Shown piece by piece: positions 1 through 52,337 of a DNA stretch of 52,337 nt. How positions within the stretch are numbered: the first letter of the stretch is position 1; each line of letters opens with the position of its first letter. Origin of the DNA: Bacteroidia bacterium (lineage in GTDB: Bacteria > Bacteroidota > Bacteroidia > UKL13-3). A model generated the notes under the pieces. That model ran no database searches and was not told the DNA's origin. It was given only the letters and a program-made list of their open reading frames with translations. Made by a program: the position numbers and the translations under genes. The stretch spans positions 1 to 52,337 of the forward strand of contig JBILJL010000001.1 of the NCBI GenBank assembly GCA_044377255.1, read 5' to 3'.

Positions 1-471
1 TTTCTTAATTTTAGGTGCTTTATCAATAGGTAAATAACCTAAAAAAGTAAATTGTTGACCACTAAATCCACTACCCATTAATGCCATAATCATGCTTGAA
101 CCACCAGGCAAGGGAACAACTTCTATGTTTTTAGTCTGAGCCAAAGCCACCAAGGCTGAACCAGGATCGGCAATACAAGGTAAACCAGCATCACTAATGA
201 TTCCTGCATCATTTCCTTCCAAAGCTTTTAGAAGTGAGGGTACCTCCTGAGCTTGGGTGTGTTCATTTAATACCCAAATATGTAAATCTTGCTGACTGTT
301 TTCTAAACGTAATCTTTTTATTAAGGCTCTACCTTGTTTTTCGTTTTCTACCACAAAATGTTTCAAATGATGCACCAGTCGCCTCACCATTTCAGCAATA
401 AAATCATCGGAATTATCCTCACTCAAGAAGTTTGGAATAAGGTACAATTTACCATAAGTTATAGTAGACAT
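1..471 (-). CDS. SAM-dependent methyltransferase, tetrapyrrole-methylase (RsmI/YraL-like) family; C-terminal end runs off the window
   Basis: Not in the ORF track. My reverse-strand translation from ATG at 471-469 gives MSTITYGKLYLIPNFLSEDNSDDF...GIISDAGLPCIADPGSALVALAQ...VVPLPGGSSMIMALMGSGFSGQQFTFLGYLP. It is open to position 1. The SDAGxPxIxDPG and LPGxS...F.F.G(F/Y)LP motifs are typical of this family. Confidence 0.6.
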   Translation of the reverse strand, partial: MSTITYGKLYLIPNFLSEDNSDDFIAEMVRRLVHHLKHFVVENEKQGRALIKRLRLENSQQDLHIWVLNEHTQAQEVPSLLKALEGNDAGIISDAGLPCIADPGSALVALAQTKNIEVVPLPGGSSMIMALMGSGFSGQQFTFLGYLPIDKAPKIKK

Positions 472-568
472 AGTTTAATGTGTTGATTAGTTGTAAGTTA
501 AAACAAAAAAAATAAAGGTTGATTTTTGGCATTTCCAACCTTATTTTCGCCCTTCTTAAAGTATTACA

Positions 569-2689
569 ATGGCAATATTAACAAAAATAAGAAACAGATC
601 AGGATTAGCTATAGGTGCAGTAGGTTTAGCCTTAGGATTATTTGTGGTTTCTGACGCTTTAAATTCAAACTCGGCATTATTTGGCGGAGGTAGCCAACAA
701 AACAATGTAGGTGAAATTGATGGTGAATCAATTGGCATCAAGCAGTTTGACGACAAACTTCAATATAACTTGGAGAATTTCAAAAAACGCACACAACAAG
801 AAAACCTAGACGAGGCAACTCAAGGTCAGGTGCGCGATCAAACTTGGAATCAAATGTTAAATGATTTCATGCTTACAAAAGAATACGACCAATTAGGATT
901 AATAGTTGGCGAGGAAGAACTTTCCGACATTATCTATGGCAACAATATTCACGCTCAAATTAAGCAATCGTTTACCGACCCAAAAACAGGCGTATTTGAT
1001 GTAAACAACGTAAAGCGTTACCTTAAACAAATGACTGAAGGCACTGATGAAGCTGCTAAAGCACAGTGGAAAGAATTTGAAGACTTTTTGGTAACAGAAT
1101 CTCTTCAACGTAAATATTCAAGCTTATTGAAAAAAGGTTTATATGCTACTTCACTTGAAGCTAAAAATTTATATACAGGAAGAACACAAAGTTCTGAAGT
1201 AAATTTTGTGGCTTTGGCTTATTCAACTATTGCAGATTCAACCATTGTTGCAGAAGAAGGTGATTTAAAATCATACTTCAAAAAAAACATGGAAAAATAC
1301 AAGGAGCGTGAAAACTCTCGCAAGTTAGAATTTGTAGTTTGGGATTTTGCACCAACAACTGAGGATAGCGCTGTGGTACAAAAATGGGCTTTTGATCAAG
1401 TTGCTCAATTTCAAGCTTCGGAAAACGACACTGCTTATGTAGATGTGAACAGCGATAGCAAGTTTATTGCTGCAGCTCGTAAGAGAAGTGAGTATCCAGA
1501 ATCAGTTCAAAGCCGTTTATTTTCTGAGCCAATTGGGACTGTAATAGGACCAATTTTTGAAGGTGGAAAATACAGTATATATAAGGTATCTGGTATTTCT
1601 GAAGATTCGGTATATTCTATGCGTGCTAGTCATATTTTAATTCGCCCAGAAGGACCAACAGATGCAGATACAGCTAATGCAATTAAAAAAGCAAATGATA
1701 TCTTGGCCCGTATTCGCAAGGGTGAGAATTTTGCAACATTGGCTGGCGAGTTTGGCACCGATGGTACCAAAGACAGGGGTGGTGATTTAGGTTGGTTCCC
1801 TGAAGGTCAAATGGTGAAAGAATTCAATGATGCAGTTAAGAATGGTAAAAAGGGCGATCAATTTGTATTAAAAACACAGTTCGGCGTTCACGTTATTAAA
1901 ATTACTGAAGACAAAACCAAAAAGTTAGTCTGTGCAGGTGTGTTGGAGCGCTCCATTGAAGCAAGTGAAAAAACCTCTTCGGCCGCTTATAGCGATGCCA
2001 GTCAGTTTGCAGCCACTAGCAGAAATTCTGATGATTTTAACAAGAATGTAGACGAAAAGAAAATGCTTAAACGTGTCGCTGAATTTGTTCGTGAAACCGA
2101 TAATTTTTTACCTGGTTATAGCGAAGCACGCGAAGCGGTTCGTTGGGCATTCAATGCTAAAAACGGAGATGTAAGTGAAGTAATGACTGTAGGAAACGAC
2201 AAATATGTAATTGCTACTTTAACCTTAATTCGTGAAAAAGGTAAGGCAAATTTTGAGGCAGCAAAAGATAGAGTAACTACTGATTACCGCAAGGATATGA
2301 AAGCAGAAAAGTTAATGGAACAATTGAAAACTGCAATGGATGGTACCACAACTTTGGATGCTGTAAGCAGAAAAATCAACCAAACGGTAACACCAATTGC
2401 TGCTCAAACTTTTGAAAATGGTAGTATTCCATATGTGGGCTACGACAATTCATTTGCTGGATCGATTGCAGGAACTACTTCCATTAATAAACTAAGTGGA
2501 CCAGTTAAAGGAGATGCCGCAGTTTATGCTTATCAGGTAAGTAAAATTGTTCCTGCACCTGCTATGACAGATTTTTCACAGCAAAAAACCGAATTAAGCA
2601 GTGCTTTACAACAAAGAGTTGAGTATGGTTACTTTGAAATATTAAAAGAGTTGAAAAATGTAAAAGACAACAGATTCCTATTCTATTAA
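569..2689 (+). CDS. ppiD: Periplasmic chaperone / peptidyl-prolyl cis-trans isomerase, PpiD-like
   Basis: 706-aa ORF with an N-terminal membrane anchor (GLAIGAVGLALGLFVV), a SurA-N-like region and a parvulin core (ASHILIRP...GGDLGWF...FGVHVIKI). Confidence 0.8.
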   Translation: MAILTKIRNRSGLAIGAVGLALGLFVVSDALNSNSALFGGGSQQNNVGEIDGESIGIKQFDDKLQYNLENFKKRTQQENLDEATQGQVRDQTWNQMLNDFMLTKEYDQLGLIVGEEELSDIIYGNNIHAQIKQSFTDPKTGVFDVNNVKRYLKQMTEGTDEAAKAQWKEFEDFLVTESLQRKYSSLLKKGLYATSLEAKNLYTGRTQSSEVNFVALAYSTIADSTIVAEEGDLKSYFKKNMEKYKERENSRKLEFVVWDFAPTTEDSAVVQKWAFDQVAQFQASENDTAYVDVNSDSKFIAAARKRSEYPESVQSRLFSEPIGTVIGPIFEGGKYSIYKVSGISEDSVYSMRASHILIRPEGPTDADTANAIKKANDILARIRKGENFATLAGEFGTDGTKDRGGDLGWFPEGQMVKEFNDAVKNGKKGDQFVLKTQFGVHVIKITEDKTKKLVCAGVLERSIEASEKTSSAAYSDASQFAATSRNSDDFNKNVDEKKMLKRVAEFVRETDNFLPGYSEAREAVRWAFNAKNGDVSEVMTVGNDKYVIATLTLIREKGKANFEAAKDRVTTDYRKDMKAEKLMEQLKTAMDGTTTLDAVSRKINQTVTPIAAQTFENGSIPYVGYDNSFAGSIAGTTSINKLSGPVKGDAAVYAYQVSKIVPAPAMTDFSQQKTELSSALQQRVEYGYFEILKELKNVKDNRFLFY

Positions 2690-2690
2690 T

Positions 2691-3449
2691 ATGTTAAATT
2701 ACAAAAGAACGGGATCTGGCAATCAGACTTTGGTTCTGATACATGGATACTGCGAAAACAATACCTGCTTCAACGAGCAGGTATTGTTTTTTGAGGGCAT
2801 TTGCAGTGTGCTTACTCTTGATTTGCCTGGGTTTGGCAAAACGCCTAGTGTGCCAGAAATAACCATTGAAGAGATGGCCCAAATGGTGAACCAAGTTTTG
2901 GTTCAAGAAAAAATTGAATCTTGCATATTACTTGGACATAGCATGGGTGGCTATGTAACTTTGGCCTTTGCTGAATTGTTTCCAAATAAGCTAAAAGGCT
3001 TTGGATTAATCCATAGTATAGCCAATGCAGATTCGGATAAAAGAAAGGATAAAAGAAAACAGGTTATTTCTTTTATTCGAGAAAATGGAAAAGAAAAATA
3101 TATTAAGAATTTCATCCCTAATTTATTTACCCCAAACGCACAAAAAGATATTATTGAATACGCTATTGAGCAAGGATTAGAAAGTGATGAATTAGGGATT
3201 ATTGAAGCTGCACAGGCCATGATGCTCAGACCAGATAGGCAATCAATATTAAGAAACACCTCCCTTCCAGTTTATTTTGCCATTGGTAAAAACGACCAAT
3301 TAATACCAGAGGCAGCTATGTTTGCCCAAGCAGCAATTTGCCAAAAATCTATGATTACTTATTTAGAAAAATCAGCTCACATGGGAATGATGGAAGAGCC
3401 AGAATTACTAAATAGTGGCATCGTTAAATTTTTAGCATTGGCTGAATAA
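2691..3449 (+). CDS. Alpha/beta-fold hydrolase
   Basis: 252 aa with LIHGY near the N-terminus and a GHSMGG nucleophile elbow. It starts 1 nt after the ppiD stop. Confidence 0.8.
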   Translation: MLNYKRTGSGNQTLVLIHGYCENNTCFNEQVLFFEGICSVLTLDLPGFGKTPSVPEITIEEMAQMVNQVLVQEKIESCILLGHSMGGYVTLAFAELFPNKLKGFGLIHSIANADSDKRKDKRKQVISFIRENGKEKYIKNFIPNLFTPNAQKDIIEYAIEQGLESDELGIIEAAQAMMLRPDRQSILRNTSLPVYFAIGKNDQLIPEAAMFAQAAICQKSMITYLEKSAHMGMMEEPELLNSGIVKFLALAE

Positions 3450-3464
3450 AAAACCTTTTTCAGC
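3441..3464. terminator. Weak hairpin between convergent genes (GCTGAAtAA...TTtTTCAGC)
   Basis: Imperfect inverted repeat spanning the hydrolase stop codon. It lies between convergent stops at 3449 and 3469 and has no clean U-tract. Confidence 0.3.
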
Positions 3465-3468
3465 TTGC

Positions 3469-5430
3469 TTACGAGTTAAGATTACCTGTACTTCTAATTG
3501 CTTTCAAAACAATTAAAAAGTCTTTTTCGATGGAATAATCTTTGGCATACAAAAAGTTCAATTTTTGTATGGTAACAATGTTCATTCCCTTGCCTCTTTG
3601 CCCATCTAGCGGACTAAGAACACCCTTTTTTATTACAGGTAACAATTTAATATTATCGGCATTTGCGTAACCAACCCATGTTTTGGTGCCTACTAAAACT
3701 TGAAAAATATTTTGAAAGAAGTTTGTTCTTTGTTTTACCAATAAAATTAGGATTGGTGAAAACAACATCAAAAGAAAACTGGCTGCTATGTCGAATACGC
3801 GCTTCTTTTGCTGTTCAAAAGCCTTAGATAGTTTTAAATTTATTTCTATTGTATAAAAATCACCTGGGGTGTTTTTGTTGTTACTGCCTATAATAAACAA
3901 ACTCTCCTCTGGAACAATCTTGTATAGAATATCTTGTTGGCTATTGCTGCCCATCCATTCAATGATGGAGCTTGCAGCCAAATCTTTGCTACAAAAGATA
4001 ATCTCTTCTACACCAAAGAATTTTACCAATTCAGAAAGCTCGCCAACTTGACCTAAATAATTTTCATCCTTATAAGGTTCAAGCGAAACGTAACCTAAAT
4101 AATCGCTTTTAGATTTTGATTTGATGAGTAAATCTTGCACTCGCTCTACTTCAGATTTATTACCAACTATTATGGTTTTTAATTGGCCGCCCAAAGCAAA
4201 ACTCCAGCGCTTGTATTTGGCATAATACAATATCAATCTAATAACAAACGCATCAATAATTGCAGCCATTGCACCAATTAAAATAATTGCCCTAGAAAAT
4301 CGGTAGTCTTCTTCAACAAATGCATAAAAAACGGCAATGGCTAGGGTACCAAAGGCAATTCCTTTGGCAACACTTAAGAAAGTTTTCCTTTTGTTGTAAG
4401 ACCCAGCCAAGGCCAATCCAATAAGCCATAACAGAGCATACACAAGACTATTTGAATAAACAATTTGTGTTGGATAGGCTAAAGGTGTATCATATTTTAG
4501 GTTCGACCAAAAACCAACTATAAGAGTTAGACTGCTAAAAATTACAATAAAATCTAGTAAGGGCACAAAAACTTTAGAAGCAAACCTAACAATTAAGGCA
4601 GCAAAGGCACGTAAATAAATTGCCACATGAATAAGCGCACTAAAATTACGTGCATGACGCCGAGAATAATGCTTATTGGCAAATATTACCATTGCCTTAT
4701 AAAAGGTAAAAACAAAATTTACACTGGTTTTTTTAGTGCTCTCGCCTTTGTAATGAATGATAGTTGTATATGGAAAATAATAGTTCTTGAACCCAGCCTT
4801 ATTAATACAATAGCTGAGGTCTATATCTTCGCCATACATGAAATAATCTTCATCCAACAATCCAACTTGCTTTAACACATCATGTCTAATCATCATAAAT
4901 GCACCGGCAAGTACATCCACCTCATGAATTTCATTTTTGCTCAAGAATCCCAAATGATATTTGCCAAACTTCTTCGACTTCGGGAAAAGTGCTGCCAATC
5001 CGCTAATTTTATAGAAAGCAACCTCAGGAGTAGGCAACCCCCGCTTCGATTCAGGCAAAAATTTTCCTGAACCATCTATCATTTTTACCCCAACGCCACC
5101 AGCATCTGGGGTTTGATCCATAAAATGAATCAACTTATCAAAACAATCCTCTTCAATTACTGTATCTGGATTGAGGAGCAAAATATATTTTCCTTTTGCT
5201 TGGCGAATTGCTTGGTTATTCGCTTTTGCAAAGCCCACATTGTCTTTATTTTCAAAGAGCTTAACCTCTGGAAAAAGGGAGCGAACCATTTCGCAAGAAC
5301 CATCAAAAGAGTGGTTATCAACAACAAAAACTTCAACTTGTAGCCCCATACAGGCTCTGCGAACTGAATGCAGGGCCTGCTCAAGGAAATATTTAACGTT
5401 ATAATTAACTATGACTACCGAAAGTTGCAT
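3469..5430 (-). CDS. Family-2 glycosyltransferase fused to a multi-pass membrane region and a degenerate polyprenyl-phosphate sugar-transferase-like C-terminus
   Basis: N-terminus VVIVNYNVKYFLEQALHSV...VVDNHSFDGS...LLLNPDT...MYGEDIDL is classic GT2. It is followed by about 5 hydrophobic helices, a Rossmann-like IIVGNKSEVERV segment, then KRVFDIAASFLLMLFSPILILLV...VLVGTKTWVGY. Confidence 0.8.
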   Translation of the reverse strand: MQLSVVIVNYNVKYFLEQALHSVRRACMGLQVEVFVVDNHSFDGSCEMVRSLFPEVKLFENKDNVGFAKANNQAIRQAKGKYILLLNPDTVIEEDCFDKLIHFMDQTPDAGGVGVKMIDGSGKFLPESKRGLPTPEVAFYKISGLAALFPKSKKFGKYHLGFLSKNEIHEVDVLAGAFMMIRHDVLKQVGLLDEDYFMYGEDIDLSYCINKAGFKNYYFPYTTIIHYKGESTKKTSVNFVFTFYKAMVIFANKHYSRRHARNFSALIHVAIYLRAFAALIVRFASKVFVPLLDFIVIFSSLTLIVGFWSNLKYDTPLAYPTQIVYSNSLVYALLWLIGLALAGSYNKRKTFLSVAKGIAFGTLAIAVFYAFVEEDYRFSRAIILIGAMAAIIDAFVIRLILYYAKYKRWSFALGGQLKTIIVGNKSEVERVQDLLIKSKSKSDYLGYVSLEPYKDENYLGQVGELSELVKFFGVEEIIFCSKDLAASSIIEWMGSNSQQDILYKIVPEESLFIIGSNNKNTPGDFYTIEINLKLSKAFEQQKKRVFDIAASFLLMLFSPILILLVKQRTNFFQNIFQVLVGTKTWVGYANADNIKLLPVIKKGVLSPLDGQRGKGMNIVTIQKLNFLYAKDYSIEKDFLIVLKAIRSTGNLNS

Positions 5431-5567
5431 AAAAGAAGGTAACGAAGATAAGGCTTTGTGTATTGTATTCCCAGCAAGAAAAATCCTACTCTATTTTTTA
5501 AAAGTTTTCATTAATATCGTGGTAAATATTGTGAGGCTATTAGGCAAACAATAAAACATATTAAATT

Positions 5568-6362
5568 ATGAACATGAGTGAATTTAGGGTACGTACAATG
5601 GCTGATATGGCGTCAAATGGAGAAGAGGCTGAAATTTTGTTTTGGGTTGGCTGCGCAGGGAGTTTTGACGAGAGAGCGCAAAAAATAACCAAAGCTGTTG
5701 CAAAAATTTTGCATGCTGCTGGCCTTAAATTTGCCATTCTTGGAACCGAAGAGGCATGTACAGGAGATCCTGCTAAACGGGCAGGAAATGAATTCCTGTT
5801 TCAAATGATGGCCATGCAAAATATCGCAACACTGGATGCTTATGGCATTAAAAAAATTGTAACTGCTTGCCCTCATTGTTTCAATACCCTAAAAAATGAA
5901 TACCCAGCACTCGGAGGTACTTATGAAATTTTACATCATACCACACTTATAAACCAACTCTTAAATGATGCAAAAATTAGCATTCAAGGTGGTGGTTTTA
6001 AGGGGCAAAGAATTACTTATCATGATAGTTGCTATTTAGGAAGGTCAAATAATATTTATGAAGCTCCTAGGGAAATTATTGAAAAACTAGATGCCGCACT
6101 AGTTGAAATGAAACGCAGTAAGGCCAACGGCTTATGCTGTGGTGCTGGTGGCGCACAAATGTTTAAAGAAGCTGAAGAAGGTAAAAAAGAAGTAAATATT
6201 GAACGAGCCGATGACATGTTAGAAACACAAGCAAATGTAGTGGCTGCTGCTTGTCCTTTTTGCATGACTATGCTCAGAGATGGAGTAAAGCACCACAATA
6301 AAGAGGCAGAAATTGAGGTAAAAGATGTTGCAGAACTAGTTGCTACTGCAATGGATTTGTAA
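5568..6362 (+). CDS. (Fe-S)-binding protein with two cysteine-rich CCG domains (heterodisulfide-reductase / GlpC / LutA-like)
   Basis: 264 aa with motifs WVGCAGSF, TACPHCFNTLKNEYP, HDSCYLGR, CCGAGG and AACPFCMTML. Confidence 0.8.
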   Translation: MNMSEFRVRTMADMASNGEEAEILFWVGCAGSFDERAQKITKAVAKILHAAGLKFAILGTEEACTGDPAKRAGNEFLFQMMAMQNIATLDAYGIKKIVTACPHCFNTLKNEYPALGGTYEILHHTTLINQLLNDAKISIQGGGFKGQRITYHDSCYLGRSNNIYEAPREIIEKLDAALVEMKRSKANGLCCGAGGAQMFKEAEEGKKEVNIERADDMLETQANVVAAACPFCMTMLRDGVKHHNKEAEIEVKDVAELVATAMDL

Positions 6363-6495
6363 CACCCTTTCAAATATCCCCATCTTACTTGATGTGCCAT
6401 TTAATAACAACAATATGGGACTATGAAACAGGTTGATAAAGATGAAAAAATGGCAATGTTATTATTACCATGTAAGGACATTTAGCCCGCAATTT

Positions 6496-7110
6496 TTATA
6501 TAATTTTTCTAAAAGTAAGGTTAATTCTTGGTCCGCATTCTTGCGTTGATTTTGGAATAGCATGCAACCAATGGTGTTGCATGGTTCCTTCCATTAAAAG
6601 CAAGCTTCCATTATTTAAGGCTACTTTCAACTTCATTTGCTTTTGGGTTTTGTGTTTCAACTGAAACGTTCTGCTTGATCCAAGACTTATTGAGGCTATT
6701 TTAGGGTCTGAACCAAGCTCTTTTTCATCATCGCTGTGCCATCCCATGCTATCTTTTTGGTTGCGATATAAATTCATTAAAACGCTGTTGAATTTAAATC
6801 CTGAAAGGGCTTCTATGTCTATTTTTATTTGCTCAATTAAGGGCGTAAAAGGCATCGGCTCCAAGTGGATACCCGAATAAGAATAGTCAGCTCCTTTTTC
6901 TCCATACCAAGCTGTTAGCCTCGGTTGCGGTATAATTTTGCCAAACATTTTAATGGAGTATTGCTTCCAATTTACTTCAAGCATCAATGTCCTAAACAAG
7001 TCATTTGCCTTTTCTTGAACATAAAAAGCATCTTGCAAACTGCAAATTCCATCTACAGGAAGTAGATTAGTAATGTTAGTTTTAAACATTAAATTTTTCT
7101 TTTCCTGCAA
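6496..7110 (-). CDS. alkB: Fe(II)/2-oxoglutarate-dependent dioxygenase AlkB (alkylated-DNA repair)
   Basis: WHSDDEKELG (HxD), HHWLHAIPK and RINLTFRK motifs. An alternative start is Met8 at 7089. Either start overlaps the upstream DUF962 stop. Confidence 0.85.
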   Translation of the reverse strand: MQEKKNLMFKTNITNLLPVDGICSLQDAFYVQEKANDLFRTLMLEVNWKQYSIKMFGKIIPQPRLTAWYGEKGADYSYSGIHLEPMPFTPLIEQIKIDIEALSGFKFNSVLMNLYRNQKDSMGWHSDDEKELGSDPKIASISLGSSRTFQLKHKTQKQMKLKVALNNGSLLLMEGTMQHHWLHAIPKSTQECGPRINLTFRKII

Positions 7111-7390
7111 TTATTTCAAAATACAATTTAAAATCACTCAATAAACTATAGATTGGATATTGAAAAGTAGCGGGTTTATTTTTTTCAAAAAAGAAATGCC
7201 CAACCCAAGCAAAACCATAACCAAACAGCGGGCAAAGCCACAGTAAACTTATTTTGTGAAAAAGAAATGCACCCATGATAACCACAAAAAAAAGGGTGAT
7301 ACCTATAAAATGAAGCACCCTGCAAGTATAGTTTTGATGGTCTTTTAAATAAGAAGGGTAAAATTCATTCAATGACTTATATTTTTTCAT
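7082..7390 (-). CDS. DUF962 (Mpo1-like) small membrane protein
   Basis: 102 aa: YLKDHQNYTCRVLHFIGI...GHFFFEKNKPATFQYPIYSLLSDFKLY, with two TM helices. Confidence 0.7.
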   Translation of the reverse strand: MKKYKSLNEFYPSYLKDHQNYTCRVLHFIGITLFFVVIMGAFLFHKISLLWLCPLFGYGFAWVGHFFFEKNKPATFQYPIYSLLSDFKLYFEIIAGKEKFNV

Positions 7391-7399
7391 GATTGGTGC

Positions 7400-7906
7400 T
7401 TATTTATTCTCATCATTAATTCCAGAAAGCATGAATTTAATTACGCCTTTGGTTCGAGATAAATCTCTATTAGGTTCGTCAAAATAATAAAGTTCATATT
7501 TATCGTCCCAAACAACTCTTTCTGTTTGCATATACTTTGCTTCCATATATAACTCAATTCCTTTGCTCATTCTAGAGTAGGCGTAATAATTTATTCCAGG
7601 ACCTGTATATGCCAGGCCATGGTTAAAAGATGAGTCAACTTTTATGATTAACACCAAAATGTACTTAGGGTTTTTGTTGGTGTAATTATACCCTTCTTTG
7701 GCCAACCGTTTGATACAATACTTTTCTAACTCAGCCTCAAAATTTTTTGAAATTTTTTCTGGAGATTTATTCTCTATTTGCAGCGTAACAGTACCTCTCT
7801 TTTGAATTGCATTTACTTTGCTAAAGTTTGTATAGCGCTTGTTACAACTACTAATCAGAAGAAAAGGAACAAACAAACCGATGAATAAATTTGAAATTTT
7901 TATCAT
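7400..7906 (-). CDS. Hypothetical lipoprotein
   Basis: The ORF track starts at a TTG (7936). ATG at 7906 gives MIKISNLFIGLFVPFLLISSCNK, a lipoprotein signal with a lipobox Cys. I recognise no family. Confidence 0.55.
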   Translation of the reverse strand: MIKISNLFIGLFVPFLLISSCNKRYTNFSKVNAIQKRGTVTLQIENKSPEKISKNFEAELEKYCIKRLAKEGYNYTNKNPKYILVLIIKVDSSFNHGLAYTGPGINYYAYSRMSKGIELYMEAKYMQTERVVWDDKYELYYFDEPNRDLSRTKGVIKFMLSGINDENK

Positions 7907-7964
7907 TGCCAAACTACCATTTTTCAAAATTCGCAAAAAAAAGCAGAAAAACTACATAAAGCTT

Positions 7965-9245
7965 TTATTTCAGAAACCTATCAAAAGTAGCTCGTTCAAG
8001 CATTTCTCTATCGTCTGGATGCGCAATACTAGTAAGCATTTCAGCCCTTTGTTCCATATTTTTACCATAAAGATTAACTGCGCCATACTCTGTAACTACC
8101 CAATGAATATGGCCCCTAGTAGTTACCACGCCAGCCCCAGATTTTAATACTGGTGTTATTCTAGAAATTCCTTTTCCTGTTCTAGATGGCAAAGCAATAA
8201 TTGGTTTTCCTCCTTCCGACAATGCAGCACCTCTAATAAAATCCATTTGCCCACCAATTCCAGAATATTGATACATCCCAATTGAATCGGCACAAACCTG
8301 CCCAGTAATATCAATTTCAATGGCACTATTAATTGCAGTTACTTTGGGATTCAAGCTCAGGACCCGAGGGTCGTTAACATAGCTTATATCTAAACATTTA
8401 ACAATGGGATTATCATCCACAAAATCATATAATCTTCTGGTGCCAATTAAAAACCCACTTACACAATAACCGTTTACAATTTTCTTTTGACTGTTATTTA
8501 TCACGCCGCTTTTAATTAAATCAATGGCGCCATCCGAAAACATTTCAGAATGAAGGCCTAAATTTCGGTGAGAATGTAAGTTCTTCAGCACATTATCAGG
8601 GGTAGTTCCTATTCCCAATTGTAAGGTTGCACCATCTTCAACTAAAGCAGCAACATTTTTTCCAATTTGCCCACAAACCATATCTGAGTCATTGGAATAA
8701 CTCACCTCTGGGAGTTCATCATTTACCTCAACAGCATAATCAATGAGGGAGAAAGGAATAAATGCATCACCATGGGTACGAGGCATGTTTGGATTAATCT
8801 GGGCAATAATTATTTTGGCCGTAAAAGCCGCAGATTTGGCAACATCTACGGATGTTCCAAGGCTTACATAACCATGTTTATCTGGCGGTGAAACATGTAA
8901 AAGGGCCACATCAATTGGCAAAAACCCTTGGTTAAATAGCTTAGGAATTTCACTCAAAAAAACTGGTACATAATCTCCGCGATTTGAGTTTACTGCCTTG
9001 CGAACCGATTCGGAAACAAACAAAGAATTAATAAAAAAATGACCCTCTAAAGAAGGGTCGTTCAAATCAAAACCAAGCGTGCTAATACTAACTAATTCTA
9101 CATTTCTTAATTCCTCTTTTCTATCCATTAAAGCCTGCACAACAGTTATTGGGGTTGCAGCGCTTCCATGAACAAAAACCCTATTATGAGATTGTATATG
9201 ACGCACAGCCTCTTGCGCACTTACATATTTAGTTTCCTTTTTCAT
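7965..9245 (-). CDS. Acetyl-CoA hydrolase/transferase family protein (4-hydroxybutyrate/succinate CoA-transferase-like)
   Basis: 426 aa with a full-length look of the family: RVFVHGSAATP, LQLGIGTTPD, SEMFSDG, GGQMDFIRGA. Confidence 0.85.
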   Translation of the reverse strand: MKKETKYVSAQEAVRHIQSHNRVFVHGSAATPITVVQALMDRKEELRNVELVSISTLGFDLNDPSLEGHFFINSLFVSESVRKAVNSNRGDYVPVFLSEIPKLFNQGFLPIDVALLHVSPPDKHGYVSLGTSVDVAKSAAFTAKIIIAQINPNMPRTHGDAFIPFSLIDYAVEVNDELPEVSYSNDSDMVCGQIGKNVAALVEDGATLQLGIGTTPDNVLKNLHSHRNLGLHSEMFSDGAIDLIKSGVINNSQKKIVNGYCVSGFLIGTRRLYDFVDDNPIVKCLDISYVNDPRVLSLNPKVTAINSAIEIDITGQVCADSIGMYQYSGIGGQMDFIRGAALSEGGKPIIALPSRTGKGISRITPVLKSGAGVVTTRGHIHWVVTEYGAVNLYGKNMEQRAEMLTSIAHPDDREMLERATFDRFLK

Positions 9246-9373
9246 GGCCCAAAGATAGAGCCCTAACTGATTCCATCATTTAAAAAAACCATGATTTTTA
9301 TCTTAGTTGGCTCAAAATATTTATGGATTTTTTTACTGGCAATTCTTGATTCGATAAAGGGCACAAGTAAAGG

Positions 9374-9829
9374 CTACTTTTGCGACTTGAGCTTCCTTAA
9401 TAACTCGCGCTTAAACTCTTGCTCAGCCAGGTAAAGTTTCACTACTTTTTTTGTTGGAAGCACTTTCTTAAACTCTTGATTGTACTTTTTAAACAATTCA
9501 ACTTCAGAGGTTTTATAAGCTATCATATCATTTAATGCTTTATTTGCCTCTGCATCGGTCATTAGGTCAACATCTTTAACCTCCTCCATCATTTTACCTC
9601 TAAAATCTTTACGACTTTTTTCCATTTCTTCTGCAAATCGATTGTAAACTGGCCAAAATTTTTGCGCCTCCTCAGATGTTAAATCAAGTTTTTGAGTAAT
9701 AAAACCAACTTTCATGGCTTCAATTTTTTCTCTGTTAGGAGCACCTCCCTTTTGAGCAGATACTATACCTACACATCCCATTGCCAATAGGCAAATTATC
9801 ACTAGTTGCTTTTTCATTTTAATACTCAT
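9374..9829 (-). CDS. Secreted Spy/CpxP-like helical periplasmic protein, third gene of the ECF module
   Basis: Signal peptide ending VSA/QK, then a charged helical body (LTSEEAQKFWPVYNRF...). Its ATG shares one base with the upstream stop (TAATG). Confidence 0.5.
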   Translation of the reverse strand: MSIKMKKQLVIICLLAMGCVGIVSAQKGGAPNREKIEAMKVGFITQKLDLTSEEAQKFWPVYNRFAEEMEKSRKDFRGKMMEEVKDVDLMTDAEANKALNDMIAYKTSEVELFKKYNQEFKKVLPTKKVVKLYLAEQEFKRELLRKLKSQK

Positions 9830-10356
9830 TATAACTCTTCAATAATTAATGCTTCCTCACTATTCATTAACAAATCCTCTTCTAATTCATTGGATTTATT
9901 ACCTAACTTTTCTAACTCAACACACCAACCTGCATCACACAAAAACGCTTGATTTAAATCTCCAATATTTAGTTGTTCTGCAATTTCTTCCTCACTAATT
10001 TCTCCATTCAAAGTGATTCCTGCTTGTTTATTTGTTTCACCAAAAAACAACACAGAAACCAGCAAGACCGATGCTGCAATTCCTGTAAGCCAGTATACTT
10101 TTGCTTGCCTAAAAATAGGGGTCTTTTTAGCCTCTGAACCGATTGTTTTTTGCAAAATATTTTGGTTCAAGCTTTCAAAATAATCGGCTGGTACCTCAAA
10201 AGTGCTTTTAGCTAGTACTCCCTTTATTTCGGTTTGATCCAAATCTTTAGCCAACTGAACTTCTAATCGTTCAAAATAGCCAATAGGCGCCTCAAAACCT
10301 CCAGAAACTGGAAGATTTTTAAGAAACGATTCGCTATTGTTGATTTCTTGATCCAT
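9829..10356 (-). CDS. Putative single-pass membrane anti-sigma factor
   Basis: Sits immediately downstream of the ECF sigma gene. It has one central TM helix (VYWLTGIAASVLLVSVLFF) and an acidic C-terminus. I prefer ATG at 10356 over the TTG at 10371. The call rests on position only; I found no zf-HC2 motif. Confidence 0.45.
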   Translation of the reverse strand: MDQEINNSESFLKNLPVSGGFEAPIGYFERLEVQLAKDLDQTEIKGVLAKSTFEVPADYFESLNQNILQKTIGSEAKKTPIFRQAKVYWLTGIAASVLLVSVLFFGETNKQAGITLNGEISEEEIAEQLNIGDLNQAFLCDAGWCVELEKLGNKSNELEEDLLMNSEEALIIEEL

Positions 10357-10378
10357 GGTATTTAGACGCAATTTTTAT

Positions 10379-10939
10379 TTAATGGTTTAAACTCTTTTTT
10401 ACGATTTCTTCAATTTTCTTAACAGCAATATGATAGGAAGCTTTTAATCCACCAACACTGGTTCCAAGAATAGCTTCAATTTCCTCATACTTCATTTGCT
10501 CATAATATTTCATATTAAAAACCAAACGTTGCTTCTCTGGTAGGCTCAAAACTGCTTGTTGCAATAGCAACTCCAATTTATTCCCGTTAAAATAAGTATC
10601 AGAAACCAGTTGCTCTCCAAGTTGTTCTTGCAAACTCTCTATACTGATGTTTAAGCTAGCCTTTTTCTTTTGCAAAAACGCCAAAGCTTCGTTGGTGGCA
10701 ATTCGGTACAACCAAGTATATAATTGACTGCTTTCCCTAAAATCATCTAGCTTTTCCCAAACTTTAATAAAGGTGTTTTGAACCACATCGTCTGCATCAT
10801 CATGATTAACAACAATCCTCCTCACTTGCCAATAAACTTTTCTGCTATATCGAGACAACAGCAGCTTGTAAGCGGCCTGCTTGGTGGCTGGCACTTTAAA
10901 CTGCATAATTAACTCTTTATCGCTTAGTTCATTGCTCAT
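10379..10939 (-). CDS. ECF-type RNA polymerase sigma-70 factor
   Basis: Region 2 (DADDVVQNTFIKVWEKLDDFRESSQLYTWLYRIATNEA) and region 4 (LPEKQRLVFNMKYYEQMKYEEIEAILGTSVGGLKASYHIAVKKI). The likely start is ATG 10939 (MSNELSDKE). Confidence 0.85.
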   Translation of the reverse strand: MSNELSDKELIMQFKVPATKQAAYKLLLSRYSRKVYWQVRRIVVNHDDADDVVQNTFIKVWEKLDDFRESSQLYTWLYRIATNEALAFLQKKKASLNISIESLQEQLGEQLVSDTYFNGNKLELLLQQAVLSLPEKQRLVFNMKYYEQMKYEEIEAILGTSVGGLKASYHIAVKKIEEIVKKSLNH

Positions 10940-11074
10940 TTTAAAAACTATAACTTTAGGATACAAATTAAAGGAAATGGTTTAACCTTGGTGTAAAATA
11001 ATTGTTTCATCGAGGTTAAAGCGAATTTCATCTACTTATTTAAAACATTCATCCATAATTCTTTTAATGGACTT

Positions 11075-11099
11075 GTAACTTTTTGCATTTTTGTTTCGT
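11075..11099 (+). promoter_or_regulatory. ECF-sigma-like promoter candidate (GTAAC-N17-CGT)
   Basis: tGTAACtttttgcatttttgtttCGTtt sits 27 nt upstream of the small ORF at 11126 and divergent from the ECF sigma gene. The call is by pattern only. Confidence 0.25.
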
Positions 11100-11125
11100 T
11101 TCACAACTATAAAAACCAAAAACCT

Positions 11126-11305
11126 ATGAAATCAATTAATCTATTTATCTTAAACATATTGTTAATTGGAGGATTAACAATTCCTACCTGCAACAAGGCT
11201 AAAGCTGCAGAAAACCTCGCTAAAATAGCTACTCCAAAAATTAATGCCACCAACACAATTACCGCATTGCCAATTAATCATCATTTCAAAATTTACCCTC
11301 AATAA
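11126..11305 (+). CDS. Possible 59-aa secreted/lipoprotein peptide
   Basis: Below the ORF-track cutoff. Translation is MKSINLFILNILLIGGLTIPTCNKAKAAEN..., a signal-like N-terminus with Cys. I recognise no homology. Confidence 0.3.
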   Translation: MKSINLFILNILLIGGLTIPTCNKAKAAENLAKIATPKINATNTITALPINHHFKIYPQ

Positions 11306-11407
11306 GCATTTATTCCTTTAATTCTGCCTTAACTTTTAAATCATATAAAGTCTCCACTAGCATATGTTTTAGAGCTAGGGTTCACATTTTTTAGTATAAT
11401 TGTGGAG

Positions 11408-12532
11408 ATGAAAAGGAAAGCAATTCAACTTTTATTTTTGGTATTGGGTGTTTGTTACCAATTAAAAGCTCAGCTGCCCAATGAGGTAATTACAGATAAA
11501 ATAAGCTTAAATTCAACTGACTCTGGCATTTTTGGTTTTAGTTTTATGAATACCAATTATATGCGAAATACCGAGTATTTTAGTCCTATTGAAGAAGGGA
11601 GAACATTATTTGGTTATCAAATACAACCAAAATTTACCTACCAACCAGTACCCAATGTAAAAATAGAAGCAGGCACTTTGATTCGCCACGATTTTGGCGG
11701 AAACAACCCATTTACAGAAGTTTTGCCAACTTTCTCCATCAAAGCAAAAAAAAACAACATGGAAATGATTTTTGGCACCTTGGAAGGTGCTTTAACTCAT
11801 GGTATTTTAGAACCCATGTTGGATATAAATAGTGTAATAAACAATAGAATTGAAAATGGCTTTCAGTTTAAGGTAGAATCACAAAAAAGATTTTTAGACA
11901 TTTGGATCAATTGGGAAAATTTTATTCAACCAAACGAATTCGACAAAGAAAGATTCACCGCCGGAATTCACAGCAGACGGACATGGAAAATAGCAGAAAA
12001 AAGCTGTTTAACCCCCTATTTTCAACTAATGGCATCGCACCAGGGAGGCCAAATAGATACTGATACAATTGACCCATTTATGATGCAATTTAATAATGTA
12101 TTTGGCCTTAAAGTTTCCAAACAATTAAATGACCATAAAAGTGTTTATGCAGATATAGCTTACTTACTTTATAATGAAACGAGTGATAGTAAAATATACC
12201 CTCAAAAAACAGGCAATGGTTTTATGGCGAATGCTGGCTTAAAGCAAGGTGCTACTGATTTTATTTTTAGTTATTGGAATGGAACTGATTTTATTGCACC
12301 AAGAGGAACAAACTTTTACCAAAGCAAAGGAAATGTTGATGCAAGTTATTACGAAAAAAACAGACAACTCTTATTTTTTAGGATCATCCATAACAAGGCT
12401 TTATTTAAATCACCCATTACAGCTTCCGCTAGGTTTGAACCAGTTTATGATTTAAACAATGAGATTCTTGATTTTAGTTATTCCTTGTATTTAGTTTATA
12501 GAGGAGATTTTAAGTTTCACAAAAAACACTAA
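11408..12532 (+). CDS. Hypothetical secreted protein, probable outer-membrane beta-barrel
   Basis: ATG at 11408 (the track begins at GTG 11402). Signal peptide MKRKAIQLLFLVLGVCYQLKA/QL, and an aromatic-rich alternating sequence ending in an F-containing C-terminus. Confidence 0.5.
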   Translation: MKRKAIQLLFLVLGVCYQLKAQLPNEVITDKISLNSTDSGIFGFSFMNTNYMRNTEYFSPIEEGRTLFGYQIQPKFTYQPVPNVKIEAGTLIRHDFGGNNPFTEVLPTFSIKAKKNNMEMIFGTLEGALTHGILEPMLDINSVINNRIENGFQFKVESQKRFLDIWINWENFIQPNEFDKERFTAGIHSRRTWKIAEKSCLTPYFQLMASHQGGQIDTDTIDPFMMQFNNVFGLKVSKQLNDHKSVYADIAYLLYNETSDSKIYPQKTGNGFMANAGLKQGATDFIFSYWNGTDFIAPRGTNFYQSKGNVDASYYEKNRQLLFFRIIHNKALFKSPITASARFEPVYDLNNEILDFSYSLYLVYRGDFKFHKKH

Positions 12533-12533
12533 A

Positions 12534-14027
12534 TCAGGCTTCCCTTTCAATTATTATTTCTGAAACAATCTTGCCAGAGCTCAGGCACAAAGGAATGCCG
12601 CCTCCAGGGTGAACACTTCCGCCACAGAAATACAAACCCTTTATTTTACTAGAAAAATTAGCATGTCTTAAAAAAGCCGCATACCTATTGTTACTTGCAT
12701 TTCCATACAATGACCCTCCAAAACTAGATGTTTTACTTTCTATTAACCTAGGATCTAAAACCGATTCGCTTTCAATTAATGGTTCAATTGGCTGCTTCAA
12801 TAATCTACTCAACTTAGCCAAAATATTAACTCTTGCCCTTGCAATATAATCGTCCCAATCTTGGCCGGTATTGGCTGGAGCATTTATCATTACAAACCAA
12901 TTTTCGCAATTTAAAGGAGCATCTGAGGACAAATATTTGCTACTAATATTTACATAAACAGTAGGATCGTTATAAAGCTCTTTTCTTTTAAAAATATAAT
13001 TGAACTCTTCTTCATAATTTGAACTGAAGAAAATGTTGTGCAAATCCATTTCACTAAATTCTTTTTTAATTCCCCAATAAAAAATTATTGCCGAAGACGA
13101 TTTCTCTTGGGCCAAGAGCTTTTCTGGGGCGGTTTGATCCGAAAGTAAATTGCGATAAGTAGGATGAACATCCATATTGGAAACAACCAAATCAGCTAAT
13201 ATAATTTGTTCACCTACAACAATTCCTTTTACGCTTCCACTATCCACTTTAATGGCATTAACCTTTTTATTAAAATGAAAATTTACACCTAATTTTTCAG
13301 CTGCAGCCATCAAAGAATTAGTAATTTGAATCATTCCATGCTTAGGAAAAAAGGTACCAATACCGTGTTCCAAATGCGGAATCATATTCAAAATTGCTGG
13401 AGCTTCAAATGGATTAGAGCCATTGTAGGTGGCAAATCGATTAAAAAATTGAACCAAATGCGGGTTTTTTAAATCGCGCTCATTTTGTTGATTCATGGTC
13501 TCAAACAAATTCAATGAAGGTAAAGCCAATATTCCTTTAAGGGCTTTTCTACTAAAATAAGTCTTCTTTAAGTGTAGACTTGATTCTAAAAAAAGTGGAG
13601 CCGTTGATTCATATTTTTTTTGGGCTTTGCTTAGATAATCGAATACCATTTGAGGGTCGATTCCAAGTTTCATTTGTAGCTCCTCTGCAAATAACTTCTG
13701 ATCGTGATAGGCAACCAACCTAATTCCATCTTCGTAAAAATAATGGCAACCTTTTTCTAATTGTATTACAGGAAAATCCTGCGCTGGCACTTCGGCTAAC
13801 GACAATAACTCTTGAACCAAGTGAGGCAAGGTAAACAGTGAAGGGCCTGCATCGAAACGATAATTACCTTGAGCAAAATCACTTAGTTTACCTCCAGGAT
13901 ATTCATTGGATTCAAAAACATTAACTTCAAAACCAGCATGCGCTAAACGAATGGCTGTAGCTAAACCTCCCACTCCAGCTCCTATAATGATTGCGTTCTT
14001 TTTCAAATTCTCTAGTATTTTGCACAA
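12534..14027 (-). CDS. CrtI-family FAD-dependent carotenoid desaturase (CrtD-like 3,4-desaturase, or possibly a CrtO-type ketolase)
   Basis: 497 aa with IIGAGVGGLATAIRLAHAGFEVNVFE...GGK...FDAGPS and a C-terminal GGSVHPGGGIP. It is distinct from the bona fide crtI at 16677. It has a non-ATG (TTG) start. Confidence 0.75.
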   Translation of the reverse strand: MCKILENLKKNAIIIGAGVGGLATAIRLAHAGFEVNVFESNEYPGGKLSDFAQGNYRFDAGPSLFTLPHLVQELLSLAEVPAQDFPVIQLEKGCHYFYEDGIRLVAYHDQKLFAEELQMKLGIDPQMVFDYLSKAQKKYESTAPLFLESSLHLKKTYFSRKALKGILALPSLNLFETMNQQNERDLKNPHLVQFFNRFATYNGSNPFEAPAILNMIPHLEHGIGTFFPKHGMIQITNSLMAAAEKLGVNFHFNKKVNAIKVDSGSVKGIVVGEQIILADLVVSNMDVHPTYRNLLSDQTAPEKLLAQEKSSSAIIFYWGIKKEFSEMDLHNIFFSSNYEEEFNYIFKRKELYNDPTVYVNISSKYLSSDAPLNCENWFVMINAPANTGQDWDDYIARARVNILAKLSRLLKQPIEPLIESESVLDPRLIESKTSSFGGSLYGNASNNRYAAFLRHANFSSKIKGLYFCGGSVHPGGGIPLCLSSGKIVSEIIIEREA

Positions 14028-14214
14028 GTTATCATTTAGTGACTTTAAATGTAATACTTTTGCTTTGTTTAAATTTGCCTTAATACCTTTCTTTAAAGCA
14101 AATATAGGCTCAACATATAATTAAATATCATCAATTGTTACCTGGTCAAAAAAAACAAATCTCAATATTGTTTTGTTATTTATAACTTCAATTATTAAAT
14201 TTAAATTACTAAAA

Positions 14215-16650
14215 ATGTTACGAAACTTTTTTTTGATTCTAACTCTTCTCCTTTTTTCTTTTAGTAAAGCCTTTGCACAAAACACCTGCGAAATCATTGG
14301 ATTGGTTCAGGATAAAAATTCTCAAGAGGCTTTAATTGGTGCAACCGTATTTCTTGAAGGAACAACAATTGGTGCTAGCACAAATACAGAGGGCAGGTTT
14401 ATTATCAAAAACATTCCCCCAAAATCCTATAATATCAAATTTCAATATGTTGGTTATGTGAGCAAAACCATTTTCAATGTTGTTATAAACACAGGTAATA
14501 TACAATCTTTTAATGTTGATTTGGAGCCAGAATCCAAAAGTTTAAACGAGGTGGTGGTTCAAGGACGCACCTTTGGTAAAAACACAGAAACACCCTTGTC
14601 CATTCAAAGCCTTACAGCAGAAGAAATAAAAAGTAATCCTGGGGGTAATTTCGATATCTCCAAAGTAATTCAAGCATTACCTGGTGTAGGCGGTAATACG
14701 GGAGGAGCTAGCTTTAGAAACGACATTGTTATTAGAGGTGGTGGGCCAAATGAAAATGTTTTTTATATTGATGGAATTGAAATTCCTGTGATCAATCACT
14801 TCTCCACTCAAGGAAGTTCTGGTGGGCCACAAGGAATGTTAAATGTAAGTTTTATTCAAGATGTAACGCTTGCCTCAAGCAGCTTTAACACAAAGGTTGA
14901 TAACGCGTTGTCATCGGTATTTACTTTCAAACAAAAAGATGGAAATACACAAAAACTACAAGGCAACTTTAGGTTAAGTGCTTCAGAGGTTGCTCTAACT
15001 CTGGATGGACCATTAAGTAAAAATACTACCTTTTTAGCCTCAGCAAGAAAGAGCTATTTACAATTTTTATTTGCGGCAATAGATTTGCCAATCCGACCAA
15101 ATTTTTGGGATTTTCAGTATAAAACAACCACTAAAATTAATGATAAAACTACTCTTACAACATTGGGCGTAGGAGCAATTGATGTGTTTAGTTTTTCTGT
15201 TCCAAAAGAATCTACCCCAGAAAAAGAATATGCCATCAGAAGTAGTCCAAATGTTAATCAGTGGAATTATACTATTGGTGCAGTTGTTAAACGTAGGCTT
15301 CGCAATGGCTATGTTAATTATTCTACCAGCAGAAACATGTTCAATAATAACCTAGATAGGTGGGAAGACGGGCGTGAAAACGACGAAAAATACCGAGCAC
15401 TCAAGATTAGGTCTCAAGAAATTGAAAACAAATTTAGGGTTGATGTAAATCGCTATTCTGGAAAATGGAAATACACCTATGGAGGAATGTTTCAATATGT
15501 TAAATACAATAACCAAACTTACAATAAAATAAACAATGGCATTTATGATACTGCTGGAGTTCAAATTGCACCGCCTTTGGTTATCAACTTTAATACTGCC
15601 ATTGAGTTTTTTAAAGGTGGGTTGTTTGGCGATGTTTCTAGAAGGATGTTAAACGATAGGTTGAATATCAACTTTGGGTTAAGAACTGATTTGAACTCAT
15701 TTACCAACGAAGGCTTGAACCCATTCAAAACTATATCTCCTAGAATTTCGGGAAGCTACGCTTTAACAGAAAAATTGTCGCTAAATGCAACAGTTGGACG
15801 CTACTTTAAAACTCCTATTTATACTGTTTTAGGCTTTAAAGATAACGCAGGAAACTTCGTAAATAAAGACAACAAATATATTTCATGTAATCATTTTGTA
15901 ACTGGCATAGAATACCTGCCAACTGCTAGCTCACGAATTACCTTTGAAACTTTTTACAAGCAATATAACAACTACCCCATATCTGCTTACAATGGAATTT
16001 CATTGGCAAATATGGGTGCTGATTTCAATATTTTGGGTAACGAGAAAACCACCTCTACCGGCAAAGGTAGGGCTTATGGTTTTGAAGTTTTCTTTCAACA
16101 AAAACTGAGTAAAAACATTTTTGCTACTATATCTTATACTTGGTTTGTAAGTGAATTTAGCGGCTCTGACAATATTCTTAAACCCTCTGCTTGGGATAAC
16201 AGAAATCTTATTTCAACCATATTGGGTTACAAGTTTAAAAAAGGTTGGGAAATTGGTGTCAAATATCGTTTTGCAGGTGGATCTCCTTATACGCCATTTG
16301 ACTTAGAGGCCTCTCAAGCCAATTATCTGAGCACGGGAAATGGGGTATTTGATTACAAGCAACTTAATACAATAAGAGTTGGACCATTCCAACAATTAGA
16401 TTTGCGCATTGATAAGAAAATGAATTTTAAGCACACTACTTTAGACCTTTTTATTGATATTCAAAATGCACTGCTTATTGCTTCAGAATCTTTTCCTTCA
16501 TACACCTTTCAAAGAACAGCAGATAATACCAACTGGCAATCAACTGATGGCAAACCTGTGCAAACTAATGGTACAAATGCTATACCTGTAATTTTAAATA
16601 ATGCTAGCAATACCGTTATTCCTTCTTTTGGTTTAATAATAGAATTCTAA
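14215..16650 (+). CDS. TonB-dependent outer-membrane receptor with N-terminal carboxypeptidase-regulatory-like domain
   Basis: ATG 14215 gives the signal peptide MLRNFFLILTLLLFSFSKAFA/QN. It is followed by GLVQDKNSQEALIGATVFLEG (CarbopepD_reg-like), a plug region (NPGGNFDISKVIQALPGV) and a barrel ending in F. Confidence 0.85.
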   Translation: MLRNFFLILTLLLFSFSKAFAQNTCEIIGLVQDKNSQEALIGATVFLEGTTIGASTNTEGRFIIKNIPPKSYNIKFQYVGYVSKTIFNVVINTGNIQSFNVDLEPESKSLNEVVVQGRTFGKNTETPLSIQSLTAEEIKSNPGGNFDISKVIQALPGVGGNTGGASFRNDIVIRGGGPNENVFYIDGIEIPVINHFSTQGSSGGPQGMLNVSFIQDVTLASSSFNTKVDNALSSVFTFKQKDGNTQKLQGNFRLSASEVALTLDGPLSKNTTFLASARKSYLQFLFAAIDLPIRPNFWDFQYKTTTKINDKTTLTTLGVGAIDVFSFSVPKESTPEKEYAIRSSPNVNQWNYTIGAVVKRRLRNGYVNYSTSRNMFNNNLDRWEDGRENDEKYRALKIRSQEIENKFRVDVNRYSGKWKYTYGGMFQYVKYNNQTYNKINNGIYDTAGVQIAPPLVINFNTAIEFFKGGLFGDVSRRMLNDRLNINFGLRTDLNSFTNEGLNPFKTISPRISGSYALTEKLSLNATVGRYFKTPIYTVLGFKDNAGNFVNKDNKYISCNHFVTGIEYLPTASSRITFETFYKQYNNYPISAYNGISLANMGADFNILGNEKTTSTGKGRAYGFEVFFQQKLSKNIFATISYTWFVSEFSGSDNILKPSAWDNRNLISTILGYKFKKGWEIGVKYRFAGGSPYTPFDLEASQANYLSTGNGVFDYKQLNTIRVGPFQQLDLRIDKKMNFKHTTLDLFIDIQNALLIASESFPSYTFQRTADNTNWQSTDGKPVQTNGTNAIPVILNNASNTVIPSFGLIIEF

Positions 16651-16676
16651 GCAATTAACAATAGATTTGGATACAA

Positions 16677-18161
16677 ATGGGAAGAAAGAAAGCAATAGTA
16701 ATTGGGTCTGGTGTGGCAGGATTATCTGCAGCAAGTTACCTTGCCAAAGAAGGTTATTCCGTGACCATTCTAGAGAAAAATGAGCAAACTGGTGGAAGGG
16801 CAAGAAAATTTAGTGCCCATGGATTTACCTTCGACATGGGCCCAAGTTGGTATTGGATGCCCGATGTGTTTGAAAAATATTACCAGGATTTTGGCTATAC
16901 CACCTCAGATTTTTACGAATTACTTCGCTTAAGTCCAAGTTACCGAGTTATTTCCAAAAGTGGGGAAGCAGTTGATATTCCTGCAAACATGGATGAACTT
17001 GAAGCTTTGTTTGAAAAATTTGAACCCGGCTCAGCAACCAGATTACGTGGGTTTTTAAGTGAGGCCAAATACAAATATGAGGTAGGTATAAACGACCTTG
17101 TTTATAAACCTAGTTTAAGCATCCTTGAATTTGCTGATGTTCGTTTGCTTAAAGGCCTCTTAAAAATGGATGTTTTGAGCAATATGCGCAAACATATTGC
17201 TAGTATTGTAAGTAACCCCTTTTTACAAGAACTTCTTGAGTTTCCGGTACTGTTTTTGGGCGCATTGCCACAAAACACCCCTGCTTTATATAGCTTGATG
17301 AATTACGCAGACATGCAGCTTGGTACTTGGTACCCGCAGGGTGGGATGCATCTTTTTATACAGGCTTTTCAAACAATTGCAGAAAAGTTAGGTGTTACTG
17401 TTTTGTTGAACCAAGAGGTTGTTTCGGTTGATACGAAACAAGGGATGATAAGCGCTGTTAATACTTCAGATCAAACTTACTTGGCTGATGTGGTTATCAA
17501 TGCAAGTGATTACCACCACATGGATCAGGTAATATTAAGTCCCGAAAATCGCAGCTATTCAGCATCCTATTGGGCAAAAAGAAAGATGGCTCCATCTTGT
17601 TTATTGTATTATGTTGGGGTTAACAAAAAAATAACAAACCTATTACACCATAACCTATTTTTTGATACCGACTTCAACTTACATTCTAAAGAAATTTACA
17701 CCACCCCAAGCTGGCCAACAAAACCACTATTTTATGCTTCAGCTCCCAGCAAAACAGATCCTTCTGTTGCGCCAGATGGTTGTGAAAACTTGTTTCTTTT
17801 AATTCCTATTGCACCCGGATTAGAAGGCGACAATGAGGAGTTACGAGACAAATATTTTGAACTGATTATTAAAAGGTTGGAGCAGCAAACTGGAGAATCT
17901 ATTTTGCCTTTTGTAATCTATAAACGCAGTTATAGTGTGAAGGATTTTAAGGAAGATTACCATGCCTTTAAAGGAAATGCTTATGGGCTGGCTAATACAT
18001 TGGATCAAACCGCTATATTAAAGCCTAGCTTAAAAAGCAAAAAGCTTAAAAATTTATTTTATGCAGGTCAATTAACGGTACCCGGCCCTGGTGTTCCACC
18101 CAGCATAATTAGTGGAAAGGTTGCAGCTATGCAAGTGGTCAAAGAATATGGTAACGGTTAA
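16677..18161 (+). CDS. crtI: Phytoene desaturase (lycopene-forming)
   Basis: 494 aa with KAIVIGSGVAGLSAASYLAKEGYSVTILEKNEQTGGRA...FDMGPSWYWMPDVFE and a C-terminal GQLTVPGPGVP. Confidence 0.9.
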   Translation: MGRKKAIVIGSGVAGLSAASYLAKEGYSVTILEKNEQTGGRARKFSAHGFTFDMGPSWYWMPDVFEKYYQDFGYTTSDFYELLRLSPSYRVISKSGEAVDIPANMDELEALFEKFEPGSATRLRGFLSEAKYKYEVGINDLVYKPSLSILEFADVRLLKGLLKMDVLSNMRKHIASIVSNPFLQELLEFPVLFLGALPQNTPALYSLMNYADMQLGTWYPQGGMHLFIQAFQTIAEKLGVTVLLNQEVVSVDTKQGMISAVNTSDQTYLADVVINASDYHHMDQVILSPENRSYSASYWAKRKMAPSCLLYYVGVNKKITNLLHHNLFFDTDFNLHSKEIYTTPSWPTKPLFYASAPSKTDPSVAPDGCENLFLLIPIAPGLEGDNEELRDKYFELIIKRLEQQTGESILPFVIYKRSYSVKDFKEDYHAFKGNAYGLANTLDQTAILKPSLKSKKLKNLFYAGQLTVPGPGVPPSIISGKVAAMQVVKEYGNG

Positions 18162-18165
18162 TTCA

Positions 18166-18197
18166 TTTGTTTCTAAAAATAAATTTTTCTATTTTTG
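18166..18197 (+). promoter_or_regulatory. Candidate Bacteroidota sigma-A promoter (TTTG-N20-TATTTTTG) in the crtI-crtB gap
   Basis: TTTG at 18166-18169 and TATTTTTG (TAnnTTTG) at 18190-18197, 77 nt upstream of the crtB ATG. Confidence 0.3.
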
Positions 18198-18273
18198 ATT
18201 TAATTAAAAACAAATTAGCGCTTTCTCACATTATACCTATACAATTAATATTTTTAGCTATCTTTACCTTTCA

Positions 18274-19110
18274 ATGAAATCAATCTTCGACAATATCTCA
18301 ATTAAAAGCAGCAGGTTGGTTACTAAAACTTATAGTACATCCTTTTCATTGGGAATTAGTTTCTTGTCGAAACGATTTCAAGATCCAATTTACGCAGTGT
18401 ATGGCTTTGTTAGGTTGGCCGATGAAATTGTTGATTCTTTTCATGGTTATCCAAAAAGACAATTGTTGGAAGAATTCAAGGAGGAAACGTATAAATCTAT
18501 CAATAGGGGAATTAGCACTAATCCAATTCTAAATAGCTTTCAACAAGTTGTGCATGAATACAACATTGACCATTCTAGTATTGAAACTTTTTTGAAAAGC
18601 ATGGAAATGGATTTAATGCTAAACACATACACCCAAGATGGTTATGAAAACTATATTTTAGGGTCTGCCGAAGTGGTTGGCTTAATGTGTTTAAGGGTTT
18701 TTGTTGAGGGAGATAACCAGCAATATGAAAAGCTTAAACCCTATGCAATGAAATTAGGTTCAGCTTTTCAAAAAATAAATTTTTTACGCGATTTCAGAGC
18801 TGATAAAGAAGATTTAGGAAGGATTTACTTTCCACAAATGAAGGAAAATGATTTCACAGAGGAAGTGAAAAAAGAAATCGAACTAGACATTCAAAGAGAT
18901 TTTGAATCTGGCTATCAAGGTATTAAACTCCTGCCAAAAGACACTCGATTTGGTGTTTATGTAGCTTATATTTATTACTCTAGGTTATTAAATAAAATAA
19001 CCCAGTTGCCGGCCCAAAAAATAATAGAAGAGAGAATTCGAATAAGTAATAAGCAAAAATATGCTTTGTTTTTTGGCTCGTATTTGAGGCATAGCCTTAA
19101 TATGTTATAG
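18274..19110 (+). CDS. crtB: Phytoene synthase
   Basis: 278 aa with YSTSFSLGISFL...YAVYGFVRLADEIVD...GSAEVVGLMC...FQKINFLRDFRADKEDLGRIYFP, matching the squalene/phytoene synthase signatures. Confidence 0.9.
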   Translation: MKSIFDNISIKSSRLVTKTYSTSFSLGISFLSKRFQDPIYAVYGFVRLADEIVDSFHGYPKRQLLEEFKEETYKSINRGISTNPILNSFQQVVHEYNIDHSSIETFLKSMEMDLMLNTYTQDGYENYILGSAEVVGLMCLRVFVEGDNQQYEKLKPYAMKLGSAFQKINFLRDFRADKEDLGRIYFPQMKENDFTEEVKKEIELDIQRDFESGYQGIKLLPKDTRFGVYVAYIYYSRLLNKITQLPAQKIIEERIRISNKQKYALFFGSYLRHSLNML

Positions 19111-19604
19111 TGAATAGCATGCTTTATTTGTTTTCTTGCCTGATCCTATTGACCCCAAAATTTGATAAAGATTTACTTACTATGCGCGCTGAATATTACC
19201 AAGCCATCAATAGCGAGGAAATTGCAATTAAGTTAGACAAAGAATTAGGCGCAATTAGCAATAAAACGTTTTTACAAATGGGCTATTTTGGTGCAAATAA
19301 AATGATACTTGCCAAATTTGCCTTTTGGCCTAATACCAAATATGCTTTGTTTGTTGAGGGTAAAGCAATTTTGGAAGAGGCAATTAAAAACGATCCAAAA
19401 AATATTGAATTGATTTTCTTGCGTTATCCAGTTCAACTAAACGCACCATCCATATTAGATTATAATCAAAATGTTGCAAGCGATAAAAAAACACTCGTTA
19501 ACGAAGTAAAATCAATAAAAGACAAAGATTTGAAATCTCGAATTTTGGTGTTTCTATTAAGCGATGGTAAATTAACGGAAGCGGAAAGGAAAGCTATTCA
19601 ATGA
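19110..19604 (+). CDS. Hypothetical helical protein embedded in the crt operon
   Basis: GTG 19110 overlaps the crtB TAG (or ATG 19119). Its stop overlaps the idi ATG (ATGA at 19601-19604). It has a hydrophobic N-terminus with a possible lipobox (LFSC). I recognise no family. Confidence 0.55.
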   Translation: MNSMLYLFSCLILLTPKFDKDLLTMRAEYYQAINSEEIAIKLDKELGAISNKTFLQMGYFGANKMILAKFAFWPNTKYALFVEGKAILEEAIKNDPKNIELIFLRYPVQLNAPSILDYNQNVASDKKTLVNEVKSIKDKDLKSRILVFLLSDGKLTEAERKAIQ

Positions 19605-20113
19605 GCCCCGAAATGGTAATTCTTGTTGATGAAAACGATAATCAAATTGGGTTCATGGAAAAACAAGAGGCACATGAAAAAGGAGTGCTTCATCGAGCAT
19701 TTTCTATTTTAGTTTTTAATTCAAAAGGAGAACTTCTGTTACAACAAAGAGCTTTAAATAAATATCATTCTGGTGGCTTATGGACCAATACCTGCTGCTC
19801 TCACCCTCGCCAAGGCGAAACAACGGAAGAAGCGGCCCACCGCAGATTAAAAGAAGAAATGGGCTTCGATTGCCCCCTCAAACTTCACCAGTCTTTCATC
19901 TATAATGCGCCGTTTGAAAATGGACTAACCGAACATGAATTAGACTATATTTATATTGGACAATACGATGAAAACCCACAATTTAATCCAATAGAAGTGC
20001 ATACTTTTAAATGGATTTCTATGGAAGAATTATACACTCAATTAACATTGGAACCTAAGCAATTTACTGTTTGGTTTAAGATGATAATGGATCATTATTT
20101 GACTGATAAGTAG
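19601..20113 (+). CDS. idi: Isopentenyl-diphosphate delta-isomerase, type 1 (Nudix)
   Basis: 170 aa with HRAFSILVFNSKGELLLQQRALNKYHSGGLWTNTCCSHP...EEAAHRRLKEEMG...TEHELDYIY. Confidence 0.9.
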   Translation: MSPEMVILVDENDNQIGFMEKQEAHEKGVLHRAFSILVFNSKGELLLQQRALNKYHSGGLWTNTCCSHPRQGETTEEAAHRRLKEEMGFDCPLKLHQSFIYNAPFENGLTEHELDYIYIGQYDENPQFNPIEVHTFKWISMEELYTQLTLEPKQFTVWFKMIMDHYLTDK

Positions 20114-20242
20114 TGTTTTAAAATCATTTTTTCATTCAAAGTAGGCAACATAAGCTTTAGTGCTACTGCAATTGGCGGTTTCTATGCCATGAATCAAGCA
20201 TTTTTTCATAATATTCCTCCGAAAATTGTATTTTCGCACTTT

Positions 20243-20614
20243 ATGAGTGTACGTCAAGAGAAGTTTGCCGGTTTAATCCAACAACACCTAGCAGAAATTT
20301 TCCAACGCAATTCTGAATATGTTAACAGAGAATTTGTTACCATCAGTAAAGTGGAAATTTCGCCAGATTTGGGTTATGCCAAAGTTTATATTAGCCTAAT
20401 TAAAAAAGAAGGAAGAGATGCATTGATGAAATGTGTGAACCTACACAACCCTCAAATAAGAAAACAATTGGCAACAAAAGTGCGCAATCAAGCCAGAATA
20501 GTTCCAGAACTCAACTTTTTACTTGATGATAGTCTTGATTATGTATTCCATATGGATGAAGTAATGAAACGCATTAACGAAGAAGACGAAAGAAAAAGAA
20601 ACGAAAACAATTAA
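20243..20614 (+). CDS. rbfA: Ribosome-binding factor A
   Basis: From ATG 20243: MSVRQEKFAGLIQQHLAEIF...VTISKVEISPDLGYAKVYIS...IVPELNFLLDDS. The track ORF starts upstream at 20189. Confidence 0.8.
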   Translation: MSVRQEKFAGLIQQHLAEIFQRNSEYVNREFVTISKVEISPDLGYAKVYISLIKKEGRDALMKCVNLHNPQIRKQLATKVRNQARIVPELNFLLDDSLDYVFHMDEVMKRINEEDERKRNENN

Positions 20615-20631
20615 ATTACGAGTTTTATCCA

Positions 20632-21438
20632 ATGAATTACGATCCAATTAAAAAAGACCTTGGTATAGTTTTTAATCAAAATACCTTTTTAAGAAAGATA
20701 TTTTATTCCCTTTTAGATTTGCTATTGCTGCGCACTTGGCATGTTCACAGAGAGTTAAAATTGTGGATGAAAAGCAATTCTTCCGCTCTAATTTTAGATG
20801 CAGGATCGGGATTTGGTCAATACAGTTTCTTTATGGCCAAACAAAGCAAGCAATATAAAATTGATGCTGTTGATGTAAAAGATGACCAAATAGCAGATTG
20901 TAATCAATTTTTTAATAAATGTAACCTTGACAACGCAACGTTTGCCATAGGTGATTTGACCAAGCCTATTGCTCAAAACAAATACGACTTGGTTATGTGC
21001 GTTGATGTAATGGAACATATTTTAGAAGATGTAACTGTTTTCAAAAACTTCAACCAAGCCATGAAACCAGGGGCAATGCTATTAATTTCAACTCCTAGCG
21101 ACCAAGGTGGAAGCGATGTGCATGAAGAAACTGGAGAAAGTTTTATCGGTGAACATGTGCGCGATGGCTATCCTGTTGAAGAAATGGCCGACAAACTAAA
21201 GCAAGCTGGTTTTTCCAAAATGGAGATTTTATATAGCTATGGAAATCCTGGCAAAATTGCCTGGCGTTTAAGCATGAAATACCCAATGCTCCTGCTCAAT
21301 ACTAGTAAGATATTTTTTATTTTAATTCCTTTCTATTATATCCTTACCTATCCTTTTAGTTTCCTACTAAACTGGATAGATACCAATACAACCCATAAAA
21401 CAGGTACTGGCTTAATTGTAAAAGCTTGGAAATCCTAA
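20632..21438 (+). CDS. Class I SAM-dependent methyltransferase with C-terminal membrane segment
   Basis: Motif I ILDAGSGFGQYSFFMA, then DLVMCVDVMEHI, then a hydrophobic tail (IFFILIPFYYILTYPFSFLLNWI). Confidence 0.75.
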   Translation: MNYDPIKKDLGIVFNQNTFLRKIFYSLLDLLLLRTWHVHRELKLWMKSNSSALILDAGSGFGQYSFFMAKQSKQYKIDAVDVKDDQIADCNQFFNKCNLDNATFAIGDLTKPIAQNKYDLVMCVDVMEHILEDVTVFKNFNQAMKPGAMLLISTPSDQGGSDVHEETGESFIGEHVRDGYPVEEMADKLKQAGFSKMEILYSYGNPGKIAWRLSMKYPMLLLNTSKIFFILIPFYYILTYPFSFLLNWIDTNTTHKTGTGLIVKAWKS

Positions 21439-21446
21439 AATGACAG

Positions 21447-22673
21447 TTGAACCTACCATTTAAAATAGCTAGTCGGTATTTTTTCTCTCGCAAAAAAAGC
21501 GGTGGCTATAATGCCATTTCATTGATTTCCTATATTTCCTTATTGGGATATGCCGTTGGAGCGGCCGCATTACTTATAGTGCTCTCGGTTTTCAATGGTT
21601 TTGAGGGTTTGTTCACCAAAATGTATAGTAATTTTGATGCAGATTTTCAGGTACTCCCAAAAACAGGAAAAAACATTTTAATAAAAGACATTCCTATTAA
21701 TAAGATAGCAGAAAAATCTTGGCTTAAAGGAGTTTCTGCAGTGTGGGAAGAAAACGCCTTACTCCGCTATAATGGCAAACAAACAATTGCTACCATTAAA
21801 GGGGTGGATCAAAATTACCTCAAAACAAATCCACTAGATAGCCATTTGCTCAGAGGAGCCCTCATGCTTCAAAGCGGCGATACTTCATTTGCAATTATTG
21901 GTCAGGGTATCGCATACCAATTAGGGGTAGATCCAGATGATCAGTTTCATTATTTGGGAGTTTACCTGCCCAAAAAGGGCGACATAGACATGCTCAACCC
22001 AGAAGGGGCATTTGCCCACGGACTTGTTTTTCCGGTTGGTGTAATTGGTGTTCAAGAGGAGGTTGACAATAAATATGTACTGTTGCCACTCCATTATATT
22101 TTTAATCAAATTGGTGATAGCACACATATTAGTATGCTCGAAATTAGAGTGCAAGAAGGCCAAGACTTATCAGCAGCAAGAACCGATTTAACAGATTTGA
22201 TAGGGCCAAATTATACCCTAAAAAACCGATTTGAACAAAGAGAAAGTTTTTTTAAAGTGATGCAATCCGAAAAAAGTATTTCTTATTTCATTTTGGTCTT
22301 TATTTTATTAATTGCTGCTTTCAATACAATTGGTTCTTTGTATATGTTGGTCATAGAAAAAAAACGCGATTTGAGTGTTTTGTCAACCTTAGGTTTGAAC
22401 CCAAACAAGGCAGCACAGATTTTTATTTACCAAGGACTATACATTGCCATTGTAGGCGGCTTATTAGGCCTTGTAATAGGCTACGGCATCTGTTGGGGAC
22501 AACAAGAATATAGTTGGGTGGCACTACAAAGTAATGGAAGTACCATGATAAGTGCCTATCCTATAAACGTAAAGTTTTACGATACAATTAAAGTATTTTT
22601 CACTTTGCTTGGTATGGGGGTAATTACCTCACTTTATCCGGCATGGAAAGCAAGAGAAATTGTAAAAGAGTAA
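21447..22673 (+). CDS. FtsX-like ABC transporter permease (LolC/E-type)
   Basis: 408 aa with a TTG start. It has the N-terminal (M)NLPFKIASRYFFSRKK hallmark, a large periplasmic loop and a C-terminal FtsX 3-TM domain. Confidence 0.8.
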   Translation: MNLPFKIASRYFFSRKKSGGYNAISLISYISLLGYAVGAAALLIVLSVFNGFEGLFTKMYSNFDADFQVLPKTGKNILIKDIPINKIAEKSWLKGVSAVWEENALLRYNGKQTIATIKGVDQNYLKTNPLDSHLLRGALMLQSGDTSFAIIGQGIAYQLGVDPDDQFHYLGVYLPKKGDIDMLNPEGAFAHGLVFPVGVIGVQEEVDNKYVLLPLHYIFNQIGDSTHISMLEIRVQEGQDLSAARTDLTDLIGPNYTLKNRFEQRESFFKVMQSEKSISYFILVFILLIAAFNTIGSLYMLVIEKKRDLSVLSTLGLNPNKAAQIFIYQGLYIAIVGGLLGLVIGYGICWGQQEYSWVALQSNGSTMISAYPINVKFYDTIKVFFTLLGMGVITSLYPAWKAREIVKE

Positions 22674-23666
22674 TTAGGGTTTCTCTCTATATACAACTTC
22701 CAAAAGCGTTTGCCCAACTGCCTTCAACGTATTTCTATCAATAACACTTAACTTATCATTTATAGTATGCCAATGGGCTGGAAACCGGGTATCAGTTCCT
22801 TCTGTGTAATGAATGATATCTATGGTTGGTATGCCTGCTAATTCGTTAATGTATTTATGGTCATCTGTGATATAACCACCTTGGTAATAATAAAAGTAAT
22901 TGGTATATCCCAATTGGGTGGCCTGATCCCATACTTTTCTCAGAACTGGTTCTGCATATTTCATGCTATATCCCTCCCAAATAAAACGCGCATTAAACGC
23001 GCCAACCATATCTAATAATACTCCATAATCTGCTTTATAGCCTGGCTTGTGTTTATTCTTAGACCAATATTGTGAGCCCAAACAATAGGTATCTCCACCT
23101 TGATCAGATTTTCCTAAATCTTCTGCATCTAAACAGATAAAATCAACGCCAATATCAGGCCTTTGGGCTTGCATCATTCTTGCCATTTCTAACATCACAG
23201 CAACGCCACTTGCACCGTCATCAGCCGCATCAATTGCCTTGTTATGATTTGCTGGATTTGGGTCGTTGTCTGCATAAGGTCTGCTATCCCAATGTGAACA
23301 AATTAGAACCCTTTTTTTTGCCTTAGGATTAAAAGAAGCTATGATGTTTTTTATTTGAAGTTTTCTTTTGTCCCAGTTGGTAACGGTGGCCTTTTGCTCA
23401 ATTACCTCATCGGCATATTTTCTAAATTCTGCAGCCAAATAGTTTCCACACTTTGTGTGTGCTTCGCTATTGCAAACACGTGGACCAAATGAAACCTGCT
23501 TCTCAATAAATATAAAAGCAGAATCTGCATTAAAGTTTGGACTAACCTTTTGGTAAGCTGAAACAACCGGAGATTGCGTTTCGGCACTTTTGGTTTTCTT
23601 GGGTTTATTTTCACAAGAAGCAATCATAAAAATCAAAATGGCGGTGGTTATAACATATAATTTCAT
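22674..23666 (-). CDS. M28-family zinc protein, lipoprotein; probably a type-II glutaminyl cyclase
   Basis: Lipoprotein signal MIASC, CSHWDSRPYADND, DDGASGVAVMLEMAR and FICLDAEDLG. Its size of about 330 aa and the lipobox match Bacteroidota QC-like M28 proteins. Confidence 0.6.
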   Translation of the reverse strand: MKLYVITTAILIFMIASCENKPKKTKSAETQSPVVSAYQKVSPNFNADSAFIFIEKQVSFGPRVCNSEAHTKCGNYLAAEFRKYADEVIEQKATVTNWDKRKLQIKNIIASFNPKAKKRVLICSHWDSRPYADNDPNPANHNKAIDAADDGASGVAVMLEMARMMQAQRPDIGVDFICLDAEDLGKSDQGGDTYCLGSQYWSKNKHKPGYKADYGVLLDMVGAFNARFIWEGYSMKYAEPVLRKVWDQATQLGYTNYFYYYQGGYITDDHKYINELAGIPTIDIIHYTEGTDTRFPAHWHTINDKLSVIDRNTLKAVGQTLLEVVYREKP

Positions 23667-23797
23667 TGGTGTAAAAATAACTATTTAACAACCTATTTAC
23701 CTAAAAAAGCTTAATTTAAGCCCACAATTAATACAGTGGGTTTGGAAGTGTAAATTCAATTCCTAATTCAAGTATATTCGCAATTTAATCATGTAAT

Positions 23798-26230
23798 ATG
23801 AAAAACACATTACTCATTCTACTATGCATTATCGGCTTTTTGGGTTCGGCCCAAAACACCTATAACAGTTATTTAAAAGACCCTGCTACCTATAGAGAGC
23901 ACCCAATTGATATGCAAAAAATGATTGTGGAAGTTTCTTTCGATGCCCAAAAAGGCATAGTGAATGGTAAGGTTAAGCACCAGTTTAAGGTATTACAAAA
24001 AACAGTTGATTCTCTTTTTTTTGATGGACCAGACATCCAGATTTTAACAGCAACGTTTAACGGTTTGAACCTAAATTACCATGTAGTTCCAACTGGTGTT
24101 TGGGTAATACCTGCACAAGCCTTTAAATGGGATCAAACAGGAGAAATTGTATTTACCTATACCGCAACACCTCGCAAAGGAATTTACTTTATTGGCTGGA
24201 ATATTCCTGAACCAAAAGTTGCCGATCCATTTGCTGTGCGCAAACAAATATGGACGCAAGGGCAAGGAGTTGACAACCGCTATTGGATTCCGATGTATGA
24301 TGACATGAATGATAAATTTATTACAGAAACCATCACAAACTTTGATAAAAACTACCAAGTTTTAAGTAACGGAAAACTCCTAAGTAAAAAGGCCAATAAA
24401 GATGGAACAATTACTTGGCACTATGCAATGAGTAAACCTCACGCAGGCTATTTGCTCATGTTAGGCATAGGTAAATATGCAATTGCAACCGCAAAAAGCA
24501 AAAGTGGTGTGCCTTTGCAATTTTGGTATTATCCAGAATTTGCAAATAGAATGGAGCCTACCTTCAAGCATTCCGCTATGATGATAGATTTTCTTGAAGC
24601 ACAAACAGGTATTCCTTATCCTTGGGAAAGTTATAGCCAAATTATGGTTCAAGACTTTTTATATGGCGCTATGGAAAATACAACAGCTACTATATTTGGC
24701 GATTTCTTTAACGTGGATGAAAGAGCCTTTTTAGATAAAAATTATATTGGTGTAAATTGCCATGAACTTACCCACCAGTGGTTTGGAGATTTTATAACAG
24801 CAAGAGACGGAAGAGACACCTGGTTGCAAGAAAGCTATGCTACCTATTTTCCAAAACAATTAAGCAAGGTATTAGATGGCGAAGATGAATGGAATTGGCA
24901 GAGAAGGGCTCATCAAAATTCAGCAATTGAAGCGGGTAAAAAAGACAATTTTGCGGTAAGGCATACCTCTGGCGGAACTGCACGAGTATATCCTAAAGGC
25001 GCTGCTGTTATTAGCATGCTTTCTGATATACTTGGTGAAGAACAATGGAAAAGAGTGCTGAACCATTATTTAAAATCCCATGCATATGCAAACGTAGAAA
25101 CCAATGATTTACAACAAGCCATAAAAGATGTTTTAGGATTAAATCTAGATTGGTTTTTTGACCAATGGATTTACAGAGGAGGGGAGCCACATTACCGCGT
25201 GCACTACGAAGACCTTTCCTATAAAGACGGCAGTAGAGGAACCGAAATTGCTATTGAACAAATTCAAAAAATGGATGAAACCATCCATACATTTAAAATG
25301 CCAATTACCCTAGAGGTTCATTACATGGATGGTTCTGTTTCATCGGTAACCAGCATAATCAGCAATGAATTTGAGGTAGTAAAAATAAACAACCCAAATA
25401 AGTTAAATATTGCATTTGTTCTGTTTGATCCAAACTCTATTGTGCTCAAACAGCTGAGCTTTAAAAAGTCTTTTGATGAGCTTAAGTTTCAGGCAGACCA
25501 AGCCAAATTTATGCTCGACAGGTACGATGCCGTTGTGGCCATGAAACAATTACCCATTGAACAAAAAAGGACTATTTTATTGAAGGTATTGAATCAAGAA
25601 AAACATGAGGGTATCATCAATGAGATTGTTAGCCAACTTGGATCAGACCAAAACAGCCAAAGTGCAATAAACAAACTGGCATCCTCGCCAAAGTCAGCTA
25701 TTCGCTATCAAATCATTAAAATGCTTGAACCAACAAGCCCAAACAAAGATCTGTTTGAAAAAGCGCTCCTAGATAGCAGCTACGATGTGGTAAAGCTATC
25801 TTTAGAAAAGTTGTGCAACCAATATCCTTTAGAGGTTAAAGGCTTCTTACATAAAACCTCGCAAATAGAGGGTATGAACCATTCTGTTCAAATAAAGTGG
25901 TTAGAAATTAGTATCCTCAATAACGTGGAGGAACAAAATGCAAGAAAAAATTTAACTTTATTTGCTTCAGAAAACTATGAATTTAGAACCAAGATATTGG
26001 CTTTTGCTGCTTTAAAATCAACCAATACCTGTAACGAGGAAGTGGCTAGAAACCTTTTGCGGGCTATTCTTTCGAGCAATGGAAGACTAGCTGGCCCTGC
26101 CACCGACTTAGCAATTTATTTTTGCAGTAACCTAGCATTGAAAAAGGTTTTCGTATCAACTTTGCAAAACCAAAATTTTACCGATCAAGAAAAAAATGTG
26201 CTAACAAAAGCCTTATTTTTGTCGAACTAA
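23798..26230 (+). CDS. M1-family zinc aminopeptidase (aminopeptidase N-like) with helical-repeat C-terminus
   Basis: Signal peptide ending GSA/QN, a GAMEN motif (YGAMENTTAT), and HELTHQWFGD...WLQESYA (HEXXH-18-E). Confidence 0.85.
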   Translation: MKNTLLILLCIIGFLGSAQNTYNSYLKDPATYREHPIDMQKMIVEVSFDAQKGIVNGKVKHQFKVLQKTVDSLFFDGPDIQILTATFNGLNLNYHVVPTGVWVIPAQAFKWDQTGEIVFTYTATPRKGIYFIGWNIPEPKVADPFAVRKQIWTQGQGVDNRYWIPMYDDMNDKFITETITNFDKNYQVLSNGKLLSKKANKDGTITWHYAMSKPHAGYLLMLGIGKYAIATAKSKSGVPLQFWYYPEFANRMEPTFKHSAMMIDFLEAQTGIPYPWESYSQIMVQDFLYGAMENTTATIFGDFFNVDERAFLDKNYIGVNCHELTHQWFGDFITARDGRDTWLQESYATYFPKQLSKVLDGEDEWNWQRRAHQNSAIEAGKKDNFAVRHTSGGTARVYPKGAAVISMLSDILGEEQWKRVLNHYLKSHAYANVETNDLQQAIKDVLGLNLDWFFDQWIYRGGEPHYRVHYEDLSYKDGSRGTEIAIEQIQKMDETIHTFKMPITLEVHYMDGSVSSVTSIISNEFEVVKINNPNKLNIAFVLFDPNSIVLKQLSFKKSFDELKFQADQAKFMLDRYDAVVAMKQLPIEQKRTILLKVLNQEKHEGIINEIVSQLGSDQNSQSAINKLASSPKSAIRYQIIKMLEPTSPNKDLFEKALLDSSYDVVKLSLEKLCNQYPLEVKGFLHKTSQIEGMNHSVQIKWLEISILNNVEEQNARKNLTLFASENYEFRTKILAFAALKSTNTCNEEVARNLLRAILSSNGRLAGPATDLAIYFCSNLALKKVFVSTLQNQNFTDQEKNVLTKALFLSN

Positions 26231-26243
26231 TCAATTTTATAAT

Positions 26244-26912
26244 ATGAAAAAAATATTTACATTTATTGTTTTAACGCTTTGCCTCATCACTTCAAAAGCT
26301 CAAGTAAAACCATATTCAACTGGTAGCGGCGAACTTATTTTTTCTTTTGCCGATTATAAAGTTAACAATGAGCAAATAAATACGCCTGTTCGTTTTACCT
26401 GTTTTTTTCATTTGGGAGTTTTTGAACATTTCGACTTCAGCGACCGAGTTGGTATTTATACTGGCGGCGCAATTAGAAATGTTGGATTTACCTCAACCAA
26501 AGGTGATACCATGATGAAAAGAAGGAATTATTATATTGGTGTTCCGTTAGCCCTAAAAATCGGAAATCTTAAAAACGATACATACCTTTTTGGTGGCGTG
26601 GAAGGCGAATTTGCATTCAACTACAAGGAAAAAGTTTTTGTAAACGAAAACAAATTAGATGATTTAAAATTTAGCACTTGGTTCAGCGACAGAACAAATG
26701 CCTTTATGCCAAGTGCTTTTGTTGGTTTAAACTTAAAAAGTGGCTTGAACCTAAAGTTTAAATATTATTTAAGGGATTTCTACAACAAAGATTATACGGC
26801 CCAAGGTGTTAAAATATACGACAACACAAAAAGTCAAATGTTTTATTTCTCTTTGGCCATGAATATCAGAACAATTACCACTACAGGTAAAACCTATAAC
26901 AAAGGTTTATAA
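26244..26912 (+). CDS. Hypothetical small outer-membrane beta-barrel protein
   Basis: Signal peptide MKKIFTFIVLTLCLITSKA/QV and an alternating aromatic/Gly-rich pattern. I recognise no specific family. Confidence 0.5.
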   Translation: MKKIFTFIVLTLCLITSKAQVKPYSTGSGELIFSFADYKVNNEQINTPVRFTCFFHLGVFEHFDFSDRVGIYTGGAIRNVGFTSTKGDTMMKRRNYYIGVPLALKIGNLKNDTYLFGGVEGEFAFNYKEKVFVNENKLDDLKFSTWFSDRTNAFMPSAFVGLNLKSGLNLKFKYYLRDFYNKDYTAQGVKIYDNTKSQMFYFSLAMNIRTITTTGKTYNKGL

Positions 26913-27202
26913 TTATTAAAGCCCGTTTTGTTTGGCCTTTTTATTGACTAAAAGTTTATTAGCTTAATTTGCTGTTAAAGGTTTAATGCCCATAACAAGT
27001 AATTGATAAAGGGAGATAAAGTTGTGGCTTGTTTGGCAAGAAACCGCCCATTGAATCACGTTTTAGTTAAAAAGGTTCCCGTTTGAAAAAATCAATTTCA
27101 CTAACAGAAAAACTACACATATCCAAGGTGTATAGGAATTTTCATTTAATTACCTCCTCTCAAAAAGAATAAGAAGAAGTAAGGTTTTATAAAAAACCAG
27201 TC

Positions 27203-27262
27203 AAAAAAAATGTGCAAATGCTTTAAATCTCTATTTTACTTTGAGATGTAATGCACTTGCAC
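27203..27262 (-). terminator. Probable intrinsic terminator of the rhodopsin gene
   Basis: In minus-strand sense, starting 22 nt after the stop: GTGCAAGTGC...(inner ATCTC/GAGAT)...GCATTTGCAC, followed by A then T8. The outer stem is 10 bp with one mismatch. Confidence 0.5.
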
Positions 27263-27283
27263 ACTTAAAAATATGTAAATATT

Positions 27284-28000
27284 TTAGTCTTCGCTTCTAC
27301 TTAAAGTGTAGATAACTAAACCAAATCCAATTTTATTAATTGCGTCTGCAATATTATATACAATATCCATTGCATGTGAAGCAGCAGCTGGATCAGATAC
27401 CAATTGAATTCCAAACAAACCACCTGGTGTGCCTAAAATGTAACCCAATGGATAAATTGCCCATCCTACTAAAACAAACCAACCCAATACCCTAGTTGCT
27501 TTTGCAACTTGAACACCAGCTGTTTGAGCCAAATTAGCCACTTCTCCAAACCAAACTAGGTAAACAATGTAGAAGTAAGCAGCACCAGAAATAACACCCC
27601 ACATAACGCTGTTTCCTCTGTCTATTGTTTCACCAAAATAGCCAGTTACTAGCATTACCAAAGATGCAAAAATCAATTTCCAAAGCAAGCCAATTTTAGC
27701 ACCTGCTTTTTTAGTGATAAGATAAAACTCAACACACATCAACGGCACAGTAAGAATCCAATCAACATATCTAAAGAATGTTGGTGAATCTCCAGTTTCT
27801 AAATTGTAACCTCTCATGTAGTAGTAATGTACTGCTGCAATAAAGGTGATTAAACCAGAAACTAAAACAGAAGTTCTCCATTTTTGAGATGTTGTACTTA
27901 ACTCAAAAAAGAAAAACACAGAAGCGGCCATCATGGCCATTGTTCCGATAAAAAACGTGAACGCCACGTAATTATCACTTGCAATTTTTAAATGTTCCAT
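27284..28000 (-). CDS. Microbial rhodopsin, proteorhodopsin-type light-driven proton pump (DTE motif)
   Basis: 238 aa with 7 hydrophobic helices. Helix C is RYVDWILTVPLMCVEFY (D80, T84, E91). AAVHYYYMR carries the PR-type His. The Schiff-base Lys is in NIADAINKIGFGLVIY (K223). Confidence 0.92.
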   Translation of the reverse strand: MEHLKIASDNYVAFTFFIGTMAMMAASVFFFFELSTTSQKWRTSVLVSGLITFIAAVHYYYMRGYNLETGDSPTFFRYVDWILTVPLMCVEFYLITKKAGAKIGLLWKLIFASLVMLVTGYFGETIDRGNSVMWGVISGAAYFYIVYLVWFGEVANLAQTAGVQVAKATRVLGWFVLVGWAIYPLGYILGTPGGLFGIQLVSDPAAASHAMDIVYNIADAINKIGFGLVIYTLSRSED

Positions 28001-28108
28001 AAATATATTTATGTTTTTTGCCTACTCTTAAGGATTTTCGGATTCTCCCCGTTTTTTTACTTGGTATCTGGATTCCAATACACCAAAAGAACATTATATC
28101 TATAAATA

Positions 28109-28151
28109 AGTTTTGTCATATTTTATATTTTTATAAAATTATGACAAAACT
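28109..28151. promoter_or_regulatory. Perfect 12-bp inverted repeat AGTTTTGTCATA-N19-TATGACAAAACT between crtY-blh and the rhodopsin gene
   Basis: Read directly from the sequence. It starts 12 nt after the crtY-blh stop and ends 109 nt upstream of the rhodopsin ATG. It could be a terminator hairpin or an operator. Confidence 0.4.
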
Positions 28152-28162
28152 ATGAGTCTGTA

Positions 28163-30208
28163 CTATTTTTTAGAATCGTAAAAAAGCTGATTTCCAATCA
28201 ATTGATAAAACTTATTCATAGCTATAATGTGCGGAAAACTGATGCAAGAAATGAAGATGAAAAAAGTTTTCATCCATTCGTCTAGGCTAGATTTCAAAGT
28301 AAAACTGTTGAAATAATAAAGTAAGCACCCAAAAAGTATAAAGGCCCCAAGGTTAAATGGCAAAGCTTTTGCAAAAATTTGCTTGTTATTTAAGTGTAAA
28401 CCCTTTTTTATGTGTGTCCAACCATTTAAACTGTGTTGCCCAATAAAATATATTCCAAATGAGGTAATGAGCGGTAATTGCACACAAATTAATAAAATTG
28501 TTGCGCTTATAAACATGGCTAATCTGCGCTCCCAATATGCCCATAAAATTGATATAATGGCTAGGACCATGGTTATAGCAATACTTATCTTGTTTGTAAG
28601 CGGTATGGTATTTACTTTCATGTTACCTAGAATTTGATTTGTTTCTGGTAAATGACCCAATAATAAAATGCCTAAAAGAAATATTCCCCATATCCAATTA
28701 TTTAGGGTTCTCTTTTTTTTAAACTGCCATTCATGCATATCGGCCTCCCCAAAATGCCAAGCAGAGTATATTAGAAAAAAGAGCAATGCCAAGTTGGGAA
28801 CAAATAGCCAAAGCAATAAAAACGCAAATGCCTTGCTCAAATAGCTTATAACAAATGCAAGCCTTATGTTATGTTTTTGTTTCTCCTTAACTAAGAGGTG
28901 ATCAACTGCGCCGTGGGGTATTCCTAGAAAAAACAAGCCTGTTGTAAAAATGCCTATTTGTATGGGTTCAAATATTGATGGCGTATTTATATGTATTGCC
29001 CAAAGTACTAAGGTAAATAGGAATAAAAATATTGGAGCAGCCAAATATTGAAAACGCACTTTTGCGTCTAAATGCCATGCTATTAAAAAAGGTTTAATGG
29101 GTAGGCTAATCAATATTCTTATATCTTGCGATAGGGATGTTTTTTCATCTAAAAACTGCAAAACATTTATCAACTTATTCTTGTCAAATAAGGCTTTAAA
29201 GATGCCACTGCCTGCTTCTGGTTGGTTATTTAATATGATTAACAACAACCTATCATAAAATCGAAACCTTTTTGGACTCTCTTGTTTTATTGGTGGTGCC
29301 GTCATTTGAATACCTTCTGCCAGTTTTTCCGCATGTTTAAACATGTTCTTAAAAGCATAACCTGTGCTTGGTTTAATGGCCCCACTTCTTCCTCCAATTG
29401 CTATCAAACCTGGCAGCGTATTTTCCGAAATTCTTAATGTGCTCATGGGTATGCAGCCAGTTTCAATGTGTGATACGGTGCAGGTGCCAAATCGTTTTGT
29501 TATGTATTCATTTAATATAGGTTCAGCGCTAATAGGGTCAAGGATTTCTTTGCCGAATCTTGTTAATTCCACTAAGATTTTGCCAGAATCGTAAGGTAAT
29601 ACATAAATGAATTGGGTATAACCTTGTTGCGCTATCCTAAAATCCATTAAATCGATGGCCTGTTTAGTTTCTTCTTTATTTTCTGGTTGTACCACATACC
29701 CTATAAACGACTGTTTTAGGTGAACCTCGTTTTTTTTAGCTGTTAAATAGCTTGGTGGTCGGCTATCGAAAACTTGGGCAGAATGCCAAACTCCTTCCTC
29801 TGTTATAACATTAAGCCCTTCATTTATTGCCTCAATACTTATTACATTAGTTTGTATTCTTTGGATGTGATAATTTTCCAAGATTCTTCGCATTTCATGG
29901 TATACATCAATACTAGCTATTTGCATGTATTCCAAAGGTTTAATGGGTTCTAGTGCTCTTCCATTTACGCACATTTCTTCCCATTTCTGACTTATTAAAT
30001 GCTTACAATTTATACTTATTTCATCTGTAGGTTTTGCCCAAAAACAGTATGTTTTGTCGTTGTGAATCTTGGAATCTGGATCAATCACCAAAATTTTTTT
30101 ATTTTTTAACAAGCCTCTTCGCTCCATGCTCATTAACAAAAGCGTTGCGGAAGCTCCTGCACCTGCAAACAAATAATCAAATTTTGGGTATGTTGTGCTT
30201 TCCAACAT
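28163..30208 (-). CDS. crtY-blh: Fusion protein: lycopene beta-cyclase (CrtY, about aa 1-385) plus Brp/Blh-family beta-carotene 15,15'-dioxygenase (about aa 395-681)
   Basis: The N-terminus has the FAD fold DYLFAGAGASATLLL...VIDPD...YCFW and later IAIGGRSGAIKPSTGYAF...FLDEKTS. The C-terminus is polytopic with the four His motifs GIPHGAVDHLL, SAWHFGEADM, GQHSLNGW and FPHIIAM. It is a single uninterrupted 681-codon frame. Confidence 0.8.
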   Translation of the reverse strand: MLESTTYPKFDYLFAGAGASATLLLMSMERRGLLKNKKILVIDPDSKIHNDKTYCFWAKPTDEISINCKHLISQKWEEMCVNGRALEPIKPLEYMQIASIDVYHEMRRILENYHIQRIQTNVISIEAINEGLNVITEEGVWHSAQVFDSRPPSYLTAKKNEVHLKQSFIGYVVQPENKEETKQAIDLMDFRIAQQGYTQFIYVLPYDSGKILVELTRFGKEILDPISAEPILNEYITKRFGTCTVSHIETGCIPMSTLRISENTLPGLIAIGGRSGAIKPSTGYAFKNMFKHAEKLAEGIQMTAPPIKQESPKRFRFYDRLLLIILNNQPEAGSGIFKALFDKNKLINVLQFLDEKTSLSQDIRILISLPIKPFLIAWHLDAKVRFQYLAAPIFLFLFTLVLWAIHINTPSIFEPIQIGIFTTGLFFLGIPHGAVDHLLVKEKQKHNIRLAFVISYLSKAFAFLLLWLFVPNLALLFFLIYSAWHFGEADMHEWQFKKKRTLNNWIWGIFLLGILLLGHLPETNQILGNMKVNTIPLTNKISIAITMVLAIISILWAYWERRLAMFISATILLICVQLPLITSFGIYFIGQHSLNGWTHIKKGLHLNNKQIFAKALPFNLGAFILFGCLLYYFNSFTLKSSLDEWMKTFFIFISCISFPHIIAMNKFYQLIGNQLFYDSKK

Positions 30209-30362
30209 TTATTTAACTCCTTTTTTTATGGTAAAATAAAGCGTAATACTCTAATAATCTAATATTTCTGTTTTTATAAAGAGTATATTTGTTGTAAATA
30301 TATAAATTAACATTTAATAGTAAGACCAAAGTTTAATTTTATAGCTGACCCTACAATTTATT

Positions 30363-31151
30363 TTAAGTGTTGACAGTTGTTCTTTCTGTCAATTGTCGGT
30401 AAACACCGTTCCACAATTCAATTCTTTGTTTTAAGGAATGTATAACTGATTCTTCTGCTTCTTTCCAATATTGCTCGTTGTCATTACAAAGATTGGCCGT
30501 CATTTGTAAAGCAAGGTTACTGTGGTGGTCACCATCTACTTCGATGTGCCTTTCTATATAATATTTAAAGACAGAGATTTCATTAGGAAAATTCTTGTGT
30601 ATTTCATTTATGATGGAGATAAACATACCTGGGATTAAATCTTCTCGGCCAAAAGTAAAAATGGCTGATTGCAAATACGCTTTATCACTCTCAATAACTT
30701 TAAAAGTAAAATCTACAAATTCTTGTGCTTCCTTTGGAGTGCCTGAGGATAAATAAGCGGAGTTAAAGTCGCTGGTGTTTTTCAATACACTTGTAAAAAC
30801 TTCAATTTTAGTTGTATCAGCTCCACATTGTTTCATGGCATCTAAGTATAATTCAAAATGACTTTTCCTAACACCATTTAAGTCTACGTCTGATTCTTCA
30901 CCTACAACTATTTCATTAATAAGATACCTTGTGTCTGCAGTTCCTCTGGGAAACCAAGGAACAGATGTACAAGTCAAGTTACGCTGTAACGTTTTTAATA
31001 AAGACATAAAGTCCCAAACTGCGTACACGTGGAATTGCATAAATACTTTTAAGTCGTTTATGTCTTTAATTGCTAAATAAACTTTATGATTAATAATCTC
31101 TTGTCTTAAGGGTTCAATTGCTTTTTTAATTTTTTCAATTTGAATACTCAT
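30363..31151 (-). CDS. DUF3050 protein (heme-oxygenase-like helical fold)
   Basis: From ATG 31151: MSIQIEKIKKAIEPLRQEIINHKVY...FMQFHVYAVWDFMSLLKTLQ...YIERHIEVDGDHHSNLA. The track's upstream extension to 31265 lacks coding character. Confidence 0.7.
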   Translation of the reverse strand: MSIQIEKIKKAIEPLRQEIINHKVYLAIKDINDLKVFMQFHVYAVWDFMSLLKTLQRNLTCTSVPWFPRGTADTRYLINEIVVGEESDVDLNGVRKSHFELYLDAMKQCGADTTKIEVFTSVLKNTSDFNSAYLSSGTPKEAQEFVDFTFKVIESDKAYLQSAIFTFGREDLIPGMFISIINEIHKNFPNEISVFKYYIERHIEVDGDHHSNLALQMTANLCNDNEQYWKEAEESVIHSLKQRIELWNGVYRQLTERTTVNT

Positions 31152-31410
31152 TTTTGCTTTTTGATTTTTAGGTAAACATTTAAAATTAACTAATGTTTGA
31201 ATTTCTATACCAATTTGTGAATTCCAATTCCAAAATCTTATGCTGCAATTAATTCGATTAAACACTTTGTCAATTAATAAATAGCTCGTAGATGGAATTT
31301 AACTAATATTTATTGCGCTTTTGCGAAGGATTTAATCATTTGTTTAATTTACTGGAACCAATTTTAGAACTTTTTTTGAATTATCACTTGAACACGTAAA
31401 TTTGATTTAT

Positions 31411-31632
31411 ATGACAACTGAATGCCCCTTATGTGATTCGATAGTTCCTATTAACACAGAGCTGCTGCTAAAATTAAAAGTAAATGGTATTAAATGCCCA
31501 AGCTGTAAAGAATATTTTAGTCCTAATAATTCAGAATTAGAAAAAGCTGAACTAAAAATTGAAGAACTAAAGGACGAACTGATTATAAATAATAGCTTGA
31601 AAAATATTCACAGGCTTTTCGACGATTGCTAA
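31411..31632 (+). CDS. Small zinc-ribbon protein (CxxC...CxxC) with coiled-coil tail
   Basis: ATG 31411 gives MTTECPLCDSIVPIN...GIKCPSCKEYF, followed by ELEKAELKIEELKDEL. Confidence 0.45.
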   Translation: MTTECPLCDSIVPINTELLLKLKVNGIKCPSCKEYFSPNNSELEKAELKIEELKDELIINNSLKNIHRLFDDC

Positions 31633-31929
31633 TGAGTCCTAAACAGTCTTTTTTCATTGATTATGTTAGCGTTGAGCCTAGCCTTAGCAAGATTAGTTGT
31701 TTACTCGTTTTTAATTAGTAACAAATAAAACTTACTCGAAGTTTGATTTTGGTCATATTTAGGAAACTCATTTGAACATGCAAAATTGAACGCTTGGGTT
31801 TAACCTACCTTATTATTGGCTTATACTATGACAGATAAATATGGCAAAAGATTGGCCGATAATCATTCGAAATATTACCAATACCCGAAAAGAATAAAAC
31901 CGAAAACTTCTCGTTTTTTTTATTTAGGC

Positions 31930-31959
31930 TTTGTTTTTTATTAAATTCCAATACTTTTG
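31930..31959 (+). promoter_or_regulatory. Bacteroidota sigma-A promoter for metK (TTTG-N18-TACTTTTG)
   Basis: The -33 element TTTG is at 31930-31933. The -7 element TACTTTTG (TAnnTTTG) is at 31952-31959. This predicts a leader of about 155 nt. Confidence 0.5.
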
Positions 31960-31965
31960 CACTGC

Positions 31966-32080
31966 ATTAAGAATCCACTAGCTAGCGGATGCCAACCGGG
32001 AAGAACACCACGGTGGTAAAACAATGCGGACTTTCTTGTCAAATATAGTTCCTAGATATCTGCGGAGAGTCCTCATAGTT
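31966..32080 (+). promoter_or_regulatory. Structured metK 5' leader, candidate SAM-responsive riboswitch (class not resolved)
   Basis: AAGAAUCC (31969-76) can pair with GGA..UUCUU (32028-37) and enclose GC-rich helices: GCCAACCG/CGGUGG and AUCC/GGAU. The 3' strand GGACUUUC (32028-35) can alternatively pair with GAGAGUCC (32065-72). Confidence 0.35.
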
Positions 32081-32124
32081 TGCTTAATCGTTTAATTTGA
32101 ACCATTAAAAAACATATAAAAAAC

Positions 32125-33378
32125 ATGGCTTATTTATTCACGTCAGAGTCCGTTAGTGAAGGACACCCAGACAAAGTTGCCGATCAAATATCGGATGCAT
32201 TAATTGATAATTTCCTGGCATTCGACCCAGAGTCGAAGGTGGCTTGTGAAACCCTTGTTACTACGGGTTTAGTAGTACTTGCTGGTGAAGTTAAATCTAA
32301 GGCATACCTAGATGTGCAAGAAATTGCCCGCGGTGTAATTGGCAAAATTGGTTATACCAAAAGCGAATACATGTTTGAGGCTAATTCATGTGGAATTATC
32401 TCTGCCATTCATGAGCAATCTGCCGATATCAACCAAGGTGTTGATCGCAAGAAAAAGCAAGATCAAGGTGCTGGCGACCAAGGTATGATGTTTGGTTATG
32501 CAACCAACGAAACGGCAGATTACATGCCTTTGGCATTAGACTTAGCCCATAAAATATTAATTGAACTTGCTGCCTTACGTCGTGAGAACAAAGCAATTAA
32601 ATATTTGCGCCCAGATGCTAAAAGCCAGGTTACTTTAGAGTATGATGACAACAACAATCCTGTTCGCATTGAAGCTATTGTGCTTTCAACTCAGCACGAT
32701 GATTTCGACAAAGAGCCTAAAATGTTGGCTAAAATCAAAGAAGATATCGTTAAGATTTTAATTCCTCGTGTAAAAACCAAATACAAAAAATTCGCACATT
32801 TGTTCAACGATAAAATTACCTACCACATCAATCCTACAGGCAAGTTTGTAATTGGTGGTCCTCACGGAGATACCGGTTTAACTGGTCGTAAGATCATTGT
32901 TGATACTTACGGTGGTAAAGGTGCACACGGTGGTGGTGCTTTCTCTGGTAAAGATCCTTCAAAGGTTGACCGTTCTGCTGCTTATGCAACGCGTCATATT
33001 GCTAAAAACTTAGTAGCTGCTGGTGTTTGTACCGAAGTATTGGTTCAAGTATCGTATGCTATTGGCGTAAAAGATCCTATGGGTATTTTCATCGAAACTT
33101 ATGGTACTTCTAAAGTAAATATGACTGATGGTCAAATCGCAAAGGTGGTAGAAAAGTTATTCGACATGACTCCTTACGGCATCGAAACTCGTTTGAAATT
33201 GCGTAATCCTATCTATAGCGAAACTGCTGCTTACGGGCACATGGGTCGTAAAAATGAAGTTGTAACCAAGAAGTTTAAAGGGCCAGATGGTAAAGATCAC
33301 TCATTTAAAGTTGAGTTATTTACTTGGGAAAAATTAGACATGGTTGATGCTGTTAAAAAAGCATTTAAAATCAAATAG
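32125..33378 (+). CDS. metK: S-adenosylmethionine synthetase
   Basis: 417 aa with [54 protein letters not shown] and [19 protein letters not shown]. Confidence 0.97.
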
Positions 33379-33396
33379 TTTTTGGTTCAAACCGAA

Positions 33397-33436
33397 TAAA
33401 AAAGGCAGTGAAGAGAAATCTACACTGCCTTTTTTT
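33397..33436. terminator. Bidirectional intrinsic terminator shared by metK and the convergent GH13 gene
   Basis: A7-GGCAGTG-(12-nt loop)-CACTGCC-T7. The stems are at 33404-33410 and 33423-33429. Confidence 0.8.
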
Positions 33437-33452
33437 ATGAGTCTATTTTAAG

Positions 33453-36266
33453 CTAATCTATCATCAACTTAACAACTTGATTGCGTTCTCCAGATTTTAC
33501 ATGCAACAAATACAAACCGCTTGAGAGGCCAGTGTTCTCAATAGAAACCTGGGTGTTGTTTCCATTAAAAGTTCTCTGGAAATGCTGTCTTCCATTTAAA
33601 TCAAATAAGGCAATTTCATCAATTACATCCTTATCAGAATGCACATAGAAATTGCCTGTTGAAGGATTTGGAAATACTTTAAACATTGAAACCGATGCTT
33701 CATTTAAACCTATAGGGTTTTGTGGAATTTTATTGTTTAATTTTTTGTCGGTATACACCAAATATTGACCTGGTGTTAAAGGAATGCTCTGGTTCAATGC
33801 GCTCACATTGAGCGAATCGCCTGTCATATAATTGTACCACCAACCTGTGTGGTGAAAGTTAGGTGCCATGCTGATATTAACCACATCAAAATTGCCAACT
33901 ATTATGGTATTGAGGCTGTCATGAGTAACTTTTAAAAACTTGCCTGTGCCCAATATGCTACTAAAAATATAATTATCAGAAGTAAATGATACGTGTTGTT
34001 TTAACCTAGCCAATTCGCCTACAGCATCAAGTATTGCAACCCTTTCTGGCACTTTTAAATACTCCCATTTAAAGGGCTTATTACCTGTTCTTCCATTGGT
34101 GTTAATTGAAACCTCATAGCCCAACTCTCCTCCTTGCCATATCATTTTTGGACCTCTCAATGGAATTAATAAAGCGTGATAAGCTGCAGCTCTTTTAAGC
34201 GCTGTATTTAAACTTTTGGTGCTATAGGTCCCGCTGGTATTGCCATAAGTTAAGCAGGTAAACATTACGCGCTCCTCGTCATGACTTTCGGCATAGGTTA
34301 CCAAATGAGGATTGGTAAATGTGCGCGATTTATAATCTCCCCAAGTTAAATTGGCCTTAGAATTATTGTATCCCATTAAGGCTTCTGCATAGTTTTCTGT
34401 CATTTTACCCCAAAGCATAAAACCAGCGTTGGCCAAAACTTTTTCTTCGGCATTTTCGCCCAAGTGCTCTAAAATTAAATACGCATCAGGCGCATATTTA
34501 ACCACCTCACCTTTTATCCTATTTAAAATGTCTATCCTGCTCTGATCATAAGCATTCCAAGCACCTACATCTGTGCCTGTATTCTTTTGCGTAAATCCTT
34601 TCGACAAATCAAAACGATAACCATCTATTTTGTATTCTGTGAGCCAATATTTCAAATTTCTATCTACAAAATCCTTGGTAGGCTGCGCTTCGTGGTTGTA
34701 ATCATAACCCACACCATAAGGGTGTTTATCTACCTGGTTGAACCAAGGGTTTTGTGCTGTTGGTTGTCCATAAGGACCTAAAGTTGGATCAAAATACATT
34801 CGTACCTGAGGATTTTGTCCGAAGGAATGATTGTAAACAACATCAAAAACTACTGCAATTCCCTCTTGGTGACAAGCATCAATAAAAGCTTTCAAATCGT
34901 TTTTAGTGCCATAATATTTGTCGGGAGCAAAAATAAATGAGGTGTTGTAACCCCAGCTTTCATTGCCCTCAAACTCCATAATTGGCATCAATTGTACACA
35001 ATTTATTCCTGCTCTTTTAAAATAACTAATGGTATCTTTTAATGTTTTGTAATCATGAGTGCCGATAAAATCTCTTAGTAATAACTCATAAATCACCAAC
35101 TGCTCGCTCTTAGGCTTATTAAAGGTGTTTGTTTTCCAAACATAAGGAACTTGCGAGGTTTGCAATACAGAAACAATTTCGGTGGTTTTTCCTGTAGGGT
35201 AAGGCATTAAATTAGGATAAGTACTTGTGGCTATCCATTTGTCATTATTAGGATCAAGAACCTTATCTGCATAAACATCCGCAACCCGCATTTGTATGTC
35301 ATCAATGCTGTATTGAAACCCATATTCCTTTCCACTAATTAATCCATTGATGGTAAGCCAAAACCTAGTGCCATCCGGAGTTCGGTTCATGATATAATTA
35401 GGGTGGTATTCCCAATTGGTAAAATCACCAATAACGTAAATGTAACTTTTATTGGGTGCAAATATTTGAAGTGTTACCGAAGTATCACTGATATAGTTTA
35501 TACCATCAATAACACCATTAGGAGAAACAGCAACATTGGAATATTGGCGTTGCATCATATAGCTGGTATCATAGCTTTTGGTACTCCCGTTGTCTCCCTC
35601 TAAAACAATATTTATACGGCCTGAACCAATGTCTGAAAAGCGCATTTTTTGAGAGATTACACTATCGTTAATAACGGAGGCAATTTGCGTACCATTGGCA
35701 TAAATTTTAAGGGCCGATTTCACTGATGCTGTTCCTAAAAAGCTCACACTGTCGGTTGGCAAATAAAAACTTGCCTTGTTAGGTGAATTCAATTTTACTT
35801 GAAAACCTCCCTGATTGATATCTAAAAATATATCGCCACCAGAGGCTGTTTTACCGGTTTTTGAACCATCTGCATTTCTAAAAACCAAAGCCAATTTCAA
35901 AGCTGTTTCGTTAGCAGGTACCCCATAAAAAGTTTTAATATTACCAATATTCAAGGTATATAAATTGCTTGAACCAACCCTTGTTAATAGGGCCTTAGGC
36001 AAATTGGTGGTCCAATTGGTTAGTACATATTTCCAGTCGCTACCCGAAGTACTTAAAGTAGTAATTACTCCTGTATGGGCATATATAACCGACTCTCCCA
36101 ACAAACCTGCATTTCCTTGCGAGGCATCATAAGTTAGCACCACATTGTTATCTGTGCTTGTGGCAAATGGTGGCGAGATGGCAACAATTTGTTGAGCGTT
36201 TACTTCATAAGCAGAGACTAATAGCAATAAACCAAAAACAGCTTTATTAAAAAATAACCTATTCAT
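33453..36266 (-). CDS. Secreted GH13 alpha-amylase-family glycoside hydrolase with T9SS C-terminal sorting domain
   Basis: Signal peptide ending VNA/QQ. GH13 regions are FDVVYNHS, DGYRFDLSKGF, LILEHLGE and YAESHDE. The C-terminus FPNPSTGNFYV...GLYLLHVKSGERNQVVKLMID is a type-A T9SS CTD. Confidence 0.85.
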   Translation of the reverse strand: MNRLFFNKAVFGLLLLVSAYEVNAQQIVAISPPFATSTDNNVVLTYDASQGNAGLLGESVIYAHTGVITTLSTSGSDWKYVLTNWTTNLPKALLTRVGSSNLYTLNIGNIKTFYGVPANETALKLALVFRNADGSKTGKTASGGDIFLDINQGGFQVKLNSPNKASFYLPTDSVSFLGTASVKSALKIYANGTQIASVINDSVISQKMRFSDIGSGRINIVLEGDNGSTKSYDTSYMMQRQYSNVAVSPNGVIDGINYISDTSVTLQIFAPNKSYIYVIGDFTNWEYHPNYIMNRTPDGTRFWLTINGLISGKEYGFQYSIDDIQMRVADVYADKVLDPNNDKWIATSTYPNLMPYPTGKTTEIVSVLQTSQVPYVWKTNTFNKPKSEQLVIYELLLRDFIGTHDYKTLKDTISYFKRAGINCVQLMPIMEFEGNESWGYNTSFIFAPDKYYGTKNDLKAFIDACHQEGIAVVFDVVYNHSFGQNPQVRMYFDPTLGPYGQPTAQNPWFNQVDKHPYGVGYDYNHEAQPTKDFVDRNLKYWLTEYKIDGYRFDLSKGFTQKNTGTDVGAWNAYDQSRIDILNRIKGEVVKYAPDAYLILEHLGENAEEKVLANAGFMLWGKMTENYAEALMGYNNSKANLTWGDYKSRTFTNPHLVTYAESHDEERVMFTCLTYGNTSGTYSTKSLNTALKRAAAYHALLIPLRGPKMIWQGGELGYEVSINTNGRTGNKPFKWEYLKVPERVAILDAVGELARLKQHVSFTSDNYIFSSILGTGKFLKVTHDSLNTIIVGNFDVVNISMAPNFHHTGWWYNYMTGDSLNVSALNQSIPLTPGQYLVYTDKKLNNKIPQNPIGLNEASVSMFKVFPNPSTGNFYVHSDKDVIDEIALFDLNGRQHFQRTFNGNNTQVSIENTGLSSGLYLLHVKSGERNQVVKLMID

Positions 36267-36412
36267 AACATTAGTAGAATTTTACAGCAAACAGAAACAA
36301 ATTAAGGCAAATCATGCCGATTTTCAAAATTAACCATGCCTCGTTTTTGTCATTTTTGCTTGCTATCACCTTTCATTTTAATATCTTAGCAGCACTAAAC
36401 AAATTTACTCCT

Positions 36413-39400
36413 ATGAAATCTAAGCAATTACTATTACTTAAATTTGCCTTTGTTTTGGCTTTGTTTCTTCCCGTTTTTTCTGCAAAAGCCTCCCATGTTA
36501 TGGGCTCAGAAATAACTTATCAATGCACAGGTACACCAAGTATTTATAATGTTACAGTTAAGCTATACAGAGATTGTCAAGGGATTCAATTGTGCGCAAA
36601 TTGCCCATCCTCTTTAAGCCCTTCGTGTAGTATTCCGTTAAATATAAATGGCTATGCCTCACCAGCTGGTTCCGGAGTGCCAGCAAGCCCTTGCACAGGT
36701 GTTAGCTTTGGAACGCAAACCCTTTCAGTTGTTAGTTCGGTAAGTGGGTTTGATGTGGTGCAATTATGCAGTTCCTCTAAAACTGTTTGCACTAATTGTG
36801 GCACCAGAACAGCAGGTACTTTTACTCCCGGTATTGAAGTATATACTTTTTATGGGCAAGTAAATTTATCTTCTATACCTGCATCCTGTTGTTTAGTTTC
36901 TATAGGTTACAATACCTGTTGTAGAAACAATGCAATTACAACACTAAATAACCCAGGGGGCCTAAATTTTTACTCTGAGGCTATCATTAACAGGTGCGCA
37001 ACTCCCTGCAATAGCAGCCCAACATTGGCATTTGAATCTGAAATTGTTGTACCTGCTGGAAATGATTTTGTCTTAAACCTTGGCGCCGTAGACCCGGACG
37101 GTGATTCATTAAGCTATCATCAAGGAGCTTCATTAACAGGCTCAAATACTATAGCACCTTATGTAACACCATATTCTCCAACTGTCCCTTTCCCATACCT
37201 AGGTGCTCCATCGCAAAGCCCGCCAGCACTGGCTCCATTTGGTATTTCAATGAATGTAGTTACTGGCGATTATAGGTTCAGGCCTCAAGGACTTTTTGTT
37301 GCACCTATTGTTATTGAAATAAAACAATGGAAAACCATAGCTGGTGTTCCAACTTTAATGGGTATAACAAGAAAAGAACATCAGTTTTATTCCCAATTTA
37401 TGCCTGCGAATAATGCGCCAACAATAGTATTATATCGCGATTCTAGCACTCAAACCATTAGTACATTTGACTATACCATTTTTGATACCATTTGTGTTGG
37501 TCAAACTTTTTGTAGAACTCTTGTAGCATCAGATATTAATACAGCTGATACTACAGACCTTACATGGAACCTGCCAAGTGCTATTTCTTCATCTGGGGGG
37601 TTGGTTACTCGATCATTTAATCTTGCAACACGAGCTATAAACGGCCCTCGAAAGGATTCAATAAAATTCTGTTGGACACCCCCAAATGGCGTTGCAAATA
37701 GTAGGCCTTATTATTTAAATGTTATTGCAAAAGACAGAAGATGCCCTCTCAATGCAAAAACCATACAAAATATTGGATTGGTGGTAATTCCTTCTCCAAG
37801 CGCCGTTATTAACAAAGTTTTTATCGATACCACCACGCGAAAATTTAAATACACAAAAACGAATGCCGTTTATAACAATCCAACATTAACTCAATGGCAA
37901 ATTGAAACAGGTCCTAAATCTAATGTATTTACAAGCTATAACACCGACAGCGTAAATAGCCATACTTTTACTAACAATGGGTGGCATAAAATAAGGCTCT
38001 TTTTGGCAGGTAATTGTGCCTCTTCAATAGGTATAAATGACTCAATACTGGTAACAAACTTTAACCTAACTTTAGTGGAGGCAAAAAACATTATTTGTAA
38101 AAATACCACCTCAGGTAGAATAATTGTAAAGGCAACAGGTGGCTGGCCACCATACCAATACCAAATCAAAGTTGGTTCAAACCTTTATGCATTTGGCACC
38201 AATGATACCTTTAGCAACCTTACTGCCAACACCTACACAATCAATGTAAAAGACAGCCTTTCCAATACAACTGGAACCAATGCTGGTTCTTTAGTTGTTA
38301 CCTTAACCGAGCCTCTCAATTCCATTTCAATGGGAGTGCAAGTTAAAGGCGTAACTTGTAATGGCGATTCGAATGGAGTTATAACTATAAGGGCATTAAA
38401 CAATGTTGGCCCCTTTCAAGTTAAATTGGGAGCAGGTAACTTTCAAAACGACACATTATTTACAAATTTAAAGCCTGACGAGAGGCTTTTTACAATAAGG
38501 GATTCTATTGGATGTATGGCATCCCAAATTGTTACTTTTTTTGACCCCGCGGTTTTAATATGTAACGTTGATAATATTTCCCATGTAAAGTGTAAAGGTG
38601 ATTCTTCGGCAATAATTACAATTGGAACTACTGGCGGTGTTACACCTTATAAAATGCGAATTAATGGGTCAGCCTACCAAACAAATACAATATTTCTTAA
38701 TCAAAAGGCTGGGCCTAAACTTATAGAAGTTTCAGATGCAAATAATTGTATAAAAACCATTTCTACAACTATTAATGAACCATCAACCAAATTAACGGTA
38801 AGCGTACTTTCAAAAACACCTGTTTCATGCGCATCTTCCTTTGGATCAGCAACCTTATCAGCAACAGAGGGAACAACCCCATACAAATATGGCAGATTAG
38901 GTGGCCCTGCTCCTATTACTTCGCCTATAGTAAGCAATCTTGCAGCTGGTGTTTACACCTTTTTAGTGAGGGACTCTAACCTCTGTCGAGCTACCGTGAT
39001 AGATACCATTAAGTCTATTAGCCCTTTGAACCTATTGTTGGGCAAAAAGGATATTACTTGTAATGGCCTTCAAAATGGTATCATTACTTGCGCCACAACT
39101 GGCGGCTTGGGTGTGTATCTTTATAAATTGGATGCTGGTGCTTATGGCTCGTCAAATGTATTTACCAACGTTTCTGTAGGAACTCATACCATTACCGTTA
39201 AAGACTCCGCTCTTAAAGATACTTCAACCTGCGTAAAAACTGGCCAAATAACTATCAATGAACCTACACCACTTACCATCACAATTACTGGCACCAATAC
39301 CGCTTGCGTTGGCGCAAGCACTGGTACTGCTGAGGTTTTTGTAAGTGGTGGCAAAATGCCCTATACCTATTCTTGGAATACAAGTCCTATTCAAAACACA

Positions 39401-40333
39401 GCTAAAGCAACAAAGTTACCTGCAGGAAAAGTAATGGTAACTATTGCCGATTCTAATTCATGCCTTCGCAAAGATTCTGTTGTTATTGGGGCAAAAACAT
39501 TATTCAACGATGAAGCTATTTGTGCGGTATCTGTTGACTCAATTACCAATCAAAACTTAATAGTTTGGAACAAAACACCAGATAAAGGAACTGCTGCTTA
39601 TCAAATTTGGGTTGCACCAAATGGCACTGCCATTCCAACCTTATTAACTACTATTCCATATAATTCGCCTGCTGCTTTCTTAGACAATATTTCAACACCA
39701 TTGCCAGCCTCCCAAGCATATTATTACTCGCTAAAATCGGTAGATAGTTGCGCTAATACTTCAACATTGAGCTTTTCGCATAGGCCACTAAAGCTATCTA
39801 ATACTATTAGCGGCAACCGTGTAAATTTAAGTTGGATGCCTTATGCAGGCTCAGTAAGTATTAACCAGTATAAAGTTTACAGAGCTAACAATAATGGTGC
39901 CTATAACATCATTGCCACTCTTGCTTTTGGAACAAACACCTATGTTGATTCTTTGGGCGGACCAGGTACAAAACACTATTTAGTTGAAGGTGTTTATTCA
40001 CCTGCTTGTTTTGCTAATTTTAAAGTGCTTAGTAATCGTGTTTCTATTTATGCAAGTGGCTTACAAGAAGCAAAAATTGGTTCAAGTACCTACCTTGTTT
40101 ATCCTAATCCTAGCAACGGAAAAATTAGCATTAAAAAACAAGCAAATGGCCAAGATATCAAGAAGGTTGAAGTTACAAGTATATTAGGCAGCGTTTTGTT
40201 TGTAATCGAAAACGACAAACCGCTTTCTGAGCAAAACCTTGACTTGAGCCAAATTGCCGCAGGTACCTACCATCTTGTTATCACCAACGAAAAGGGAACG
40301 AAACAAATGCAGCAGATTGTTTTGCAAAAGTAA
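36413..40333 (+). CDS. Very large secreted cell-surface protein with SprB-type repeats, FN3-like region and T9SS C-terminal sorting domain
   Basis: ATG 36413 gives MKSKQLLLLKFAFVLALFLPVFSAKA. There are at least 6 repeats of the C(K/N)G..(S/N)G.I......GG..PY.Y type (for example NIICKNTTSGRIIVKATGGWPPYQYQI). The C-terminus is YPNPSNGKISI...GTYHLVITNEKGTKQMQQIVLQK. Confidence 0.8.
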   Translation: MKSKQLLLLKFAFVLALFLPVFSAKASHVMGSEITYQCTGTPSIYNVTVKLYRDCQGIQLCANCPSSLSPSCSIPLNINGYASPAGSGVPASPCTGVSFGTQTLSVVSSVSGFDVVQLCSSSKTVCTNCGTRTAGTFTPGIEVYTFYGQVNLSSIPASCCLVSIGYNTCCRNNAITTLNNPGGLNFYSEAIINRCATPCNSSPTLAFESEIVVPAGNDFVLNLGAVDPDGDSLSYHQGASLTGSNTIAPYVTPYSPTVPFPYLGAPSQSPPALAPFGISMNVVTGDYRFRPQGLFVAPIVIEIKQWKTIAGVPTLMGITRKEHQFYSQFMPANNAPTIVLYRDSSTQTISTFDYTIFDTICVGQTFCRTLVASDINTADTTDLTWNLPSAISSSGGLVTRSFNLATRAINGPRKDSIKFCWTPPNGVANSRPYYLNVIAKDRRCPLNAKTIQNIGLVVIPSPSAVINKVFIDTTTRKFKYTKTNAVYNNPTLTQWQIETGPKSNVFTSYNTDSVNSHTFTNNGWHKIRLFLAGNCASSIGINDSILVTNFNLTLVEAKNIICKNTTSGRIIVKATGGWPPYQYQIKVGSNLYAFGTNDTFSNLTANTYTINVKDSLSNTTGTNAGSLVVTLTEPLNSISMGVQVKGVTCNGDSNGVITIRALNNVGPFQVKLGAGNFQNDTLFTNLKPDERLFTIRDSIGCMASQIVTFFDPAVLICNVDNISHVKCKGDSSAIITIGTTGGVTPYKMRINGSAYQTNTIFLNQKAGPKLIEVSDANNCIKTISTTINEPSTKLTVSVLSKTPVSCASSFGSATLSATEGTTPYKYGRLGGPAPITSPIVSNLAAGVYTFLVRDSNLCRATVIDTIKSISPLNLLLGKKDITCNGLQNGIITCATTGGLGVYLYKLDAGAYGSSNVFTNVSVGTHTITVKDSALKDTSTCVKTGQITINEPTPLTITITGTNTACVGASTGTAEVFVSGGKMPYTYSWNTSPIQNTAKATKLPAGKVMVTIADSNSCLRKDSVVIGAKTLFNDEAICAVSVDSITNQNLIVWNKTPDKGTAAYQIWVAPNGTAIPTLLTTIPYNSPAAFLDNISTPLPASQAYYYSLKSVDSCANTSTLSFSHRPLKLSNTISGNRVNLSWMPYAGSVSINQYKVYRANNNGAYNIIATLAFGTNTYVDSLGGPGTKHYLVEGVYSPACFANFKVLSNRVSIYASGLQEAKIGSSTYLVYPNPSNGKISIKKQANGQDIKKVEVTSILGSVLFVIENDKPLSEQNLDLSQIAAGTYHLVITNEKGTKQMQQIVLQK

Positions 40334-40343
40334 GAGTGGAATA

Positions 40344-40421
40344 ACCCGGGTGAAATTTGTGTTAAATGTTTAAGGGCGTCCGCCAGACGGCGGATTCGCC
40401 CCTACGAATCTTAACCCGGGT
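40344..40421. repeat. GC-rich nested palindromic structure
   Basis: The self-complementary octamer ACCCGGGT occurs at 40344-40351 and 40414-40421. It brackets the hairpin GGGCG-TCCGCC-AGAC-GGCGGA-TT-CGCCC at 40374-40401. The structure begins 11 nt after the SprB-like stop. Confidence 0.6.
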
Positions 40422-40434
40422 AAACGGAATTTAA

Positions 40435-40614
40435 GGGCGAAACATTTTTCGCCCTCACTCTTTTAAGGCAAATGATTCCTTTTTACTCAAGGTTATTTCG
40501 TGGGTATTGTAACAGGGCGAAATATTTTTCGCCCTCACTCTTTTAAGGCAAATGATTCCTTTTTACTCAAGGTTATTTCGTGGGTATTGTAACAGGGCGA
40601 AATATTTTTCGCCC
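40435..40614. repeat. Tandem 80-bp direct repeat (2 full copies plus a third hairpin-only copy), each headed by the hairpin GGGCGAAA-NATT-TTTCGCCC
   Basis: Copies at 40435-40514 and 40515-40594 differ at one base (C/T in the hairpin loop). The third hairpin is at 40595-40614. With flanks it forms a 14-bp stem GTAACAGGGCGAAA/TTTCGCCCTGTTAC that contains the metG stop codon. Confidence 0.9.
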
Positions 40615-40616
40615 TG

Positions 40617-42698
40617 TTACTTCACCGCGCTTCCCGGTTCGATGTCTTGTTCGGGACCTACGCTATATAATTTGCCAAAATCGTTTCCGGCCATCAACAG
40701 CATTCCTTGGCTTTCTATGCCGCGAATTTTACGAGGGGCCAAATTTGCCACCACCGTTACCAATTTTCCTATGAGCTCCTCGGGCTTATAATACTCGGCA
40801 ATGCCACTCAATATTGTGCGCTGTTCATATCCTAAGTCTACAGTTAGTTTCAACAGTTTATCTGCTTTAGGTACTTTTTCTGCTTCAATAACTTTACCCA
40901 CGCGCAAATCTAATTTCTCAAAATCTTCATAGGTAATGTCGGCCTTTTTTTCGGTTATGCTTTTGGCCATTGGTTCTTGGCTGTTGGCCTTTTTTATTTC
41001 TTCTAAACGCAACAATTGTTTGGCAATATCTTCGTCTTCTACTTGCTTATAAAGTATAGATGCCTTGCCCAATTGGTGGCCAGAGTTGAGTATGATTTCA
41101 TTTTGCAACAAACTCCAATTTTTATCTTGGGTATTTAACATGCCCAATAAGTTATCTGTTGTATGTGGTAAAAACGGCTGGGCGGCAATGGCAAGCTTGG
41201 CGCAAATCTGCAAGGCATCAAACAAAATATGCTTCACACTTTCCTCATCTGTTTTTATCAGTTTCCAAGGTTCGGTATCGGCCAAAAATTTGTTGCCAGC
41301 TCTAGCAATATTGATGAAATCTGCTTGGGCATCTCTAAGCTTAATCGACTCCAAATTTTTCTGCATCATGTCAATACTTTTTGCAACCTGTTCCATGCAT
41401 AAGTTTCTGGCGGCAATCAATTTTTCATCAGTTAAATCACTAGCAACAGTTGGGATCAAACCGCCATAATATTTATCTGATAACACCAAAACACGGTTAA
41501 CAAAATTGCCGAAGATGCTTACCAGTTCGCTATTTACACGTGTTTGATAATCTTTCCAAGTAAACTCACTGTCTTTGGTTTCTGGCGCAATACTCGTTAA
41601 CACATAACGTAATTCATCTTGCTTATCTGGAAAATCAATTAAATATTCATGCAACCAAACTGCCCAGTTTCTACTGGTTGAAATTTTATCACCCTCAAGG
41701 TTCAAAAACTCATTTGCTGGAACATTGCTAGGCAAAATAAATTTACCGTGAGTCATCAACATCATTGGGAAAATAATGGCATGAAAAACAATATTGTCTT
41801 TGCCAATAAAATGAATCAATGCGGTATCATCATCTTGCCACCATTTTGTCCATTCGCTTGCTTCATTTTGTTTATTCAAATACTCTTTGGTGGCGCTGAT
41901 ATAGCCAATTGGCGCATCAAACCATACGTAAAGCACCTTGCCATCTGCCCCTTCAATTGGAACTGGAACTCCCCAATCTAAATCTCTGGTCATGGCCCTG
42001 CTCTGCAAGCCCTCTGTTAGCCAACTATTGCACTGACCTTTGATGTTCGATTTCCAATCATCAAATCGTTTGATATAATTTTGAAAATCTTCAGATTGTT
42101 GAATTTCGCCCATAGGCAAAAACCAGTTTTTTGTTTCATTTAAAACGGGTGCAGCACCACTTAAGGCAGATTTAGGATTTATTAAATCTGTTGGACTTAA
42201 AGCTGTACCGCATTTCTCACACTGATCTCCGTATGCACCAGGATTTCCGCAACGAGGGCAGGTTCCAGTAATATACCTGTCGGCTAAAAATTGTTTAGCC
42301 TCTTTATCATAATACTGCTTAGTAATTTCCTCTTTAAAAACACCCTTATCATACAAAGTCCTAAAAAAATCTTGGGCAGTATCGTGGTGTGTTTTTGAGC
42401 TTGTTCTACCATAATAAGTAAAGTCGATCCCAAACTTTTTGAAAGCATTTTTCATGATGCCATCATATTTATCAACCACCTGTTGTGGCGTTATCCCTTC
42501 CTTCTTTGCTTTAATGGTTATAGGAACACCATGCTCATCGCTACCACAAATATATAATACATCCTTTCCTGCTGCTTTTAGGTAACGCACGTATATATCG
42601 GCAGGTAAATAACAACCAGCTAAATGACCAATATGAACCGGACCATTGGCATAAGGCAATGCGGCGGTAACTAAATATCTCTTAAAATTCTTGCTCAT
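40617..42698 (-). CDS. metG: Methionyl-tRNA synthetase with C-terminal tRNA-binding (Trbp111/EMAP-like) domain
   Basis: From ATG 42698: [28 protein letters not shown] (HIGH). It has the zinc knuckle [23 protein letters not shown] (KMSKS-type), and a C-terminal [23 protein letters not shown]. Confidence 0.95.
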
Positions 42699-42890
42699 AA
42701 ATATAAGGCAAATGTACGGCAAGTCTTTGTAATCAAAAATTCTTTTGGCGGTTTGAACCGAGACTTACCATCCTTCAATTAATTTATACTGCCAAAATCA
42801 AATTTAGCCTTTTATCAATTTGTGAAAGTTTTACTTGGAAACACGTAAAAAATACAGATATCTTTGTGATATCATTTTAATATCAAAAAC

Positions 42891-43745
42891 ATGAAACAAG
42901 AAAACACAGTTATTCCCAGTAGTGGCTTTATGATGCTAGGCCTTTTCTTCCTTTTATTTGCGGCAACCATTGGATTATTTTTCGCAAAAATGGTTGTGCT
43001 TGCAGTTTTAATTTTAGTTATTTCCTTCTTCATTTTACCGGGTTTTTTCATCAACAATCCCAACGAATCAACCGTGCTGTTGCTTTTTGGAAAATACCAA
43101 GGCTCCGCCAAAGAAGGTGGTTTCTTTTGGGTAAATCCCTTTAATACCAAGGCAAAAATTTCATTGCGTGCTAGGAACTTAGATAGCCAACCCATTAAAG
43201 TAAACGACAAACTCGGCAATCCAATCATGATTGGTATCGTTTTGGTTTGGCGAGTTTCCAATACCTTTAAAGCTGCCTTTGAGGTGAATAATTATGAGAG
43301 CTTTGTTAAAATCCAAAGTGAGGCTGCTATCAGAAAACTAGCTGGGACATATCCTTATGATAATTTTGACGACGAACAAGCGGAAATCTCCTTGCGTTCT
43401 GGAAACAATGAAGTGCACGAAGAACTCATGCGCGAATTAACAGAAAGGTTAACCTTTGCAGGAATAGAAGTTATGGAAGCAAGAATAAGTAATTTGGCTT
43501 ATGCACAAGAAATTGCGGGAGCCATGTTACAAAGACAACAAGCTACGGCAATTGTTGCAGCCAGAACCAAAATAGTTGAAGGTGCCGTTGGCATGGTAGA
43601 TCTTGCATTAAAAGCATTGTCGCAAAAAAATATCATCGAATTAGACGACGATAAAAAAGCCGCAATGGTTAGTAATTTAATGGTAGTGCTTTGCAGCGAT
43701 AAATCGGCAAACCCTGTAATCAATGCTGGAACTCTCAATCACTAA
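42891..43745 (+). CDS. SPFH / band-7 family membrane protein
   Basis: Two N-terminal TM helices, then VLLLFGKYQGSAKEGGFFWVNPF...QPIKVNDKLGNPIMIGIVLVWRV...AQEIAGAMLQRQQA. Confidence 0.8.
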   Translation: MKQENTVIPSSGFMMLGLFFLLFAATIGLFFAKMVVLAVLILVISFFILPGFFINNPNESTVLLLFGKYQGSAKEGGFFWVNPFNTKAKISLRARNLDSQPIKVNDKLGNPIMIGIVLVWRVSNTFKAAFEVNNYESFVKIQSEAAIRKLAGTYPYDNFDDEQAEISLRSGNNEVHEELMRELTERLTFAGIEVMEARISNLAYAQEIAGAMLQRQQATAIVAARTKIVEGAVGMVDLALKALSQKNIIELDDDKKAAMVSNLMVVLCSDKSANPVINAGTLNH

Positions 43746-43751
43746 ATTAAA

Positions 43752-44246
43752 ATGGAAAATTATTACGAAGTACAAAAATTTAACAAGTGGTGGATGAAAT
43801 TAATCCTAGCTGTTCCTATCATCATATTTGTTGTAGGAATAGCTCTTGGAAAAACCCAAAGTGAACAAGGAACACCCATGCTAATTTCCTCTGTGGTAGT
43901 AATTTTTGTTGCTGTACTGTTTTATTTTACCAAGCTCGAAACGCGCTTGGATGAAACAGGAATCACCATTCGATTCTTTCCTTTTCAACGTGTTTATTAT
44001 TACGTAAAGTGGGAAGAGTTGGAGTCTGTTCAAGTTCGCAAATACAAACCAATTATGGAATATGGAGGTTGGGGTTTACGTTATAGTTTTAGAAACGGCA
44101 AAGCCTACAATATTGCAGGAAATCAAGGCCTACAATTGGTTTTAAAAAGTGGTAAAAAGTTTTTGATAGGAACACAAAAACACACAGAACTAACCCAGTA
44201 TTTAGCTCAATTAAAAACTGAAAACCAAATAAACTGCATACTATAG
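43752..44246 (+). CDS. Small membrane protein with C-terminal bacterial PH-like domain
   Basis: Two TM helices, then TRLDETGITIRFFPF...GGWGLRY...GLQLVLKSGKKFLIGTQK. It starts 6 nt after the SPFH stop. Confidence 0.5.
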   Translation: MENYYEVQKFNKWWMKLILAVPIIIFVVGIALGKTQSEQGTPMLISSVVVIFVAVLFYFTKLETRLDETGITIRFFPFQRVYYYVKWEELESVQVRKYKPIMEYGGWGLRYSFRNGKAYNIAGNQGLQLVLKSGKKFLIGTQKHTELTQYLAQLKTENQINCIL

Positions 44247-44250
44247 TTTT

Positions 44251-44415
44251 ATGGCAGATAAGGAAAAGAAACCATTTGCATTGCGCCTTAACAAGGAGCT
44301 AATGGAAGCAATTGAAAAATGGGCTGCAGATGAGTTTCGCAGTACCCACGGTCAAATTGAGTGGTTACTTACCAAAGCAATAAAAGATTCAGGGCGAACC
44401 AAAACTAAGAAGTAA
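44251..44415 (+). CDS. Ribbon-helix-helix (Arc/MetJ-type) DNA-binding protein, 54 aa
   Basis: Not in the ORF track because it is under 60 aa. My translation is MADKEKKPFALRLNKELMEAIEKWAADEFRSTHGQIEWLLTKAIKDSGRTKTKK. The pattern F.LRL..EL...(I/L)...A....RS....I..LL is the RHH signature. It starts 4 nt after the previous stop. Confidence 0.7.
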   Translation: MADKEKKPFALRLNKELMEAIEKWAADEFRSTHGQIEWLLTKAIKDSGRTKTKK

Positions 44416-44421
44416 GATAAT

Positions 44422-45648
44422 TTATTCTACAGAGGCGGCTCTACCTGCTATAAAACCTGTGGTCCAAGCTGCTTGAAAATTAAACCCTCCTGTTATGCCA
44501 TCAATATCCAATACTTCTCCAGCAAAGTGAAGGCCTTTCACGCGCTTACTTTCCATGCTTTTAAAGTCAATATCATCTAGGTTCAAACCGCCACAAGTAA
44601 CAAATTCTTCTTTAAACGTTGTTTTTCCTTTTACTTGGTAGGTATCATATAATAAACCTTGAATTACTAAATTCAACATTTCTTTACTAACCTCTCCCCA
44701 ATTGGCATCCTCTTTAACTCCAGCCTTATCTAATAAAAAAGAAATTAATCTTTTTGGAAGTATAAACGGAAACAGCTTACCAACTTGCTTGCTTGGATTG
44801 GCTGCTTTTAGGTTAAAAAGTTCTTGCCTCACAGAATCTTCCTTTTTATTATCTAACCAAGAAATTTGAACCTCAAACTCGTAGTTTTTTTCGGCCAAAA
44901 TTCTGGCTCCCATAGAAGATGTTTTCAAAATTGCAGGACCACTTAATCCCCAATGGGTGATCAATACTGGTCCGCTGCACTCCAATTTGGTGTTTAAAAT
45001 TCTAACCCTAGCCGATTGTACAGCAATGCCTTGCAATTCAACAATTGGGTTGTTTGGAATATTAAAGGTAAACAAAGAAGGAACAGGAGCTTCTATTCTA
45101 TGGCCTAAGTCTTTAAGCCATTGAAGACCATCTTCTTTGGGGCTGCCGCCTGAGGCAACAATTATTTTGCTGCACGAAACTTTTTCGCCTGAATCTAATA
45201 ATAACTCAAATCCACCGTGAAAGTTTGTAAGTATTTTTTTAACACCCTTTTCAAGGATAATGGAAACCTTGCCTTTCTTGGCTTCCTTTTCTAGGCAATC
45301 AATAACAGTTTGTGAATCATCGCTAACAGGAAACATTCGTCCGTCTGGCTCAGTTTTAAGCTTTACCTTTCTTGATTCAAACCATTCTATTGTATCTTTA
45401 GGGCTAAACCTTGCAAATGCACTTTTCAGTTGTCTTTCTCCCCTTGGATAGCTCAAGGAAAGTTGTTTAAGGTCGAAACAAGCATGTGTTACATTGCACC
45501 TTCCTCCTCCAGAAACTTTGACTTTCTGCAGGACCTTAGATGATTTTTCGAAAAGAATTACCTCAGAATTCTTGTTTGCTAGGGCGCAATTGATGGCAGC
45601 AAAATAACCTGCAGCACCTCCTCCTATAACAACTACTTTATGTGACAA
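44422..45648 (-). CDS. HI0933/BaiN-family NAD(P)/FAD-dependent oxidoreductase
   Basis: 408 aa with VVVIGGGAAGYFAAI, SGGGRCNVTH and a C-terminal FAGEVLDIDGITGGFNFQAAWTTG. Confidence 0.85.
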   Translation of the reverse strand: MSHKVVVIGGGAAGYFAAINCALANKNSEVILFEKSSKVLQKVKVSGGGRCNVTHACFDLKQLSLSYPRGERQLKSAFARFSPKDTIEWFESRKVKLKTEPDGRMFPVSDDSQTVIDCLEKEAKKGKVSIILEKGVKKILTNFHGGFELLLDSGEKVSCSKIIVASGGSPKEDGLQWLKDLGHRIEAPVPSLFTFNIPNNPIVELQGIAVQSARVRILNTKLECSGPVLITHWGLSGPAILKTSSMGARILAEKNYEFEVQISWLDNKKEDSVRQELFNLKAANPSKQVGKLFPFILPKRLISFLLDKAGVKEDANWGEVSKEMLNLVIQGLLYDTYQVKGKTTFKEEFVTCGGLNLDDIDFKSMESKRVKGLHFAGEVLDIDGITGGFNFQAAWTTGFIAGRAASVE

Positions 45649-45879
45649 TGATCTTTTTCTCCTTTAATTTGCAACTTCAAAAATAGGCAGAATGGGCCAA
45701 TTTTTCCCAATTTTTTAGTTTTTCCTAATTTTACTATATGCAATAAGCAATTGAAAGAGCTTGTTTTGTGTGATTTTAACAAAATTATCTTAAAGTTATC
45801 TTAAGATAGTTGTTTGTTGGTTTCACAAAATCATTTATGTTTGCCCATTAGCGTTATAAGCAATCAAAACAGATATAGA

Positions 45880-48800
45880 ATGAGTAAATACAATCAATTA
45901 AACAATGTGTTGGGCTGGCTACTTTTTGTAGTTTCTTTAGTTACCTACACCCTCACCCTTGAACCTACAGTAAGCTTCTGGGATTGTGGTGAGTTCATTT
46001 CTGCTTCATACCGATTACAAATTTGCCACCCGCCTGGCGCTCCTTTGTTTTTAATGATTGGGCGAGTTTTTAGTTTAATGGCACCTGATCCAAGCAAAGT
46101 GGCATTTTGGGTAAACATGGTTTCTGCAGTTACAAGTGCATTAACTGTTTTATTTATGTTTTGGACCATTACCCATTTGGCTAAAAAAATATTATTAAAA
46201 GGTGCGGCAGAGCTTGAGTCTTGGCAAACCATTGCAATAATGGGCGCTGGAGCTGTTGGTGCATTAACTTTAACCTTTTCAGATACCTTTTGGTTTTCGG
46301 CGGTAGAAGCTGAGGTTTACGCCTCTTCAAGTTTTTTTACCACCTTAACATTTTGGTGTATCCTTAAATGGGAAGACCTAGCAGATCAAAAACACTCGCA
46401 ACGTTGGCTGGTGCTTATTGCCTATTTAGTTGGTCTTTCAATTGGCGTCCATTTATTGAACTTATTGGTTATTCCAGCTATAGTTTATGTGTATTACTTC
46501 AAAAAATACAAGCCTTCAAGAAACGGATTTATTGGGGCATCCGCAGTAGCAATTTTAGCAATAGGCATTGTTCAATTTGGAATTATTCCAGGATTACCTG
46601 GCCTTGCAACTAAATTAGACTACCTAGTTGTTAATTCATTTGGCATGAGTTTTAACTCGGGTGCGTTAATACTCATTTTCTTGCTAGTTACTTTATTGGC
46701 CTCTTTCCTACACTATACACATAGCTTAAGTAAAACGAGTCTTTATATTGCTATAGCATCTTATGCTACATTGGTACTAAGTAGTTTTTCTGTAAACGGA
46801 AGTTTCTCTGGATTAATTGCTTGGGCAATCATTACTGGAGCACTATACTTTTTTATCTTCCAAAGAAAGGCGGCCATGGATGTAGTAAATTTGGTTGTGC
46901 TTTGTTTTTCTTTTGTAGTTATTGGCTATTCGTCCTACTCAATGATTATCATTCGTTCTTTGGCTAATCCGCCTATAGACATGAACGACCCAGAGCAGCC
47001 ATTTTCTTTGTTAAGCTATTTAAATCGCGAACAATATGGCGAAAACCCTCTCCTTTACGGACAGTATTTTTATGCCAAGGTAATAGATTACAAAAAGGGA
47101 GCCTACCAATTTGCGAAAGGAGCAGATGGTAAATATGAAAAAGTTGGGCAAAAAATTGAGCGCATTTATGATCCAAAAGATTGTACCCTTTTCCCTCGTA
47201 TGTGGGCCGATAGGGCTGATTATCAAAACGCATATAGAGAGTGGGAAAAAATGCCGGGTGAGAAAAGAGCCAATATGGGCAAAAACATTGATTTCTTGCT
47301 AAGTTATCAATTAGGGTTTATGTATTGGCGCTATTTCTTTTGGAATTTTATTGGTAGACAAAACGATGAACAAGGATACGGAGACATAACAAAAGGAAAC
47401 TGGATAAGTGGTATTACTTTCTTAGACGAATGGCGCTTAGGCCCTCAAACCACTATGCCAGAGAGCATGAAATCGAATAGGGCAAAAAACACCTATTTCT
47501 TTCTACCGCTAATTCTAGGGCTTATTGGGGTGTTCTACCACTTCAAAAAAGCAAAAGAAGATGCCTCAGTTGTTATGACCCTATTTTTATTTACAGGGTT
47601 CTTCATTATCTTATATTTGAACTTCCCGGCACATCAACCACGCGAAAGAGATTATGCCTATGTGGGTTCATACCAAACCTTTATGATTTGGGTTGGATTA
47701 GGTGTTTTAGCCATTGTAGATTGGTTGGCTAAAAAGATGAATAAAACAACCGCAGCCCTTGGTGCAACTGTTGTTTCATTGGCTGCAGTGCCGCTATTAA
47801 TGGGTTCACAAAATTGGGATGACCATGACCGCAGTAACCGTTTTACTGCCCTACATTTTGCAGAAGATTATTTAAATTCATGCGAAAAAGATGCGATTCT
47901 ATTTACCAATGGCGACAATGATACTTACCCATTGTGGTATGCGCAAAATGTTGAAAATATTAGAAGCGACATACGTGTAATTAACATGAGTTTACTCAAT
48001 ACAGATTGGTATGCAGATGGCCTTAAACGCCCTGCTTATGATAGTAAACCTGTTGAGTTCTCTATGCGCCCTGATCAGTATAAACAAGGAACCAGAGATT
48101 ATGTTGTTTATTATGAAAATCCTGAACTAGAAACCAGATACGGAATCAACAAAAACGATTATTACCCACTCAAAAACATTTTGGCTTTTGTTAATGACGA
48201 TAAGGACCCAATGGGAACAGTTCAAACTCAAGGTGGAGAAGCATTGCGCTATTTCCCAACCAAAAAGTTTAGCATCATTGTTGATAGGGCTGCCTGCTTA
48301 AAAAATGGTGTGGTTAAAGCAAAAGACGAAATGTACATGCTAGATACCATTAAATGGGAAATTGGCAACAATAACCTCATGAAAGCCGATTTAATCTTGT
48401 TGGATATTATAGCAAGTAATATCAATACAAGGCCTATTTATTGGGCTATTACCACTGGTTCAGATGTTTATATGAACCTCCAAGGTTATTTCCAATTAGA
48501 AGGTTTAACCTATAGATTAGTTCCAATTGCAAGCAATATCCAAAGAGATGGCACAACTGGAAGAATCAATTCAGATATCCTTTATACCAACCTTATGGAG
48601 AAGTTTAAGTGGGGTAACATGGCCGAAAGTAATGTGTACTTAGATGAAACCATCTTACGTCAATCTAAAAACTTTAGAAATATATTCTATCGTTTAGCAG
48701 AACAACTCATTATGGAAGGCAAAAAAGATTCTGCTATTAAAACTTTAGACTATTGCTTAAAAGTAATGCCAAACGATAAGGTTCAATACGATGTTTTTGT

Positions 48801-49059
48801 GGTACGTTTGGTAGAAGGATATTACCTAGCAGGAGCAAACGAAAAAGCAAACAATCTTGCCAAAGAACTGATGACCATTCACGAAGAAAAGGCTCGTTAT
48901 TTCTCTAGCTTTAAAAACAAACGCAATGCTGTTAAGCCAGATATTGAAGATAACATTCAAATCATGAATTACATTCAACAGGTTGCGAAAGCAAACAGAC
49001 AAGATGCTTTATCCGACGATTTTACCAAACGAATTAATTCGGTTCAAACCGGTTTATAA
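45880..49059 (+). CDS. DUF2723 (TMEM260-like) polytopic membrane protein, putative glycosyl/mannosyl-transferase
   Basis: From ATG 45880: MSKYNQLNNVLGW...EPTVSFWDCGEFISASYRLQICHPPGAPLF, which is the hallmark N-terminus. It has more than 10 TM helices and a large soluble C-terminal TPR-like region. Confidence 0.75.
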   Translation: MSKYNQLNNVLGWLLFVVSLVTYTLTLEPTVSFWDCGEFISASYRLQICHPPGAPLFLMIGRVFSLMAPDPSKVAFWVNMVSAVTSALTVLFMFWTITHLAKKILLKGAAELESWQTIAIMGAGAVGALTLTFSDTFWFSAVEAEVYASSSFFTTLTFWCILKWEDLADQKHSQRWLVLIAYLVGLSIGVHLLNLLVIPAIVYVYYFKKYKPSRNGFIGASAVAILAIGIVQFGIIPGLPGLATKLDYLVVNSFGMSFNSGALILIFLLVTLLASFLHYTHSLSKTSLYIAIASYATLVLSSFSVNGSFSGLIAWAIITGALYFFIFQRKAAMDVVNLVVLCFSFVVIGYSSYSMIIIRSLANPPIDMNDPEQPFSLLSYLNREQYGENPLLYGQYFYAKVIDYKKGAYQFAKGADGKYEKVGQKIERIYDPKDCTLFPRMWADRADYQNAYREWEKMPGEKRANMGKNIDFLLSYQLGFMYWRYFFWNFIGRQNDEQGYGDITKGNWISGITFLDEWRLGPQTTMPESMKSNRAKNTYFFLPLILGLIGVFYHFKKAKEDASVVMTLFLFTGFFIILYLNFPAHQPRERDYAYVGSYQTFMIWVGLGVLAIVDWLAKKMNKTTAALGATVVSLAAVPLLMGSQNWDDHDRSNRFTALHFAEDYLNSCEKDAILFTNGDNDTYPLWYAQNVENIRSDIRVINMSLLNTDWYADGLKRPAYDSKPVEFSMRPDQYKQGTRDYVVYYENPELETRYGINKNDYYPLKNILAFVNDDKDPMGTVQTQGGEALRYFPTKKFSIIVDRAACLKNGVVKAKDEMYMLDTIKWEIGNNNLMKADLILLDIIASNINTRPIYWAITTGSDVYMNLQGYFQLEGLTYRLVPIASNIQRDGTTGRINSDILYTNLMEKFKWGNMAESNVYLDETILRQSKNFRNIFYRLAEQLIMEGKKDSAIKTLDYCLKVMPNDKVQYDVFVVRLVEGYYLAGANEKANNLAKELMTIHEEKARYFSSFKNKRNAVKPDIEDNIQIMNYIQQVAKANRQDALSDDFTKRINSVQTGL

Positions 49060-49081
49060 TTTTTATATTTAACAAACCAAC

Positions 49082-49115
49082 AAAAAAGCTGCTCAATGGG
49101 CAGCTTTTTTGTTTT
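49082..49115 (+). terminator. Intrinsic terminator after the DUF2723 gene
   Basis: AAAAAAGCTGC-tcaatgg-GCAGCTTTTTTGTTTT, 23 nt after the stop codon. Confidence 0.75.
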
Positions 49116-49138
49116 CTTTGCACCTCAAGATTATTTTT

Positions 49139-49882
49139 ATGAGCCAAACAACTATTTATGGCGTTCATGCAATTAAAGAGGCATTTAACGCCGGCCGTGA
49201 ACTAATCAAAATTCAAGTGCAAAAGGGATTATTAAACCCCCAAGTAGAAGAAATATTAAGCATTTGCAGAAAACAACAAGTTCCTGTACAATTTGTTCCT
49301 AAAGAAAAATTCTACTCCTTCAAAGAAAAAAATCACCAAGGTTTGGTTGGCTATATTTCTCCTATTTCTTACCACAGCATTGAACAAATTGTTCCTCAAC
49401 TTTTTGAAGAAGGCAAAACCCCTTTTATCATGGTTTTGGATAGGTTAACAGATGTGCGAAATTTAGGTGCAATTGCCAGAACTGCCTTATGTGCTGGCGT
49501 TCATGCCATTGTTATTCCTCATACAGATTCGGCTCCTGTTAATGATGATGCCGTAAAAACTTCCGCTGGCGCGTTGATGAAATTACCCGTTTGTAGAGAA
49601 AAAAATTTAAAAACTGTTATAGAATTCTTGAACCAATGTGGCTTTACAACTCTTGCTTGCACAGAAAAAGCCAATAATAATTTGGATCAAATAGAATTAA
49701 GCGGACCGCTTGCCATTATTATGGGAAATGAAGAAACGGGCATTAGTAACGACTTAATTAAAAAGTGTACCGAGCTTGGGAAAATACCTATGGACTTTGG
49801 ATTGGCTTCATTAAATGTTTCTGTGGCTGCTGGTATAGCCATGTATGAAGCTATGATTCAAAGAAAAATTGCAGGTAGTTAA
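49139..49882 (+). CDS. rlmB: TrmH/SpoU-family 23S rRNA (guanosine-2'-O)-methyltransferase, RlmB-like
   Basis: From ATG 49139: MSQTTIYGVHAIKEAF (SpoU substrate-binding N-domain). Also DRLTDVRNLGAIARTA, IIMGNEETGIS and IPMDFGLASLNVSVAAGIAMYE. Confidence 0.8.
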   Translation: MSQTTIYGVHAIKEAFNAGRELIKIQVQKGLLNPQVEEILSICRKQQVPVQFVPKEKFYSFKEKNHQGLVGYISPISYHSIEQIVPQLFEEGKTPFIMVLDRLTDVRNLGAIARTALCAGVHAIVIPHTDSAPVNDDAVKTSAGALMKLPVCREKNLKTVIEFLNQCGFTTLACTEKANNNLDQIELSGPLAIIMGNEETGISNDLIKKCTELGKIPMDFGLASLNVSVAAGIAMYEAMIQRKIAGS

Positions 49883-50883
49883 CCAAGAGTTATTTTTTGT
49901 TTTAGTGCCTCCACCTTTTCTCTTAATACCCTAAAAAACTGATTTCTTTGCTTTTCTCCAACACCGCTAATTAAAGTTGATTTTCTCAACAAATTGTTGA
50001 GCCAAAGTTCATTCTCATGAACAAAATCGGCGCTAGTTGTGCTCATCATATTAAAGGTGTTGTTGCTCACATACGCAATTTTGGTTGAACCAATATTGGC
50101 CAAGATGCTATTGTTGCCAATCATCACCTCGCTTTTATAAAGCTTAAAATTCTCTCTTCCAGATTCTCCCTTCTCAATCAACTTGCTACTCTTGGCCGCT
50201 TTTTTTAACACCAGGTTTAGTTCCTCTAAAAATAAATCACAAAGGTGTAAGGCATCAATTTTATGGTTAAAAAAACCCGATTCCCAAAAGTATTCAATTT
50301 GCTTGAGGTTACTGTTTAGGGTGTCTTCCGTCCAAATTTCAATTGAGTTAATTTCATTGTAATTCTTCAACATCTCCGAAGCGCTGCTTATCATTTCCTC
50401 ATCAATTAAACTAGGATCATAGTTTTCATCGGCAAAATCTGGTGAGTTTAAAATCGACTTTAACCAATAAAAAAGTTTAAACGTAATTAGGTCTCTGTTA
50501 AAGAAATGATGCCACAAAGGAACATCGTCTGCCCCATAAATTATTTGGTTGTTTACAGAGGTGCCTATCTTTTTCACATCTCCAGAAATGTACATTAACC
50601 AGAGTTTAAAGTTTTCTTTTTTGTCATCTAACTTCAAATAGTCAAAAGTTACCTTATTGCTCATGTGCTGCACTTCTGGATCAAAAGAAACCCTAAAATG
50701 TTTACAAATCAGCGTTATTTCTTCAATATTAAATAGGGTTTCACACCTTATTCTCCTATAGGCGCTATCTGTGCTAAGCGTTAATAAATCAGCCAGCTCA
50801 TCTACAAAAGAAACATTTGGTGGTATGCCCGATTTTACGCGCATCAAAAATTGTTCTTGAATAAATTTAGATTTGTTTTCCAT
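49879..50883 (-). CDS. Hypothetical protein with N-terminal helix-turn-helix (BetR-like)
   Basis: VSFVDELADLLTLSTDSAYRRIRCETLFNIEEITLICKHFRVSFD resembles an HTH. I do not recognise the remaining 260 aa. Confidence 0.45.
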   Translation of the reverse strand: MENKSKFIQEQFLMRVKSGIPPNVSFVDELADLLTLSTDSAYRRIRCETLFNIEEITLICKHFRVSFDPEVQHMSNKVTFDYLKLDDKKENFKLWLMYISGDVKKIGTSVNNQIIYGADDVPLWHHFFNRDLITFKLFYWLKSILNSPDFADENYDPSLIDEEMISSASEMLKNYNEINSIEIWTEDTLNSNLKQIEYFWESGFFNHKIDALHLCDLFLEELNLVLKKAAKSSKLIEKGESGRENFKLYKSEVMIGNNSILANIGSTKIAYVSNNTFNMMSTTSADFVHENELWLNNLLRKSTLISGVGEKQRNQFFRVLREKVEALKQKITLG

Positions 50884-50971
50884 TAGAAACTTTAGGATAA
50901 ATAATTGCTGGCTTTAAATCAATTTAATGCAAGTTATACAAAAATCTCTTTAAACAAAACTCAGTTCCTAT

Positions 50972-52337
50972 TCAATTAATTGCTTTTAATTCGCTTTCCT
51001 TAAGGCTTTTACCCCATTTTACCATTCCTTTTGCATCGAAACACGTAATGGTTAAAACCCTTTCACCGCGCTTTGGCCCACTAATTTTAATGGTGCAAAA
51101 ATTGTTTTCTACCGTTAAGGTATTTTCTACCCTTTGCGGATTTTGCGCTTCGGCTGTTTTCAAAACGCTGCTGCTACCTGCCGTTATGCTGCTGCTGGTT
51201 AAATCGTATAATGGATAGCCAAGTGCTGAGGTAACTTTATCATTTTTTAACAGCTCCGTATGGTGCCTATCTCCGCTAAGAAAAAAAACACCACCAATTT
51301 TTTGATCTATAATGAACTGAATAATTTCTTCCCTTTCTTTTTTGTACAAATTAAAAGATTCTACATTGGTGTTTTCGTTGATAAACTGACCTCCCGCAGC
51401 CACAAATTTAAACGAAGCCTTGCTGTGCTTTAGCTTGTTTTTTAGCCAACTTAATTGGTTCGAACCCAATTGTGTTTTAGAGAATTTGCTTTCTTGCAAT
51501 TCAGATTCATCCCTAAACCAACGATCATCCAATAAAAAAAACTCCGCATCACTAAACCTAAAATTGTGGTAAATACCTTGGCCGTTTTCGCCATAAGTTT
51601 TATTCCCCCAATAGGCTTTAAAACAAGCCGCTGATTCTTCTTTTAAATCAAAGTACTTGTTAGCATCATTGTCGCCATAATCATGGTCATCCCAAATGGC
51701 ATAATGATTCATCTTAGCAAGAAAAGGCTGCATTTGTTGCGTGCTTCTGGTGTGTAAATACCTGTTAGCAATTCCACTTGCACTGCTATAATCTGCCTCG
51801 CGTGTATAGGTATTATCTCCCAACCAAATCATAAAATCTGCCGGTGTGTTTGTCATGGTTGTTAAAATTTCATCGCTTCCTCCATAAGGTTTGCCTGGTC
51901 TATCATAGGCCGAATCATTTATATACAAGCAAGAGCCAAGCATAAAGGAGAAATCTGGCGGCGGGGTGCGCCATTCCCAAAGCACTTTAGTTTTAAAGGT
52001 CAAGGGATAGTTAAATTGTTGAACTTGGTTGTCTAACAAAATTTGATAGTCATAGTTTGAACCCATTTCAAGGCCTGTTAAAATAAATTTACTGATAAAG
52101 GGCTTGCAAATTGCAGACTCTGTATTGCTCAAAGAATTGCTCATCCAAGTGCCATTTGCACCTTTTATTCTGTATTGAATCGTTATTTTTTTAGCACATG
52201 CTGTTTGAACCCAAACCAAACATTCGGTGTGTTCCATATAGCCTAACATAGGGCCTGCAATAATTTTTGCTATGGCTTTACTTTCCTTTTGTGCAAATGC
52301 AATTTGAAATGAAAAAAGAAAAATAATGAATAATAGC
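50972..52337 (-). CDS. PhoD-like alkaline phosphatase/phosphodiesterase (metallophosphatase fold); N-terminus runs off the window
   Basis: DDHDYGDND and GDRHHTEL motifs. The frame stays open upstream of the track's Met (52249) to the window edge and reads ...LLFIIFLFSFQIAFA/QKESKAIAKIIAGPMLGY. This is a signal peptide, so the true start lies beyond 52337. Confidence 0.8.
   Translation of the reverse strand, partial: LLFIIFLFSFQIAFAQKESKAIAKIIAGPMLGYMEHTECLVWVQTACAKKITIQYRIKGANGTWMSNSLSNTESAICKPFISKFILTGLEMGSNYDYQILLDNQVQQFNYPLTFKTKVLWEWRTPPPDFSFMLGSCLYINDSAYDRPGKPYGGSDEILTTMTNTPADFMIWLGDNTYTREADYSSASGIANRYLHTRSTQQMQPFLAKMNHYAIWDDHDYGDNDANKYFDLKEESAACFKAYWGNKTYGENGQGIYHNFRFSDAEFFLLDDRWFRDESELQESKFSKTQLGSNQLSWLKNKLKHSKASFKFVAAGGQFINENTNVESFNLYKKEREEIIQFIIDQKIGGVFFLSGDRHHTELLKNDKVTSALGYPLYDLTSSSITAGSSSVLKTAEAQNPQRVENTLTVENNFCTIKISGPKRGERVLTITCFDAKGMVKWGKSLKESELKAIN

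Follow-up and report, generated by a model that had tools for sequence, protein, structure and literature searches.

The window analysed here, a stretch of 52,337 nucleotides of Bacteroidia DNA, carries a rhodopsin gene that a preliminary description had read as a proton pump of the proteorhodopsin (PR) type, with a helix-E glycine predicting a carotenoid antenna. This locus raises the question of what the rhodopsin pumps, and whether a second chromophore would sit beside its retinal. The combined data reported below indicate that the 238-residue product is probably a green-absorbing Bacteroidota proton pump in which a carotenoid would reach the retinal through a lateral gap left by a helix-E Gly.

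The rhodopsin gene and its neighbours

The features of the locus are collected in Table 1. The rhodopsin ORF begins with ATG, which is the first start codon past a stop, and the ORF therefore cannot be extended upstream. The Pfam domain Bac_rhodopsin (PF01036) covered residues 13-233 (E = 9.8e-40), and the best sequence matches in the PDB were 9JOV and 9JOU, both NM-R1 from Nonlabens marinus S1-08 (E ~4e-90, phmmer). GPR is synthesised with a signal peptide that is cleaved off. The absence of such a peptide from the present protein had been pointed out, and this observation was borne out: only 7 residues of the ORF precede the segment matching the N-terminal portion of the GPR chain in its solved structure, which leaves no room for one. 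NM-R1, where the alignment begins at residue 9, likewise has no space for a signal peptide, so its absence is no peculiarity of the present protein.

Past the stop codon, the inverted repeat of the likely terminator gave an RNA fold of -25.2 kcal/mol (z = -4.7), and none of 200 shuffles was equally stable; a consensus terminator scan missed this hairpin because of its 11-nt loop. Matches to a sigma-70-type promoter, the consensus of which is not the Bacteroidota one, were no commoner than in shuffles.

The gene directly upstream encodes a CrtY-Blh fusion, in which Pfam Lycopene_cycl matched residues 13-374 (2.4e-36) and BCD residues 425-667 (1.8e-37); a match to NCBIfam TIGR03753 was also over the cutoff. 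CrtY and Blh were fused, with an adjoining PR gene, in 51 of 57 related loci, and no description of a CrtY-Blh fusion was found in the literature. A DUF3050/HamA_HO-like upstream gene was considered as a further part of the module and rejected, as it adjoins in only 3 of 80 related loci.

Elsewhere in the window, crtI and crtB constitute the genes for lycopene synthesis (16677..19110). The segment had also been said to encode carotenoid enzymes beyond the retinal route. One such enzyme, CrtD, was indeed found, but it is the only carotenoid enzyme outside that route within the 52-kb window. The scan compared the other ORFs of at least 100 aa with Pfam and selected ones with NCBIfam, and compared unmatched ORFs again at E values up to 1, with five ORFs lying within or overlapping longer annotated ORFs omitted; among the ORFs so scanned, there was no CrtZ (3-hydroxylase), CruF, CrtW or CrtA-OH. 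A 164-aa ORF between crtB and idi was tried as a candidate CrtZ and rejected, as it is without His boxes. The predicted CrtD points to a monocyclic xanthophyll of the myxol or saproxanthin type.

Table 1. Genes, codons and transcription signals of the rhodopsin locus (positions in the window)
Feature	Position	Strand	Evidence or remark
CrtD, 1-hydroxycarotenoid 3,4-desaturase	12534..14027	minus	NCBIfam NF042421 equivalog, 649 bits vs cutoff 500
CrtI phytoene desaturase	16677..18161	plus	NCBIfam NF058655, 720 bits vs cutoff 640
CrtB phytoene synthase	18274..19110	plus	Pfam SQS_PSY 2.8e-42
Isopentenyl-diphosphate isomerase, type 1 (Idi)	19601..20113	plus	NCBIfam NF002995, 169.7 bits vs cutoff 127
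Likely intrinsic terminator of the rhodopsin gene	27203..27266	minus	Hairpin, then eight-U run, 18 nt past stop codon
Proteorhodopsin gene, 238 aa	27284..28000	minus	ORF; Pfam Bac_rhodopsin; PDB and Foldseek matches
Lys223 codon, Schiff-base lysine, in DAINKIGFG	27332..27334	minus	BR K216
Helix F codons Y187-I188-L189-G190-T191	27428..27442	minus	Y187 = XR Y207/Kin4B8 Y204/NM-R1 Y194; T191 = Kin4B8 S208/NM-R1 T198
Gly135 codon GGT, fenestration residue	27596..27598	minus	XR G156, NM-R1 G142, BR W138
Helix C codons R77, D80, T84, E91	27728..27772	minus	D80 = BR D85 (proton acceptor); T84 = BR T89; E91 = BR D96 (proton donor)
Met88 codon, spectral tuning site (GPR L105, BPR Q105)	27737..27739	minus	MAFFT alignment; BR L93 column
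His58 codon, PR-type His, in AAVHYYYMR	27827..27829	minus	Column common with His of GPR, BPR, NM-R1 and XR clade; Met in BR
CrtY-Blh fusion, 681 aa: lycopene beta-cyclase + beta-carotene 15,15'-dioxygenase	28163..30208	minus	Directly upstream of the PR gene, same strand

Gly135 and the predicted fenestration

A script run on the translation found H58, R77, D80, T84, M88, E91, G135 and K223 each where the preliminary description had numbered them. The central claim among these was that Gly135, located in VMWGVISGAAYFYIVY, occupies the position of xanthorhodopsin (XR) G156 and bacteriorhodopsin (BR) W138. The protein was aligned with MAFFT L-INS-i in a set of 49 sequences, in which the XR and BR references are identical to 3DDL and 1O0A. 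In this alignment, the G135 column held XR G156, Kin4B8 G153 and NM-R1 G142, together with Gly in thermophilic rhodopsin and Gloeobacter rhodopsin (GR), as against W138 in BR, Phe in GPR and Trp in the Med12 BPR. When the profile of the protein's own clade was compared with an XR-clade profile by hhalign, W134-G135 paired with XR W155-G156 at a probability of 99.95%, in agreement with the multiple alignment, and no bulky residue was placed at this position. A HMMER alignment to NM-R1 without gaps also paired G135 with G142. At this position SAR11 PRs carry Phe or Trp (10.1101/2024.11.08.622755), and more distant representatives at 50% identity showed F in 21, G in 13, and W, L and Y in 2 each.

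A Gly at the XR-156 site is needed but not enough for carotenoid binding, and binding modes differ between rhodopsins (10.1101/2024.11.08.622755). By MAFFT, Y187 lies at the conserved Tyr position XR 207/Kin4B8 204, whose side chain contacts both chromophore rings and is conserved in all known binders (PMC12308411). T191 would give the fenestration a polar floor; it lies at the position of Kin4B8 S208 and NM-R1 T198 (PMC12308411; 10.1101/2024.11.08.622755), which is Thr in KR1 and EinA29G6 as well, and replacement in Kin4B8 S208A drops zeaxanthin binding to 2% (PMC12308411).

G135, M88 and Y187 were invariant in 150 of 150 full-length close homologues, and T191 and Pro192 were invariant in the 43-sequence clade alignment. 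Synonymous sites between close homologue genes were near saturation (pS ~0.69). Because Gly135 was kept in every one of these homologues despite such divergence, it is not a chance feature. Recent horizontal transfer was considered as the cause of the 88-97% amino acid identity seen across many genomes, and was rejected: nucleotide identity is only ~80%, and both the pS value and the PR gene GC, which tracks that of the host locus, also contradict it. At least 21 public contigs carry the identical protein, whose 90%-identity cluster contained 1204 member sequences. Its closest relatives are for the most part MAGs with lakes, reservoirs and rivers in their record titles and not the ocean, whereas NM-R1 comes from a marine isolate.

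The ring pocket of NM-R1 is less well preserved. In NM-R1 the carotenoid ring is described as being fixed in place by five residues, W139, L143, M195, W201 and Y202 (10.1101/2024.11.08.622755); in the present protein these correspond to V132, V136, I188, G194 and L195, so that three aromatics (W139, W201 and Y202) are lost and two changes are conservative. The F-G loop, which carries W201 and Y202 in NM-R1, is also 7 residues longer (GGLFGIQLVSDPAAASHAM vs GWYDSIFGGWDL in NM-R1) and is nearly invariant within the clade. These replacements, the longer loop and the lack of a CrtZ among the scanned ORFs are what would be expected if the protein were a plain single-chromophore PR, with Gly135 kept as a lineage trait for packing or photocycle, and with the remodelled pocket and loop blocking productive carotenoid binding. 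We regard this alternative as unlikely. The positions that differ from NM-R1 also vary in proven binders (XR has Gly and Kin4B8 has Leu at the W139 site, and the ring-holding positions differ among XR, Kin4B8 and NM-R1), so the ring-holding residues of NM-R1 are probably not requirements for binding. By contrast, the protein has all three residues marked out by mutagenesis or universal conservation: the Gly, the Tyr and, at Kin4B8-208, a polar side chain. In addition, all four PRs with this Gly that are named in two preprints, KR1, EinA29G6, TsPR and NM-R1, bound xanthophylls (10.1101/2022.08.24.505090; 10.1101/2024.11.08.622755). Since the ring pocket of NM-R1 is conserved only in part, carotenoid binding by the protein is something that we infer; we lean towards real binding in the host.

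Predicted proton pumping and clade placement

R77, D80, T84, M88 and E91 are located in RYVDWILTVPLMCVE, with R77 in the conserved RY-DW motif. In the 49-sequence alignment, D80, T84, M88, E91 and K223 fell in the columns of BR D85, T89, L93, D96 and K216, and Asp219, four residues before Lys223, matches BR D212 by position. The motif is thus DTE and not NDQ or NTQ, as had been proposed, and the PR-type His and the Schiff-base Lys were both borne out by the alignment. The same was true of Met at the GPR-105 tuning site, which is the Bacteroidota green-type residue (10.1101/2024.11.08.622755). For NM-R1, the roles of proton acceptor and donor have been assigned within D87/T91/E98 (10.1101/2024.11.08.622755). 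The protein is almost certainly a proton pump. A pump for another ion or a sensory rhodopsin would accord with the JGI names of homologues, which read 'sensory rhodopsin' or 'bacteriorhodopsin'. These names, however, are generic automatic labels, and either function is highly improbable given the DTE motif with both acceptor and donor carboxylates present, the lack of an adjoining transducer gene, and the fact that NM-R1, the nearest homologue to have been characterised, pumps protons (10.1101/2024.11.08.622755).

The PR-like core that had been described was also found when whole sequences were compared. With phmmer, E values ranged from 1e-50 to 1e-44 against GPR and BPR structures and from 5e-28 to 1e-22 against GR, XR and Kin4B8. 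In a neighbour-joining tree (distance-based, no bootstrap), the protein paired with NM-R1 inside the PR clade. An AlphaFold model showed the expected helices, with pLDDT 86-94 over helix E and low confidence in the F-G loop (pLDDT 53-68); its input was a shallow alignment of 43 sequences at 88% identity or more, and the model as a whole reached only pLDDT 74. The best Foldseek match of this model was 9jou_A, the zeaxanthin-bound NM-R1 (TM 0.84/0.86, 64% identity), and all top matches were PRs (TM 0.72-0.86). Judged by its sequence, the protein belongs to the proteorhodopsin clade and not to the xanthorhodopsin clade. A xanthorhodopsin-family pump with a classical keto-carotenoid antenna, although it would have the same Gly, Tyr and DTE motif as XR, GR and Kin4B8, is hardly credible, in that scores to XR-clade structures were 60-70 orders of magnitude below that to NM-R1 and ~20 below that to GPR, the ~17-residue B-C loop insertion of the XR clade is absent, the tree led to the PR clade, and the floor residue T191 is polar as in hydroxy-carotenoid binders and not hydrophobic as in XR and GR.

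Proposed mechanism

By homology, retinal would be bound to K223 as a Schiff base, with D80 acting as proton acceptor alongside R77, D219 and the PR-specific H58, and E91 acting as cytoplasmic proton donor in outward light-driven pumping; M88 would set absorption in the green. Gly135, standing in place of the closing Trp or Phe, would leave a lateral opening onto the retinal pocket. Through this opening, a xanthophyll (zeaxanthin or myxol-type), should the host make one, could place its 3-hydroxy beta-ionone ring against the retinal ring, stacked on Y187 and with T191 as polar floor. The bound carotenoid may then serve as a blue-light antenna, as a photocycle accelerator, or as both, as in NM-R1. 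Retinal itself would be made from lycopene by the CrtY-Blh fusion, and lycopene would come from the products of the crtB, crtI and idi genes 8-11 kb off. More tentatively, this lineage, with the Gly-Tyr-Thr core kept but the aromatic clamps of NM-R1 gone and the F-G loop longer, might hold its carotenoid in another geometry than the marine NM-R1/KR1 type, or select a different carotenoid; we think such a difference doubtful, and a myxol- or saproxanthin-type carotenoid made via CrtD would be one candidate.

Comparison with known rhodopsins

The XR clade, comprising Salinibacter XR (3DDL), Gloeobacter rhodopsin (6NWD) and Kin4B8 (7YTB/8I2Z), is 28-32% identical to the present protein. Its members are DTE pumps with a Gly fenestration and a conserved Tyr, in which the carotenoid ring lies against the retinal ring, and the residues concerned are the same here. 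In XR and GR the floor of the pocket is hydrophobic, and the carotenoids bound are 4-keto forms (PMC12308411), in contrast to the polar floor predicted for T191.

GPR (SAR86; 7B03, 2L6X) and BPR (4JQ6, 4KLY) belong to the same clade as the protein, at ~44% identity, and agree with it in the DTE motif, the His75 equivalent and the Schiff-base Lys; the homologues with solved structures are pentamers or hexamers. They differ at the two diagnostic sites: Phe in GPR and Trp in BPR close the fenestration at the G135 position, and the tuning site is Leu or Gln, versus Met here.

EinA29G6 and KR1, both of the PR family, bind zeaxanthin and lutein with an energy transfer of 35-40% (10.1101/2022.08.24.505090), and they resemble the protein in having Gly at XR-156, Tyr at Kin4B8-204 and Thr at Kin4B8-208. 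The TM6 quartet reads Y-I-T-P in the protein, Y-I-T-E in EinA29G6, Y-M-T-D in KR1 and Y-M-T-P in NM-R1. By these four TM6 residues, EinA29G6 is like the protein also in Ile at Kin4B8-205 (PMC12308411), whereas at Kin4B8-209 Pro stands against Glu in EinA29G6 and Asp in KR1 (PMC12308411). Because Pro192 is invariant in the 43-sequence clade alignment, EinA29G6 falls outside this clade. The accession of EinA29G6 (UJI09384), a tested PR from a freshwater flavobacterium, was absent from the sequence clusters of ten close homologues.

Almost all Bacteroidota PRs combine the Met tuning residue with Gly at XR-156 (10.1101/2024.11.08.622755), and carotenoid binding with energy transfer has been published for several of them, one from an uncultured freshwater flavobacterium (10.1101/2022.08.24.505090; 10.1101/2024.11.08.622755). 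Since it has already been published for this class, the antenna interpretation is not new. The concept, the diagnostic residues and the bound structure of a ~63% identical homologue are all in print, so that the present analysis bears out what was known and raises no new question. Its wider interest lies in the fact that antenna-bearing PRs broaden the light spectrum usable by heterotrophic bacteria, and that a substantial fraction of the rhodopsin-based phototrophy of lakes and oceans may be due to them. Given that the lineage is very abundant and very strongly conserved, this protein would be a reasonable one in which to check whether the behaviour of the marine protein (binding of myxol or zeaxanthin, energy transfer and a faster photocycle) is found here too.

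The closest comparison is that with NM-R1, which is ~63% identical over 233 aligned positions (65% over trimmed alignment columns) and has been solved with myxol (9JOV) and zeaxanthin (9JOU) at the fenestration (Fujiwara et al., 10.1101/2024.11.08.622755). The two proteins have in common the DTE motif, the His, the Met tuning residue, G142/G135, Y194/Y187 and T198-P199/T191-P192. The two-chromophore function predicted for the present protein is supported by this analogy, being the function shown for its closest solved homologue with myxol or zeaxanthin. Taken together, earlier work has described the class of fenestrated carotenoid-binding PRs and determined structures with the carotenoid in place, and the 238-residue protein is probably an ordinary member of this class.

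Assignment of the window protein to the proteorhodopsins

The rhodopsin ORF and the residues assigned to it in the preliminary description were confirmed. A script check placed H58 in AAVHYYYMR, R77, D80, T84, M88 and E91 in RYVDWILTVPLMCVE, G135 (codon GGT, 27596-27598) in VMWGVISGAAYFYIVY, and K223 in DAINKIGFG. The N-terminus of the window protein could not be extended, because each listed ORF already begins at the earliest start codon following a stop. The Pfam Bac_rhodopsin model covered residues 13-233 (E = 9.8e-40).

The closest solved sequences were 9JOV and 9JOU (E ~4e-90, ~63% identity), which represent NM-R1, the proteorhodopsin (PR) of Nonlabens marinus, with myxol and zeaxanthin, respectively (Fujiwara et al., 10.1101/2024.11.08.622755). 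Green and blue proteorhodopsins (GPR and BPR) ranked next (1e-50 to 1e-44), followed by the xanthorhodopsin (XR) clade (5e-28 to 1e-22). When an AlphaFold model of the window protein (mean pLDDT 74; helix E 86-94; F-G loop 53-68) was searched with Foldseek, the top match was 9jou_A, the zeaxanthin-bound NM-R1 (TM 0.84/0.86). Moreover, a neighbour-joining tree paired the window protein with NM-R1 within the PR clade, and XR, Gloeobacter rhodopsin (GR), thermophilic rhodopsin (TR) and Kin4B8 formed a separate clade, whose ~17-residue B-C loop insertion the window protein lacks. On the basis of these solved relatives, fold match, tree and missing insertion, we assign the window protein to the proteorhodopsins; the DTE motif, the His typical of PRs and the tuning-site Met, all named in the preliminary description, were present.

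By homology with bacteriorhodopsin (BR), GPR and NM-R1, and from the conserved residues, green light would isomerise the retinal on K223, the Schiff-base proton would pass to D80 (with R77, D219 and H58 close by), and E91 would reprotonate the Schiff base. The overall outcome would be outward pumping of protons.

Gly135 and predicted carotenoid binding

It had been claimed that Gly135 occupies the XR-156 / BR-138 position, and both MAFFT and hhalign bore this out. XR and BR reference sequences were exact PDB matches (3DDL, 273/273 residues; 1O0A, 249/249), and those of Kin4B8, TR, GR, GPR, Med12 BPR and NM-R1 were taken from HMMER alignments; all were aligned by MAFFT L-INS-i with 40 full-length 50%-identity representatives. 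The BR landmarks D85/T89/L93/D96/K216 fell on window D80/T84/M88/E91/K223, and the alignment was thus correct at these positions. The G135 column contained Gly in XR (G156), Kin4B8 (G153), TR, GR and NM-R1 (G142), Trp in BR (W138) and Med12 BPR, and Phe in GPR. When, as an independent check, the profile of the window's clade was compared with that of the XR clade by hhalign (99.95% probability), W134-G135 paired with XR W155-G156. Helix E was also free of gaps in the pairwise HMMER alignment with NM-R1. Both G135 and M88 were found in 150/150 full-length close homologues.

Three positions have been tied to carotenoid binding in the literature. The substitution G153F in Kin4B8, at the XR-156 position, abolished binding (10.1101/2022.08.24.505090); a Tyr (XR Y207, Kin4B8 Y204) is common to all known carotenoid binders, and binding of 3-hydroxy xanthophylls is linked to a polar residue at Kin4B8-208, with S208A reducing zeaxanthin binding to 2% (PMC12308411). 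Each of these is present in the window protein, as G135, Y187 and T191. The TM6 quartet of the window protein is Y-I-T-P; the proven binders have Y-M-T-D (KR1), Y-M-T-P (NM-R1) and Y-I-T-E (EinA29G6, which comes from an uncultured flavobacterium of fresh water). In NM-R1, the ring of the fenestration-bound carotenoid makes van der Waals contacts with both Tyr-194 and the ring of retinal, and the carotenoid provides light harvesting and a faster photocycle (10.1101/2024.11.08.622755). Given the three positions and the behaviour of NM-R1, the window protein probably binds a carotenoid, and the carotenoid-antenna interpretation of the preliminary description is supported at the level of sequence.

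In NM-R1, the ring is said to be immobilised by five further residues, L143, M195, W139, W201 and Y202 (10.1101/2024.11.08.622755). The changes of L143 to V136 and M195 to I188 in the window protein are conservative, but three aromatics are lost (W139/W201/Y202 to V132/G194/L195), and the poorly modelled F-G loop, GGLFGIQLVSDPAAASHAM, has 7 residues more than that of NM-R1. These altered positions could change affinity or selectivity. However, the ring-immobilising positions also differ across XR, Kin4B8 and NM-R1 in the alignment, and therefore do not define the carotenoid-binding group. We consider it unlikely that the window's clade binds carotenoid in a different geometry or with different selectivity.

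Genes and elements surrounding the rhodopsin gene

The gene upstream of the rhodopsin gene encodes a lycopene cyclase (residues 13-374) fused to a Brp/Blh beta-carotene 15,15'-dioxygenase (residues 425-667). This CrtY-Blh fusion is the predicted retinal supply, and would convert lycopene to retinal within one polypeptide. It adjoins the PR gene in 51/57 related genome loci holding both domains; a full-text literature search found no paper describing it. The inverted repeat between the two genes is AT-rich and near-perfect (16-nt arms, 94% complementary, 11-nt spacer), and might either act as a weak terminator or bind a regulator.

CrtD was identified as a 1-hydroxycarotenoid 3,4-desaturase (NCBIfam equivalog, 649 bits vs a cutoff of 500). 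Its presence is consistent with a monocyclic pigment of the myxol or saproxanthin type, and 9JOV has myxol as its ligand. The claim that the window encodes carotenoid enzymes beyond the retinal route was only partly upheld: CrtD is the only such enzyme present, and Pfam scans of ORFs of at least 100 aa across the 52-kb window, with NCBIfam for selected ones, found neither CrtZ nor CruF.

The 164-aa ORF still lacked a Pfam/NCBIfam match when E-values up to 1 were allowed and, being without His boxes, was ruled out as CrtZ; it may encode an uncharacterised protein that acts with the carotenoid enzymes of the cluster. The two ORFs following the ECF-type sigma factor matched no family, and that this locus encodes a sigma/anti-sigma pair controlling the carotenoid genes is speculation. 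The DUF3050 / HamA gene is probably outside the rhodopsin module, because it is adjacent in only 3/80 related loci. The window (36% GC) also contains the Bacteroidota markers SusC/RagA, SprB repeats and type-9 secretion sorting domains.

Features of the rhodopsin region and carotenoid cluster
Feature	Coordinates	Strand	Remarks
Rhodopsin gene	27284..28000	-	single ORF, 238 aa, ATG start
F-G loop	27389-27442	-	residues 187-204; near-invariant in clade
Hairpin + eight U	27203-27266	-	likely terminator; 18 nt beyond rhodopsin stop codon; -25.2 kcal/mol, z = -4.7
Inverted repeat	28109-28151		between crtY-blh stop codon and rhodopsin start
CrtY-Blh fusion	28163-30208	-	681-aa single ORF; directly upstream of rhodopsin gene
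DUF3050 / HamA heme-oxygenase-like gene	30363-31265	-	upstream of crtY-blh
CrtI, CrtB, isopentenyl-diphosphate isomerase, CrtD			8-15 kb from rhodopsin gene
164-aa ORF	19110-19604	+	between crtB and idi; start overlaps crtB stop
ECF-type sigma-70 factor	10379-10966	-	1.5 kb from crtD
ORFs after sigma factor	9829-10371, 9374-9829	-	

Distribution and selection

The identical protein was found on at least 21 contigs in the public collection, and at 90% identity it falls in a cluster of 1204 members. The best 80 genome loci (87-97% identity in the best tblastn segment) were nearly all from MAGs, with labels including Chitinophagaceae, Crocinitomicaceae, Flavobacteriales and Sphingobacteriales. 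Because most of the MAG titles refer to a lake, reservoir or river (Loclat and Mendota among them), the lineage looks largely freshwater, unlike classical marine PR. Implausible titles (Bifidobacterium, Methylotenera, Synechococcus, Comamonadaceae, Rhizobium, Polynucleobacter and Competibacteraceae) were seen among these loci at L007, L017, L032, L041, L047, L073 and L076, most likely because the source records were mis-binned or mislabelled.

Across the 69 loci aligning full-length without gaps (protein identity 88-97%; several Bacteroidota orders by label), median identity was 92% for amino acids and 80% for nucleotides, pS was ~0.69 and pN ~0.06, and gene GC tracked that of the host locus. 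This pattern means long-standing strong purifying selection; a recent sweep or transfer was rejected on the same pS, DNA identity and GC. The rhodopsin is unusually constrained relative to its neighbour, as identity across related loci is only 35-57% for the CrtY-Blh fusion next to it.

Comparison with known rhodopsins

At XR-156, environmental PRs have either Gly (~43% of them) or a bulky residue (Chazan et al., 10.1101/2022.08.24.505090). Binding of zeaxanthin or lutein was shown for EinA29G6, KR1 and TsPR, all of which have the Gly, and energy transfer of 35-40% was measured for EinA29G6 and KR1 (10.1101/2022.08.24.505090). Nearly all Bacteroidota PRs pair a tuning-site Met with Gly at XR-156, and NM-R1-carotenoid complexes have been solved (10.1101/2024.11.08.622755). 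The antenna hypothesis is thus the view already published for this protein class. The absent signal peptide is likewise common to the window protein and NM-R1, which aligns from its residue 9. What distinguishes the window protein is only its clade's altered ring-pocket residues and longer F-G loop.

Follow-up and report, generated by a model that had tools for sequence, protein, structure and literature searches.

The window, by which we mean the whole 52,337-nt stretch of Bacteroidia bacterium DNA analysed here, carries on its minus strand a single reading frame in which a CrtY-like lycopene cyclase domain and a Brp/Blh domain are joined end to end, and a proteorhodopsin-type opsin gene lies next to it. 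The features at this locus are:

28163..30208, minus strand: crtY-blh fusion gene, one ORF of 681 codons with an ATG start and a TAG stop, containing both Pfam domains
29078..30208, minus strand: CrtY-like domain (lycopene cyclase of the FAD type), aa 1-377, delimited by PF05834 and the ends of stand-alone CrtY relatives
29039..29077, minus strand: seam, aa ~378-390, basic, variable in sequence and fixed in length, delimited by the homologue alignment and the ends of relatives
28166..29038, minus strand: Brp/Blh beta-carotene 15,15'-dioxygenase domain, aa 391-681, with a predicted ~10 TM helices, assigned by TIGR03753 and PF15461
28001..28162, minus strand: 162-bp spacer between fusion and opsin, holding an 11-bp perfect inverted repeat
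28109..28151: the 11-bp perfect inverted repeat, starting ~12 nt past the stop codon of the fusion
27284..28000, minus strand: proteorhodopsin-type opsin of 238 aa (PF01036), with a DTE motif (RYVDWILTVPLMCVEF) and the Schiff-base Lys in AINKIGFG

A prior, sequence-only reading of this DNA had described one 681-codon frame that combines a CrtY-type cyclase with Blh. The ORF listing of the window gives a single ORF at 28163..30208, so the extent of the frame stands as described, with the correction that it runs on the minus strand. All of the motifs quoted in that reading are found in the 681-aa ORF: DYLFAGAGAS (aa 11-20), GGRSGAIKPSTGYAF (aa 272-286), and FLDEKTS (aa 352-358) in the cyclase half, and IPHGAVDH (aa 430-437), AWHFGE (aa 483-488), GQHSLNGW (aa 590-597), and FPHII (aa 658-662) in the Blh half. 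The profile searches it had proposed, with lycopene-cyclase and Brp/Blh models, assign both domains at the family level, each above its curated Pfam cut-off. Lycopene_cycl (PF05834) matches aa 13-374 with 126.1 bits against a cut-off of 23.4, spanning profile positions 3-375 of 380, and BCD (PF15461) matches aa 425-667 with 129.9 bits against a cut-off of 28. The Blh half also passes the TIGR03753 blh model (147.4 bits vs. a cut-off of 95.25), and overall the Brp/Blh domain match extends from aa ~420 to 667. The cyclase half, by contrast, falls below the trusted cut-offs of two NCBIfam models, the TIGR01789 CrtY equivalog (46.2 vs. 215.2 bits) and the TIGR01790 lycopene-cyclase subfamily (82.6 vs. 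209.5 bits). Because it passes Pfam and fails these cut-offs, it is, as judged from profile scores, a divergent Bacteroidota-type lycopene cyclase that is not filed as a CrtY equivalog, and its product may be bicyclic or monocyclic. By family assignment, the two halves would catalyze the conversion of lycopene to beta-carotene and of beta-carotene to retinal, respectively.

Across 50 homologues, identity is 56% in the cyclase half and 51% in the Blh half, with invariant columns at 24% and 20%, and both domains are equally constrained. In the cyclase half, the invariant residues include F14, G16, G18, A19, and S20 of the N-terminal dinucleotide-binding/FAD motif as well as F200, Y202, P205, E214, and T216, which we take to be the FxYxxP...ExT cyclase signature of CrtY/LCY with its catalytic Glu. 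Five histidines of the Blh half (H432, H485, H519, H592, and H660) are invariant and two more (H437 and H599) nearly so; the four conserved His motifs that the sequence-only reading had singled out are represented here by H432, H485, H592, and H660. In this family, the conserved histidines are proposed to act as iron ligands.

The AF2 model of the fusion (pLDDT 82.5, pTM 0.74) has helices at aa 387-680. Foldseek searches with the modelled N-domain match only generic FAD-dependent folds, among them geranylgeranyl reductases (isoprenoid reductases) and PHBH-fold monooxygenases, including 3oz2 and 3nix, at E ~1e-10, and the domain is predicted to adopt a Rossmann/PHBH-type flavoprotein fold. No Brp/Blh protein is among the 50 Foldseek matches listed for the AF2 model, and a sequence search of the PDB with the fusion protein gives no match at E<=1. 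For the Blh half, hydropathy segments, AF2 helices, and alternating loop charge agree on a polytopic protein. The mean K+R content over 11 loops alternates strictly between 2.0-2.9 and 0-1.0, which by the positive-inside rule points to 10 TM helices in an N-in/C-in arrangement. Such a topology would place the cyclase domain together with H432, H485, H592, and H660 at or near the cytoplasmic face of the membrane.

The boundary between the two enzymes can be read from their unfused relatives. Alignments of CrtY relatives that stand alone stop at query aa 375-385, and those of Blh relatives that stand alone start at aa 388-391; these ends locate the seam at aa ~378-390, with no linker added. The junction had previously been described as an uninterrupted, hydrophobic region at aa ~385-400. 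The codons in question (nt 28990..29109) indeed contain no stop and no frameshift, but the placing has to be revised, since the hydrophobic stretch at aa ~388-408 belongs to Blh: it lies in the region shared with stand-alone Blh proteins, which begins at aa 388-391, and is thus the first TM helix of Blh itself. An extra linker helix added to fix the topology can likewise be rejected, as the helix at aa 391-408 is already present in stand-alone Blh relatives. The seam has a mean identity of only 21% and 0% gaps among 50 homologues, with a mean K+R of 2.7 in the overlapping stretch aa 375-389, and its fixed length suggests a structural constraint. In one relative (L081), where the two genes are unfused, their ATGA stop/start overlap falls at this position. 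Two in-frame alternative start codons, GTG (V385) and TTG (L390), are found near the seam, and separate translation of Blh would be possible in principle.

In some related genomes crtY and blh are neighbours that overlap, and a single-base error at such an overlap would mimic a fusion. A frame error in sequencing or assembly that merged two neighbouring genes must be weighed, and to exclude a frame merge the sequence-only reading had proposed confirming the junction in independent assemblies. We find the identical 681-aa protein on ENA/JGI contigs and in two Logan run assemblies, which derive from different samples and assemblers. In a species-level survey (one genome per species, best 80 loci), all 80 loci encode the fusion, with no stop or frameshift splitting the ORF in the 72 of 80 that give a single uninterrupted alignment over both domains; the remaining loci are explained by contig-end cuts, an early end near the C-terminus, or another genetic code. 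The best 120 matches among 5.8 billion proteins from JGI, ENA, NCBI, and Logan are all 663-689 aa long and contain both Pfam domains. A frame-merge artefact is effectively refuted by these observations, and we assign it a negligible probability.

Among uncultured Bacteroidota of aquatic habitats, the crtY-blh fusion architecture is common and very widespread. Scanning 1.84 billion representatives (50% identity clusters) exhaustively with HMMER gives 733 matches at E<=1e-30, and among the best 150 of these clusters, 93 are full-length fusions (29-55% identity), alongside 24 fragments, 29 stand-alone CrtY, and 4 stand-alone Blh sequences. How often the two domains co-occur, a question that the sequence-only reading had referred to domain-architecture databases, is answered by this majority. 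All 80 genomes of the species-level survey are MAGs, and the carriers are uncultured, mostly freshwater Bacteroidota, with many record names indicating lakes, reservoirs, and rivers. They include Chitinophagaceae/Ferruginibacter, Saprospiraceae, Lewinellaceae, Crocinitomicaceae, and Cryomorphaceae/Schleiferiaceae as well as marine Flavobacteriales (UBA952 and MED-G20). A close relative is isolate ZE-03apr19-19 (L001), with 95% protein identity to the window. Outside Bacteroidota labels, we observe one fusion cluster assigned to Pseudomonadota and one locus (L080) assigned to Gracilibacteria; the contig of the latter encodes no cyclase or cleavage enzyme other than the fusion, which lies beside crtE, crtB, and crtI.

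Unfused relatives show the route by which such a gene arose. In L081, the closest CrtY that is consistently stand-alone has 394 aa; the Blh after it has 296 aa, and the two genes share 4 bp, with the ATG of blh overlapping the stop of crtY (…AAAAAATGAACAAATGG…). In L093, next to a convergent rhodopsin gene, the overlap between the genes for CrtY (389 aa) and Blh (285 aa) is 1 bp. In L092, crtY is clustered with genes for an oxidase of the CrtI family (Amino_oxidase) and for a CruF-type Caroten_synth protein, and in other relatives PR is followed by blh alone. With overlaps of 1-4 bp, one small indel separates the fused state from the overlapping-gene state, and the two have probably interconverted. 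Consistent with this, fused and split versions share some clusters at 90% identity (such as P0232 and P0284, both from a single contig, vs. the fused P0285), and in neighbour-joining trees of each domain, which are weak evidence, being midpoint-rooted with no bootstrap support and no outgroup, fused and stand-alone sequences are interleaved.

The same observations lend themselves to the main alternative, namely that the fusion is neutral: a translationally coupled crtY/blh pair lost its stop codon, and both activities persist with neither channelling nor selection on the fused state. The 1-4 bp overlaps of unfused neighbours are what this scenario would start from, and the interleaving in trees and within 90% clusters means that selection for fusion may not be strong. 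Against it, the fused state is found in 93 clusters at 50% identity, extends down to 29% identity, and spans several Bacteroidota families, while the gapless seam in 50 homologues speaks for a structural constraint. In addition, assembly frameshifts may account for part of the split forms. On balance, we regard neutral fusion as a serious possibility that is nonetheless rather unlikely. The reading we favor, and consider quite probable, is that the gene encodes a genuine, conserved bifunctional membrane enzyme, with an N-terminal cyclase followed by Blh, which derives from overlapping genes and makes retinal for the neighbouring proteorhodopsin.

The association with the opsin is strong. In the window, the ORF coordinates reproduce the 162-bp gap that had been reported between the fusion and the opsin downstream, and the opsin ORF matches Bac_rhodopsin (PF01036) with 136.8 bits. 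Within the spacer, the core pattern of the inverted repeat occurs once in the window and in 0 of 100 shuffles, and conservation of the repeat is limited to two close relatives, L001 and L002. A scan for sigma-70 promoters and terminators found fewer promoter matches than in shuffles; the sigma-70 model is not informative for Bacteroidota. Among the 80 best species-level loci, the opsin adjoins the fusion in 63, with the opsin preceding the fusion in 43, the fusion preceding the opsin as in the window in 19, and a divergent arrangement in 1. The fusion being directly upstream of the rhodopsin, as the sequence-only reading put it, is thus true of the window, whereas most lineages have the opsin upstream (43 vs. 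19). At least 5 of the 80 loci, each having at least 5 kb on both sides, show no opsin nearby. Adjacent opsins are 85-100% identical while the fusions are only 38-55% identical. Recent horizontal transfer as a cause of this gap is rejected because the third-codon positions of the opsins are only ~40-68% identical, a value that argues for old divergence under strong constraint.

Further carotenoid genes are encoded elsewhere in the window:

12534..14027, minus strand: crtD (1-hydroxycarotenoid 3,4-desaturase), NF042421, 649 bits (cut-off 500)
16677..18161, plus strand: crtI/D, NF058655 CrtID, 720.6 bits (cut-off 640)
18274..19110, plus strand: crtB, SQS_PSY, 145.7 bits
19110..19604, plus strand: orf164, function not assigned
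19601..20113, plus strand: idi, NF002995, 169.7 bits (cut-off 127)

The genes at 16677..20113 would supply lycopene to the fusion, and crtD points to a separate carotenoid end product. Neither tblastn nor Pfam scans of all large ORFs detected a second CrtY, Blh, or other recognizable cyclase in the 52-kb window. Having crt genes within 10 kb of the fusion is a feature of only the close relatives of the window and L080; the fusion and opsin usually form a two-gene module away from crtB and crtI.

This gene content bears on a minor alternative, in which the cyclase domain is non-standard, acting as a monocyclase or on another carotenoid, such that retinal is made from gamma-carotene-type substrates or a different apocarotenoid is formed. 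The sub-threshold scores of this half against the NCBIfam CrtY and lycopene-cyclase models fit such a scenario, as does the presence of CrtD and CrtI/D in the window. A stand-alone relative, P0250, is also clustered with a CrtI-family oxidase and a CruF-type Caroten_synth gene, a combination that we take to be typical of monocyclic carotenoid pathways. Two findings weigh in the opposite direction: a retinal-binding opsin adjoins the fusion in 63 of 80 loci, and the Blh half passes its subfamily cut-off. A single beta-ring would, moreover, still yield retinal, leaving the end product for the opsin unchanged. We consider this alternative improbable.

Under the favored reading of a bifunctional enzyme, lycopene would come from CrtB/CrtI, encoded 9-11 kb from the fusion. 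The FAD-type domain, facing the cytoplasm, would cyclize membrane lycopene to beta-carotene, and the attached Blh would split the latter into two retinals for use by the neighbouring proteorhodopsin, a proton pump. The likely benefits of fusion would be a fixed 1:1 stoichiometry and proximity. With the cyclase and the His/Fe site predicted on the same cytoplasmic leaflet, beta-carotene might be cleaved before it diffuses into the other carotenoid branch of the cell. Channelling of this kind, which the sequence-only reading had also envisaged, is an inference, and the gene content offers a counterargument: given a CrtD and CrtI/D branch, if the fusion is the only cyclase of the genome, some cyclized product must escape, which argues against tight channelling. 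As to origin, the gene derives from neighbouring crtY and blh genes with overlapping stop and start codons, the fused and unfused states being a small indel apart.

In known proteorhodopsin photosystems, CrtY and Blh are separate proteins, encoded in crtEIBY-blh clusters beside PR in marine Proteobacteria and in PR-blh pairs in Flavobacteriia. The fusion shares with these systems the same reactions, the same families (PF05834; PF15461/TIGR03753), and the same opsin linkage, but differs in having both enzymes in one linkerless polypeptide, in a module away from crtB and crtI. Lycopene cyclases also exist as a small membrane type, CrtYc/d, that we take to be unrelated to the FAD-dependent CrtY. 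Fungal CrtYB/CarRA is a bifunctional lycopene cyclase and phytoene synthase and resembles the fusion in being a natural joining of a lycopene cyclase with another carotenoid-pathway enzyme; unlike in the window, the partner there catalyzes a non-consecutive step, and the cyclase belongs to CrtYc/d. Among published proteins, the nearest analogue is the four-domain CrtI-CrtB-CrtYc/d-Blh protein of the eukaryote Thecamonas trahens, described alongside the thraustochytrid CrtIBY (PMC10016063). As in the window, a lycopene cyclase is fused directly N-terminal to Blh in an organism with opsins (PMC10016063). The cyclase of the window is, however, FAD-type (PF05834) rather than CrtYc/d, and the Thecamonas fusion adds CrtI and CrtB; the resemblance is one of analogy, not membership. 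Engineered enzyme fusions have also been used in microbial retinoid production (e.g., PMC10219262, PMC11587636); they reportedly share the aim of directing more flux to retinal or retinol by joining enzymes and are artificial, whereas the fusion in the window is natural. Full-text literature searches yielded no description of a bacterial CrtY-Blh fusion. Both families and the pair of reactions are known, as the textbook end of the retinal pathway, and a fusion of the two is not surprising in principle.

The labels that databases give to the protein describe one domain and leave out the other: JGI lists it as "lycopene beta-cyclase", whereas NCBI has "Brp/Blh family". In surveys, crtY and blh are usually scored as two markers, and within rhodopsin phototrophy the supply of retinal is the half that has been studied less. 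When the label reflects a single domain, tables of gene presence in the abundant Bacteroidota of fresh and marine waters could lack one step of the pair. A single natural polypeptide that takes lycopene to retinal would be directly usable as a part in retinoid bioproduction and in the heterologous production of functional rhodopsins. The unfused, overlapping pairs provide natural controls, making this a clean system for asking whether fusing membrane enzymes channels a hydrophobic intermediate. Taken together, the features of the locus allow a further, tentative reading, to which we give appreciably less credence than to the bifunctional enzyme itself: a dedicated, channelling retinal synthase and an opsin may constitute a self-contained two-gene photosystem, fed with lycopene by the carotenoid pathway of the cell but independent of a shared pool of free beta-carotene, which would have spread to most lineages of uncultured planktonic Bacteroidota as well as to a TGA-recoded, Gracilibacteria-type genome, where it would stand beside crtE, crtB, and crtI.

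Among loci L001 to L078, which carry the fusion in other genomes, the opsin protein is 85-100% identical to that of the window (27284-28000) in most cases, and these loci span several Bacteroidota families and orders. A minority have opsin identities of 59-74%. Across the loci, the adjacent fusion proteins reach just 38-55% identity. Recent transfer as the source of this likeness is ruled out by the third-codon positions of the opsin genes, which are only ~40-68% identical across the same loci. The likeness instead reflects very strong purifying selection on the opsin protein, with codon bias perhaps contributing.

Further features of the window, one of them between the two genes of the module (the fusion and its adjoining opsin gene), and a counterpart in locus L005 are:

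Window 28109-28151: 11-bp perfect inverted repeat, AGTTTTGTCAT N21 ATGACAAAACT
Window 30363-31265: DUF3050 protein gene, directly upstream of the fusion
L005 (71% identity), 12976-13755: DUF3050 protein gene, directly downstream of the opsin gene
Window 12534-20113: carotenoid cluster of crtD, crtI/D, crtB, orf164 and idi
Window 19110-19604: orf164, overlapping both neighbouring genes

The inverted repeat begins ~12 nt past the fusion stop codon, upstream of the opsin gene, and its core pattern was matched in none of 100 shuffles. It is kept in the window's close relatives, L001 and L002, and in none of the more distant loci. A Bacteroidota-type TAnnTTTG element (TAGTTTTG) overlaps the first arm. 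The repeat could form a terminator or attenuator hairpin, or else serve as an operator. The DUF3050 protein, which weakly matches the Haem_oxygenas_2 family of iron-containing redox enzymes, is encoded by a gene recurrently associated with the module, as seen in the window and in L005. Within the carotenoid cluster there is no cyclase, hydratase or hydroxylase gene; orf164 has no family match and is kept in both L001 and L002.

Three other loci that carry the fusion are:

L077, 577-5019: fusion with an opsin copy on either side, one sharing 91% and the other 89% identity with the opsin of the window
L084, 7111-10076 (GCA_026390435.1): fusion of 691 aa, 31% identity, in opsin-then-fusion order
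L080, 394-5596 (JANNCQ010000080.1): CrtY-Blh fusion locus

In L077, the second opsin copy is followed by a second CrtY-like N-terminal match, an arrangement that could mean either that the module was duplicated in tandem or that the assembly contains a repeat. An identical fusion protein, P0113, is encoded on contigs L089 and L090, where the gene immediately downstream encodes GAPDH in the former whereas it encodes a tyrosine integrase (Phage_integrase) in the latter. This difference hints at a recombination hotspot or mobile element adjoining the module. The L084 MAG is labelled Pseudomonadota; either this label is wrong for the bin or the module is not confined to Bacteroidota. Taxonomy from record titles must be taken with caution, because several MAGs (L001, L005, L007, L010, L052 and others) bear species names of cultured organisms, including Chitinophaga pinensis, Sphingobacterium thalpophilum, Streptomyces griseus and Chryseobacterium gleum, that look implausible for these lake MAGs.

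The L080 MAG is labelled Candidatus Gracilibacteria. Its fusion gene has a TAG stop and four in-frame TGA codons, and reading with genetic code 25 roughly doubles ORF lengths over the entire locus. No opsin gene was found in the 12 kb examined, and published work did not find blh in Saccharibacteria (bioRxiv 10.1101/2022.02.13.480300). Under code 25, CrtE-, CrtB- and CrtI-like proteins are encoded beside the fusion, which completes a predicted set of genes leading from GGPP to retinal in a CPR-type genome with recoded TGA.
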